64,000 nucleotides of DNA from Scyliorhinus canicula (taxonomy: Eukaryota): NCBI RefSeq assembly GCF_902713615.1, contig NC_052151.1, forward strand, positions 125,053,927 to 125,117,926, read 5' to 3'. A program made the position numbers and the translations under genes. Of the stretch, positions 1 to 64,000 are shown piece by piece (position 1 is the first letter of the stretch; each line of letters begins with the position of its first letter). The notes under the pieces were generated by a model, which saw only the letters and a list, made by a program, of their open reading frames with translations, ran no database searches and had not been told where the DNA came from.

Positions 1-85
1 ACGATCTCGTCAATGCAGCCGCCGAGAAACACCCCGCCAATTATCCCAAAATGACACGCAGAAATGTTTCCGTTAAATCGCGCCC
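1..85. mobile_element. End of a GC-rich Harbinger-like MITE (cut by the window edge)
   Basis: Ends CGTTAAATCGCGCCC; similar to 6400-6460. Confidence 0.6.
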
Positions 86-1147
86 CGAGTAACAAAGTTA
101 CAGATAAAAGATAACATTTGTTGGTGATAATGATTGAATTGAGGTCAAACTTGAGAGTGAAAAAGAATATTTAATTAGCATCTTGCATGTAAAACCTCTC
201 AGCCCTTCACACAATGAATTATTTTCAGATTGCAGCAACTATGAATGCTCAATTTATTCTTAGACCTTCTTGTATAGTGTAATTCGTATTTAGAAAGTTT
301 TTGTGTGTCTAGAAAAGTAGGTTTTAAATTGATGGCGTAGCTATAAAACTTTACAAACTTCCAAATTTATGGGCTGAATCACTGAATGAAATATTGAATA
401 GAGATGTTATTTAATAATTCGATGGGAAATTGAATGCACCCTTATTCAGGATAGGGCAATCAGATATAGCGGAAAATGGGATTTTTGTTTGAGTTGTTAG
501 CTATGGGCCTCACAAATTGTTGCAAACAAATGGAGTGTTTTTGCCCAAGGTAGGTGTGTGAAAGGTCAAGGTCAATGTACCAGTCACAAGCAAGATTGGA
601 AAATGTAGGAAAGAAGAACCGATAAATCAAAAGGTGCTTTGTGGATGGCGAGCGTGACTATTATAGTTTTCTAGATTGTGGGAAGTTTAAAAGTTAGACA
701 TTTTTTATATCCTGTACAATGGATTTTGTTTTCAACACGGTGATGATGTATGGTGAAAGAAGAGCTTAATTTACATTCCAATATTAAGAAAAAGACAAGT
801 TTTTCCAAAGCAGATGACTTGTTGACCCACTGATAATAAATCCAAGCGCAATCCAACTTTGATACCTTATCTGATGTAATCTCTAAAGCTTCTGTAATTC
901 TCTTGGCATTCAGCTGTTCCCATAGAAGTTAATCTTTCAAAGTCTATTATGAGTTTGGCTATGTGTGCCAAGATGTTGCGCAGAAATGCAAGATTTTTGG
1001 TCACGTTTCTGCGCTGTCATGTTTCTCCCTTAACATCTACCAAACAATTTGATAACTGCACGAGATGTTCCTTCATTTGTCGAATGTTCGTATTCATTAA
1101 TAACTGATCCAGTTTTTTGTTTCCATTAGCATAGGAATGCAATTACC

Positions 1148-1376
1148 ATCCAGGGTAGCATGGTGGCCTAGTGGTTAGCACAGCTGCCTTACGGCGCTGA
1201 GGTCCCAGGTTCGATCCCGGCTCTGGGTCACTGTCCGTGTGGAGTTTGCACATTCTGCCCGTGTCTGCGTGGGTTTCACCCCCACAACCCAAAAATGTGC
1301 AGAGTAGGTGGATTGGCCACACTAAATTGCCCCTTAATTGGAAAAAATAATTGGGTAATCTAAATTTATAAAAAAA
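1148..1376 (+). mobile_element. Short V-SINE variant with A-rich tail and 15-bp TSD
   Basis: tRNA-like head, V-domain, poly(A) end; TSD AGGAATGCAATTACC at 1133-1147 and 1377-1391. Confidence 0.9.
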
Positions 1377-2179
1377 AGGAATGCAATTACCTCTGAAATA
1401 CAAACTACAAAATTTAGGCATTTGAACAGAAGCAGCATTCCCAATATTAATCCTTGTATTTGAGTATCTATGCACAAAAGGTAAAGACCTGCAATTATAT
1501 CCCATCTTCCAGGACATACCCAAATGCTTCATAGTGAATTAATTTATTTTGTAGTGTAGTCTCTATTGTAACATTTTAGTCTATTACCCAAAATATTTAA
1601 AATTTTGTTCCGGAGATTGAACTTTTTATTAAAAAACGAACAATCAATTTAAATTTTAAAGTAAGGTTAAAATAGGCTCTAAATATGTGAGGCTTTATCT
1701 CCCATTGGCTTATTGCCAATTGAAAGCAGAACCTGCAGTTTCTTGTCAGGGTGCACAATAATATGACAGCACTTTCTGGGTCCCTGGATAATGACATTTA
1801 CTGTAGCACAAATGATGTGTCATATTTTGCGCATTTTGTGCCGTCGCTTGCATTTCATCCGAGATATTTTTCTGAAGATAATAGGAAATGCTTTTGTGTC
1901 ACAGTGCTAAATTCCATTGTTCCATCAATGCCCACCCCCACAATGTGCATATCAAATATGTTAATAAAAAAGAATATTTTACCATCTACCGTTTGGCATT
2001 AAGCTAATTTACAGTTTGATATGGATATGAGGATTCTGTAACTATAATATAGAGCTCTTGGAAGAAATTTTAAAAATTCTCAGTGGTGGCTGAGTTTTTC
2101 CATCCATGTTCTTTCACAGTGCTGCAGTAGAAGTAATATCTGATGTAGTATCTTTTAACTCATCACAGGCATTGACTTG

Positions 2180-3200
2180 CTTTAAACATTGGAAAAACAG
2201 GACTCCGGTATTCAGAAAATTCAGTAATTATGGATGAAAAAAGCCCTTTGGCTAATCTTAATATATTTATCCAGCAATACCCTCCAGTCCCTATTCTACA
2301 TCACAATATTACAGAATTCAATTAATTCTCAAGTAAATTTTTAAGTTTTTACTTGCACTGTTCCATGCCGGAGACTGTTTCTTGTGTTGCTCAGTTTTTT
2401 GTCAAGAAGAGTTTCGTAAAATTATTCTTAAATATGCTTTTATTAAGTTGAACCGTTGTCCCCTTGTTCTCTTCATGATTTAATTTTAATTAGTATTCTA
2501 GATGTGTTTTTCTGTGTTGCTATATTGTACATACGTACAACAGTGCCTTTCATACATATTTGAAGATGAGAAGCCCAAGTTTCTCCACTTTTGTCTCATA
2601 ACTCAAATCTCTAACGTTAAGGATTAACCTCTTCTAATCACCACTGCCAGTTAATGACTGTCTGTCTGTCTGGTGTCTCAGCATAAGATGTAATGCTCAA
2701 GGTTCAGTCTGACCGGAGCACTGTACAGTTTGAGCATGATGATATCTGATTTAATATTTAACTGATTTGGCTATGTTGTTTTACAGCTGGGTTTTTTTGC
2801 TGTACTGCATCAATTGAACATGGTTTGCACCTGGTGTATTTTAGCATCTTCCAGAACTATTTGAACACCATTCTTAATTTCCCTCCCTATGTGCAATATT
2901 TTGTCATTGTCTGCATTAAATATAATCTTCCATTGATCTACCCATACAATTCGTCCTAATTAGTTTGTAACCTCTGAGCGGCTTTCAATTGACTCTCCCC
3001 GATCAGTAGCCTCAGCAAATTTGATGACATTGCATTGGGTTTCTGTGCCTCGGTCAGTGATGCAAATAGAAACATCAATTGTCCAAGCAGTGATTCCCAG
3101 GAGAGCCACTCATTACTTTCCTCCTCATTCCCATCCTATTCTGCCATTTATCTCCAACCATCTGAGATTGAAGTTCAACTAATACTTTTTCCACTGGACC
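2180..3200 (-). mobile_element. Highly degraded CR1-type LINE 3' fragment
   Basis: Remnants resembling the reverse-strand CR1 RT C-terminus and tail (e.g. tcagcaaatttg, KFAD-like, near 3012). Confidence 0.4.
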
Positions 3201-4558
3201 GTTGGAAGTCTTGAAGGAGTTTTTAAGTCTGACATGAACCACTTGCTGGGGAAAATTAAATTAAGCCAAGTTTCAATGTATTTATGCTTTATTGCGTGCT
3301 GTACAGTCATTACTATTTCTGTTATGAGCTTGTCCCTGCATTCTAGTTGCACGCCTGGAAGCTTCACTAGCTTCTTATCTGGACTCCTTCCTGACATCAT
3401 GGGGAAGAAACACTTAAGGGCTCAGTATTATTAGGGTTTTGTGTGACTACAACATTTATTTACAAACTTTATTTTCCATACACAGCAAAATTACATTGTT
3501 AAATCTTTTGCATTGTGTGCCCAGGTCTTTCATTTTCGGAGTTTGAAAATCAATGATGGGATTTCGGAGTGACTGGAGGAATGAGAATCACAAACAGATC
3601 AGTCCAGATTCATCTAATTACACCCCCCTGTTTGGTTTTGGTCTAACTTATTTAGAAACCACACTAGGTTGGGGGCTGTTAGACTGTAGCGCTGGTTAGG
3701 GCGCTTTTTAAAGATTATGCCCTGACCTGTTTGGAGCCAATTATCAGCTACAAGAGGCCTCATCCGTCAGACCCTCTAGTGGCTCACTAGAGCGCTACCA
3801 ACTGAGCCAGAAGACCTCCCTCAGGGGGTCAAAGACCGTTGGCTGCCGTCTTCTCAGTGTTTAACTAAATATTATGGGATAAATGTTCATCTTTAATAGT
3901 CTGGTGTAAGGCGATCCATGCTGGGAGCACCAAAGGGGAAAACATCCCAGCATCTGATGCAACGTATGTCACGCGTTACAGTGATAATTACGGAATCATC
4001 CATTTAATTTGTGGGAGCTGAACAGTTTGAATTATGTAACTTATTTTCTCTTTCGTATATTTCTTTTGAGTTGGTGTTCTGGAGACATTCTTTTGTGTGG
4101 AAATGTGACCCATTGTTCAGTCAGAGCTGTATCAGTTGCAGCTCGGGTTTTCTCTTTGGAGCTGTGGGAGGCAGAATCAAATTGGTAATATTTTTGTTGT
4201 GGGAAGGCACTGAATGCCAAGAATCTTTTATGCACATTAGGAGTGTACTTGTGGGATTTGACTTGAGGCTGCAGTGTGAGACAGGTTAGTGCGTGTACTT
4301 GCCATATTGTGGGGTGACTGGAGCTTCTCTACTCCTGCACTATAGATTTCTCCAACGCTGGAGTGAAAAGGGAGTTATACTGTGAATCATGGTTCCGATA
4401 CTGCAACAGCACCAATTTGTCCAACTGACAATCTGTCCAGAATGATGCTTGGAATTGAAAATTCCGTTTTATTTCTTTTGAGACCTGTACTGCTGAATGT
4501 GCGAACAAATTGCAGCATTTAGTGGTTTCTGATCTAATTTACAGAATGTCAATTATGT

Positions 4559-6460
4559 GTGCGCGATAGAACGCCTCATCACACCTGACTCGGTGATGTG
4601 ACAAGGCCGTTAAATCTCGCAATTGGCCTCCTGCAAGATTTATGATGCTCAAAATGCTTTGGGAGATCTAATTAATTACCATATTTAAATGAGCCATTAG
4701 ACTGCATATTTCTTATCCCAGTGCCTGGGAGCTACTTGGGAGACCTTGCCAGGCCACCGTTTAGTACTGGTCCACACAAATGTGGATCAGGTGTAACGGC
4801 ACCTGGGAGGGTCTGCCAGGCCATTTGAGATCTCTGGGTGGTCAGGGACATGGCAGAGTGGCACCCTGGCTCTCTGACTGACACCTGGGCGGTCAGGGAC
4901 ATGGCAGAGTGGCACCCTGGCTCTCTGACTGACACCTGGGCACCTTGGCACTGTCAGGTTGGCACTATGTATCTTCCAGCTGGCACTGCCAAGATGCCAG
5001 GGTGATATGTCAGACTGACCCTGTCAAGGGCTTGACTGGCACTACCAGACTGGCAGGTACTTCCAAGGTGGAAGTTTCAGGATGCCTAGCTGGCATTGCC
5101 AGGTGGGCAGGGGCACTGTCTGGGTGGTAAAGGGCCATGTCCATGAAAGGGGGATGTATGTGTATAGGAATGGGGGGGAGTGAAGGACGGGTATGAAGGG
5201 GCCTCCTAAATAGGTGGGGTCCTGAAAAGTGGTTGGGGGGGGGGGCGGGGGGAAGTTGGGGTGGCCTGAAAAGTGGGGTACCCTCAGCAACCCCATAGTA
5301 GAGTGTTCTTACTTGGGGGAGGGGGAGGGGATGGACCCCCTCAAACTTACTTTGAGATTGGGGCACCCTTTCAAAAGGGCAGTCTGATCTCTGAGGAGTC
5401 GGCCTCACTTGCGAGTTCTTCCCTGTACTGTTGAAAAAATATCTTGAGTGTGGGCTAGACCTGGGAGAAACTCTCCAAGGCCCATAAAATTGACTATGGC
5501 CGTAATTGACCGGCGGCGTCCCATCGGAATGGGACGTGGTTGGTAGATCCTCTCCTGAGGTTCCTGACAGCTTTTATAGCTCACGAGATCTAACGAGACG
5601 TCACAATCTGCACTGCCCATGGGTGGGAGCAAGGCTCCCATAGCTAAAAGAGCTTAAAAGCTCACTCAGCTATGCTGCCGCCGAATAGAACGGCCACCCG
5701 GCATCTATCGGCCTCGCTGAGGAGACCCCAGCCGGGTAACATTCAGCACTGAACCCCACAACTGGGACCTGGCAAAAACTACACTTTGGGAGGGGCGAAT
5801 GGAGGAAAAGGCCCCCCAGGCGATCGGAAACTCCTGGATGGTTGGTCTAGCCTTTGGCCAGGCTAGCAGCCTGGCACTGCTGGTGTCATCTGGGCACCTT
5901 GACACTGTCAGCCTGGCACACTGGCATTGCCACCTGGACACCCTGACAGTGCCACCCAGGTGCTACTGGCAGTGCCAGGGTGCTCAGGTGGCACTGCTAG
6001 GCTGGCAGTGCCAAATGACCAGACTGGCATTTTGCCCACGCCGGATATTGGGCCTGCCAGTATGTGGTGGGGTGCGGGGGCGCTCGCGGACCCCCCAACA
6101 GGTGAGATGGGGAGTTGGGGAGGGGCGCGAGATCCGGATGCTATTTTTAAATGGTGTTCCGATCTCTTCCTGCACCGAGGAATTCCTCAGTGCAGTGCAG
6201 GGTATGTGGCTTAGTGCAGCCTCGCGGGATGTCCCCCACGGAGGGCCATGTAATAAAAGCAGTGCTCTTAGATAGCGGTGTTGTTTCCGACACAACAAGC
6301 ACCAAGAGCAACCGCTTGATTCCCGCCCTGTTTTTGTTTATTTAAATTGCACACGAAGTGTAGGTAAATACTGGTGTGGTTTTCACCAAAAAAGCTGGCG
6401 AGAAATACCCTGCCAAACCTCGGAAAATGACATTTAAAAATTGTTCGTTAAATCACGTCC
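4559..6460. mobile_element. GC-rich Harbinger-like non-autonomous element(s), possibly two joined copies
   Basis: Imperfect TIRs GTGCGCGATAGAACG / CGTTAAATCACGTCC; flanks TGT and TAT; repeated GGCACTGCCAG-type motifs. Confidence 0.6.
4840..4941 (+). repeat. Perfect 51-bp tandem duplication (2 copies)
   Basis: GGTCAGGGACATGGCAGAGTGGCACCCTGGCTCTCTGACTGACACCTGGGC twice. Confidence 0.95.
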
Positions 6461-6485
6461 TATATCTTCAGACTCAATATGTTAA

Positions 6486-6830
6486 GGCAGCACGGTAGCA
6501 TTGTGGATAGCACAATTGCTTCACAGCTCCAGGGTCCCAGGTTCGAATCTGGCTTGGGTCACTGTCTGTGCGGAGTCTGCACATCCTCCCCGTGTGTGCG
6601 TGGGTTTCCTCCGGGTGCTCCGGTTTCCTCCCACAGTCCAAAGATGTGCAGGTTAGGTGGATTGGCCATGATAAATTGCCCTTAGTGTCCAAAATTGCCC
6701 TTAGTGTTGGGTGGGGTTACTGGGTTATGGGGCTAGGGTGGAGGTGTTGACCTTGGGTAGGGTGCTCTTTCCAGGAGCCGGTGCAGACTCGATGGGCCGA
6801 ATGGCCTCCTTCTGCACTGTAAATTCTATG
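6486..6830 (+). mobile_element. HE1/V-SINE, CR1-type tail
   Basis: Full head, V-domain and TTCTATG tail; flanking repeat TATGTTAA; nearly identical to the reverse-strand copy at 45575-45920. Confidence 0.92.
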
Positions 6831-8019
6831 TTAACATTTGTTGTGGAACACAGTAGATGCAAACTGCCTCACAGAGTGTGTACATTTCGAGAGGCATTCA
6901 TTTCCACTATGGCATTTGATCTCCCATGGTATGCATGTGTAACGATAACAGTTGATGTTGTAACTGAGCGGGAAGGTCCCAGAATGGAAACCTGGCTCAA
7001 AAAACTGTTACTTTTCTTTATAATACATTATAAGGAGTTACAGGAGCGTTAATTAGTTGTATCAGCAAGAAAAAACATTTATTAACATGGAAAAATTGGA
7101 TTGTAATACAATACTTTACTCCCCCCTCAACTTCACAGTTACACAGATTTTAATTGTGTAATTAACACGAGTGGCAAAGCATATCTTAAGCTACAGCGGT
7201 CTCCGTGACCAACGTCTATTTAAACGCACATTTATAGCTGTGGTCAAATCCAAGTTAATGTCTATGGATTTCTCCTCCGAGTTCCCCCCAGATGATTGTC
7301 ATGAGATTTTTCGAACATCATTCCAGAAGCACACTTTAAAATCTGCTCTCACAATAATGGTTTCCCTTTGTGGTTTGTGTTACGAAATCCAGTCCAGGTT
7401 TTCCAAATGACACCTTTTAAAGAAAGTGTCCACTCCACTTTGAGTAGGGAATCCAGTATCCAACTTTTACACCACGCCCTTTAGGATTTTTTTTGTCTTG
7501 GCTGCTGTACGAACTGTCCTCAATTGCTTCAATTCTCGATTAATAGTCTCTAGTAAAATGGCATCAAACATTTCATTTACCTGAAGTCTGCTGTCCCACT
7601 TTAAATTCGATTACTGCAATAGTTTCTTTATGTCAGATGTTTACTCTTCCTTGAATTCTTTAGTTAAATACCTTGGTCCCTGGTTATCTGGACTGTAACT
7701 TATTTGTTAGGAAGCCTACATCTTTGCAACTCCCTTACCTACCCATCTTCTCCTGGAAATGTTGAGAGATGTTCATTCCCCAGTGTCCTGTCTCCAACTG
7801 CAATTTTTCCAGCTAAAACTGAACCTTATAAGGGCTCCCGTTGCTGAGCAATAACTACTACTATTTATTCTTCACACCGTAGTCTTCACACCACAGCCTT
7901 CACAACACAGCCTTCACACTATATCCCAATAGAATCACAATTGGAACTTTACCAACTTCCACACATGCATGCACCTTTTCCCAGCATGAATTTAACTATT
8001 TGTTTTACCCTTCCAGACA

Positions 8020-8069
8020 CACTTACCCGGTGAGGCGGGAGGTGAGCCCTGAGGGGCTGTCGCTTCTGG
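8020..8069 (+). pseudogene. About 50-nt 28S rRNA fragment fused to a CR1 3' tail
   Basis: CACTTACCCGGTGAGGCGGGAGGTGAGCCCTGAGGGGCTGTCGCTTCTGG resembles recalled vertebrate 28S (CACTGACCCGGTGAGGCGGGGGGGCGAGCCCCGAGGGGCTCTCGCTTCTGG). Confidence 0.75.
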
Positions 8070-8084
8070 TCGGGACGCTTGGAC

Positions 8085-8231
8085 GGAGATAGGTTCTTGA
8101 TTAATAAAGGGATCAGGGGTTATGGAGAGAAGGCAGGAGAATGGGGATGAGAAAATATCAGCCATGAGTGAATGGCGGAGCAGACTCGATGGGCCGAGTG
8201 GCCGAATTCTGCTCCTATGTCTTATGGTCTT
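8085..8231 (+). mobile_element. CR1 LINE 3' tail (5'-truncated)
   Basis: AATAAAGGGATCAGGGGTTATGG...TCTGCTCCTATGTCTTATGGTCTT, similar to 61349-61484. Confidence 0.85.
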
Positions 8232-8583
8232 CTGAAACACACTTAAAAAAATCTACCTTATTTCTAATGTTTGCCAAAACAAATATAAATTCTTTAAAGC
8301 TACCTTTGTTTTACTAACACATGAGGATTAAAATAAGGTTTGAAGTTGGGGTATTATTTTGAACAGAGTCTTGAAAGGGGTGTAGTACATGGTTATGGGG
8401 AGAACTGAGATTGAGCAGAACTGTAGGCCAAGGAAAGAAGGTGAAAGAGAGGGTTGTGGGACATAAGAGGGAAAGTAAATCTTGGTTCAAGGCTGATCAG
8501 CAGAACATAAAGCCGAGTTAAAGATTTAAAGGGAAAGTGGATATGTGAAGAAGAATTAAAGTATGCATCTTTGCCCAGAATTA

Positions 8584-8913
8584 GGGTCAGCACGGTGGCA
8601 CAAGTGGATACTGTAGTACTGTGGCTTCACAGCACCAGGGTCCCAGGTTTGATTCCCCGCTGGGTCACTGTCTGTGTGGAGTCTGCACGTTCTCCCCGTG
8701 TCTGCGTGGGTTTCCTCCGGGTGCTCCGGTTTCCTCCCACAGTCCAAAGACGTGCAGGTTAGGTGGATTGGTCATGAAAAATTGCCCTTAGTGACCAAAA
8801 AGGTTAGGATGGGTTATTTGGTTACGGAGATAGGTGAAAGTGAGGGCTTAGGTGGGTCGGTGCAGACTCGATGAGCCGAATGGCCTCCTTCTGCATTGTA
8901 TGTTCTATGTTCT
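8584..8913 (+). mobile_element. HE1/V-SINE
   Basis: Head, V-domain and TATGTTCTATGTTCT tail. Confidence 0.9.
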
Positions 8914-8914
8914 G

Positions 8915-9430
8915 TGGAGGAGAGGGGAAAAATAGAACTGGATCAAAGACTGGATGGAGAGGGGAAATGGAACAGCGTCACAGACCACTGGAGAGTTAGA
9001 GGATGTGGGAGAAGATGGAGAAATGGTTGGCTTTTAAGTGTCTTGACAGCAACACCAGTGGGATGACACTGAGCAAGCAGCCAATCATGGCCATCGTCAC
9101 CAGCACAGTATATCTTACTATGTGTGGGGAGGACAATGGAGTAATTGATGAGGAGTAGACAGATACGGCATAAGGGGCAGGTAAGGGTACAGAATAAGAG
9201 GTTGGACAGATGCTTGAATGGAATGTGAGAGGGAAGAGGGAGGTTAGGGAATGAATGGAGGAAGAGAACAAAATAGGAAGGGGAAAACGAGAATGATGAG
9301 AAGAGGCAGGAGAGGAACTCGAAGTGGAGCATGAAAATGAAGGAAGGGGAACTGAGGAAGTGCCATTGGTACTGGGAGGAGCAGAGCAAAGAAGATGCTT
9401 TGAGTGTCGAGTGGGGAAGTGGAGTTCTTC
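8915..9430 (+). repeat. Purine-rich (GA) low-complexity tract, possibly an old LINE remnant
   Basis: Strong G/A strand bias. Confidence 0.5.
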
Positions 9431-10549
9431 CAATGAACAATTAAAAAAATATATACTTACAAAAATGGCAGGTTTTGTAATAACTATCAAGGGGTAAGTG
9501 AAAGAGCAGCATGTAGTGGGAACTTGCTTGGGAGATACACTTATTTGCTGCTGTAACTTTAGCAAACCTCAAACAAGTGCTGAAGCTATGACAACCAATT
9601 GGGAAAACCAGTTAAGAAGTTCATTGGCCTTGGGATTTTTACAGCTTCAGTACCTATTACAAATGTATCTTCAATCATGTTCCTAATCAACATACCCTCA
9701 TTCGTTCTGACTGCAGCACGAAAAGCTCGAAATGACAAGGCAATTTCCCAAAGTAGGAATAGCTAGTCTATTTATTGCACCATTATAAACAATTACACAC
9801 ATTTGAGTGGGTGCCAGTTTAACAGATTCAATGGCAGGAAACTAGATAATTGACAATGGTCAGGAGAATGTGGAGTTGGCATTAGCTGGTTAAATATAGT
9901 TCCTGTCCCTGTGTTGCACTTTGCTGGGCACTCCAGCTTCATATACATTATTTGAGCGGGAAAAAAATCTGTAAAGCCCTGAGGAAAGCTGAAAGGAACA
10001 GGCTGAACAGTAAAGTAATGGAAGAGTGGGAAGAGAGCACAGGCTGTGCCCAGAACAACTGATTAAAGCTGTGGTTAGCCTTATTGTCCAACGAGCGTAA
10101 TACCAATTCTTGACTTGAGCTCTGAAAGCCCAGCTATTCTTGGGATGTGATGCTGTGTTTTCAGTCCCATTCGGAAATCTCAGAGGCTATTTACGACATT
10201 ACAACTAGATATTCAGGTGATGCTCTGCACAATCGTAATGGAGCCATGAGTTTCATGGGAAAGGTTTGGGGATGTGGTATGATGTTGGGGTAGTTGAGGT
10301 AGGTGAGTATATAAACAGTGCTTGTGGGGATCATTGGCAGCTGGTGATGGCCAGGGACATTGAAACTCAAAGTTATCAATTTCTAAAGAAAATGTTCGTA
10401 CTTATTGCTTCCCTTGACGATGTACAAATATTTTCTGGGAAGCCCTTAAGGGATGGCGTTCACTGTTCACCTCATCTACAGTTTCCCAGGGATTTTTCAC
10501 AGGCTCATAAGAGGACAATTGCAGTGTTTGATTTCTGACCCAAGGTTTT

Positions 10550-10890
10550 CATAGATTTCATAGAATTTACAGTGCAGAAGGAGGCCATTTGGCCTATAGA
10601 ATCTGCACCGGCCCTTGGAACGAGCACCCTACCCAAGCCCACACCCCACCAAATCCTTGTAATCCAGCAACCCCACCCAAGCTTTTTTGGACACTCAATT
10701 TAGCATGGCTAATCCACCTAACCTGCACATCTTTGGACTGTGGCAGGAAACCGGAGCACCCGGAGAAAACCCACGCAGACCACGGGGAGAACGTGCAGAT
10801 TCCGCACAGAAAGTGACCCAAGCGGGAATCAAACCTGAGATGCTGGAGCTGTGAAGCAACTGTGCTAACCACTGTGCTACCGTGCTGTCC
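10550..10890 (-). mobile_element. HE1/V-SINE
   Basis: Reverse-strand head, V-domain and CR1-type tail (catagatttcatagaa). Confidence 0.9.
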
Positions 10891-13128
10891 TGTCCCTGTG
10901 TCATGTCCCGGGGGTATCTGGCATCGCTGAGCAGGGCACGCAGCAGGGAGGCTGGTTAACCAATAAATTCGAGAAATTCACTGAGACATGCAAACTGCAA
11001 CTGAATAGATTTTAATGCTTGTTTTAATGCTTTCATTAAAGGTTTTACTTCAAGGCCCAAGCCTCTTGCAAAAGTCCAAGTTTGGAATTGATACTTTTCC
11101 CCCAAGCCTCTGACGCTGCTAAATTTGAAGTGTGCTGATTAAGCATCTGTAATCTTCCCTGTTTCCCAGCAGGCAGCAGGATTGTTGAGTCAGCTGCTGA
11201 TGGAAGACGTTTCCTTCAGCTGAAGAAATGAAGGAAAAGAGCAAGTGAAAAGAAATGTGGAAGTTAATAAGTTGAGAAAGCACAGAAGGGTCTAGAAGGA
11301 ACAGATAGAGTGGTGTAGTGTGCAAGTGAAAATGTTTAGGCAGGGACTAGGGTGATAATTCCACACTTCAGAATGAGGGTTGAAGAATTGGGGCTACAAT
11401 GTTATAGCTTTATCTGTGCAGCTCTCTCCTGGTTGGTATGGGATTGCAGCATCGCTGCTTCAATGCTTAGTAATCAAATCTTCAACTTTGGCCTGGGATA
11501 TTTTTTCTGCACTAAACAAACACCATAATTTATGTCTGTCAAATCGTGGTGCAGATGTTTCATCTTCCCAGTGGGGGTGGGTGGTGGTGGTGGTGGTGGG
11601 GGGGGGGGGGGGGGGGTGGTGGTTGGGGGGCAGAGTTAAGGACATGAAAATCCTCATAGATTTGAAACAAGAAACTGGACTAAAATTTTAAAGATGACGT
11701 GGCTATGCTTGGGATTTGCAATACTACTTCTGCAATGTCTGAAGTGGTAAAGGAGTAGTTATTTACCGACTCTTGGATTGATTTATGTTTTTCTAAAATA
11801 TTTATGACCATAATGGTGTTTCCAAATAGACAAAAAAAAGCTCAGTAAGTAGATTTACAACTAGATCATTAATATTCATTCTTCTAACCTCTGCTGTAAG
11901 CTGTTAAACTGATTTTTTCTTTTAATTTAAGTCCATAGTGCTCGTGACTTTGCTTAATATTAAGGTTCATGCCACAAATATGTTGTCAACAAAATCTTGC
12001 CCCGTCTTTTTGGGTACTATATTTTCTAAACACTAGTTGGTAGGAAATATTTTACTTGGGGCTGTTCCTGATTTTGAGCTAGGCCAATTATTGTCAAAAT
12101 TAAATTTGCCAGTTAATTTAATGACACATTTATTTGAAAAACTCTGCGACTGCAAGACTTGGGTGTATGTAATAAAGTTGAGGGCATGGGTTAAATAAAT
12201 TCAGTCAAGTAATATAATTAGATTATGGAGATCATCTTCTGCTGTACCTGTACTGACAGGTCTGCAGGGGACTCCTATATAGTTGAATTAGTGTTGATCA
12301 TGAGTAATTTTTCAAGCTAATGTGACAACATGGAACAAAATTAGCAAAGTATTAAACAAAGCTCACATTTCAGAGAAATCATACCCTCAGGATCGTCAAA
12401 ATGTAATTTAGAGATTTTGCATCATACTACTCCATCAAAATGTTTAATAGTTCCAATGTTGATACTTTGAAGGGCCCGCACGAGTTATCTGAATCCCTCA
12501 GAAACTAGAATTGTCTATAGATAAATCAATGATTTATTTTACTGAAGTGGTGTTGCAGAACAAATAGATTTATGAGACTGATGGGTTGAAGTGAGTTTTC
12601 ACCCGACAACCAGAAAAATGCTTTCTAAGTGAAGTCTAATTATTTTTTCTCCAAAGCACTTTGCCACTTAATCTAACTGGAAGATTTTAAGTATAACACA
12701 TTCATGAAGTGAAATAATCCATTAGTATGAGAAGTCATTGCTCAGTATGTCCACGAGGACAAAGGGTGACAAATGTATCTGAAAATAAGTAGTCTATGAT
12801 CCAAATGATGGGAGAATAAGAAAGACATGCATAAATAAACAGTCTTGAAATAATTCCTGATATGCATTTTGCCACCGTGACTAACAATAGACTCTTGAAT
12901 AAACTGGTTCCATTTAATACTGAAACTGTTGGAAGTACTAAGAGAAAATACATCTTTCAGTTCATCAGCATCACTTTAATATAAAGTCAGTGATAAAATA
13001 CTGGGAGAAAGAGCTGCAGTTTTTCTTTCAGAAAGCAGGATGTGAAGGTGCAGAATCTAGGTTGTTGCAGTAATTGGGCTGGTAGTAGATGCTTAGGTGG
13101 GAGACTGGGTGGTGGAACGGCTGAAGGG

Positions 13129-13471
13129 TGTGACATTATGTATAATGTCTAGCACATTAAGAGTTAATGTAATATTTCATCCTACCACCAGATGGATCTG
13201 GGGAGCAGACCTATAAAAAGGAATGCCTCTCAGACTTCTGAGAGAAGGCAGGAGAAGGTTAGAGAGAGTAGGAGGAGAGATAGTGTGAGTGTTAATGTAG
13301 TGTAGATTGTAATTATAGTTTATAATATCGCTAGCCTTAGGAATAGTGTTCAAACTGTATAATAAGTAGTGTAATAAAATTTAGCTTTGTTAATTTAACT
13401 TAGCTTTGTGATCTTTGTGTACACTATGTCCAGAATCCAACTTGAGTATTAGCAACACAAAGAACATCACA
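13129..13471 (+). mobile_element. 343-bp solo LTR with 5-bp TSD AAGGG
   Basis: TGTGA...TCACA termini, TATAAAAG near 13213, AATAAA near 13373; AAGGG at 13124-13128 and 13472-13476. Confidence 0.85.
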
Positions 13472-14689
13472 AAGGGGAAAGAATTGTCCAGAGAGGAGGT
13501 GAGAAGTGGAAAGCAAAATCAGTGAAGTAAAAATAGGAATTCATACTAAAACCAGCAACGTAATGGAGGTACAGGTCAGGGCAGAGGCCCGTAAAGAACT
13601 GGAATGCAGATGCTTCATTTATATCCTATGAAAGTGTATTCAAAGCTGGATTTTTGGATACATTAAGATTCTGTTTATTTTGGAGGATGTGCATTAAATT
13701 AAGATAATCAGTCCAGAGTGAAACAAGTTTGATGCTGAAGAATGACACCCAAGGATAAAGAACTATCCTGGTGACAGCTGCAGATATAAAAGGCATTCTA
13801 AGGCCATATTAATGGAGGGTTATTTGTGCAAAAGAAACTGAAATTATCAAAGTAATATCAAATATCAGAATTATTGGAAATGTAGGTGAATAAAACTTAA
13901 TGAGGGTGAGAGAACAAATTCAAGATCAGAGGAAACCAATTTGCTTGGAGATGAGAAAACTGCGATAAGGGATCTTCAAGGGCAGGCCTGTTTGGAAATA
14001 TTGAGAAGGTGCTGGGTGGAGAACTATCCAAGTGATTAGATCGTTGCAGTCTGAGAAATTATATTTTGACTCTGGATGGTGAGGTCATAGACCAGATAGA
14101 AGTTGGAAGAGGAGCCAAGTAGTTGAGTTGCTCAGGTACAGATCATTTCAGCACAGCTAACTTCAAATTGGCATTAGGATCACAACAAATAAAAGAGAGA
14201 TAGAAGTAAAGAGCTTGCTGTAGTTGTTCTCAACAGAAAGATTGAGTAATGCAATGAGCCCCAAAGAGGAGATCCTGGAGGTTTAGGAATGTGTTAGATG
14301 GGAGAATGGGTTGAATATTCAAGAGGACCAAGTGATAAACTTGGCAGACAGAGCTTGGTATCAAACAAAGCTTTGAGTTCTATATCATTGAAAGTTGTTC
14401 TTTATGGAGGAGTTGGCTCTGAGGTTAACAATTATGCTGAGCCCAGATTCCTCAGGATCAGGGCGGAGAAGGTTGGAGATGATGTTGAGAACTTTTTTTA
14501 CTGAAAAGAAGTTCTCCAGAGAGGAGCAGGTGGGAAGAAAAAATAGAATGTGAAGGCAGTGAAGGGGAGGAGAGATCAAAGAATTGACTGGCATCCAGAA
14601 TTTGGTTGCACTTCTTTCTATACAACTGAAATGAAAGATTTTCCCATTCCAATAATGGTGGAACAAAGAGAAATATTTGCATTTATATA

Positions 14690-15045
14690 ACAATGTCAGG
14701 ACATCCTAAAGTGCTTTGAAGCAAATGAAGTGTAGTCAGCGGTGTAATCAAAGAAACACAGCAGCCAATTTGTGTATAGCCATCTCCCACAAACATGAAT
14801 TACATAACTGACCAAATCCTCCATTTCAGGTGCTGAGAAGAAGTGTTGGTAAGAACATTGGGAAAGTATTTCTCGTCTTTGAATAATAATGTGGTATCTT
14901 AAAGGAGCAGAGGCAAATCCGACAGTGCAGCATTCTCTCAGCAATGCACACACATGCCAATGTTCAGGTCTTTGAAATGGAGCTTAAACCTCCTCCCATC
15001 TTTTGATTTAGAAGCAAGTCTGGCATCACTGAGTTAAGACCGACA
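14690..15045 (-). mobile_element. Degraded Deu-domain SINE (SacSINE1/AmnSINE-like)
   Basis: caggacatcctaaagtgcttt...gcagccaatttgtg...cgacagtgcagcattctctcagca, recognisable reverse-strand Deu-SINE segments. Confidence 0.6.
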
Positions 15046-15909
15046 TATTTATGAAACTGCAGACCAGGATAGCAATAGTGTAGATTGAACTGAAACTGCG
15101 AGAGGGAGCAATTTCAAAAATCTGTGTCAAGCGGCATGGTAAAGAGGAGTACCTCTAATGAATTGGTAAAAACCGTGATTAGAGGAGTACGGTTGCGAGA
15201 TATAGACCCAAGAGAACGACTTGCAGTCAGAATCAATGTAGCACGAATTAGAGCTGAAAGCAGATGCTGAACATGTTATCTGTCAAAATGGATTTTGACA
15301 TGCATGCAGTTACAAAGAAGAAAGTACAGTAATAACTGTAATGGTGAACATGATGAAGAAGGTAAATGGAAATCCTAAGCAGAGCAGACATTTTACAAAG
15401 CCTGGGAGAGAAGTGTCAGAGAATTAAACATTAGAAATAAAAATAAAGCAAAAGTTGGAAACCTGAAACGAAAATCAAAAATGGCAGAAATATTGCATGT
15501 TTTAGCACCGGAACACTATTGCTAACATTTCCTGTTTAATTCAGATTTTCAGCATTCGCAAGAAAAGGTTAATGTTGATGTTTCAGGTGGTAGACTGGTT
15601 GTCAGAATAATTTCAGTTCGCGCTTTCCCCAAATCCGATGTTTGGATTGGGATTGTAAGTAATAAGGACAGGTACAAATCAAGATAACTGAATTGTGTGT
15701 TGAACATGATGGCTTCTGAGCTTCTAGGGATGACTGCTGAAGTGTCATGTTAAGAATGGTGATTGAACTCAGATGAGGAATACAGAACATGATATTACAT
15801 AAATTACAGAACAGAAACAGGCAATTCAGCTCACCAGATCTGTGCTGTTGTTTGATCTCCACACCAGTCCCCACTCACCTTCAGATAACCTCACCACAAT
15901 ATCCTTCTA

Positions 15910-16100
15910 TGAAATGAAAAATGAAATGAAAAATGAAATGAAAATCGCTTATTGTCACGAGTAGGCTTCAAATGAAGTTACTGTGAAAAGCCCCTAGTCG
16001 CCACATTCCGGCGCCTGTTTGGGGAGGCTGGGACGGGAATCGAACCGTGCTGTTGGTCTGCTTTAAAAGCCAGCGATTTAGCTGAGTGAGCTAAACCAGC
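15910..16100 (-). mobile_element. Short tRNA-derived SINE with (TTTCA)n tail
   Basis: Minus strand GCTGGTTTAGCTCA...GGTTCGATTCCC...GGCGCCGGAATGTGGCGACTAGGGG...(ATTTC)n. Confidence 0.88.
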
Positions 16101-17045
16101 TTGGTTTATTCTATTCCTTTCTCCTTCCATCTAGTTTTTCTATAAATGCATCTAGGAATTTGCCATGACTGCTCCCTAAGGTAGGGGTTTCCAGATTTTA
16201 ACTAATCTCTCGATTAAGCAGTTTCTCCTGAATTTCCTGTTGAACTTATTGTTAATGGTCTTCAATTTATCACTCTTCGTACTGATCTTCTTGTGATTGA
16301 AATATCTTCTCTCCATTTTCAAAACCTTTATCAGGTGACCCCCTCAGTCATCTCTTTTAAATGGGTTGGAGTGGGTTACTGAGTCAGTAATTATACAGAG
16401 GATAATAAAGAAATAAGTTCAACAAAGAGGAGAACAGAAAGGAATATGAAAATGTTAGGATAGATATCAAAAACAACATTAGGAAGGCAAAGAGAAACTG
16501 TGAAATTAGATGATCAAGGAATATAAATAGTAAGGGATTCTATAAATACATATATTTACTTCTCTTACCTACTCAGGCTTTGTTTCCACCCAAGTGCTCG
16601 CTCTTTTATTCGGCCATTAACATATAGGTAAGAAAGGAGTCTTGCACAAAACGACTAGTATTTAGTCAATGCATCAGCGGCCGCCAACGATGGATGTGAA
16701 AGCTGGAAATAACCGACTGTTGGCTGTCTATGGGACTCTTAGCTGCATTCTTTTCCCCCTCTGGCAAACAGTGAATTGTTGTTGAGCTGCTGTCCGGTTA
16801 AAGGTTGAGAGCCTGCTCCCAGGAGCTGCCAGTGGTGGTGAGACGAGGCTCTTAGTTGCTCAGGGAAGTGGCTCAAGTAGCCTATGGCCACCCGCTGCCT
16901 TTGCTGTTAAAATTTCATCAGTGTGGGAAAGTGAAGGGTACCTTATCCCTGCCTTCCCTCACCATTTTACTGCACCTCCCCTCCCATCCCTCGATAGATT
17001 TTCAGGCTCGTACAATATTTCTACCCCTCTTCAGGACCGTCCCGT

Positions 17046-17053
17046 CCCCCCCC

Positions 17054-17084
<31 letters not shown>

Positions 17085-17095
17085 ATACACACACA
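17046..17095 (+). repeat. Poly(C) plus (CA)n microsatellite
   Basis: Seen directly. Confidence 0.9.
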
Positions 17096-17490
17096 AAACC
17101 ACCAAGGCTCCAGCCCGCAACTTACTAATTTAAAGTCCAAATGATAACCCAATTATCTTTTCTGATAGGGTACTGATTCATGCGGAGCCTGTTCCAGCTA
17201 TACACTTCCTGGTCCCAATCTTTCAGCTGTGCATTCAACTTCCTGATCTCTCCTATCCCTGTGCCAGTTAGCCCGTAGTTCATGTGTTAATTTTCAGATG
17301 AATGCCCTTTAGGTTTTTAATTTGGTTCCAACTTTTTGACATTCCCTTAGCAGACCCTCTTCACTTCCATACATTATTGATTCCAACATGGACCATGACA
17401 GCAACATATTCCTCCTCCCTTTCCAAGTTCTGCATCAGTCTTTTTTTTCTTTATTCTTTCCATGAGATATTAGGTCACCAGGAAAGTCAT

Positions 17491-18151
17491 GGGCGGGATT
17501 CTCTCAACCGGTGCCGGGCCGGAGAATTCCCGTGACCGGCGCGAATCACGCCACGCCGGCACGTGATTCTCGGCAGAGCGGAGAATCGCCGCCTGCGTGG
17601 TTGGCGTGGCGCTGGTTGTGGGCCGCTCTACATGGCCAGCCCGCAGATTCTCGGCCCGGGATGGGCTGAGCGGCCGTAGTGAAAACGTTGAGTCCAACCG
17701 GCGCCGTCCACACCTGCTCTCAGCCGACGGGAACTCGGAGTCAAAGGTGTGGGGGAGGAGGGGGGGTCCGACCCCGGGGTGGGGGGCCTCCGATGTGGCC
17801 TGGCCTGCGATCGGGGCGCACCGATCGGCGGCCGGCCTCTCTGGCTGGGGGCTTCGTTTCTTCCACGTCGGTCCCTGTAGCCCTGCGCCATGTTGTATCG
17901 GGGCCGGTGCATTGAAGGAAGGCACTGCACGTGCGCGCATTGGCGCTGATGCCACTGCACATGTGCGGATCCCGCGGCGCCCAGTTCAAGCCGGGATCAG
18001 CAGCTGGAGTGGCGCGAACCGCTCCAGTGCCGTGCTGGCCCGTTTTGTGGGCCAGAATTAGGTGTGGGGTTGGCCCGTTCATGCCGCCGTTAAATGCGAC
18101 GGCGTTTACGATGGTGTGGACACTCTTCTGCGGGATTAGAGAATCCCGCTC
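17491..18151. mobile_element. Harbinger-like MITE, 3-bp TSD CAT
   Basis: TIR GGGCGGGATTCTC / GAGAATCCCGCTC; CAT on both sides; inverted homolog of 32308-32970. Confidence 0.8.
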
Positions 18152-18658
18152 CATGTGTTTTTCAGTCTGGGCTAGTGCCTATTGGTTGCCTGGGAAGTCC
18201 CTGAGAAGTTAAAGTTCTTTGCAGCCTGCAGAGAGAATTTGTTTTTTTTAGCTTGGGGAGATGAGGTCATTACTGGGTAGAGCCAAGGAAAGCAGAGAGA
18301 CATTTTGAGAAGCTGTGGAGAGAGGTTTGAAGAAAGGCTTTTGGAAGTGAAGTCTGATCTGACAACCTTTCCTTGTTGTTGGGTCACATGTAAAGGCAGT
18401 TCTCTTTCCCAGTAGGATAGTTTAAAGAAAGAGTGATAATATTTTAAAAGCAGAGCAGTCATGTCTGAAGAGAAGGACGAAACTGAAACAAGCTCGTTGA
18501 AGCAGCTATTTGAAGATATTCAGCCAGAGTTTGAAGGAGTTCTAACAGCAGCCAGAATCTGTTCTGTACTGCAAGTATTACTCCATGCCTTGCTGATTTT
18601 TACGCTGGATTGCGAGCTGTGTGTTTCTTTTCTGGTTGTTTATTGGGAAATGGAGCAG

Positions 18659-19004
18659 TAGAACATAGAACAGTACAGCACAGAACAGGCCCTTCGGCCC
18701 TCAATGTTGTGCCGAGCCATGATCACCCTACTCAAACCCACGTATCCACCCTATACCCGTAACCCAACAACCCCACCCTTAACCTTACACTTTTATTAGG
18801 ACACTACGGGCAATTTAGCATAGCCAATCCACCTAACCCGCACATCTTTGGACGTGGGAGGAAACTGGAGCACCCAGAGGAAACCCACGCACACAGGGGG
18901 AGGACGTGCAGACTCTACACAGACAGTGACCCAGCCGGGAATCGAACCTGGGACCCTGGAGCTGTGAAGCATTTATGCTAACCACCATGCTACCATGCTG
19001 CCCC
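18659..19004 (-). mobile_element. HE1/V-SINE with CR1-type tail, directly downstream of tRNA-Ala
   Basis: tRNA-like head GGGGCAGCATGGTAGC...GGTTCGATTCC; V-domain GTGGGTTTCCTC...GCAGGTTAGGTGGATTGGC-type core; tail GAGGGCCGAAGGGCCTGTTCTGTGCTGTACTGTTCTATGTTCTA resembles the CR1 3' end at 43690-43750. Confidence 0.92.
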
Positions 19005-19009
19005 GAAAG

Positions 19010-19081
19010 TGGAGATGCCGGGGATTGAACCCGGGGCCTCATACATGCAAAGCATGCGCTCTACCACTGAGCTACATCCCC
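19010..19081 (-). tRNA. tRNA-Ala(TGC), intact 72 nt, probably a retroposed copy fused to a SINE
   Basis: Minus strand GGGGATGTAGCTCAGTGGTAGAGCGCATGCTTTGCATGTATGAGGCCCCGGGTTCAATCCCCGGCATCTCCA: full cloverleaf, G3:U70 Ala identity pair, anticodon TGC, A and B boxes. Confidence 0.95.
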
Positions 19082-19959
19082 GTAGAGTAGAGTTAAGGGA
19101 TAATTGTAAGCTGTTCTTTGTTTGGTGCAAAGTATAAAAATGAATGATATTGTAGTTACAATAAAGTTTTGTTTTAAAAAATAACCAAGACCTATTTCAT
19201 CATGCAATCACTCCTACAGCAAATCATTCTTTCCGCACAGTCTTTCAAATTAACTAACCTTTGGGGTTTCGGTCCAGTATCCTAGCCACTGTTGGGGTCT
19301 AACCCGGGATCGTGATATATCTGATTAGAAATTGCTGAATTAGGATAATGATATAATGGGTCAAATGGACTATTTCTGTCCTGTTTGCTTCCATGTACTT
19401 GAGAAGGAAAATAAACAGAGTTCGGGGCTAATTGGAAACTTCTCACAAAGAACCTGCGGAGGTTGGATGGATTGAATGGCCTCCCTCTGTGCTATAATTT
19501 ACTTTGATTATTGAAGTGATGATAAACAGGGATACTTACTGATGTGAACTGTTGCATATTTGGTTAATGTCAAATGTGAAGGAGGGCCAGCAAGGATTAA
19601 TAAATATTGTGTGCTTGAATAAAGGAAAGCACTCCTGTGGATTTGCAGTACATCTCTTTTTGACTGGATAGAGTGTTAGTACGGTACTTAATGTGCAGAG
19701 TACACAAACTCTGGCTGCTTGCCCTGCTGTACTGTCAGAGAAATGACTGTGTTCAGCCCACAACAAGTTGATGTATGCCCCACTATAGACTGGTTTGATT
19801 TAGTGAGCTTCTCTAAAATACTAAGCAGTTCTCAATGTGGCAAATAATTCATCTCGCAAGTGATTCTCTTCCTAGTTTATTTCTGCTTCTCAGGAATAAT
19901 GGATTTATTTTGTTAAATTTGACAGTTGGTGTAATATTAGTAAGGCAATAGTAAATAGT

Positions 19960-20617
19960 GGGGACGATTCTCCTGCCCGCACGCGCAGACACAAATCACG
20001 TTATGGCCGGACATTCTCGCGATAGGGCCAAGTGCGATGAGATTCTCCCCAACCCCGGCCAGCAACGTAATCTAGTTCATGCCCTCGCTGGGTGTCAACC
20101 AGATGAGCATATTTAAATTGTAACTTAAATTTACAGAATTGGCTTAAAGCCAAATTCACTGGACCTCTTTGATTGTCCCACCCACTGACGCCACGTGAAG
20201 TCGGCGGAAATCACTACTGGTCTCCTTGGCTGTGACAATCTGGTTGCACCAGGGCCATCTTGGCACTGCTAACTGGTGGGACCTGAACGGGGCAGTGACT
20301 GAGGGGGAGGACTGAAAGGGGGGGTTGGGGCCTTTGGTGACCCCATGGCGGGGTGTCACTCACCTGGGGTGGGGTGTGGGTGCTATTTTGTGGTCAGCGC
20401 ACCCTTTAAAAATGTACCTCCGATCTCGGAGGGGCCAGTCTTGCAGGCGTCTTTAGGTCCCACACATTTCTTTCTCAGCGCAAATCATCCCAACCTCCAA
20501 AGAATTGTCTAAGTGTGGGTGGATTGTGATCAGAATCACACCAAACCACCCAGAGGGAATCACGCTGTTTTTCCTGCGAGAGGCCACACTTGGAAATCTT
20601 TTGGGAGAATTGCACCC
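19960..20617. mobile_element. Harbinger-like MITE, TSD AGT
   Basis: GGGGACGATTCTCC / GGAGAATTGCACCC; AGT on both sides. Confidence 0.75.
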
Positions 20618-21975
20618 AGTATCTTTTAAAACTTTTGTCCAAAGGAAATCAATGTTTGTTGGTACTGTTGTGAGTCTTGGACTTGCAGAATGTGACCAAG
20701 CATTCACCGTGGCAGCACAGGGAACAAAGCCAAACCGCCCCTGCACCTCGGTCTTTATTGTGTGTCTGATGCTGTGGAATTTTTCACTCCTCCGTGCCCT
20801 GTTTCTTTGCTCTTTAGTTGCTGATTGCGAAAAACTGTAGACTTTCGTAGAATTTGGCTGTAAAATGATTTTAAAATGTTCTTTCCAGCAGTCCATGTTA
20901 ATTCCAGAAGTTGTAATTTAGTGCCGCACAGTGGCTCTTGTAAAAAGAAAAAGAACAGCAAATTCTGGAAATTCAAAAGAATAATAGGTCTGTCAGCATC
21001 TGTGAAAATGAGAGTTAAGTTGTACTTAACTCTGAGTTCAGTTTAATTTATTCTTTAACTGTTATAATAGATGTTGGAGCTTTTATTTTAACTTTGCTAG
21101 GTAAGCAAAAATGCCTTCTATACTCCACAAATTTCTATCCTCTGTGGAAAAAAGGTTTTCAATAAGATTCACTTGTTTATGTTATTACTGTGGATTTTAT
21201 TACTCTTTATTTAAACAGTCTCATTGACAGTTCAGTGATATCAATATTTTTGTTCACTGATTTAAAGCAAAACATAAACTTATTTATTCAGGAACATTAG
21301 ATTAATATTTACATGCTACATATCTGTCACACGCACACAATATGCTTCGTCAACAGATTTCCATTTTGATTCAGCACTGTATTTTCCCATCAAAGGAACA
21401 TCATTATTTAAATGTGGACATTGCTTCTGGATGGACTCAGATGCTGGCTGGCTTGCGGAGGAAAATTGTGCTGTTGCACAATGTTGTATATGTTGTCGGC
21501 TTGTGCTTGAAGCAGCTAAAACCTTCGAACAAGGCGCCTTCAAATTTCAGGCAGAAATAACACACTTGAAGTAAACTTGAAGTGATGGTGTTACTAACCT
21601 GTAACTTGCAGCTCGCAGCAGGAAACCATGGACCACTGGTTTTAAATAGAGAAATGTGCGCACTTACCTGCGCTCTGATGATGCGATGAACCTTCCTTTC
21701 GCTTCGGCAGCTTCGGGCCTCCAGCGCCCCGGTCTGTGCAGGCTCCAGCGCGGTGCAGGAGGACTGCAGCCCCGCCCCCTTAAGACACGGCCACCTTGGG
21801 AATGCCGATTGAGGGCAGGCATTTATCAGTCGATATAGATAGAAAATAACAATGTTTTTAACATTGTAGATGTTTTTTCAACAGTTTTGTTCTGCTCTTC
21901 CTTTTAAACAGGCATGACTATTGATGATTCTATTAAAGTAATTTTTAGTTTTTTTATGATTAATGGGGATTATTT

Positions 21976-22287
21976 ATAATAATCTAATAATCTTTATTAG
22001 TGTCACAAGTAGGCTTACATTAACTCTGCAATGAAGTTACTGTGAAAATCCCCTAGTCGCCACATTCTGGCGCCTGCTCGGGTCACAGAGGGAGAATTCA
22101 GAATGTCCAAATCACCTAACAAGCACGTCTTTCGGGAATTTTATGGGAGAAAACCAGAGAATCAGGAGGAAACCCACGTAGACACGGGGACAACGTGCAG
22201 ACTCTGTACAGACAGTGACCCAAGCCGGGAATCGAACCCGGGTTCCTGGCGTTGTGAAGCAACAGTGCTAACTACTGTGCAACCGTA
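21976..22287 (-). mobile_element. V-SINE with the GTGGCGACTAGGGG...(ATT)n tail
   Basis: V-SINE head and body followed by CACAGTAACTTCATTGCAGAGTTAATGTAAGCCTACTTGTGAC tail. Confidence 0.85.
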
Positions 22288-22473
22288 AACATAGGTTTGG
22301 CTATATGCTTTAAATCTGTGAAACTTTTCAAATTTGTACTATGTTATATAATTTTACATATGACCTGCTTAAAAATGCTTGTATGTTTTAATTTCGACTA
22401 CGGACATAACATTTTAAAAGCGCCCCAGGGCTTTTTGCTGTCCTTGTAACATCCGATTTTTTATTGGTGTTTA

Positions 22474-23125
22474 TAGAATCACTGCAGTGCACAAAAATGC
22501 TATTCGGTCCCATCATGTCTACACTGCCACTCCGAAAGAGCACCCTACCCAGGCCCATACCCTACCCCTAAACCCCACCTAACCGTTGGACACTAAGGAA
22601 CAATTTAGCAAGGCCAATCCATCTAACCTTCACATCTATGGACTGTGGGAGGAAACCAAAGTACCCGGAAGAAACGGCGGTGGCACATGGTTAGCACTGG
22701 TGTCTCACAGCACCAGGGGCCTGGGTTCAGTTCCGGCCTTGGGTGACTATGTACACATTGTACGCTCTCCCCATATTGTGTGGGTTTCCTCCAGGAGCTC
22801 TGGTTTCTTCCCAAGGTCCAAAGATGTACAGGTTAAGTGGATTGGCCATGCTATGTTGTCTCCCTAGGGATGTACAGGTTAGGTTCCAGAGATAGGGTGG
22901 GGGAGTGGGCCCGGGTAGGGTATTCTTTCAGAGGGTTGGTCAGACTTGATGGGCTGAATGGCCTCTTTCTGCACTGTAAGAATTCTGTGGCTCTATTCCA
23001 TGGTTCTAGGAAACACATGCAGACCCAGGGAGAATGTATAAACACCACACAGTCACTGACAGTCCAAATTGAACACAGGTCCCTGGTGATGTGGGGCAGC
23101 AGTGCTAACCAGTGTGCTACCATGT
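22474..23125. mobile_element. Minus-strand V-SINE interrupted by a plus-strand V-SINE (about 22676-22990)
   Basis: The minus-strand body stops near 22672 and resumes near 23005; the inserted copy has its own head and tail. Confidence 0.75.
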
Positions 23126-23819
23126 TAAATATGTTTCTGCCCTGTTGACTTCACTTATCGTATTCATTTATAATTATCTCAGAATTAAATGTTGTGTTCT
23201 GATATTTCAGTAAGACATCTGTCGAAGCTTGTAAAGTTTAACAAAACCAAATATTACAAAAATAATTTTATAAATACAAAACTTTGAAACCAATTAACAT
23301 TTAACTTAATGTATAACTTTATCAGCTGAACAATGACATTAAACTTGCTCAATGTTTATAAATTGCTTGCAAGAAAATATATTTTCTCACTTAAACATAA
23401 CGGTCCCATCTATTTGTAGGAGGGAGGGAAGAGGGAGAAGGGGAAGGTTGGAGAGAAGGGGGGAAAGGGTGGGTTTTGATATATCAATTGTTAATGTGAC
23501 AACCTCAGTCTCCGAAAGCAGCAGCTTATGCTGAAGCGCAGGATCATGGCACACATCTCCTCTGACATCATTTTGGGATTTCTTTTGACAGTACGGCACT
23601 CTTAAGGGTGGGTGATTGATTCGCTGCAATACCTGTCAGAGAGATAGTTCAAATTAGCTTACAGGAGGCTTGCATATATCAACTAAGGCATTAAACATTG
23701 TTAAAGCATTTGAAGTGAAGTAATCGCTGAGGCTTCTAAGGATGAACATTACATCAGGGAAACTTGTAAACAACTCAGCTTAAAATACATTGCAAAATTC
23801 AAATGTATTTTAGCTTTAA

Positions 23820-24360
23820 ATCAGCTGGGAGGACAGGCTAACATTAATGTCCTTGAAGGAGTCTAAAGCACCAGTATTGAGGCTATGATCATTCAAAACC
23901 AAATCTGTTGGGCCGTCCACATGCTCAGGATGTCAGAGTCCCGACTGCCAAAGCAAATCTTCTTCACCCAGCTCAAGGAAGGACCCCGAACAAGAGGAGG
24001 ACAAAGGAAGCTCTTCAAAGATACCTTGAAAGCTTACCTCAAAAAATGGAACATAGAAGTCAATGCCTGGGAGTCCTTTGCTCAGAAGAGACCTAGTTGG
24101 AGGAACCTCCTGAGTGAAGGGTTACAATTCTTTGAGAACACCCAACGGCAATAGAAGGTCCAGAAAAGGAGACTAAGAAAGGAATACCTGCAACTTAGCG
24201 CCCAAGGGCTCATCCCACCTTTTGCAAACTCCTGCCAAGTGAGTGACCGAAGATTCGGCTCTAGGATCAGGCTCATCAGCCAGGCAAGGACCCACAGAAC
24301 CCATGACCAGTAACACTGAATATCTGAGGTGGACAATCATACCCATTAGCGAGTGATCAC
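23820..24360 (+). mobile_element. RTE (BovB-like) LINE 3' fragment
   Basis: ORF 23885-24154 WAVHMLRMSESRLPKQIFF...RGGQRKLFKDTLK...WESFAQKRPSWR is the typical RTE ORF C-terminus. Confidence 0.85.
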
Positions 24361-24535
24361 TGCATTCTATCCATTATAGCTCCTTTAATGGAATTAACAT
24401 ACTCATGACAAACCAAAGTTTAAAAAAAAACGTTTTTTCACCTTCTGTGACTTCAAACTCACTTTATGCAGTAAAGTACACTTTTAATGGAATTAACAGC
24501 CTCATGACAAACCAAGGATTAAAAAAGATAAAAGT

Positions 24536-24993
24536 ACCCTGCACATCTTTGGGTTGTGGGGGTGACACCCACGCAGACACGGGATGAAGATGGGTGGCAC
24601 AGTAGCACAGTGGTTAGCACTGTTGCTCCACAGCACCAGAGCCTCATGTTCGATTCCCGGCTTGGGTCACTGTCTGTGCGGAGTCTACACGCTCTCTCTG
24701 TGTCTGCATGGGTTTCTTTTGGGCGTTCCGGTTTCCTCCCACAAATCCAGAATTACGTGCTTTTCGGTAATTTGGACATTCTGAATTCTCCCTCAGTGTA
24801 CCTGAACAGGCGCCGGAGTGTGGCGACTGGGGTATTTTCACCGTAACTTCATTGCAGTGTTAATGTAAGCCTACTTGTGACAATAATAAAGATTATTATG
24901 TGCAAACTCCACAAAGTGACCCGGGCCAGGCATCGAACCCGTGTCCTCGGCAGCGTGAGGCAGTAGTCTAACCACTGCGCCACCGTGCTGCCC
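24536..24993. mobile_element. Minus-strand V-SINE interrupted by a plus-strand V-SINE (about 24590-24899)
   Basis: Host: gcacatctttgggttgtggggg...gacacggg | tgtgcaaactccac...cgtgctgccc. The insert ends in the GACAATAATAAAGATTATTAT tail. Confidence 0.8.
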
Positions 24994-25799
24994 CTTTATT
25001 TGCATTTTAAACATATTTATTAATGCTAAAGGCTATTAATATAAAACATTATCCTTCCAAAATATGTCTCTCGAAGTCTCCTGCATCTGCTAGACCGAAA
25101 AACAAACATGCAAATAAAAAGGTGTAAAACTCACCTAAAATCTGGGTAAGTGGTCCGAGTTCGTGCCGTAGCTGCATTTTTCACTCAGCAGTTTCAGCGC
25201 AGGGCTTCAAGTGGTGGTGCGGATTTGGTTGGGGGGGGGGAGAATGTCTGAGAATTTCAAGGCCATGCGTTTCCAGCATGCATGCCTGTACCCTCGCACT
25301 TCCAGGTTGTGCACATGTGGAGCACCAACGACTCAAGTCACTGGTTTGAGAGAAAGTTATGGGCCATTATTCCATTCTCATTTGTAAATTCTCTTTCAAG
25401 GCCCTTTCATCACCAAAGCTGTTCGGTTTTCTGGTGCCCATAAGTTCTAAATAATGAAGTGGAAAGTATTCCATCACATGAAATAATCACACTCGACCCA
25501 ACACTGGAGCTTCGTCTAGTGTATTCTTGCAGCTTTCCATGTGGCTGGTGAGCTGGTGCTGGTGCATTGTTAATCAACATATGACTGAAGTGCAGCAGTA
25601 AGATGTGGCACCCAGATATAGATTCTCAAACAATTAGTTACTTGGGTTTTATAAATTATATTACAATATAAGATCCCTTTTTCTTTTAAGACAATTATAT
25701 AATGCCACAATATTAATATAACTATTCCAATCATTACATTTTTTTTACCACAAAAGAAGACTTTTATATAAATAAACTGGACACCTAATGAGTCTTTTA

Positions 25800-26750
25800 T
25801 AGTTTGTTTTCTTTTCTCAGATTATCATTCATGGTCTGGCTTAGGTGATGGGGTACTGTACCTCCATCTTGTAGATTTGGCATTCACCTCTCTGTGATGA
25901 ATTGGCACGCTGCACAGGCGATGTGTTTGCAGCTGCTTGGCTTGCGTTAGAAGGAGTTGTGCTTGATAATGCTGCTGTTGTGTTACTTGTTGATGACATT
26001 GTTGATGTCGCACTGCTTGTTGGTGATGCTGGTAATATTGTCTCACTGGTTAGTAATGTTGCCAGTGTTGTTGTTGATCTTTCCTGCTTCTCTGACGTAG
26101 GCCGTATACTGGAGTTTTTTCTCTACCTGGCTTATATTTCAGAGGGAAACCATAACTGAAACCTCAAGAGTTACCTCTGCAGTTTTGCTGGTGCTTTACC
26201 CAGATTTTTCTTGTCGGTCAGCTTCAATGGATGATGATCAGTGTCGAGTGTGATCATACTCCTATAGGGATATACATGGAATTTTACACATCCATACAAA
26301 ACAGCCTCAAACATTCTTTCTCTATTGTCATATAAAGGTGCCAGCTTAAGACCAAGCTAAGGATGTGAAAGCATCTGAAGTTTTCCCTCTTGTAACAAGG
26401 TTTACTGTCTTGTACTACAGCTGCTCCAGTCCTTTTGTACTTGCAGAATGATAGGCTTCTTTCTGTTGTCGCAAGACAGACTTGTTCCTTGTAACTTGTT
26501 TGAGTTTGTTGAATTCCCTAGTGTGTGACTCTGACCACTGGCACACAACATCGCTTTTCATCAGGTCTGGTAGGTTTGCTGTGTGTTCTGACATGTGAGG
26601 TACGGAAGAACTCAAGTAACGGATCAAGCCAAGGAAACATCTCCACTCTCCTTTGTCTATTGGAGCTTTCACCTCTTGAGATAGCTATGACTTTTTCAGG
26701 ATTGTCAACAACGAAATATTCCTAATCAGGCTTCATATTCCCGTAGCCAT
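25800..26750 (-). mobile_element. Degraded Gypsy pol remnant (RT thumb / RNase H region)
   Basis: ORF 26415-26672 MKAPIDKGEWRCFLGLIRYLSSSVPHMSEHTANL...QWSESH. Similar segments near 25600 and 29170 may be LTR remnants. Confidence 0.6.
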
Positions 26751-26799
26751 TTCTGACATCAAGATTCACCATCCCTTCATCATAAGGTCAAATTTGGAG

Positions 26800-27570
26800 A
26801 TCGTCACTGCTGATTGCATAATGTTCAGCACCATTCGCAACTGCTCAGGTGCTGAAGCAATCGGTGTTCCTGTGCAGCTAGGCCTGGACAACGTTCAACT
26901 CTCAGGCTTGGGCTGATAAGTGGCACGTAACAGTCACAACAAGAGAGAATCTAACCGCCTTCCCTGAACATTCAATGGCTTTACAGTTGAATGATCTTTG
27001 TCTGCTTCCTCCTGAGTGGGTAGAGAGGATGGGGGGGGGGGGGGGGGGGGGGGAATGGGGGATGAGGTTACCATTGACCAAAAGCTGAACTGGACTAGCC
27101 ATACAAATATTGTGGCTACAAGAGCAGGTCAATGGCTGGGAATTTTGAAGTAGGTAACTCACCTTCTGAATCCCCAAAGCCTGCCGCCCAGCTACAAGAC
27201 TCCATTCAGGGGCTTGAATGATTGCAGCCCCAGCAACGTGGAAGAGGATGGACACCATCCAGGACAAAACAGCCCACTTGATCAGCTCCTATTTCTCCAC
27301 CTTAAAGATTAACTCCCTCCATCACTGATGTACAATAGCAGCCGTGTACTAGGTACAAGATGCACTGCAGTAACCCATACAGGCTCCTACAACAGGGCCT
27401 TCCAACCCTGCTACTGCTACAACCAAAAGGGCAAGGGCAGCAGAGACATAGGAAAACCAACAATTGCAATTTCCTCACTTAAGTCATCACACACCATGCT
27501 GACTTGGAACTATATTTCCATTCCTTCAATTGTTGCTGGGTCAAAATGCTGGAACTGCCATCCTATCAGC
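26800..27570 (+). mobile_element. CR1/L2-group LINE 3' fragment; second piece at about 27750-27950
   Basis: ADD-like motif (gctgat...tgc), WADKW (tgggctgataagtgg) and RAGQ.LGIL (agagcaggtcaatggctgggaatt). Confidence 0.6.
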
Positions 27571-30351
27571 ACTGTGAGGCAGTCAAACTGAATAGAATAC
27601 AAGAGAAACAATTTTCACTCTGTGAAATATATATTGCACATTACAAATGGTACTGTATTGCCCAGGCACCAGACTATTTAACAGATAAAGCATGGCCACC
27701 TTAAGCTGATTATTGTTGAAGTTACAGCATTCCAAATTCTGGAAGGTTACTGTTGACCAGACGCTGAACTGGACCAGCCATATAAATACTATGGTGAGAA
27801 GAACAGATCAGAGGCTGCAAATATATGTAGCTACACCATGCACTGCTGCAATTTAAGAAGGCAAGCATGGCACCACCTGCTCAGTGGCAATTAGAGATGG
27901 GCAACAAATGCTAGTGTAGCCATGGATACCAACATCCCATCAACAAATAAAAACAAATGTTCCTTGTTTCTGATCAGATGTCCTACCATCAACTCTCAGT
28001 GTTGCCTTTTCACCTCAAGGTTACGGAGATAAGCTGCAGCTCTTCGTAACTGCTGAACCCCAGAATAGCAAAACCTGTCTCAATAACGAGGGCATCATTT
28101 TCTTTGTGTGTCCTTCTAAATGGAGTTATTCCTAGCTGCCAAATTTCAGTATCACCAGATTCCATTAGCCTGACATTGCCTGGTTTCAGAGGATCTTTCT
28201 TGGAGAACCGTTTTCTTATCTATTTCCAGAAAGAGCCTTTGGGCTCATCTGAGTGGGATGTTACTGTGTTCTGGTATGAAGCTTTATGGTTGTGGGCTGA
28301 TTTCTCACCCTTTTCCTGATCTGACTGGTTATGTGAATTTATTTTCTCTATGGTCGTTATGGTTCCAGTGCTAACTGTGTCCTCGAACTTTATCATCCTC
28401 CATCGTGTCCATGATTTTTTTATTTGCCATGTTGCTCTTCCTCTGATAAATCATTTACCATCTTTTTTAGTTCTGCACATGTTTTCCCAGTGATTGGGCT
28501 TTCCACAATGACTGCAGTATGATTCAGATGTGGGATATTTCCTTCTATCAGTGAAATCGTGGTTGTCCATCTCTCTTGCGTATTTCTTTCTCTGTCTGGT
28601 GTGCTTTAACTGTATTAATCCTGCTACCTTTTTCTTGACTGAACTGAAAGTTAGTACATTGGACAGTCAGCGTATTCATCTGTCTACTTGTGGGTTGCTG
28701 CTGTCTCAGCTATCAAACAACCTCAACCCCTTTTCCTGTGCACAAAAAGGATGTAGCTGGCCTGTTGCCCTTCAGTTGTGCCTTTTAAAAAGCTACTGAA
28801 CATCAGTCTGCACTTTTGTTTAAACTTTAAATATCTCCACGACATCAGCCTCACAGTTGATTATGGGCTGTGGCTGTGTGTTCATTGCTACGGCAGTGGT
28901 GGCCATTTTATTTCTCATGATTCACCCCGGTTTTCTTCTTGGTCTCTGGTACTAATTTCAATTTAATTTTCAACCTAATTCAGCATTAAACTAATTTTAA
29001 AATGTTTGGGATATCTTTTCACAGGTTGCTAACTGTTATGTTTTCTTTTTCCGTAAGTTAGAAATAATCACGCTTTAGCTTCAAAAAGCTGGAGCTTCAG
29101 TGAATGTATTTTTTTTTGCTCCTCTTCATGTAGCTGGTAGACTGATACCTTATTACCTGGCACTTGACTAGAGTGCAGCACCCAGATGTACATTCTCATA
29201 AGCAAGTTCCATGATTTTTACAAATAATGTAACAATATAACAAAAGGTTTGAATGTATGAGTTTCCCTTCCACCAAATAATGATTTTGTATAATGGTAGA
29301 GTTTTGCTCCTACACCTCAAGTATTTTCATTTTTTTTACGCAAACTTCTACAGATGTTGCTCACACCCAGATACACTCTGCAAAATGTGAACATTGTTCT
29401 CCTGGGGTCATGAAAATATTAGCAAAATTGAATGAACCTTTCTATTTTCTTGAACAATACTGTCTATTACCCAGAGGTAAGCAGTACCATCGTTGCACAA
29501 AACATGCCTGTGTATAGCAAGGGAATATGCCAGTTTTAAAAAAAGTATGGAAAGATTGGAGATCCCAGTTTGAAGACTAATGTTGTAGCTGGCAGTTGGT
29601 AAACGAAAGGCAAGTCGTAGCATTAGTCCAGCCCGTTAGACTTTCAAATAGAAATACTTTTAAATGGTGATCTGCAAGTTCTGTAATGCCAGATTAGGAT
29701 CACCTATGAAAGAAGTGTAAGGTCCTCATTGTCTTGCATGCTTTCCTGATGATGTAAAAATCTGTTCTGTAAGCCTCATTTAATAGTATGCCAAACAAAA
29801 CTTCAGCTTGCAACAGCAGTGCAGTGCCAGTTCCAGGGAGATGTGAAGACAAGTACTCAGCCTTCCAGTTCTGCTATAAGAGCAGCTGAGTGTTCAAGGG
29901 CACTGGAGGATTTTCTGGCGTATTAACAAGTGATTAAAAAGTAAATCTGACTAACATGGAAAGTTTTACTTCAACGATAATCGGGTTTAGGTGGCTGTGC
30001 ATTCAAAGTACAGTGACCAGGCTTTCTTTGTCAAGTAAAATGGAGACTGTACAATACCTCGCCATTTATTATGTGCAATATATATGTTACATAGTGAAAA
30101 TGTTTTTTCTTGTATTCCACCCAGTTGTTGTGGCTCATATTTCTGCCCCTTTGTAATAAGGTGGGGAAGCCTGTGTCTTCTCAGTTACTGCTTCAAAGAC
30201 ACTCCATAATCATCTGATACCAGGTGCATTTTCTAGGAAGGAACAGGTTATTTATTTTCATGCAAACATTTGTGCTTCCAGGAAATGCTCCATCATGTGG
30301 CTTGGTAGAAAATTGCACTTTTAAATAAACCCAAACTCTTGAGTTTCATTA

Positions 30352-30415
30352 AAAGCAAAATACTGTGGATCCTAGAAATCTGAATTAAAAACAAAATCTG
30401 ATCGGTCATTATTTA
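30352..30415 (-). mobile_element. 64-bp insertion (Penelope-type terminal fragment) with 15-bp TSD
   Basis: TCTTGAGTTTCATTA at 30337-30351 and 30416-30430; insert begins aaagcaaaatactgtggatcctagaaatctgaa. Confidence 0.6.
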
Positions 30416-31197
30416 TCTTGAGTTTCATTACCTTGGAGTTGGAATCCAGTGGTTGCAGCATTAATGTTCCTGGGCAGCCTCTAAAATAGGTCCATTGTTA
30501 ACCATCATGGCTAAAATTACAGAATCATCTCAAATTCATGGTACCCAATGCTATGTCTTAAGACCCCGTCAGCTTGATGCAAACTTCACGAAATATAAAA
30601 ATAAATGTATACAAGCCTTGTGTTTCTAGATGTTATTTTGTCCCTGTGCGAAGGATGAGTTGAGATGTACAAGTTTGCAGTGAAATTGAAGATTCTTTTT
30701 CAAATTGTTTTTTTATGTGTTGTGAAGAGATTTGACAATCTCTGTAAATTAGTGACTGATTGCTTACTGTTGATTAATTCATCTTAATTGATGCTCTCAA
30801 CATTGGACTGGAAGGTTTGTAGAGATTGATTGTGCTGGAATGACCTCAATATTATCTTCATCTGATGACTGAGCATTGCTGATGGGTCTCTTGAGCTGTT
30901 AATTGGGTGTAACATTGAACCCAAGATCCCATCTGCCTGTTCAGGCGGATAACAATAATTGAGAAAGAATATGGACTTGGAAGACATTCGTTCCTCGTTT
31001 CACCTTGAATAGGTTAACTGGCTTTTCATCTCAATGCGCTTGATGAAATGTGCTGTGTGCAAATTGACTCATGTAACCTTTGGTGGAATTTGTGTAATAC
31101 CTTCATCGCTACACCACTACATTACTTCCATAGTAGTTTTTACAACATGATGCTTTTTATTTCAAATGTACAGTTTTTTGTGCTCCACATCTTAAAG

Positions 31198-31585
31198 CAG
31201 GGGTGGGCAAACTTTTCCGTGCAAGGGCCACATTCAGAAATTCACAATTCACAAAGGGCCGCATAGTATATTAAGTAAAATAATTACTTCACCCGGTTAT
31301 GATTCTGGGCGCCTCATATAGAACATAGAACAGTACAGCACAGAACAGGCCCTTCGGCCCTCGACGTTGTGCCGAGCAATGATCACCCTACTCAAGTCAA
31401 CGTATCCACCCTATACCAGTAAGTAACCCAACAGTCCCCCCCCATTAACATTAAAAAAAAATTAAAAAAAAAAAAAAAAAAAATTTTTAAAAAAAAATTT
31501 TTTTTTTTTTTAATGACTTGGTGGGCCGCAGAAATACCTTTGGCAGGCCGCATGCGGCCCGCGGGCCGTAGTTTGCCCACCCCTG
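31198..31585. mobile_element. hAT (Charlie/MER58-like) MITE, 8-bp TSD TCTTAAAG, carrying a SINE tail fragment
   Basis: Perfect 16-bp TIR CAGGGGTGGGCAAACT / AGTTTGCCCACCCCTG; TSD at 31190-31197 and 31586-31593. Confidence 0.92.
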
Positions 31586-32307
31586 TCTTAAAGGGTGACA
31601 TTAACCTTCAGTGTAAATAAATGTAGAGTGTAACTTGGCAAAACAATGTGCTCTTCCGGTATGGCGGACTCAAAAGTGTCTTTCTGAACATACCACGTTG
31701 TAGGCTTAGAAAGCATACGACTGAAACGAGGGGGTGGATTTATGTTCTCCCGCTGGAGCAAAATTGCAACCGTTTTACGATCCCCCTTGGGACCATAAAT
31801 CAGGAAGCAATTCAGTGTCCCTTGCCATGCAAATTTATGCCGATGAATATGAAGGATTCCCACTATTGGGCTATCATTTCGAACGGGCGGCCTGATAACT
31901 GTCCACCCTCCTCGCACTGCAAAACAGCCACGAACCTCCCTGAAGTGAATTTAACAGCGGTGATGCTATTATGATGGTGTGCATGTAATAGTGCCATGAT
32001 AAAAAGTTAGATTTTATCTTTGTGAGTCAAATGTCTTGTGCACTGAGAACACAAATTATGTCATCAGCCAATCCCTTACCAATGGCTATTCATAACTTTG
32101 CTGAATATTTTGTCCTCGTTCCTTTTATTTTGATTTGTTCACATTAGCGTGGAGGGACAATCCGCTGGTGTATTTTCACAGATCCTACTTTTAGCATTGT
32201 GCAGAAAGATTCAGCTGCTCTGCTGCTTTTGATTCCAAGAGCTGCATGGTACATATTAATAAGCCATCAACATAAGAGTTTGACAGTACCTGGCGTCAGC
32301 ACACTCT

Positions 32308-32970
32308 GGGCGGGATTCTCCAATCCTGTGGCAGAGTGTCCACGCCGTCGTAAACACCGTCGCGTTTTACGACGGCGTGAATGGGCCGCTGCGAGGGCTA
32401 ACTCTGGCCCCTACAGGGGGCCAGTATGGCGCTGGAGCGGTTCGTGCTGCTCCAGCTGCCGGTCCCGGCACGAACTGTGCAGCGCGGGATCCGCGCATGC
32501 GCGGGTGCGCCGGTGCCAACACGCACATGCGCACTGGCCTCCTTCAATGCGCCGGCCCCGACACAACATGGCACAGGGCTACAGGGGCCGGCACGTAGGA
32601 AAGGAGCCCCAGCCAGAGAGGCCGGCCCGCTGATCGGTGGGCCCCATTTGCGGGCCAGGCCACATTGGAGGTCCCCCCCCCCCCCCCCCCCCCCCCCACA
32701 GGCCGCCCCCTGACCCTTCCACGCCGGGTTCCCGCCGGCTGAGAGCAGGTTAGAACAGCGGCGGAGGGACTTTGTTTTTTTTCACGGCCACTCGGCCCAT
32801 TCGGGCCGGAGAATCGGCGGGCTGACCATGCAGAGTGGCCCGCAACCGGCGCCCCGCCAACCAAGCCTGCGCCAATGGCGCTCTGCGGAGAATAGTGTGT
32901 CGGCGTCGGGCCGGCGTGGCCTGGTCGCGGGGATTGTCCGGCCAGGCTCAGGGCTGGGAGAATCCCGCCC
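32308..32970. mobile_element. Harbinger-like MITE, TSD TCT
   Basis: Perfect TIR GGGCGGGATTCTCC / GGAGAATCCCGCCC; TCT on both sides. Confidence 0.85.
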
Positions 32971-33317
32971 TCTGTCTCCAGCCTCCATTCCACAAGCTTT
33001 AATTTCCTGACTTCGTAGCAAGGTCGGGCTGATATATTTAAGTGTTAACTAAGGCCACACCCCTTCTCCAGAAGCCTGCCAATGTTTACTATTGAGGCTT
33101 GCACTTGAAAAACAGTCATATAGTCATTGAGATACTAGCTTGAGGCTGGCTTCAAAAAGCCATACTTCAGCAAGAGCTTAATACCTTTTATTCCAGGCTT
33201 TCCTAATTTTTTTCAGCTGTGGAGCACTTTGTGACTTCCCAAAAGCATTGGGGAGCGCCAAACATTCTGAACATTTTAAGACACATTTTTATCTATTAGG
33301 TGTGAACACAAAAACAA

Positions 33318-33898
33318 GGGCCGGTATTCTCCGACCCCGCTGGGAGAATCGCGCGCCGACGCCGACTTTCCGATTCTCCCATGCCGTTTCCCGGCGGCCA
33401 TAGGATTCCAGCCGCGCCGATCGGGTGACATTGAAAGCGGCTTCCCCGGCGTTTCTCTGGGCCCCGGTGGACTGAGTCCCGCCGGCGTGGGTTACTCAGG
33501 TCCCACACAGCGGGTCTTGGAAGGTGAGTCTGCGGGGGCCGTCCTGGAGGGGAGGAGGAACCCCATTGTGCTCTGGCCCGCGATCGGGCTGGTTCCATGG
33601 GTGCCTATGTTCCTCTGTGACGGGCTCCGCCATATTGCTTGGGGGCCGGCGCGGAGAAGGGAACCCCTGCGCATGCACAGAAATACACCGACTTAGCATG
33701 CATGCATGGAATCACGCCGGCCGGTCCGCACATGTGCGAACTCGCGCCGGCTGGAGCTGTGGGGACCAATCCGGCACCAACCTAGCCCCCTAGGAAGGGG
33801 AGCATTCTCCATTATCGGGGACCATTGACGTCGGAGTGGTTGGCATCGCTTTTCATGCCGGCGTGGGGACTTTGCCCCATTATTGGAGAATCACGCCC
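33318..33898. mobile_element. Harbinger-like MITE (related subfamily)
   Basis: GGGCCGGTATTCTCC / GGAGAATCACGCCC termini; CpG-rich body. Confidence 0.75.
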
Positions 33899-33959
33899 AA
33901 AATGTCTGCAAGTCTGTTCTCGGTATATGTGTAAAACTACGTGCTATGCACATGTGTCT

Positions 33960-33990
<31 letters not shown>

Positions 33991-34109
33991 CCCACACGTC
34001 CTTTACCTCAAATAGGTACCCTTCCCATAGACCCCATATAGCCTTTCGATTTATATTATTGGTTGTTCATCAGTTTTTACATGGTCAGTACTATACAGTT
34101 ACTATGTTT

Positions 34110-36075
34110 GACAAAGAACAAAGAAAAATACAGCACAGGAACAAGCCCTTCAGCCCTCCAAGCCTGTACCGGTGATGATACCAACCTTGGCCAAATCCTC
34201 AGCACTTACTAATGCTGTATCCCTCTATACACATCTTATCCATGTATTTGTCGAGATGCCTTTTGAACGTCATTAATGCTTTTACAACATACCCTGGCAG
34301 TGCATTGCAGGCACTCAACACCCTCTGTAAAATAACCTGCCTCGCACATTTCCTCTAAACTTTACCCCACGGACCTTAATCCTATGCTCCCTGGTGACTG
34401 ACCCCTCCACCCTGGGAAAGAGTGCCTGCCTATCCAAACTATCCATGCCTCTTATAATCTTGTAGCCCTCTATCAGGTCGCCCCTCAACCTCCGTAGTTC
34501 TAATGAAAACAGTTCCAGTCTATTCAGCCTCTCTGCATAGCTAACACCCTACAGACCAGGCAAGATCCTGGTTAACCTCCTCTGCATCCTCTCCAAAGCC
34601 TCCATCTCCTTCTGGTAGTGTGATGACCAGAATTGAGTGCAATATTCCAAGTCCTGCCTCACCAAGTTTCTATACAACTGTAGCATGACTTGCCAGTTTT
34701 TATACTCAATGCCTCAATGCCCCGTAACAGCCTTCCCGAACAGGCGCTGGACTGTGGCGACTAGGGGCTTTTCACAGTAACTTCATTTGGAGCCTACTCA
34801 TGACAATAAGCGATTTTCATTTTTCATTTCATTTCATCCCATGAAGGCAAGCATTCCGTATACTTTCTTGACTACCTTGTCCACTTGTGTTGCCACTTTT
34901 GAAGATCTGTGGACAGCACTCCCAGATCTCTCTGACTTTCTATATTCCCAAGAGTTTTGCCATTTACTGTATATTTCCCCTCTATGTTAGACCTATCAAA
35001 ATGCATTACCTCACATTTGTCGGGATTAAACTCCATTTGCCATTTCTTTGTCCAAGTCTCCAACCTATCTATGTCCTGCTGTATCCTCTGACAATTCTCC
35101 ACACTAACTCCCACTCCACCAACCTTGGTGTCATCCGTGAACTTGTTTATGTATTCTACAGACAACAGAGGCTTCAGCACCGATCCCTGTAGGACACCAC
35201 TAGCCACAACCTTCCATTCAGAAAAACACCCTTCTACTGCTACCCTTTGCCTTCTGTGATCGAGCCAGTTCTGTATCCATCTTTCCACCTCACCTCTGAT
35301 CCTGTGTGACTTCACCTTTTGTACCAGTCTGCCATGAAGCACCTTGTCAAAGGCTTTACTGATGTCCATGTAAACAACACCCATCGTCCTCCCCTCATCA
35401 ATCATCTTTGTCACCTCCTCAAAAAACTCAGTCAGGTTACTGAGGCAAGACCTCCCCTTCACAAGACCATGCTGTCTATCGCTAATGGATCCAGTTGCTT
35501 CCAAATGGGTATAAATCCTGTCCTGAGAATTCTCTCCAATAATTTACACCGCTGTGAGGCTCACCAGCCTATAGTTTCCAGGATTATCCCTACTACCTTT
35601 CTTAAACAGTGGTACCACATTAACTATTCTCCAGCCCTCTGGGAGCTCACCTGTAGCCAATGAGGATACAAAGATGTCAGTCAAGGCCCCAGCAATTTCC
35701 TCCCATGATTTCTTCAGTATTCTAGGGTAAATCCCATTAGGCACAGGAGACTTATCTACCTTAATGCTTTTTAAAATACCCAATACCTCCTTTTTGATGG
35801 CAACATGGCCCAGACTATCCACACACCCTACCCCACCCTAGCCACAAAGTCCTTTTGTTTAATGCAAAGTACCCATTTAGTACCTTGCCCATTTCCTCAG
35901 GCTTAAGACATAGATACCCCACTGTCCTTAAATGGCCAAATCCTTTCCCAGGCTACCCTCTTGCTTTTTACATATGAATAAAAAGCTTTGGGATTCACAT
36001 TAATCCTACTTGCCAAGGATGTTTCATGACTCCTCCTAGCCCTCCTAATTTCCTGCTTAAGTACCTTCCTACTTT
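34110..36075 (-). mobile_element. 5'-truncated CR1 LINE (RT region and 3' UTR), frameshifted
   Basis: ORFs 35544-35822 and 34872-35504: DKSP...PGNYRLVSLT, QHGLVKGRSCL, DISKAFDKV, SGVLQGSVL, KFTDDTK; tail at 34110. Confidence 0.92.
34721..34837 (+). mobile_element. Truncated (TTTCA)n-tailed SINE inserted in the CR1
   Basis: GTGGCGACTAGGGGCTTTTCACAGTAACTTCATTTG...GATTTTCATTTTTCATTTCA. Confidence 0.8.
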
Positions 36076-36974
36076 ATTTATTTATTTATTGTAAGACACC
36101 TTTCTGTTCCTTTATATGGTTTGGGCGCTGATGTAGTTAGAATGTAGGTGTCCACTACATTAACATCAGTAATTAAGTCTACAATACACCAAGCACAGAT
36201 TTGTGCCTCAGATGTTACAGCAATAAGCCCAAGTATTTTATTGAAAGTGTTTTTTTATAATTTAATTTTGGTACATTGTATTTAAAAATTAATTTCACAA
36301 ATTGTGTTACGATCCCAGTTGATGTTTTAACTGGACGGGAAGATCCCAGAATGGATCCCTGGCTCAAAGGACTGTAACTTTTACTTTTTAAAAAACAAAA
36401 CGTGAATGAACAGTCACAGGACTGCTATTTAGTTTTAAATATAAGGTACAAACATTTTTTAAACATGAAAATATTGGATTATGAAACAATACTTCTTTAA
36501 AGACTAACATGAACTACAGGATATATCTTAAACTACGATGGCCTCAGTAACCCAACATTCCTTTAAACACACAAAATGGCTGTGGATTGCTCCTCAGAAT
36601 CTCCTCAGATGATTGTCTCATAAGAGGTTCCATATGTCACTCCCAATGAACATGCTTTACAATCTTCTTTTAGAATAATGCTACTCAATAGCAGTTTGCA
36701 CTCTGAAATTCAGTCCAGGTTTTCCAAATTACTCTTTAAACAAAGCTTCAACTCCACAGTTAACAGTAAATCCAGTAGCTATGTTTTACACCACCCCCTT
36801 TAGGATTTCCATAGAATCCCTACAATTCAGCCCATCGAGTTTACACTGACCCTCTGGGAAAGCATCCGAATTAGGCCCACTTTTATGCCCCATCTCTGGA
36901 ACCCCTCCAAACCTGTACATATTTGGACTGTGGGAGGAAACTCGGATATGGAGAGGACGTGTCTGCATCAATTA

Positions 36975-37670
36975 GCCAAGGTGGAGATGGTTGACAGCTT
37001 CAAATTCTTTGGTGTGTACATCTCCAACTATCTGTCCCGGTTCACCCACATCGACACTACAACAGCGCCTGTACTTCCTCAGGAAATTAAGGGAATTTGG
37101 CATGTCCACATTGACTCTCAGCAATTTTTACAGATGCACCATAGAAAGCATCCTGTCTGCATCACAAACTGGTATGGCAACTGCTCGGCCCAAGACGGTA
37201 AGAAACCACAGAGAGTCGTGAACACAGCCCAGTACATCACGCAAATCTGCCTCCCATCCATTTACTCTGTGTACACCTCCTGCTGCCTTGGGAAAGTGGG
37301 CAGCATAATCAAAGACCCTTCCCACCCGGGTTATTCCACTCTCCCATCGGGCAGGAGATACAAAAGTCTGAGAACACGCACTAACAGGTTCAAAAACGGC
37401 TTCTTCCCTTCTGTTACCAGACTCCTGAATGGCCCCTCTTCTGGACTGATCTTATCTCTTCACACATCTTCTCTACTGAGTGGTACTGCACTCTGTATGC
37501 TTCACCCGATGCCTGTGTCTATGTATTTACATTGTGTATTTATGTATGTCCTTTGTTTTGTTTTCATGTATGGAATTATCTGTCTGGACTGTACGAAGAA
37601 CAATACTTTTCACTGTACCTCGGTACATGTGACAATAGAACAAATCAAATCTAATCCAAATTCCAATTGA
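36975..37670 (+). mobile_element. Rex1/Babar LINE 3' fragment, inside a degraded minus-strand SINE
   Basis: VDSFKFFGVYIS, QQRLYFLRKLREF, FYRCTIESIL, WYGNC, KDPSHPG..LPSGRRY...RFKNGFFP; (CAAAT)n-like tail. Confidence 0.88.
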
Positions 37671-38397
37671 AACTGTGTTCCTGACACTGTGAAGTAGCAG
37701 AGCTAACCACCATGCACCATGCCATCTTTGTCTTGACTGCTGTACAAACTGCTCATAATTAATTGCTTTAACTCTCGATTCCCAGACTCTATTAAGGTGG
37801 CATCAAAGTATTGATTTACCTCTGAAGTCTGCTATTCCACTTTAAATCTGGTTCCTGCAATTGTCTCTTTAACTCAGAATACTTGGTTTACTATTCCTTG
37901 AATTGTTCAGAACACTAAATACCTTGGTTTCTGTTCTTGTAATTTAGCCATCATAAGATTTTTTTTTGTCCAAATTCCTTGGTTATCTGGGCAGTAACTG
38001 GTTCTTTGGGAAGCCTACCTCTTTGCAAGTCCAGTCCTGACCAGTCTTTCTTCTGCCAGAGTTGAGAGATGTTCACTCCCTCCCTAGTGTCCTTCTTCAA
38101 CTGGCAATAAATTCAGATAAATGCAGAACAAAAAAGCTTTATTCAGAGGATGGCTTAACAAAGCGTGGACCTACTTGTCCTAGGACCTGTTTGAAGCCAA
38201 TAGTCAATAGAATGGGGGTAGAGTGGGGTGGGGGGAGGGCACACAGGAGCCAATGGGACCACAGGGAAGTGCGTGGGGAGCCTACCAGAAAAAAGAGGAG
38301 AGGACCAGAAAATGACCAACACAGAGGCCAGAGAGCCTCGAACAAGAGCAGAGGAAAAGGCACCCCATAGGAAGGCTGAAAACAGGACAGGAAACTG

Positions 38398-38603
38398 ATA
38401 TGAAATGAAATGAAAAATGAAATGAATGAAATGAAAATCGCTTATTGCCACAACTGGCTTCAAATGAAGTTACTGTGAAAAGCCCCGAGTCGCCACATTC
38501 CGGCGCCTGTTTGGGGAGGCTGGTACGGGAATTGAACCATGCTGCTGGCCTGCCTTGGTCTGCTTTCAAAGCCAGTGATTTAGCCCTGTGCTAAACCAGC
38601 CCC
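38398..38603 (-). mobile_element. Short SINE with (TTTCA)n tail
   Basis: Same family as 15910-16100. Confidence 0.88.
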
Positions 38604-41600
38604 TATAAATTTAGGGTACCCAATTAATTTTTTTCAATTAAGGGGCAATTTAGCGTGTTCAATCCACCTACCTTGCACATCTTTGGGTTGTGGGGGTGAC
38701 GCATAATCAATGGACACGAAATGTAGATAAAGTTCGAACGATAGGCTTTAATACACAAGAAGTGTGCCCGGCAGCAGACGTACAGAAGAATGGCAGACTG
38801 CCGGGGAACACGGGCTTTTATACCCCACCTCGTAGGTGGAGCTACCTACCTCTCAGCCAATCGGCTGAGAGGCACATGACATACCTGGGCCAATGGGCAG
38901 CGAGTCCTCTGCACCAATGGCAGCTCACACTTCCAGGTACCGTAATACCCCTAGTCATACTACCACATTCACCCCCTGTTGAGAAAGGAACTGGCGGGGG
39001 GTGGGAGGATACGGGAAACGCGGACATGGGGGAGGGGGTGCGTGTCCCGTGAGTACGTGAGAGACTGGTAGTATGACTAGAGATATTAGGTCGTACCATT
39101 GCAGTGATGGCTGCCCACTGGCCCGCAATTACGTTCAAAATACAACAAAACTATGTACAGTGTGTAAAAACTGGGGTGGGGGGGGGGGGAATGGAGAATA
39201 GACAAGGGAAAACAAGAGTCCATCAGCAGGTCACATGGATTCGATCAGCCGATCGGATGCCTTGGATGTCCTGTTTGACCTGCGTAGCTGTGCCGGCGAC
39301 GTTGGAGTGGTGCTCGTCCGTGCGTCCCGGAGCGATGATCCTGTTCTTGCATCCGTACCACTAGTCGGAGCTAGCGGGGGCCAAGCCGGGGGAGGGTCGT
39401 CCTGTCCGCTGGGCCGTGGGTGTGTAGGTGTCAGTGGGGCCGGGAAGGGGGCGCTTGCTGGGGGTAGTGGGGGTTGGGGGATGTTGGCGCCGGGGGGTGT
39501 GGCCGGGATCCGGCGGGTGCCATGTCCTGAAGGGAGACCGTGTCCTGTCGGCCGTCGGGATACTCCACGTACGTGTATTGCGGGTTTGCGTGGAGTAGCT
39601 GGAGTTCGACCAACGGGTCCGACTTGTGCACCCGCACGTGCTTCCGGAGCAGGCTGGGCCCGGGGGTAGCCAACAAGGTCGGGAGCGGGGTCCCTGAGGA
39701 AGACTTCCTGGGGAAAACAATAAGGCGTTCGTGAGGCGTTCGGTTAGTGGAGGTACAGAGGAGTGACCGGATAGATTGGAGGGCGTCTGGGAGGACCTCT
39801 AGCCAGTGGGAGACTGGGGGATTTCTGGACCGCAGGGCCTGTAGGACGGTCTTCCAGTTTGTACTGTTTTCCCTCTCGACCTGTCCATTACCTCGGGGAT
39901 TGTAACTGGTCGCCCTGCTGGAGCGATGCCCCTGCTGAGCAGGAACTGACGCAGCTCGTCACTCATAAAGGAGGACCCCCTATCGCTGTGAATGTAAGCG
40001 GGGAATCCGAACAGGGAGAAAATGGTGTGTAGCGCTTTAATGATGGTGGCTGTGGTCATGTCAGGACAGGGGATGGCGAAGGGGAAGCGGGAGTACTTGT
40101 CAATCACGTTGAGGAAGTACGTGTTGCGGTTGTTGGAGGGGAGGGGACCTTTGAAGTCCATGCTGAGACGTTCAAAGGAGCGGGAAGCCTTTATAAGATG
40201 TGCTTGTTTGGGGCGGTAGAAGTGCGGCATGCACTCCGCGCAGATGTGGCATTCCGTGGTCACTGTCCTGACCTCCTCGATAGAGTAGGGCAGGTTGCGG
40301 GTCTTTATAAAATGGAAAAAGCAGGTGACTCCCGGGTGGCAGAGGTCCGCATGGAGGGTTTGGAGGCGGTCCACTTGTGCGTTGGCACAGGTACCGCGGG
40401 ACAGGGCATCGGGAGGCTCCCAGGACGATCCAAGATGTCATAGTTGTAGGTGGACAGTTCTATCCTCCACCGCAAGATTTTGTCGTTCTTTATCTTGCCC
40501 CTCTGTGCGTTTTCGAACATGAAGGCCACTGACCATTGGTCTGTGAGGAGGGTGAACCTCCTGCCGGCCAGATAGTGCCTCCAATGTCGCACAGCTTCTA
40601 CTATGGACTGTGCTTCCTTTTCAACCGAGGAGTGTCGGATTTCGGAAGCGTGGAGGGTACGTGAGAAGAAGACCACAGGTCTGCCTGCTTGGTTGAGGGT
40701 GGCCGCCAGAGCTACATCGAATGCGTCGCTCTCGATTTGGAAGGGGAGGGACTCGTCGATAGCGCGCATCGTGGCCGTTGCAATATCTGCTTTGATGAGG
40801 CTAAAGGCCTGGCGGGCCTCCATCGACAGGGGAAAGGTGGTTGATTGGATGAGTCCGTGAGGCTTAAGGTCTCTCTCTCTAAAAGTCTTTGGCGGATCTG
40901 CGAAGATTGCATATCCGCAACGAAAGCGTCTCTGATCAAAAGTTTGGTGTGCTCGGCAGCGGAAACTTGTGGGCAGCCGCAGTTTCTCCCCAGAATGAGG
41001 AGAGCCCGGTAAAATTCATCTAGGGACTCACCAGGAAGTTGCTGCCTCGTGGCCAGTAAGTGCCGAGTGTAGACCTGGTTCACCGGCCGTATGAAATGTC
41101 CTTTAAGCAAGTCCATGGCCGCGTCGTAGTCTGTCGTGTCCTCTATGAGCGTGTATACCGCGGTGCCGACGCACGAGTGGAGGATGTGCAATTTCTGTTT
41201 CCTCGTCGGGACGTTTTCGGCTGTACTCAAGTAGCTATTGAAGCAAGCCAGCCAGTGTTTAAATGCTGCAGTTGAATTTGCTGTGTGCGGGCTGAGTCGA
41301 AGACACTCCGGCTTGATGCGAAGCTCCATCCTTTAAAATCTTGTGTATTAAATTGACGCACAATCAATTGACACGAAACGTAGATAAAGTCCGAATGATA
41401 GGCTTTAATACACGAGAAGTGTGCCCGGCAGCAGATGTACAGAAGAATGGCAGACTGCCGGGGAACACGGGCTCTTATACCCCACCTCGTAGGCGGAGCT
41501 ACCTACCTCTCAGCCAATCAGCTGAGAGGCACATGACATACCTGGGCCAATGGGCAGTGCGTCCTCTGCACTAATGGCAGCTCACGCTTCCAGGTACCGT

Positions 41601-41754
41601 AATACCCCTAGTCATACTACCACGGGAGGCGAAACCCATGCAAACACAGGGAGAATGTGCAAACTCCACACGGACAGTGACCCTGAGCCGGGATTGAACC
41701 TGGGACCTCGGAGCCGTGAGACTGCAGTGCTACCACTGCGCCACCGTGCTGCCC
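38604..41754 (-). mobile_element. A-tailed V-SINE split by the Gypsy insertion (38604-38696 and 41625-41754)
   Basis: Joining the flanks restores gggttgtggggg-cgaaacccatgcaaacac of the SINE body. Confidence 0.88.
38697..41624 (-). mobile_element. Internally deleted Gypsy LTR retrotransposon (LTRs 38697-38967 and 41354-41624)
   Basis: Two 271-bp LTRs (about 15 mismatches by hand, mostly transitions); PPT AGGGGGTGAA at 38968-38977; gag ATG at 41329; RNase H (ESDAFDVAL, SVEKEA) and integrase (HHCC, DFKG, HSDRG); TSD GGGGG/GGAGG. Confidence 0.95.
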
Positions 41755-42032
41755 TAGAGAGAGGGGGCGAAGGGGAAAGGCCCAACAACAAAGGAGGGGC
41801 ACCGCTCATGTGTAAGTAACAAATAACTAACCATTGTACAGTGAAGGGCACAGGAAAGGACCCTCAAACAGTGAGGGGTGTGTGGTCGGGTGGGGGGGAG
41901 CGCGCCGACACTAAGGAAATCAATATGTACGTAGTAATCAGCACAGTCCTTACTGCTTGTATAGTGCACCATATGTAAAAACTTCAATAAAAACATTTCA
42001 AAAAACAAAATGGCTTCCAGTTGCTGAACAAT

Positions 42033-43750
42033 ACTTTTCGTCAGTATTCACTCAAGAATACTGACTTTTCGTCAGTATTCACTCAAGAAAAAGATAATAT
42101 TGTGGAGGAGAATGCTGAGACCCAGGCTATTAGAATAGATGGCATTGAGGTGCGTAGGGAAGAATTGTGGGCAATTCTGGACAAGGTGAAAATAGATAAG
42201 TCCCCGGGGCCGGATGGGATTTATCCTAGGATTCTCTGGGAAGCCAGGGAAGAGATTGCTGAGCCTTTGGCTTTGATTTTTAGGTCATCATTGGCTACAG
42301 GAATAGTGCCAGAGGACTGGAGGATAGCAAATGTGGTCCCTTTGTTCAAGAAGGTGAGTAGAGATAACCCCGGTAACTATAGGCCGGTGAGCCTAACGTC
42401 TGTGGTGGGTAAGGTCTTGAAGAGGATTATAAAAGATACGATTTATAATCATCTAGATAGGAATAATATGATTAGGGATAGTCAGCATGGTTTTGTGAAG
42501 GGTAGGTCATGCCTCACAAACCTTATCGAGTTCTTTGAGAAGGTGACTGAACAGGTAGACGAGGGTAGAACTGTTGATGTGGTGTATATGGATTTCAGTA
42601 AAGCGTTTGATAAGGTTCCCCACGGTCGTCTATTGCAGAAAATACGGAGGCTGGGGATTGAGGGTGATTTAGAGACGTGGATCAGAAATTGGCTAGTTGA
42701 AAGAAGACAGAGAGTGGTAGTTGATGGGAAATGTTCAGAATTGGAGTTCAGTTACGAGTGGCGTACCACAAGGATCTGTTCTGGGACCGTTGCTGTTTGT
42801 CATTTTGATAAATGACCTAGAGGAGGGCGCAGAAGGATGGGTGAGTAAATTTGCAGACGACACTAAAGTCGGTGGAGTTGTAGACAGTGTGGAAGTATGT
42901 TGCAGGTTACAGAGGGACATAGATAAGCTGCAGAGCTGGGCTGAGAGGTGGCAAATGGAGTATAATGTGGAGAAGTGTGAGGTGATTCACTTTGGAAAGA
43001 ATAACAGGAATGCGGCATATTTGGCTAATGGTAAAATTCTTGGTAGTGTGGATGAGCAAAGGGATCTCGGTGTCCATGTACATAGATCCCTGAAAGTTGC
43101 CACCCAGGTTGATAGGGTTGTGAAGAAGGCCTATGGTGTGTTGGCCTTTATTGGTAGAGGGATTGAGTTCCGGAGCCATGAGGTCATGTTGCAGTTGTAC
43201 AAAACTCTAGTACGGCCGCATTTGGAGTATTGCGTACAGTTCTGGTCGCCTCATTATAGGAAGGACGTGGAAGCTTTGGAACGGGTGCAGAGGAGATTTA
43301 CCAGGATGTTGCCTGGTATGGAGGGAAATTCTTATGAGGAAAGGCTGATGGACTTGAGGTTGTTTTCGTTAGAGAGTAGAAGGTTAAGAGGTGACTTAAT
43401 AGAGGCATACAAAATGATCAGAGGGTTAGATAGGGTGGACAGCGAGAGCCTTCTCCCGCGGATGGAGGTGGCTAGCACAAGGGGACATAGCCTTAAATTG
43501 AGGGGTAATAGATATAGGACAGAGGTCAGAGGTGGGTTTTTTACGCAAAGAGTGGTGAGGCCGTGGAATGCCCTACCTGCAACAGTAGTGAACTCGCAAC
43601 ATTGAGGGCATTTAAAAATTTATTGGATAAGCATATGGATGATAAGGGCATAGTGTAGGTTCGATGGCCTTTAGTTTTTTTTCCATGTCGGTGCAACATC
43701 GAGGGCCGAAGGGCCTGTACTGCGCTGTATCCTTCTATGTTCTATGTTCT
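42033..43750 (+). mobile_element. 5'-truncated CR1 (HER1-like) LINE, young, one frameshift near 42730
   Basis: ORFs 42021-42815 and 42721-43605 with RT motifs DFSKAFDKVPH, SGVPQGSVLGP, KFADDTK; (TTCTATG)n tail; probable TSD AATAC at 42030-42034 and 43751-43755. Confidence 0.96.
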
Positions 43751-45049
43751 AATACCTTCATACCTCTGCGGCTTATTTACTCTTCACACCTCAGCCCTCT
43801 TTAAGCACAATAGAAACAGAGTTGGAACTGAATCAACCCCCACACAAGCATCTTTGTCCAGCGTGAATACAACTATAGATTTGACCCTTCCTTTCACAGA
43901 AACATTAAATTAAACCCACTTAAAACTCTACCTTATTTCAAATGTTTACCAATACAAATAAAAATCCCTTAAAACTGCATTGGTTTCCCTCACAATTGAG
44001 ACTTCTCTGACACTGGATACATCAAATATGCGTGCAATACTTGGAAAGAATGTATACCCTCAGCTGGACACAAAACCTCCAATTATTTTCTACAAAACGT
44101 TTTTTAAGGCAGTTTTTCATTTCGAGATTGGTTTAATTTGTACCTTTTGTTGCATACTGTCTGTTTAAAATGTGATTTTGGCACGCAGGCAGTACACATA
44201 AGTAAAACCAGAGCAGCCTTAGTTCACGCTATTAAATCAAAGATATGCCATGGTATAAGGTCTGCATTTAAGCAGGCTTATACTTTTAAATGATAATTAA
44301 AACAAACTCTAGATTTTAATCAGGATATGTAATTGTTCTGAGTTCTAATGGATTGAATTGTGCTGTTCCTAAAAATCTGCCAATCAATGCCTTGTTTTAT
44401 ATGAGCTGTCAAGTTTCAAAGCAAAAAGCTTTACCAGTTTTGAATTGTATGGAGGAGTCGGGTTGTGATCTGATATCTTGATTGGCAAAGCAATGGTCAT
44501 TTTTCATGCTTGCAAGGTAGCATCGGCAGAGCATTTGTTTCTGTGTAAAGGCAAAGAGAATGCCATAATGCATCATGGAGATTACAACCCAAACAGAAAC
44601 CAATTGGCCCATCATATTTATGTCATTGCTAGTTCAATATTACAGCTTTCTATTTTCATCCTATTTTCATAAATGTTTTTTTATTCCCTGTTCAAGTGCT
44701 CTAATTCCCTCTTAAATAGTAAGGTTGGCTTGGTTTCATTGGTCACTTTCAGTGAAACATTCCCTATTCTGAATACTTCCCTATTGTTGCTGATTTAATG
44801 ATGCATGGAGCTAATTATACTCACCTTCAATGCTCTGGACATATCCTTCAGCTGAAAAGGTTAAGTGGGAATCTATGATGAAGCAGCACTATTAATTTAA
44901 ATGTTTCATGATTACATTTTATTTTTGGTGTAATCTTAATAAAGCAACATTATATATTTCCATCAGTTGGAAAGTATTTCTGTAATGGCATGTGCAAAAC
45001 TGTCAATGTATTCCCGTTATGATTTCTTGTCCTAAATAGCCACATCATT

Positions 45050-45555
45050 GCTTGAAATGATAGAAGGAATCCAAAGAGACTTTGGTGTCTACATGCACAG
45101 ATCATTAAAATGTCATGAACAGAACATAACCAAAAAGACTAATGGAAGGCTGGTTTAACAAGAGGAATAGAATACCTTGGTTTGATCAAAGTTTTCAAGG
45201 TAATAAGACCACAAATAGAGTAGATTGGGGGAAAACTAATTCCTGTGATTGGGAAAACTAATTCCTGTCTTGGACAAGGAGGCATTGTCAAAAAAATTAT
45301 AGAGTTGAACCTTTCGGGCATGAAATTAGGAAATGCTTCTGCACAAGCAGGGTTGTCAATGTTTGGAGCATTTTTCCACAAATGGATGAATCAATCAGTG
45401 ATCTTAAAGCTGAGATTGATGGATCATTGTTATCTCAAAGTTATGACCGGATAGGGAGGCAAAGGCAGGCATGTAGAGTTGGGTCATAGATCTTATTGAA
45501 TGGTGGCACAGGTTTGAGGGGTTTAAATGGGCCACTCTTGTTCCTATGTTCTTCT
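45050..45555 (+). mobile_element. Degraded CR1 3' fragment
   Basis: agagactttggtgtctacatgcacagatcattaaaa and tail gccactcttgttcctatgttc. Confidence 0.65.
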
Positions 45556-45574
45556 TATCACCTTGTTTAAGAGT

Positions 45575-45920
45575 TCATAGAATTTACAGTGCAGAAGGAG
45601 GCCATTTGGCCCATCGATTCTGCACCGGCTCTTGGAAAGAGCACCCTAGCCAAGGTCAACACCTCCACCCTATCCCATAATCCAGTAACCCCACCCAACA
45701 CTAAGGGCAATTTTGGACACTAAGGGCAATTTATCATGGCCAATCCACCTAACCTGCACATCTTTGGACTGTGGGAGGAAACCGGAGCACCCGGAGGAAA
45801 CTCACGCACACACAGGGAGGATGTGCAGACTCCGCACAGACAGTGACCCAAGCCGGAATCGAACCTGGGACCCTGGAGCTGTGAAGCAATTGTGCTATCC
45901 ACAATGCTACCATGCTGCCC
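45575..45920 (-). mobile_element. HE1/V-SINE (young subfamily)
   Basis: Near-identical reverse complement of 6486-6830. Confidence 0.92.
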
Positions 45921-46402
45921 TACAGTTAATGTTAATATTGTTGTCGATAATTTTAAAGCACTCCTCTTTATGCAAGTATATTAAAATATGGATAACATTC
46001 ATGCACATGAATAGTTAGAAAATAATTGAATCATAAGTAACAGTCTTTCTGAAATTGGGAGAGTGTAGATGTGAGGCTGTTATGTCTCAGTTTAGTTAGT
46101 TTGATCTGCCGCACAGTTTAGTGAAATGTATAGATGAGAGTTTTCCATGGACTGACGTTCTCTTGGGATGACTGCGGAGGAAAAAATTACTCGCGTAACC
46201 AGTGGCACATGCATTAGTGTGGTATTCATATGTCTGGCCAGTTTGATGTGTTCTCTTTTGAAGTATTCAATAAGACAATTTACTTAGGCTTTTTCAGCTG
46301 TGATGAGCTGTGCAAAAATAGGATTCAGATGGATGGTGCACACTGAATGATTCTGTTTTCAGAATATGCTGCTTCAAACAGACATTTCTTTTCTTCCATT
46401 AG

Positions 46403-46470
46403 AATGATTGAGGAGTGCGGAAGAAGAGGAAAAACCATGGCCGAGAAGAGGCAACTATTTATGGATATGA
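46403..46470 (+). CDS. DTNB: First coding exon of a dystrobrevin gene (beta-like); ATG at 46404, phase-1 donor at 46471
   Basis: Polypyrimidine tract plus AG (ttcttttcttccattAG, 46401-46402) and donor GTGAGT. Translates [22 protein letters not shown](R), against recalled human DTNB [23 protein letters not shown] and DTNA MIEDSGKRGNTMAERRQLFAEMR. Family call is strong; beta versus alpha is less certain. Confidence 0.85.
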
Positions 46471-46889
46471 GTGAGTACCTTTGTATTTGTAATTATGAAA
46501 TAACAGCACACTAATATTGCTGATCTCTTGATACATAGCTATGGATGTATCAACTTGAAATATGAAAATAATCACTCAAATGAGAACTTAAAAATGTACA
46601 ATTTCAGAAGTCTACTAAATTATTATTGACGAAAAGAAATATTGTGTTGTGCAACGGCAAATGTCCATTCGCTGTTTCTTAGCAGGCAAGTTCTCAAAAC
46701 TAGCTCCAGTATTTCTGGGGGTAGGATAGAGATTATGTGAAAATTAGGTATTCAGCAGTTGTTTTTTTCTTCAGGTCACGAAAGGAGAGAAATTGTACAC
46801 CGTTGTATGCCCAATTCAACAATAGCAGAGAATTGGCAGCTGGTAACTTTGACAATGGAGGATTGTGTTGAATAGAAAAGACTTTATAT

Positions 46890-48150
46890 AGAAATTACAA
46901 AACAGAGTTGTTTGGCTTAACCAGTCTATTTTTCAGTTTACCTTCCACATGAGCAGTCAAACTAATCCCATGTGCACGCACTTTTCCCATATCCTGTTAA
47001 TGACCTTTCCTTCAACTGTTATCCAATCTCATGTAAAATGTAGAAATAGTCTTTGCTTCAATTACTGACTGTGTGCGTTCTACAACCCTCTTAAAAAATA
47101 TTGTCCTGCTCTCTACTGTAAAACTCCTACATTTAATTCTAAAGTGATGCCCCTTTGTACAATATTTTTCTATTTATTCCTTCCTCATCCTCATATTAAA
47201 TATCCCTCAAATTGTCTCCTACTCTCCTTATTTTCCTCTGTTGAAAGCTACCTCAATTTTTCAAGTCTTTATTTGTATTTGTGTTCCTCAAACCTGGGCA
47301 GCATCCGAATGAAACTATGCTGTTCTTTCTTCACTGTCTTAGCATTACACATGTAAGTTTTGCATCACATAGCAACTTGCATATTCTGTATCACTGAACT
47401 TTACTCCATTCAAAGAAAAATTATTAACATTTAACCAAAATCTGAGGTATCACCTCAGATTAGTTGAAATTGATTTTATCTGCCACCTATTTGCTTATAT
47501 CAATTTGTCCCTCCAGTTTCCTTTGATAAGTATAATTTACTATGCGCCCTATTTTATTATGTACAGATTTAGATGCCACTTCCTCTCGCCCTGTATCCAA
47601 GTTGTCAAAGTGTGCACTAAACAGAAATAGGCCTAGAGCAAAACATTAGAACAGTGCTACCTTCATCCATCCAACCTGAAAAGCTGTTCTTAGTTCCTAT
47701 TCTCTGCTCTTTTCCTTCTAATCTTTTTTTATTTTGGTTTACTACCTTCACCCAAATTCCATGCGCCATAATCTTTTCCAGTAATATCCAATGTGGTGTC
47801 TTTTCGAAGACATTCTGAAACTCTACTTACACAGCATTTTCCCCATCAAACAATTTTGTCCTCCTTTTCTCAAAGAGCTTAGATTAGATTTGTCAAATAC
47901 AGATTAGATTTGTCAAATACGATCCACGCAACTAAAATCTGTATTGTTTGCTTCTAAATATTTTACCCTGAGTTATATATTTTGTAATTTCATATTTAAT
48001 TAAAAATTTAAAAAATCACCCATCAGAAAAATTAAGCTAGCTGACCTATAATCACCCTGTTTAGCAACATCTCTCTTTTTGAGTATTATATTGGTCACTC
48101 TCCAGCCCTCTGGCATACATTCAACTCCCTGTGGTAATTTAGTGATGTAT
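46890..48150 (-). mobile_element. Old CR1-type LINE remnant (contains a 20-bp tandem duplication at 47881-47920)
   Basis: Reverse-strand RT-like traces: tcttttcgaagacattctgaaa (DF.K.F), ctgacctataatcacc (YR.VS). Confidence 0.5.
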
Positions 48151-48442
48151 CTGAAATTTGTTCCATTTCATAGTTATGTTATGTCATTGCTGTGCATCTT
48201 TTGTCAGCTTCCATGATTATCACAAGTGGAGTTCAAGGATGAATTTCCTGAAATGAATGACCATTCAAATTATTTGTCATGTTAGTTCAGGGAGAAATAC
48301 TGACCAAGATGGGAAAATAACTTCCCTGGTCTTCTTCAGCCTGTCCACCTGAGCAGGCTGATTTTAGTTAAGGTTAAGGCCTCCAATACCACTCCAATGG
48401 TGCTTCATTCATGCACTACTATCGTGGAGTGACAGTCCCCAG

Positions 48443-49514
48443 CAGCGATTTTCAAACTCTTTTTCCCGGACTCACTTTTACCAACCTTCCGATCTTCAGT
48501 ACCTACGCCGCTGATCTTCGGGGCACATGCTCTCCGAATTACGCGACCCGCGCCGGCCGACCTTCTCGATCCACAACTGCCAACCTTTGCGACACACCAT
48601 TTTCGCTTTCCTTCATTGCGACAGGTAAGCTTGCTTGATCCTCATGATCTCGCTTGCTTTATCATTCAATGTTACATTTCTGCTAAGAACTTCAGCTGAT
48701 GATTTAAGTTCTCGCTGCATTCTTTGAAACAAAATCAACAGGTTTTTCCTGAATTCACCATGCTTAAACTTTAAATGCCGCACCAATATAGGCTTGGAGG
48801 GCTGTATTGTTCTTTTTTGTCCTTTGTTCTTTTGAGGGTTTTAAACTTTCATTTGCCAGTACTTCCCTCCCGATAACACACATAGGTTTTGCATCCTCAT
48901 TTGGATTGGCAGTTAACAAAGTCATACCTCAAGAAATAATGTTTAGACTGTTTTGTGCCCGATTTCTGTTTTGTCTTTATGGGCTGTTCACCAGAGGCCC
49001 TGAAGCGCTGGATACAGCTCACACCAGCAGTGCTTTGTCCTGCCATGGACTCTCCTGTGCAGCTCTCTCCAGGAGATTCAGTTGAGAGATCCTGGCCTGT
49101 TTTTTTTCTCTGGCCTTCTCTTTATTAAAAAATGATCCATCTTCTGTTTTTCACACAGTCCTGTTCCCTGCTGTGCTCGCTCACAGCAACAAAATGGAGG
49201 AATCTCTCCTCTGTGATTTTGCGTGGAAAGCACGGATATGCAGGTTGCGTGACGTCGGTGCATGTGTCGGCGCGTGATCTGCTGTCTGTCGCCGCTTCTG
49301 GTGGGAAGACTCTAGCATTCATATTTAAAGTGCCGGTTGTAGTCGGCATTCTCAACTTAAAAGCTGGTTACAGTCAGCATTCTTAAAAGCCGGTCATGGC
49401 CATTGGATGCTTCTCCCGTGATTGGGAATGCTGCAACTTTCCCGATACCCACCTGTGACCCACCTGCGGATCATGACCACCCGCCGATCACAGCCTGCAG
49501 TTTGAGAAACCTTG
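48443..49514 (-). mobile_element. hAT Charlie/Buster deletion derivative with N-terminal transposase remnant
   Basis: TIRs CAGCGATTTTCAAACT / AGTTTGAGAAACCTTG; minus-strand remnants MDHFLIKRRPE and KPMCVIGREVLANESLKPSK...HLKFKH (ZBED5/SCAND3-type motif). Confidence 0.8.
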
Positions 49515-49949
49515 ATCCAGAGGATAGGCACAAGTGCTTGGAATAAGTCTTAAATCCACAAACATATAACAGGAGTTTAAAAAAAATAAGATTTCTACTG
49601 TTTTTTTTAGTGATGAGCACTAAACCACTTGGGTATCATATAATAGTGGAACATTTCCCAAATAATAACTTCATTGCAGTGTTAATGTGAGCCTAAGTGA
49701 CAATAATGATTATTTTTAAAAAATGACTAAATATGATATGAAGCTTGAAAGGAGAGAAAAGAGTCAAAAACCAAGCCATGGAAATTAAGTAAGCAAACTT
49801 TGAAGGGGTGAAAGTATGTTGGTTGGAGCCATCTGGGCAGAGCTGCTAATGGGCAAACCTACAGAAAAGCAGTGGGAGGTATTTAAAAAGTGTTTGCTGC
49901 AACATGACACCAATGTATGCCACTAAAAGACAAAAGTCCTACTTGTGCA

Positions 49950-50619
49950 GTTCGACAACCACGGGAGACTTAAGTGCCGACGCCAGAGTGAAAACCGGAG
50001 TGTTTCACTCCGGCGTCGGAGGCCGCTCCTTGCCCCCTATTCTCCCACCCCCAGGGGGCGAGGAGTGTCGCCGTGTCAATTTCACGCGCCGGGCCTTGGT
50101 GCCCGCGTCAAAGCGCCGCCGCCTAAACGACGCGGCCGGCCGCGCTTAAATGACGTCACCCGTGCATGCGCGGTTGCCGTCCTCCCCGCGGGTGCCCCGC
50201 AAGACATGGAGGATTGATCTTGCGGGGCGGCGGAGGGAAAAGAGTGCGTATTTTAGAGACGCCGACCCGCCGATCAGTGGGCACCGATTGCGGGCCAGAC
50301 CCATCCTCCCTCCCCCCCACAGGCCGCACACGCAGCGTTCGTGCGCTGTTCATGCCGGCAGCAACCAGGTGTGGTTGGCAACTGCGTGAACCAGTCGTAT
50401 TGGGCAGGCCGCTCGGCCCATCCGGGCCGGAGAATCGCCGCTCGACCGTTAGAAACGGCGAGCAGCGATTCTCCGAGCGGCCTGCCGTAAAATGCGGCAC
50501 GTCGTTTTGGGGGGGGGGGGGTTGGGAGAATCGCGTGCGGGTGCCAGGGCGGCGTTGCGGAAATCGCCCAGCACTCCCGCGATTCTCCCACCCGGCGTGG
50601 GGGTCGGAGAATCGTGCCC
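49950..50619. mobile_element. Harbinger-like MITE (left end missing or degenerate)
   Basis: Ends GGAGAATCGTGCCC; CpG-rich body sharing motifs with the other MITEs. Confidence 0.7.
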
Positions 50620-51559
50620 CAGAGCTATGGCGAGGTTTAGCTGAGTAACAAGCTTTAAAAATAGGCTTATAAAAAGCTAGGAAAAATGGAAATCCAGCAG
50701 ATTGGGAGAGTTGTAAAGAAAATAGGATGTAATAGTACAAAAAGAGAATATAAAACACTTTGAGCAATATCAAAGGTAAGAGCAAAAGTTTTATAAAGCT
50801 TTTAAAAGGAAGAGATGAGATCATTGCAATATATATTGACAGAGGAGGGAGGGAGAAGCCTTGACATCTCGTCGTCTGGAGACAGACTTACCACTGAAAA
50901 ATGTGCGGAGAATTTATGAAGATCTATGATCTGAGACAAAAGTGATTGAGCACTTGGACAAGTATTAGCAGATAAGAGAGAGAATGGTCCATAACTTCCT
51001 GGTTCACCAGCATCGCATTTAGTGTGTACCCCTATGATGTGCTGGAAATCCCTCTTGGAAGTTTCCACTTAAGGGTTTACCCGGCAATTGCCCAGAAGCA
51101 CGAACTACCTCTGGACAAATGCGCTAGGCTGGGAACCATCTGTCAGAAACGATTCAAATTGCTGACTTCGGACGATTCTTTCAGTTTTACCCTGATAATT
51201 ATTTTGAAAGAGTTAGAAGGAAAAAAAAAATCACTTCTAACTCCAGAGGAACTATTTAAAAAAAACCCAGACCCAGTCTCACATGGGACACGACCCGCCG
51301 GGGGGCTCAACACACCATCCCCATACTAGACTTGAGCCTCTCCCCCAGTTAGCCCCCCCCCTTCCAGGACTGACCCCTTCCCTCCAATTCCATAAACTTT
51401 ATAACTTACTTTCTCCCTGTAATTAGTCCCTTTAAACCTCCCCTTTACAGCAGTTACTGCCATAAAAAGGGGGAGTGACTTATCTCTCTGAGCCCAAGTT
51501 ATTCCATGACTATCCTGCCCCTGTCTCACCCAACCTGAGTGAGGAAGGTTGGGAAAGAC

Positions 51560-52140
51560 AGGGACTTAAGGAATTACAGCGCAGCTAAGTCTGGCAAGAG
51601 TGCCGATTCAATGAAGATTGCCACTTTGCAGAAGTTACGGACCTATGTGCTTCTGGTTCATTTCTGATTTAAGCCAGTTGAACATTTTGCATGGTGGATT
51701 GGCACGTGTCTACATGGACTTCCGGAAGACATTTGATAAAGGTCGGCATCAAAGATTATAGCAAAGATAAGTGTGCATGGAACAGGACGCAACCTTGTGA
51801 TTTGATAATGTGCTGGGAGGCAAAGGGCAGAGTAGGGATGAAAGGTTTGTTCTCTAATTGGCACCATGTGACAAGTGGTGAGGTCCAAATATGTGAACTT
51901 GGTCCTCCACTTTTACTTCACTCCTATTAATAATTTGGATGAAGGAATAGAGAGTTATGTGGCCTAATTTGCAGCTGACTCTAGTCCGATGGTACAGTTT
52001 ATGTGGATGGGAGCAAGATGTTGGATTGTGATATGGACAGGCTGAGCAGTTTACAGTGTATTCATTGTGAAGTTGTCCATTTTAATCTTGTGTTAGGCCA
52101 ATCAAAATATTCTCTTAGTTATAAAAGGCATGGAACTGTG
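51560..52140 (+). mobile_element. Degraded CR1 RT fragment
   Basis: tacatggacttccggaagacatttgataaaggt (YMDFRKTFDK), gtgacaagtggt, aatttgcagctgac. Confidence 0.7.
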
Positions 52141-52774
52141 GTTATTTACTCACGTACTAATTATTTTTACACTCAACGGCATTTAACAACATCTGCCACC
52201 CAGCCTTGCTAATTATTTCCATTAACCTAGTTTGGAAAAGACTATTCATATGGAAGTTTTTAAACATGAGTATTCCCATACTTCATCCACTTTTTTTTCA
52301 GTAACAGGAGGGATGGGAGGCTTGTTTCCTGGAACTCAGCAACTTTGTGCACAGGAAGTATTTTGGTCAAAATCTGTAGTAAGGCAAAAAACCTTCACCT
52401 GAACAAATAGGTTTTGACACTGACAGCTTGCTGAGAAGATTGATACTGGTATTTGTGATATTCTGCCGATTTGATGCCTGTTGACATATGTTGGGTTCCT
52501 GTCTTTAAAAATCTGGTTAGCCAAGGATCTGCTGGCTTTACCTTCAGACACTCTCCTTAGAAATGTCTTGCAATTACTCTGATATGAAAATTTTTCGTTT
52601 GGCCCCTTCAGTGTATCATTGAAAGAATATCCAGCATGTGACCCTTCTGAAGACTCATAATGAGGTTGATACTCTACTCAGCGTTTCTGAGTTACTTCAA
52701 CATAAACTGGGCGGCAATTGAGACACAATTGCCCTCAGTAGGGAAAAGGGGAAATCTTCCATGTTTCTGGTTAT

Positions 52775-53015
52775 GTGTAGCTCAACTGGCCGGACAGCTG
52801 GTTTGTGATGCAGAGCGAGGCTAACAGAATGGATTCAATTCCAGTACAGGCTGAGGTTATTCATGAAGCACCCCCCTCCTTCCCTCCGCCTTCTCAACCT
52901 TGCCCCTCGCCTGAGGTGTGGCGATCCTCAAGTTCAATAACCACCAGTCAGCTCTTCCCCTCAAAGGGGAAAGCAGCTTTTGGTCATCTGGGACTATGAT
53001 GACTTTATTTTTACT
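52775..53015 (+). mobile_element. tRNA-derived SINE of another family
   Basis: A-box-like TAGCTCAACTGG, B-box-like GGATTCAATTCC, tail GGGACTATGATGACTTTATTTTACTTTA. Confidence 0.6.
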
Positions 53016-54398
53016 TTACCTTTGCAACCGTAAGAGATCATTTGTGTTGATCCAGTAATTAAACTCTTGATTTGGCACTTTCGCAGCAGTTTTGTGTCTA
53101 TCAGTTGATATTGATGACTGATTCTGTAGTCTATAGTCTATCCTTGGGAAGCGATAAGCGGAATTGTCCATATTGAGATATTGGGAGTGAGCTGTGTGAT
53201 GAAAAAATATTGGCAAACTTGACACATATTTCAAGCCACTTAAATATAAGCAACTCTATCTTTTCTAAGTGATGTACATCAGTGTTAGATTTTTAAAGCA
53301 ATGACTGTCTCTCCCAATGAGTCTGCAACCAGTCTCGCCTAAAGCAATTATTCAACTAAAGGATGGTTGAAAAGTGCTCTCATTGTTGGGTAGCCTTTGC
53401 ACATGTAATACGTCTTGTATTCATGTAGACCAATCTACTCATAAATTCCTTTACTACCATTGTATGTTATTTTAAATTTGTTTATTCAATTCTGCATTCT
53501 AGTAAACGTTACTTGTATTTGTTGGGTATATATGGAATGGCAGAATTCAAGCGTGCCTCCAATGGGGCTGAGAAAATTCAGCTCCGAGTGTGAATCCCAA
53601 CGAGTAGGAGGCCCTGGAAAATTGCAAAAGAATAAACAAGTTCCAGTTCTTAAAAATAAAGATCCCTGAAATTGTTTTGCGAGTCTATTATTTTGAAGTG
53701 GCTTGGTATATATTTTCAAACAATTTTTCAATCTTTCTCATAATTTGCATCTGGTTCTAAATTTTTAACAGACTGAATGTGGTATTTTTAATGATTAACA
53801 GGTTACTGTTCTATCTTTAAGGACGTGTAAGAGGGATTTGTTAGCAGGATACTGGTTTCCATATTATTCTGAAATGTAAGTGCGAAGTGAGCATAAATAA
53901 TGAATGTTTCTGTTAGTGGATCTAAATGTTGGTGATTGTATTCTGCCATCTCAAGCAGATGTGGTACGAAAGGCACTGGGGATGTGAACGAACACTGGCT
54001 CCATGCTTGATCATAAATATCTGCTCCGCGTTGGATTTAATATAATTTACAGCAATTGCCACCCTGTGGATTATTTGCTTTTGTTGTGTGTGTACTCGAG
54101 GGCAAGGGACATTAGCATTGGGAATACCATTTTCACCCCCATTGTTTCAGGCGTGCTGTGTCAACGTTATGCACTCCCAGGTAACAATGAATAGCACAGG
54201 AACAAATTGCATCAACCTTGACTTTATCATGTCAGCAAGGAACTAAACCTGAAGGAAGATTTCCCATGTTTATTGTTGCAGAATTGAGTATGTTTTGGGG
54301 AATAGCACCATTTAAGGCTCACTGAATGTGTCATTGCCAAAAAGAAAATCCACATCTCAGATCTGTTTTGATATGCTCTCTGCATTTGAGCTAAGGAG

Positions 54399-54577
54399 TA
54401 TAATAATAATAATTGCTTATTGTCACAAGTAGGCTTCAATGAAGTTACTGTGAAAAGCCCCTAGTCGCCACATTCCGGCGCCTGTTCGGGGAGGCCGGTA
54501 CGGGAATTAAACCCGTGCTGCTGGCCTTGTTCTGCATTACAAGCCAGCTGTACAGCCCACTGTGCTAAACCAGCCCC
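54399..54577 (-). mobile_element. Short SINE, (ATT)n tail variant
   Basis: Same head and tail type as 15910-16100. Confidence 0.88.
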
Positions 54578-55833
54578 TACTTAATGCCATTTTAACACGT
54601 TGATGCCCTGGCAAGAATATTCATTGAGCACATGAAACAAATTTTAAAACCCTTCACTGAGTCTCCTCATCAGGCAACCATCTAACAAATCATCCACTAG
54701 TCAATGTCTAAATTTTGCTCATCAAACTGCTTTGTATAAACTAGCTAAATTATGTTTGTAATTACATTGCCAGACTCCCATCAGGAAGTGTAGAGCTACC
54801 AAATAGATGAATAAATACTTTATGATCAATTACTAAAAATGTCAGACAACAAAGTAATGAACTAACTATTGTTTATTCACCATAGAATCATAGTTTACAG
54901 TGGTGGAACACTGTGCAAGTAAATAATTAATAGATTGGGTTAATTGATAAACTAAATCAGTTAGAAAAGGTGTTGATTCCTGCCAAAGTAATTCAGTTTT
55001 GACTGATTGATGATTCCAAATATGTCCTTAAGACCAGTATTTGAGGTTAATGTACTTTGTGAGATTAATTTAGGACTCAACTGCTTGATAGTTGAGAGTA
55101 ACATTGTGGAACAAATTTGGACACTGAGACAGAAATAGATATTAGGATAGGTGACCAAAAGTTTGGCTAAAGAAATCTCAAAGGCTGGTAGTGATGGAGG
55201 AGATTACAGAAAAAGGGAGGGGCAAGGCCATGGGGGGAGCTGAAAACTAGGATGAGAATTTTAAAATTGATGTGTTGCCAGTCTGCGAACCAACGTAGAT
55301 CAGGCTTGATGAGCGATCAACATTGGTGCGAGTTTGGATATGGGCAGCAAAAGGTTGAGTCAACTCAAGTTGGATGTTGGGTGGAAGATGGTGACTGGCC
55401 AGGAGTGAAAATGTTGATTTATATAAAGATTCATGGTTTGATTAGAAGTAGCCCATTATTTTCATAACATTCAGTCTGACTGCAGATGAGGTCCCAAACG
55501 AGACCTGCTATGCTATTATGGTCTGGCAAAGGGAACAGTAACAACTGTAGTAAAATAGATATAATTTGATATCCTAGGGGAGATATAAAGCCACAAGATT
55601 CCATAGTTTTAAACAATTAGAAGAAATGTTTACAATACAAAGCAAGCAGTACTATTTAACTTGTACTCTTAACATTCAGAATTAACAGGAGGTAAAGGTG
55701 AATTTACAGACAAACTGTGGTTGAACACACCATAAACTGCACATTAAATGACAAACACCACCAAGACATATTCCACAAATTTTCTCAGCAAACCACTCTG
55801 ATATCGGTGACAACAGAGTCTATAAAACTCAAT

Positions 55834-56048
55834 GGTCGGGATTCTCTATTGCGAGTCTTCCTGGCTACTGCTGCTAATGAGGACTTGGGTACGCCATTTG
55901 CTGGTGGCAAAATTCTCTACTCCCGCAGCTTATCAATGGTATTTCCCAATGATGCCACCCCATGCCGCTGGGAAACCCATGGGTGGGGGTGTGCTGCCGG
56001 TGGGACTAGAACATCCCGCTGCCAGCAAATAGCCAAAGAATCCTGCCC
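55834..56048. mobile_element. Short Harbinger-like MITE
   Basis: GGTCGGGATTCT / AGAATCCTGCCC termini; TSD not clear. Confidence 0.55.
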
Positions 56049-56489
56049 TGTCTTTCTCATGGAATTTCTGCTGCTCACCTTCAAAGAGCGAATTTGATTC
56101 CCAGCCGACAGCAGTTCTACCCTACCCGAGTACCATGGATATCATCCTCACCAAAAGGCACTCCTGAGCCCAGTACCCATCATAGGCACATTGCCAGTTT
56201 GGCACCTGTCTGTAGAATCTTTCAAATGAATCTCAACCTTGACCAGACCTTAGTAAATTTCTCCATTGCAGGATCAGCACCATGGAAAATAACCTTGGGG
56301 CCCTTTCTCTCCAACAACCTTGCCTCATAAATCACACAAATAACCTTTACCCTCATTCCGGATTGCAGTTTCATGTATTTGACTGGAGGAATCAGTATGG
56401 AGACTCTGAAAGAGAACAAGTTCACTTCATCATATGTAACCAGGCCAGGAGGAAGGCTTTATAAGATTCTTCAAAAGGACAAAGAGCAA

Positions 56490-56715
56490 GGGCAGCACTG
56501 TGGCGCAGTGGATAGCACTGCTGCCTCACGGCGCCGAGGTCCCAGGTTCGATTCCGGCTCTGGGTCACTAACTGTGTGGACCTTGCACATTCTCCCCATG
56601 TTTGCATGGGTTTCACCCCCACAACTCAAAGATGTGCAGGTTAAGTGGATTGGCCACATTAAATTGCCCCTTAATTGGAAAAGAAAATAATTGGGTACTC
56701 CAAATTTATTTTAAC
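56490..56715 (+). mobile_element. A-tailed V-SINE variant
   Basis: Same structure as 1148-1376. Confidence 0.88.
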
Positions 56716-57024
56716 AAACAGCCAAATATTTCAAGTGCATTACAGAGTTTGAAAAAAGCCCCTGTATTGTGCCAATAAAGAAAATGCTGATTGGGTATAT
56801 CAAGAGAATTCTGACTTTTGTCCATTGTATGATTTCCAAATTATGCTTGTGAATAAATTAATATGAAATTGTGTTTTGAAAAACAGAAAACAACTGGTGA
56901 GGATCTTTGAACCAGCAGTAACTGAGTTCAAATGGAATGAATGTTTGCAAATCATTCTGCATGTTTTAAGCAAATAAAGATTGCATGCTCATATTCTCTC
57001 AGATACACATCTCAACCAATTAGT

Positions 57025-57120
57025 TGACAAGGGGTCATCAGGACTTGAAACGTTCGCTCTTTTCTCTCCCTACAGATGCTGCCAGATCTGCTGAGATTTT
57101 CCAGCATTTTCTCTTTTGTT
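57025..57120 (+). mobile_element. Penelope-like terminal fragment with degenerate hammerhead core and 13-bp TSD
   Basis: TGACAAGGGGTCATCAGGACTTGAAACG...ACAGATGCTGCCAGATCTGCTGAGATTTTCCAGCA; TSD TCAACCAA(T/C)TAGT at 57012-57024 and 57121-57133. Confidence 0.7.
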
Positions 57121-57885
57121 TCAACCAACTAGTCTCAGACACATTTATATCCACTTCAACATTGTTAAACCCTCTTTTCTAGTGTAAGCACTGTATGAGG
57201 CCATGATTAGGGTCCATGGGCTTTCACCTGCACTGATTCAAGTGGCCACTCTTCATACGTGAGCCCAGGCAGTGAGCTTTAAGATCACAGTGGTATTTTC
57301 AGTTCACATTCCAGTTGCAGTGTGACATTCCTTGCTCCTGCATTTTGTTCCCCCCCCCCCCCATGGTTGATGAAAAGGTATAAGTGGCAGATGCAGCAGA
57401 TACCCTTGGTGTTTCAGGAACTATTCTCCCACCACTCTTTTTCTTCTAAATTCTGGCATGCAGAGACTTTATAGTTAAGGCATTGTAGGGACTCTCAGAG
57501 ACACATCTGCGTGATTCAATGCTGTAGGTTACATGGGCATGGGGAAAATAAAACCCCTTCGGGTCACATGGTGCTGTGCAAGGACCCAAGTGCGAAAACT
57601 TGCAATCGATACCCTAGATTCTGGGCGTGGTGTTGGACCTGTAGAAATTAGTCTGCCTATCCTATTAGTCATGTTGTTTAACACCAAAGAGTGAAGTTTG
57701 CATTGCTAAAGACTATACTTGTGATTTCTTTGGCCTGTGTGTGAAAATGAACTAGACAAAGTTAAAGATATCCCCAGTGTCCCAAGTGAAGGGAGCCAGC
57801 CACACAAAAATTGAGGGACGTTGTAACTTTGACTGCCATTGGTAGAAATGAACATCAGAGACTGTATCTTCTTAAAAGTATCAAT

Positions 57886-58160
57886 CATGGCTCAGTGGTA
57901 ACAATCTGACCCCCTCTGAATTAGATGGTTGTGAATTTGTCCAGAGACTTGAACACATTATCCAGACTCATACTACAGTAGTCTGTTCTTTGAGACACTG
58001 TTTTTCAGATGAAACTTGCAACAAAAGCCCCATGTGCCCTCTCAGGTGGAGATAAAAAGACCACAAAACAAAATAGGCACAAAGCAGAATTCCATGTCGG
58101 TGGTGGGGCGACATGGATATTTGCAGCTGCAAGATTGCGAAAGGGCCACTTTGTTCTCAG
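57886..58160 (+). mobile_element. Degraded Deu-domain SINE
   Basis: TGGCTCAGTGG A-box; tttcagatgaaac...gccccatgtgccctctcaggtggagataaaaagacc resembles the Deu domain. Confidence 0.65.
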
Positions 58161-58181
58161 TGCCTGTAGGGGATGTGATAT

Positions 58182-58690
58182 GGGCGGCACGGTATCACAG
58201 TGGTTAGCACTGAGGCTTCACAGCGCCAGGGACCCGCGTTCGATTCCTGGCTTGGGTCACTGTCTGTGTGGAGTCTGCACGTTCTCCCTGTGTCTGTGTG
58301 GGTTTCCTCCGGGTGCTCCAGTTTCCTCCCATAAGTCCTGAATGAAATGAAATGAAAATCGCTTATTGTCACGAGTAGGCTTCAATGAAGTTACTGTGAA
58401 AAGCCCCTAGTCGCCACATTCCGGCGCCTGCCCGGGAGGCTGATACGGGAATCGAACCGTGCTGCTGGCCTGCTTGGTCTGCTTTAAAAGCCAGCGATTT
58501 AGCCCAGTGAGCTAAAGCAGCCCCTAGTTGGCCCCTAGTGCTTGTTAGGTGAATTGGACATTCTGAATTCTCCCTCAGTGTACCTGAACAGGTGCAGGAG
58601 TGACGCAACTAGGGGATTTTCACAGTAACTTCATTGCAGTGTTAATGTAAGGCTACTTGTGACAATAATAATGATTATTATTATTTTGAT
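58182..58690 (+). mobile_element. V-SINE with (ATT)n tail, interrupted by a minus-strand short SINE (58340-58524)
   Basis: Host stops at cataagtcctgaa and resumes at gtgcttgttaggtgaattggacattctg. Confidence 0.88.
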
Positions 58691-58854
58691 TATTATGTGT
58701 ATAAGGGACAGAATCTCAAAATTTGTAAATGACACAGAGGAGGAAGTTTGGCAACAGCAAGGAGAACAGTAAAACAATTTTAGAATGATGCGGTCAAAAG
58801 AGCAGAACAGGCAAATGAAGAGACAATACAATTTAATGTAGATAAAGAGGAAGT

Positions 58855-58947
58855 TGTATATATAAATCTATATATATATTATATATCACATACATATAAA
58901 ATATATATAATACAATATTATATATATATAAATATATACATATATAT
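58855..58947 (+). repeat. (TA)n-rich microsatellite
   Basis: Seen directly. Confidence 0.9.
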
Positions 58948-59745
58948 GGTGGCAAACAGGAATGGAATTACTTACTCACTGAATGCTGTGAATGAACTTC
59001 GACCTAAGGGTTCAAATTTATAATTAGTCGCAAGTACAGGTAGTAAAAACATTTTTAAAAAACAGTAACAATAGTGGAAGGGAATGTAAGTGCATAGTTG
59101 TAGCGTTTTCACAAGTGAATAGCAGATATTCAACAATTGGTAAGAACTAATCCCAGTTTCTAACTTTACTCATTTATTTTTTTCTGGTGGAGAATAAAGT
59201 TGTAATGCATAGTCCAAGTTTCTTTTCATTGAGTCCAAGAGAGTTCAATGCAAGAGGCTCCAAATAAGATGATGGCAGTGCCTGTGCTGACTTGTCAATG
59301 CATCAATGTTGATGCCTTTGCCAAGATCCTCTTATTTTTTTCCTTTTAGAATCATAGAATAGATTTCAAGTACTTTTCAATACTTTGCCAATTTTCTTTC
59401 AAATATTGTTGCCTTTATCCCTCAAGAACCATCTGTGGCAAAGCATTCCATTCTAATAACCCTGTGTCGTTTTTCTTTTAAGCTTCTCACTTTGTTCTTC
59501 CAGTGAGAATGCCCAATGTCTCTTTGTTACCAATTTGCCAACCAGTTTTAGAAACCTTAATTAAATCCACAGTTAATCTTCTCCATTAAGTGAAATATTG
59601 CTTTTTGGCAGCACACATCGTGGGAGCTTTCCTGGACTACCAGATGACAATATGATTTTTTTCCTGAAGGCTTCATGAAGTTTATTTATAATTGACATGT
59701 GGCTGGATTTTACAGCCCCTACTAGGCATGATTTTGGTGGGGGTC

Positions 59746-62700
59746 TGATGAGACCATCAATTCAAGCGACACGTGGTTAGAAGTGAACAGTGGTTTTAAT
59801 CGTCTTACAACAGAGCCTGCCTGTGATGAGATGAACTCTAGATGAACTGGCAGGCAGGCTCCGACTGCCAAGCTTTATGCAACCAGTGGGGGGGAGGAGT
59901 CATGGGCGGAGCCAAGGGTGGAGCCCAGTACAAACTTCCGTACATCCCCAGTACACCTCCCCCTAGGTGCAGAGCCGCGCAACTGCTCGTGTGCCGAGCT
60001 TACACAGGCATGGTACAACATGTGTGATAACAGTGTGAATTATGCTATTATGATTCACCACATTCACACCCTGTAAAAAAATCAAGTCCGGCGGGGGTGA
60101 TGGTTTACAGATTGAGCCTGTCCGGTGATCGAGTTGTCCGTTGTGATCGGCGGAGCACCGGGGTTGCAGTCTCTTCTGGTGGCTGGATGATCACGGTCGG
60201 TTGGGGTACGATGGTGGACTCCGTGGGTGATTCTGTCTGAGCTTCGTACCCATCTGGTTAGACTAGGGAGTGGGGGTGCTGGGAGCTTGCGGGTGTGGGC
60301 GCGTGAACGTGCGTAGCAAACTGGTAGGCGCTGCAAGTTGGGTGGGATGTAGTGTGAGGGGTACCTCGGCGGTGGTAGTGGTGGGGTTTGATCCTGCAGG
60401 CGCCAGGTCCCGGAGGGATACGGTGTCCTGACGGCCGTCAGGGTACTCTATGAAGGCGTATTGGGGGTTCGAGTGTAGTAGGTGTAGTAGGAGCACTTTT
60501 TCCACAAGCGGGTCAGTTTTGTGTGCCCTGACGTGCTTCCTGAGGAGCACTGGGCCTGGTGTCTTCAACCATCCCGGGAGCGAAACCCCGGTGGTAGTAC
60601 CCCTGGAAAAGACGAAGAGCCGCTCGTGAGGGGTCTGATTGGTAGCGGTACACAAGAGGGACCAAATAGCGTGGAGCGCGTCTGGGAGGACTTGTTGCCA
60701 ATGGGAGATCGGGAGATTCCTGGACCGGAGGGTCAGTAGGACGGTCTTCCAGACCGTTGCATTCTCCCTCTGCACCTGCCCGTTGTGCATGAGTCACAGA
60801 AGGTTGGTTTACAAGTGCAACAGGTGATTAAGAAGGCAAATGGAATTTTGTCCTTCATTGCTAGAGGGATGGAGTTTAAGACTAGGGAGGTTATGTTGCA
60901 ATTGTATAAGGTGTTAGTGCGGCCACACCTGGAGTATTGTGTTCAGTTTTGGTCTCCTTACTTGAGAAAGGACGTACTGGCGCTGGAGGGTGTGCAGAGG
61001 AGATTCACTAGGTTAATCCCAGAGCTGAAGGGGTTGGATTATGAGGAGAGGTTGAGTAGACTGGGACTGTACTCGTTGGAATTTAGAAGGATGAGGGGGG
61101 ATCTTATAGAAACATTTAAAATTATGAAGGGAATAGATAGGATAGATGCGGGCAGGTTGTTTCCACTGGCGGGTGACAGCAGAACTAGGGGGCATAGCCT
61201 CAAAATAAGGGGAAGTAGATTTAGGACTGAGTTTAGGAGGAACTTCTTCACCCAAAGGGTTGTGAATCTATGGAATTCCTTGCCCAGTGAAGCAGTTGAG
61301 GCTCCTTCATTACATGTTTTTAAGGTAAAGATAGATAGTTTTTTGACGAATAAAGGGATTAAGGGTTATGGTGTTCGGGCCGGAAAGTGGAGCTGAGTCC
61401 ACAAAAGATCAGCCATGATCTAATTGAGTGGCGGAGCAGGCTCGAGGGGCCAGATGGCCTACTCCTGCTCCTAGTTCTTATGTTCCCCCTGGGGTTATAG
61501 CTGGTAGTCCTGCTCGAGGCGATGCCCTTGTCGTGCAGGTACTGACGCAGCTCGTCGCTCATGAAGGACGAACCCCGGTCGCTGTGTACATAGCTGGGGA
61601 AACCAAACAGGGTGAAGATACTATGCAGGGCCCTGATGACTGTGTGGGAAGTCATGTCGGGGCACGGGATAGCAAAAGGGAATCGGGAGAACTCGTCGAT
61701 GACATTTAGTAAGTACACATTCTGGTTAGTCGAGGGGAGTGGCCCTTTGAAATCAATTGCGAGGCATTCAAAGGGCCAAGAAGCCTTGATCAGGTGGGCC
61801 CTGTCTGGTCTATAGAAGTGCGGTTTGCACTCCGCGCAGATCGGGCAATCCCTGGTGACGGCTTTTACCTCCTCGGTGGAGAAAGGCAGATTTTGGGCTT
61901 TATTGTAGTTGGCGAGCTGGGTGACCCCCGGGTGGCAGAGGTCATGTGGATGGCTTTTAAGCGGTCGCTCTGCGTGCTGGCGCACGTGCCACGGGACAGG
62001 GCATCTGGGGGCTCGTTGAGCTTCCCCAGTCGATACATAATATCGTATTTGTAGGTGGAGAGCTCGATCCTCCATCTCAGAATTTTATCATTTTTAATTT
62101 TGCCCCTTTGCGAGTTGTCAAACATGAAGGCAACCAATCTTTGGTCGGTGATGAGGGTGAACCTTCTACCTGCGAGGTAGTGCCTCCAGTGACGAATAGC
62201 CTCCACAATGGCTTGTGCTTCCTTTTCGACCGAGGAGTGTCAAAGTTCCGAAGCGGAGAGGGTTCGGGAGAAAAATGCGACTGGTCTCCCTGTCTGATTT
62301 AGTGTGGCTGCAAGAGCTACCTCTGAGGCATCGCTCTCATCCTGGAAAGGGACGGATTCATCCACCGCCCGCATGACCGCTTTGGCGATGTCCTCCTTGA
62401 TGCAGTTGAAGGCCTGAAGGGCCTCAGCTGACAGGGGAAATAGTGTGGCCTTAAAGAGTGGGCGGGCTTTGTCCGCATATTGAGGGACCCACTGGGCATA
62501 ATATGAAAAGAACCCGAGGCACCGTTTGAGGGCCCTGGGACAATGAGGGAGTTCTAAGAGTCCGGGTCGGGGCCCAGGACTCCGTTTTCCATGACATAGC
62601 CGAGGATGGCTAGTCTGGTTGTGCGGAAAACGCATTTCTCCTTGTTGTACGTGAGATTAAGCTTCTGGGCCGTCTGGAGAAATCGATTGAGGTTGGCATC

Positions 62701-64000
62701 GTGGTCCTGCTGGTCATAGCTGCAGATGGTGACGTTGTCCAAGTACGGAAACGTGGCCCGCAGCCCGTACTGGTCCACCATTCGGTCCATTGCTCGTTGG
62801 AACACCGAGACCCAATTTGTGACACCAAAGGGAACCCGGAGGAAGTGGAAGAGGCGGCCATCAGCCTCGAACGCCGTGAAGTGGTGGTCCTCCGGGCGGA
62901 TTGGGAGCTGGTGGTATGCAGACTTAAGATCCACCGTGGAGAAAATCCGATACTGGCCGATCTGATTCACCATGTCTACAATCCTGGGGAGGGGGTACGC
63001 GTCGAGGAGCGTAAACCGATTAATAGTCTGACTATAGTCTACGACCATGCGGAATTTTTCCCCGGTCTTGACGACCACCACATGAGCTCTCCAGGGACTG
63101 TTACTGGCCTCTATGACCGCCTCACGTAGGAGCCTCCGGACCTCGGTTCGAATGAACACCCTGTCCTGTAGTCTGTACCGCCTGCTGCGAGTGGCTACGG
63201 GTTTACAGTCCGGAGTGAGATTGGCAAAGAGAGGAGGGGGGGGGGGGAATTCACAGCGTGGCTAGGCTGCAGATAGTGAGTGGGGGTAGAGGTCCGCCGA
63301 AGCTGAGGGTGAGACTCTTGAGATTGCATTGAAAGTCGAGTCCCAATAAGAGTGGGGCGCAGAGTTCGGGCAGGACGTATAGTTGAAAATTAGAGTAACT
63401 AGCGCCTTGGATCGTTAGAGTCGCGACGGTGCGTCCTTGGATGTGGACAGAGTGGGAACCTGAAGCGAGGGAGATAGTTTGCCGTGCAGGAAAAACAGCA
63501 TCTTACCAGATCTGGGTGTACGAAGCTCTCGGTGCTCCCGGAGTCGAAAAGGCACGGTGTACTGTACCCGTTGATTTGGACCGTTGTCATAGAGTTATGG
63601 AGATGTTTTGGGCGCGATTGGTCCAGTGTGACTGCGTTGAGTTGCGGGTAGTCGGCGGCTCGGTCAGCTGCGCTGGGGTGGCCCCGCGATGAGTACCCAC
63701 TGAGGTCGCAGTCTTCAATCAAATTTTCTGAGTTTGGAGAGGATGGAGCCCAAGATGGCCGCCCCCGTGGATCGCACGTGGCGGGCAGCGAGGAAGATGG
63801 CGGCCACCATGGATTGCACGTGGTGGGCGGGGGCGGAGTCGGGGTATAGGCCACAGTGTTCCGGGGCCTGCGAGTGCGGAGAGCGGTTGCTTTGTGCCGC
63901 GGGAGGGTTAGGGGCTGGGGCCTGCCGTGCCAGATACACTCTGGCGTAGTGACCTTTTCGCCCGCAGCTGCTGCAGGTCGCGTGGCGGGCCGGGCAGTGC
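59746..64000 (-). mobile_element. Gypsy LTR retrotransposon (3' LTR 59746-60062; 5' part outside the window), frameshifted
   Basis: Gag zinc knuckle CSSCGRKGHYARVY at the window end; protease LFDSGSTESF; RT VDLKSAYHQ, PFG, YLDN; RNase H ESDASEVAL; integrase HHCC, DFKG, HSDRG; PPT AGGGTGTGAA next to the TG...CA LTR. Confidence 0.95.
60785..61481 (+). mobile_element. Young CR1 3' fragment inserted in the Gypsy integrase
   Basis: Open ORF 60785-61396 (LYKVLVRPHLEYCVQFWSP...); tail TTCTTATG; GTT duplicated at 60782-60784 and 61482-61484, splitting the NPRGN|GQV motif. Confidence 0.95.

Follow-up and report, generated by a model that had tools for sequence, protein, structure and literature searches.

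An intact tRNA-Ala joined to a complete SINE in the shark Scyliorhinus canicula: a possible template-switch retrocopy

Chimeric retrocopies and SINEs that have been re-headed or made dimeric are already known kinds of sequence. Template switching during L1 retrotransposition has produced chimeras of L1 with tRNA, U6 and Alu (bioRxiv 10.1101/2025.02.02.635956). In the mammalian U6/L1, U1 or U2/Alu and tRNA/L1 chimeras, one target duplication bounds the whole, and the 3' partner provides the sequence that the enzyme recognises. The reported tRNA/L1 chimeras carry mostly antisense tRNA halves. For enzymes of the CR1 clade, two related cases have been described. The bird family PittSINE is proposed to have arisen when a CR1 enzyme switched from TguSINE1 RNA to tRNA-Asp (PMC5729268), and in SINEU an snRNA was added to the 5' side of CR1-mobilised SINEs, an addition that was called common and was attributed to a template switch (PMC4494074). 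In sharks and rays, the SINE HE1 belongs to the V-SINE superfamily and has HER1, a LINE of the CR1 clade, as its partner (PMC3747384, PMC4824008); the superfamily is defined by a central domain of about 80 bp that is homologous to the consensus (PMC4824008).

Here we analyzed a stretch of 64,000 nucleotides from the shark Scyliorhinus canicula (contig NC_052151.1, positions 125,053,927 to 125,117,926), referred to below as the window, in which a tRNA-Ala, a short linker and a SINE with a LINE-type tail follow one another. The tRNA-Ala and the SINE share their orientation on the minus strand, and the 3' partner is complete. As in the mammalian chimeras, a small Pol III or snRNA sequence stands in sense orientation on the 5' side and the 3' partner brings the part recognised by the enzyme. 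The shark unit differs from them: its LINE is presumed to be of the CR1-type, 'stringent' kind and not L1, a complete SINE takes the place of the truncated L1 on the 3' side, and poly(A) is lacking. Its tRNA is full-length, in sense and followed by a trailer, in contrast to the antisense halves of most tRNA/L1 chimeras, and the target duplication that would bound it is putative and only about 5 bp long. With PittSINE the unit shares the proposed mechanism and the enzyme clade, that is, a switch from SINE RNA to tRNA during target-primed reverse transcription; in PittSINE, however, the old head gave way to the new tRNA and the product was amplified into a family, whereas the old head is retained in the shark unit and a single copy has been seen. 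SINEU and the composite SINEs are likewise CR1-mobilised SINEs with a small-RNA sequence joined on at the 5' side, but they are multi-copy families with master genes, in contrast to the one observed copy with a pristine tRNA described here. Finally, the shark SINE resembles the HE1/HER1 pair in its tRNA-related head, its conserved central block and a tail common to a LINE in the same genome, a comparison made by structure and description. In the literature that we searched, no shark case was reported in which a CR1-type enzyme had fused a full-length pre-tRNA with a complete SINE. We read the locus as a one-off chimeric retrocopy formed by a template switch from SINE RNA to pre-tRNA-Ala, and we put the probability of this reading at roughly 0.45.

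The 5' part of the unit is a canonical tRNA. ARAGORN called a tRNA-Ala with the anticodon TGC, that is tRNA-Ala(UGC), over 72 nt at 19010-19081 on the minus strand, and the Rfam model RF00005 matched it over the full model length with 70.1 bits (E 3e-13; gathering score 29). All pairs in the stems are standard, and none was flagged as non-standard by the Rfam model. In the acceptor stem, the 5' strand GGGGATG pairs with CATCTCC, which is followed by A, so that G3:U70 and the discriminator A73 can be read from the sequence. The G3:U70 pair and A73 are identity elements of tRNA-Ala. The B box is GGTTCAATCC. No CCA is encoded 3' of A73, where the sequence continues with CTTTC. The sequence-only reading had described an intact, perfect tRNA-Ala(TGC) without an added CCA, and both descriptions stand, the cloverleaf being intact. 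Nucleotides 1-31 of the tRNA-Ala are identical to a human small RNA in PMC8706231, which fits a strong conservation of tRNA-Ala; this human small RNA was the only match in a literature search with strings from the tRNA and the SINE, and no SINE sequence was retrieved. Within the 64 kb window the tRNA-Ala is the sole tRNA above the gathering score, and in a permissive Rfam scan the SINE heads reached at most 26 bits. The distance between these scores and the 70.1 bits of the tRNA-Ala indicates that the 5' part of the unit is a true tRNA and not a SINE head. Folding did not contribute further. The tRNA with linker and SINE head gave a z value of -0.9 against shuffles and the tail gave -0.5, neither of them better than the shuffles, and the minimum-energy fold of the tRNA, linker and SINE head breaks the cloverleaf, which renders the folding uninformative.

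A separate tRNA-like block occurs in four copies that are 78-84% alike, at 54489-54576 (-), 58434-58523 (-), 38492-38600 and 16000-16100. Two of the four drew oversized ARAGORN calls, as tRNA-Tyr and tRNA-Phe, with Rfam scores of at most 26 bits. These blocks do not look like tRNA genes, but rather like pieces of a second SINE family, its heads or other parts.

The SINE was delimited by BLAST and by alignment with the other copies in the window. It is a full-length element of the HE1 type (V-SINE-like), 345 nt long, at 18659-19003 on the minus strand, and its tRNA-related head, in which A and B boxes are present, is followed by a central domain common to other copies and by a LINE-type tail. 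The head, taken as the first 70 nt, contains the B box GGTTCGATTCC and the A-box-like TAGCATGGTGG and aligns with the heads of other copies; it falls below the Rfam tRNA threshold, as expected of a derived head. The central block, which includes 18850-18888, is conserved among the window copies. The 5' end lies at 19003/19004, where the start GGGCAGCA matches that of seven other copies in the window, or a one-base variant of it. Judged by this common start, the SINE lacks none of its 5' bases. Of the earlier description as a complete HE1/V-SINE, the completeness is borne out by the 345 nt and the shared 5' end; the name HE1 is one that we presume from structure.

The SINE tail ends in TGTTCTA repeats, with the terminal bases ...TGTTCTATGTTCTA at 18659. 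A candidate for the partner family was found by Pfam RVT_1 and tail alignment at 42021-43744 on the plus strand. It is a decayed non-LTR retrotransposon (LINE) in which two frameshifted reverse-transcriptase ORFs span 42021-43605 (RVT_1 E values of 3e-19 and 8e-12), and directly behind these ORFs its 3' end, 57 nt at 43688-43744, is 86% identical to the SINE tail. Since the matching segment lies behind the reverse-transcriptase ORFs, the tail is common to the SINE and a LINE within the window. The same tail subtype is carried by a 135-nt SINE fragment at 31319-31453 (-), which is 87% identical to the 3' third of the SINE. The ending TGTTCTATGTTCTA is common to the SINE at 18659, the fragment at 31319 (-) and the LINE at 43744 (+). 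The tail had been called CR1-type before; its sharing with a LINE that bears a reverse transcriptase is seen in the window, and its assignment to the CR1 clade is presumed, after the literature on HE1 and HER1.

Two decayed 3' halves of non-LTR retrotransposons are present in all, at 42021-43744 (+) and 34115-35504 (-), both with RVT_1 frames and TGTTCTA-type tails. The SINE tails themselves fall into at least two subtypes, one ending in ...GGGCCGAAGGGCCTGTTCTGTGCTGTACTGTTCTA and the other in ...GGGCCGAATGGCCTCCTTCTGCACTGTAAATTCTATG, as seen by comparing 18659-18760 (-) with 45570-45700 (-), 6760-6840 (+) and 10540-10620 (-). The comparison suggests that one SINE body has had LINEs of two lineages as partners. 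The SINE joined to the tRNA has a tail subtype that differs from that of the commonest copies in the window, and no second full-length SINE copy with the same tail subtype was found there.

What lies between the two parts? The linker, at 19004-19009 on the minus strand, was defined from the sequence and from a comparison with the 5' ends of other SINE copies. It is CTTTC or CTTTCG, that is 5 or 6 nt, and the bases that follow CTTTC are GGGGCAGCATGG. The end of the linker is ambiguous because the seven other SINE copies start with GGGCAGCA after a variable base, and the final G of CTTTCG may be SINE base 1 instead of linker. The 5-nt spacer CTTTC of the sequence-only reading is therefore present, with 5 or 6 nt as its length by comparison with the seven SINE 5' ends. 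We read the linker, from its bases, as the 3' trailer of a pre-tRNA that ends in U's, with one or two further bases where it meets the SINE; a C followed by TTT after the tRNA, instead of CCA, is the form of a Pol III primary transcript. A Pol III terminator of at least four T's is absent near the tRNA-Ala, the linker having TTT only. On the minus strand the first T4 is found at 18449, which is 633 nt past tRNA +1, and only TTT runs precede it, in agreement with what had been stated before on the missing terminator. Removing the SINE from the sequence does not affect this absence on the minus strand as far as 18449. A resident working tRNA gene at this place would hence be terminator-less with or without the SINE. 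As the locus now stands, two predicted Pol III promoters lie in tandem without a nearby terminator.

A single event of target-primed reverse transcription would account for this anatomy. The anatomy is observed, whereas the single event, the switch and the stage to which the tRNA had been processed are inferred from it. The reverse transcriptase of a CR1-type partner LINE, of the HER1 kind, would prime on the tail of the SINE RNA and copy this RNA fully to its 5' end. It would then jump to a nascent transcript of tRNA-Ala(UGC), entering it at the 3' end. From this transcript RNase P would already have removed the leader, while a short, U-ended 3' trailer bound by La was still in place. A pre-tRNA with a processed 5' end and a retained trailer is a normal La-bound intermediate. 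The enzyme would continue along the tRNA-Ala template and stop at tRNA +1, and the joined cDNA would integrate at a site with microhomology to the SINE tail repeat, with a target duplication of at most 5 bp, or of 6 bp together with a 4-nt leader. With the SINE complete on this side, the joint coincides exactly with the 5' end of the SINE RNA, which is what an end-to-end jump predicts.

If the unit was inserted as a whole, a target-site duplication is expected to flank it. The pentamer TCTAC, which reads GTAGA on the plus strand, lies directly against tRNA +1 and again at the end of the SINE tail. Its putative 5' copy lies at 19082-19086 (-) and is preceded by a second TCTAC (CTCTACTCTAC); the putative 3' copy, at 18658-18662 (-), was assigned by tail comparison, and both copies were evaluated statistically. 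Under strict adjacency, the chance of a 5-base match is about 1 in 1000 per position. The 3' copy, however, consists but for one base of TCTA (18662-18659), an ordinary tail end, and only this one base is certainly flank. With four of the five duplicated bases belonging to the tail's own terminal repeat, the target duplication is ambiguous. In a relaxed test for a repeat around the whole unit, 7% of random genomic 15-mers matched the 3' junction no worse than the actual upstream flank (p ~0.07); TCTACT is the best of the relaxed matches for this flank, and with it the tRNA would keep a 4-nt leader, CTAC. Another SINE copy, c6486, has a clear duplication, TATGTTAA, that likewise overlaps the tail repeat. 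Targets with microhomology to the tail seem, judging from these bases, to be typical of the SINE family, and the TCTAC before the tRNA fits this pattern. Both copies of the GTAGA duplication proposed earlier are thus present, and as a duplication it is weak. That the unit was retroposed in one event is plausible and is the reading that we favor: the complete SINE, a trailer rather than CCA, the missing terminator and the abutting repeat speak for it, and the weakness of the duplication counts against it.

A competing repeat would point to another history. Three nucleotides after the tail, at 18644-18654 (-), lies CTCCATTTCC (relaxed test, p ~0.02). It is part of a gapped repeat, CTCCA(C)TTTC, with the SINE alone between its two copies, CTCCACTTTC in the tRNA 3' end and linker against CTCCATTTC behind the tail, and 1.8% of random genomic 15-mers equal it in the relaxed test. 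The sequence of the window is compatible with either set of boundaries. The repeat around the SINE alone would fit two events, in which a SINE was inserted 5-6 bases behind a tRNA-Ala copy, be it a gene or a pseudogene of older date, that was already resident at the site. The SINE would have come to this place by chance or through a short T run that served as a favoured nick site; CR1-type elements are not known to target tRNA genes. We consider this history unlikely. Besides the gapped repeat, it is favored by the weakness of the duplication around the whole unit and by the density of SINEs. About 13 SINE 5' ends occur in the 64 kb window, and at this density a given tRNA has a chance of about 1 in 1000 of being followed within 10 nt by the start of a SINE in its own orientation. 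On the assumption of about 1000 tRNA genes, chance adjacency is expected in roughly one case per genome, and a lone case could be chance. The same figure also speaks against two events, as they would produce such a neighborhood just about once in the genome. In addition, the repeat around the SINE alone needs an indel and a 3-nt filler, yet the adjacent 72-nt tRNA shows no evident decay, and a resident gene would have been without a T4 terminator within 633 nt.

The flanks themselves were also searched within the window. The sequence-only reading had placed the unit inside LTR-like sequence. No LTR-like repeat structure was found around the locus in the window, the flanks have no second copy or paralogue there, and a reconstructed empty site had no match in the window either, so that this part of the reading is not upheld. 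Fragments of LTR-retrotransposon pol with RNase H and integrase core domains do occur at 39799-41329 (-) and 61359-62075 (-); they lie far from the tRNA-SINE unit, to whose flanks they are unrelated. The window also contains a GC-rich repeat of about 660 bp, at 17491-18149 and 32310-32970, as an inverted pair of 76% identity with long open frames that overlap on both strands.

The template switch at this locus has to be weighed as well against an origin elsewhere in the genome. The mechanism put forward before was a source locus, in which a SINE had landed in the terminator of a tRNA-Ala gene and the read-through transcript was retroposed repeatedly. A dimeric family would be the equivalent; in effect, this would be a young dimeric SINE with a tRNA-Ala head, and the locus studied here would be a daughter copy. 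The start at tRNA +1, the trailer-like linker, the full SINE and the tail are equally compatible with such an origin, and dimeric and re-headed SINEs are known (PMC5729268, PMC4494074). A sequencing run from a related organism contained 0.49 of the sampled words of the unit and less than 0.05 of those of the flank, a difference which shows that near-identical SINE copies are abundant and that the present copy is near its subfamily. In runs of a second organism, 0.10-0.13 of the words of the flank were present. Against a source locus, a tRNA precedes none of the about 12 other SINE copies in the 64 kb window, and the scheme needs two rare steps, whereas a template switch needs one. With no second copy of the junction among these, the read-through mechanism found no backing here, and we regard a source locus or dimeric family as improbable, more so than the insertion of a SINE behind a resident tRNA. 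The further proposals of the sequence-only reading, that functional tRNA genes would be spread in this way and that RNase Z could free the two parts, are speculative.

The joint was also sought beyond the window. The pattern of a tRNA 3' end, a gap of at most 12 nt and the SINE start gave six matches in metagenome and prokaryote collections, all of them in GC-rich bacterial coding sequence; neither tRNA nor SINE is present in the six, and they are chance matches. The open frame across the tRNA-SINE joint, when translated and searched in a protein collection, gave no candidates.

Could the joint have been created by the assembly? Both parts are multi-copy, and the T-arm regions of the tRNA-Ala and the SINE head are alike at about 16 of 19 bases, so a tRNA-Ala gene and a SINE might have been joined through these similar sequences. 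The joint, however, lies outside the similar stretch, after a complete tRNA and before a complete SINE. Runs from a second sample of the same organism, from another study, contained 0.63-0.66 of the words of the unit and 0.53-0.62 of those of the flank. An artefact of this kind is very improbable.

The one-off template switch remains the reading that we favor, and the tRNA-SINE joint is most likely an accident of a known kind and not a new mobile element. A broader form of it is possible, if doubtful: in the lineage of this shark, a CR1-type enzyme might recurrently jump from HE1-type SINE RNA to nascent pre-tRNAs and so scatter intact, promoter-bearing tRNA sequences with many different specificities over the genome. 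From the products of such jumps, a new tRNA gene that works or a dimeric SINE could occasionally arise, and the present locus would be the case with tRNA-Ala.

Taken alone, the locus is one more chimeric retrocopy and leaves the knowledge of SINE biology unchanged. CR1-type enzymes are thought to be template-strict and to make few retrocopies. If the reading as a single event is true, the locus preserves a template-jump product of a CR1-type reverse transcriptase, and its joint would reveal a tRNA intermediate that was caught with the leader gone and the trailer still on. Should fusions of this kind prove frequent in sharks, they would form a natural record of how SINEs acquire new heads, and tRNA genes could also be copied to other places in this way.
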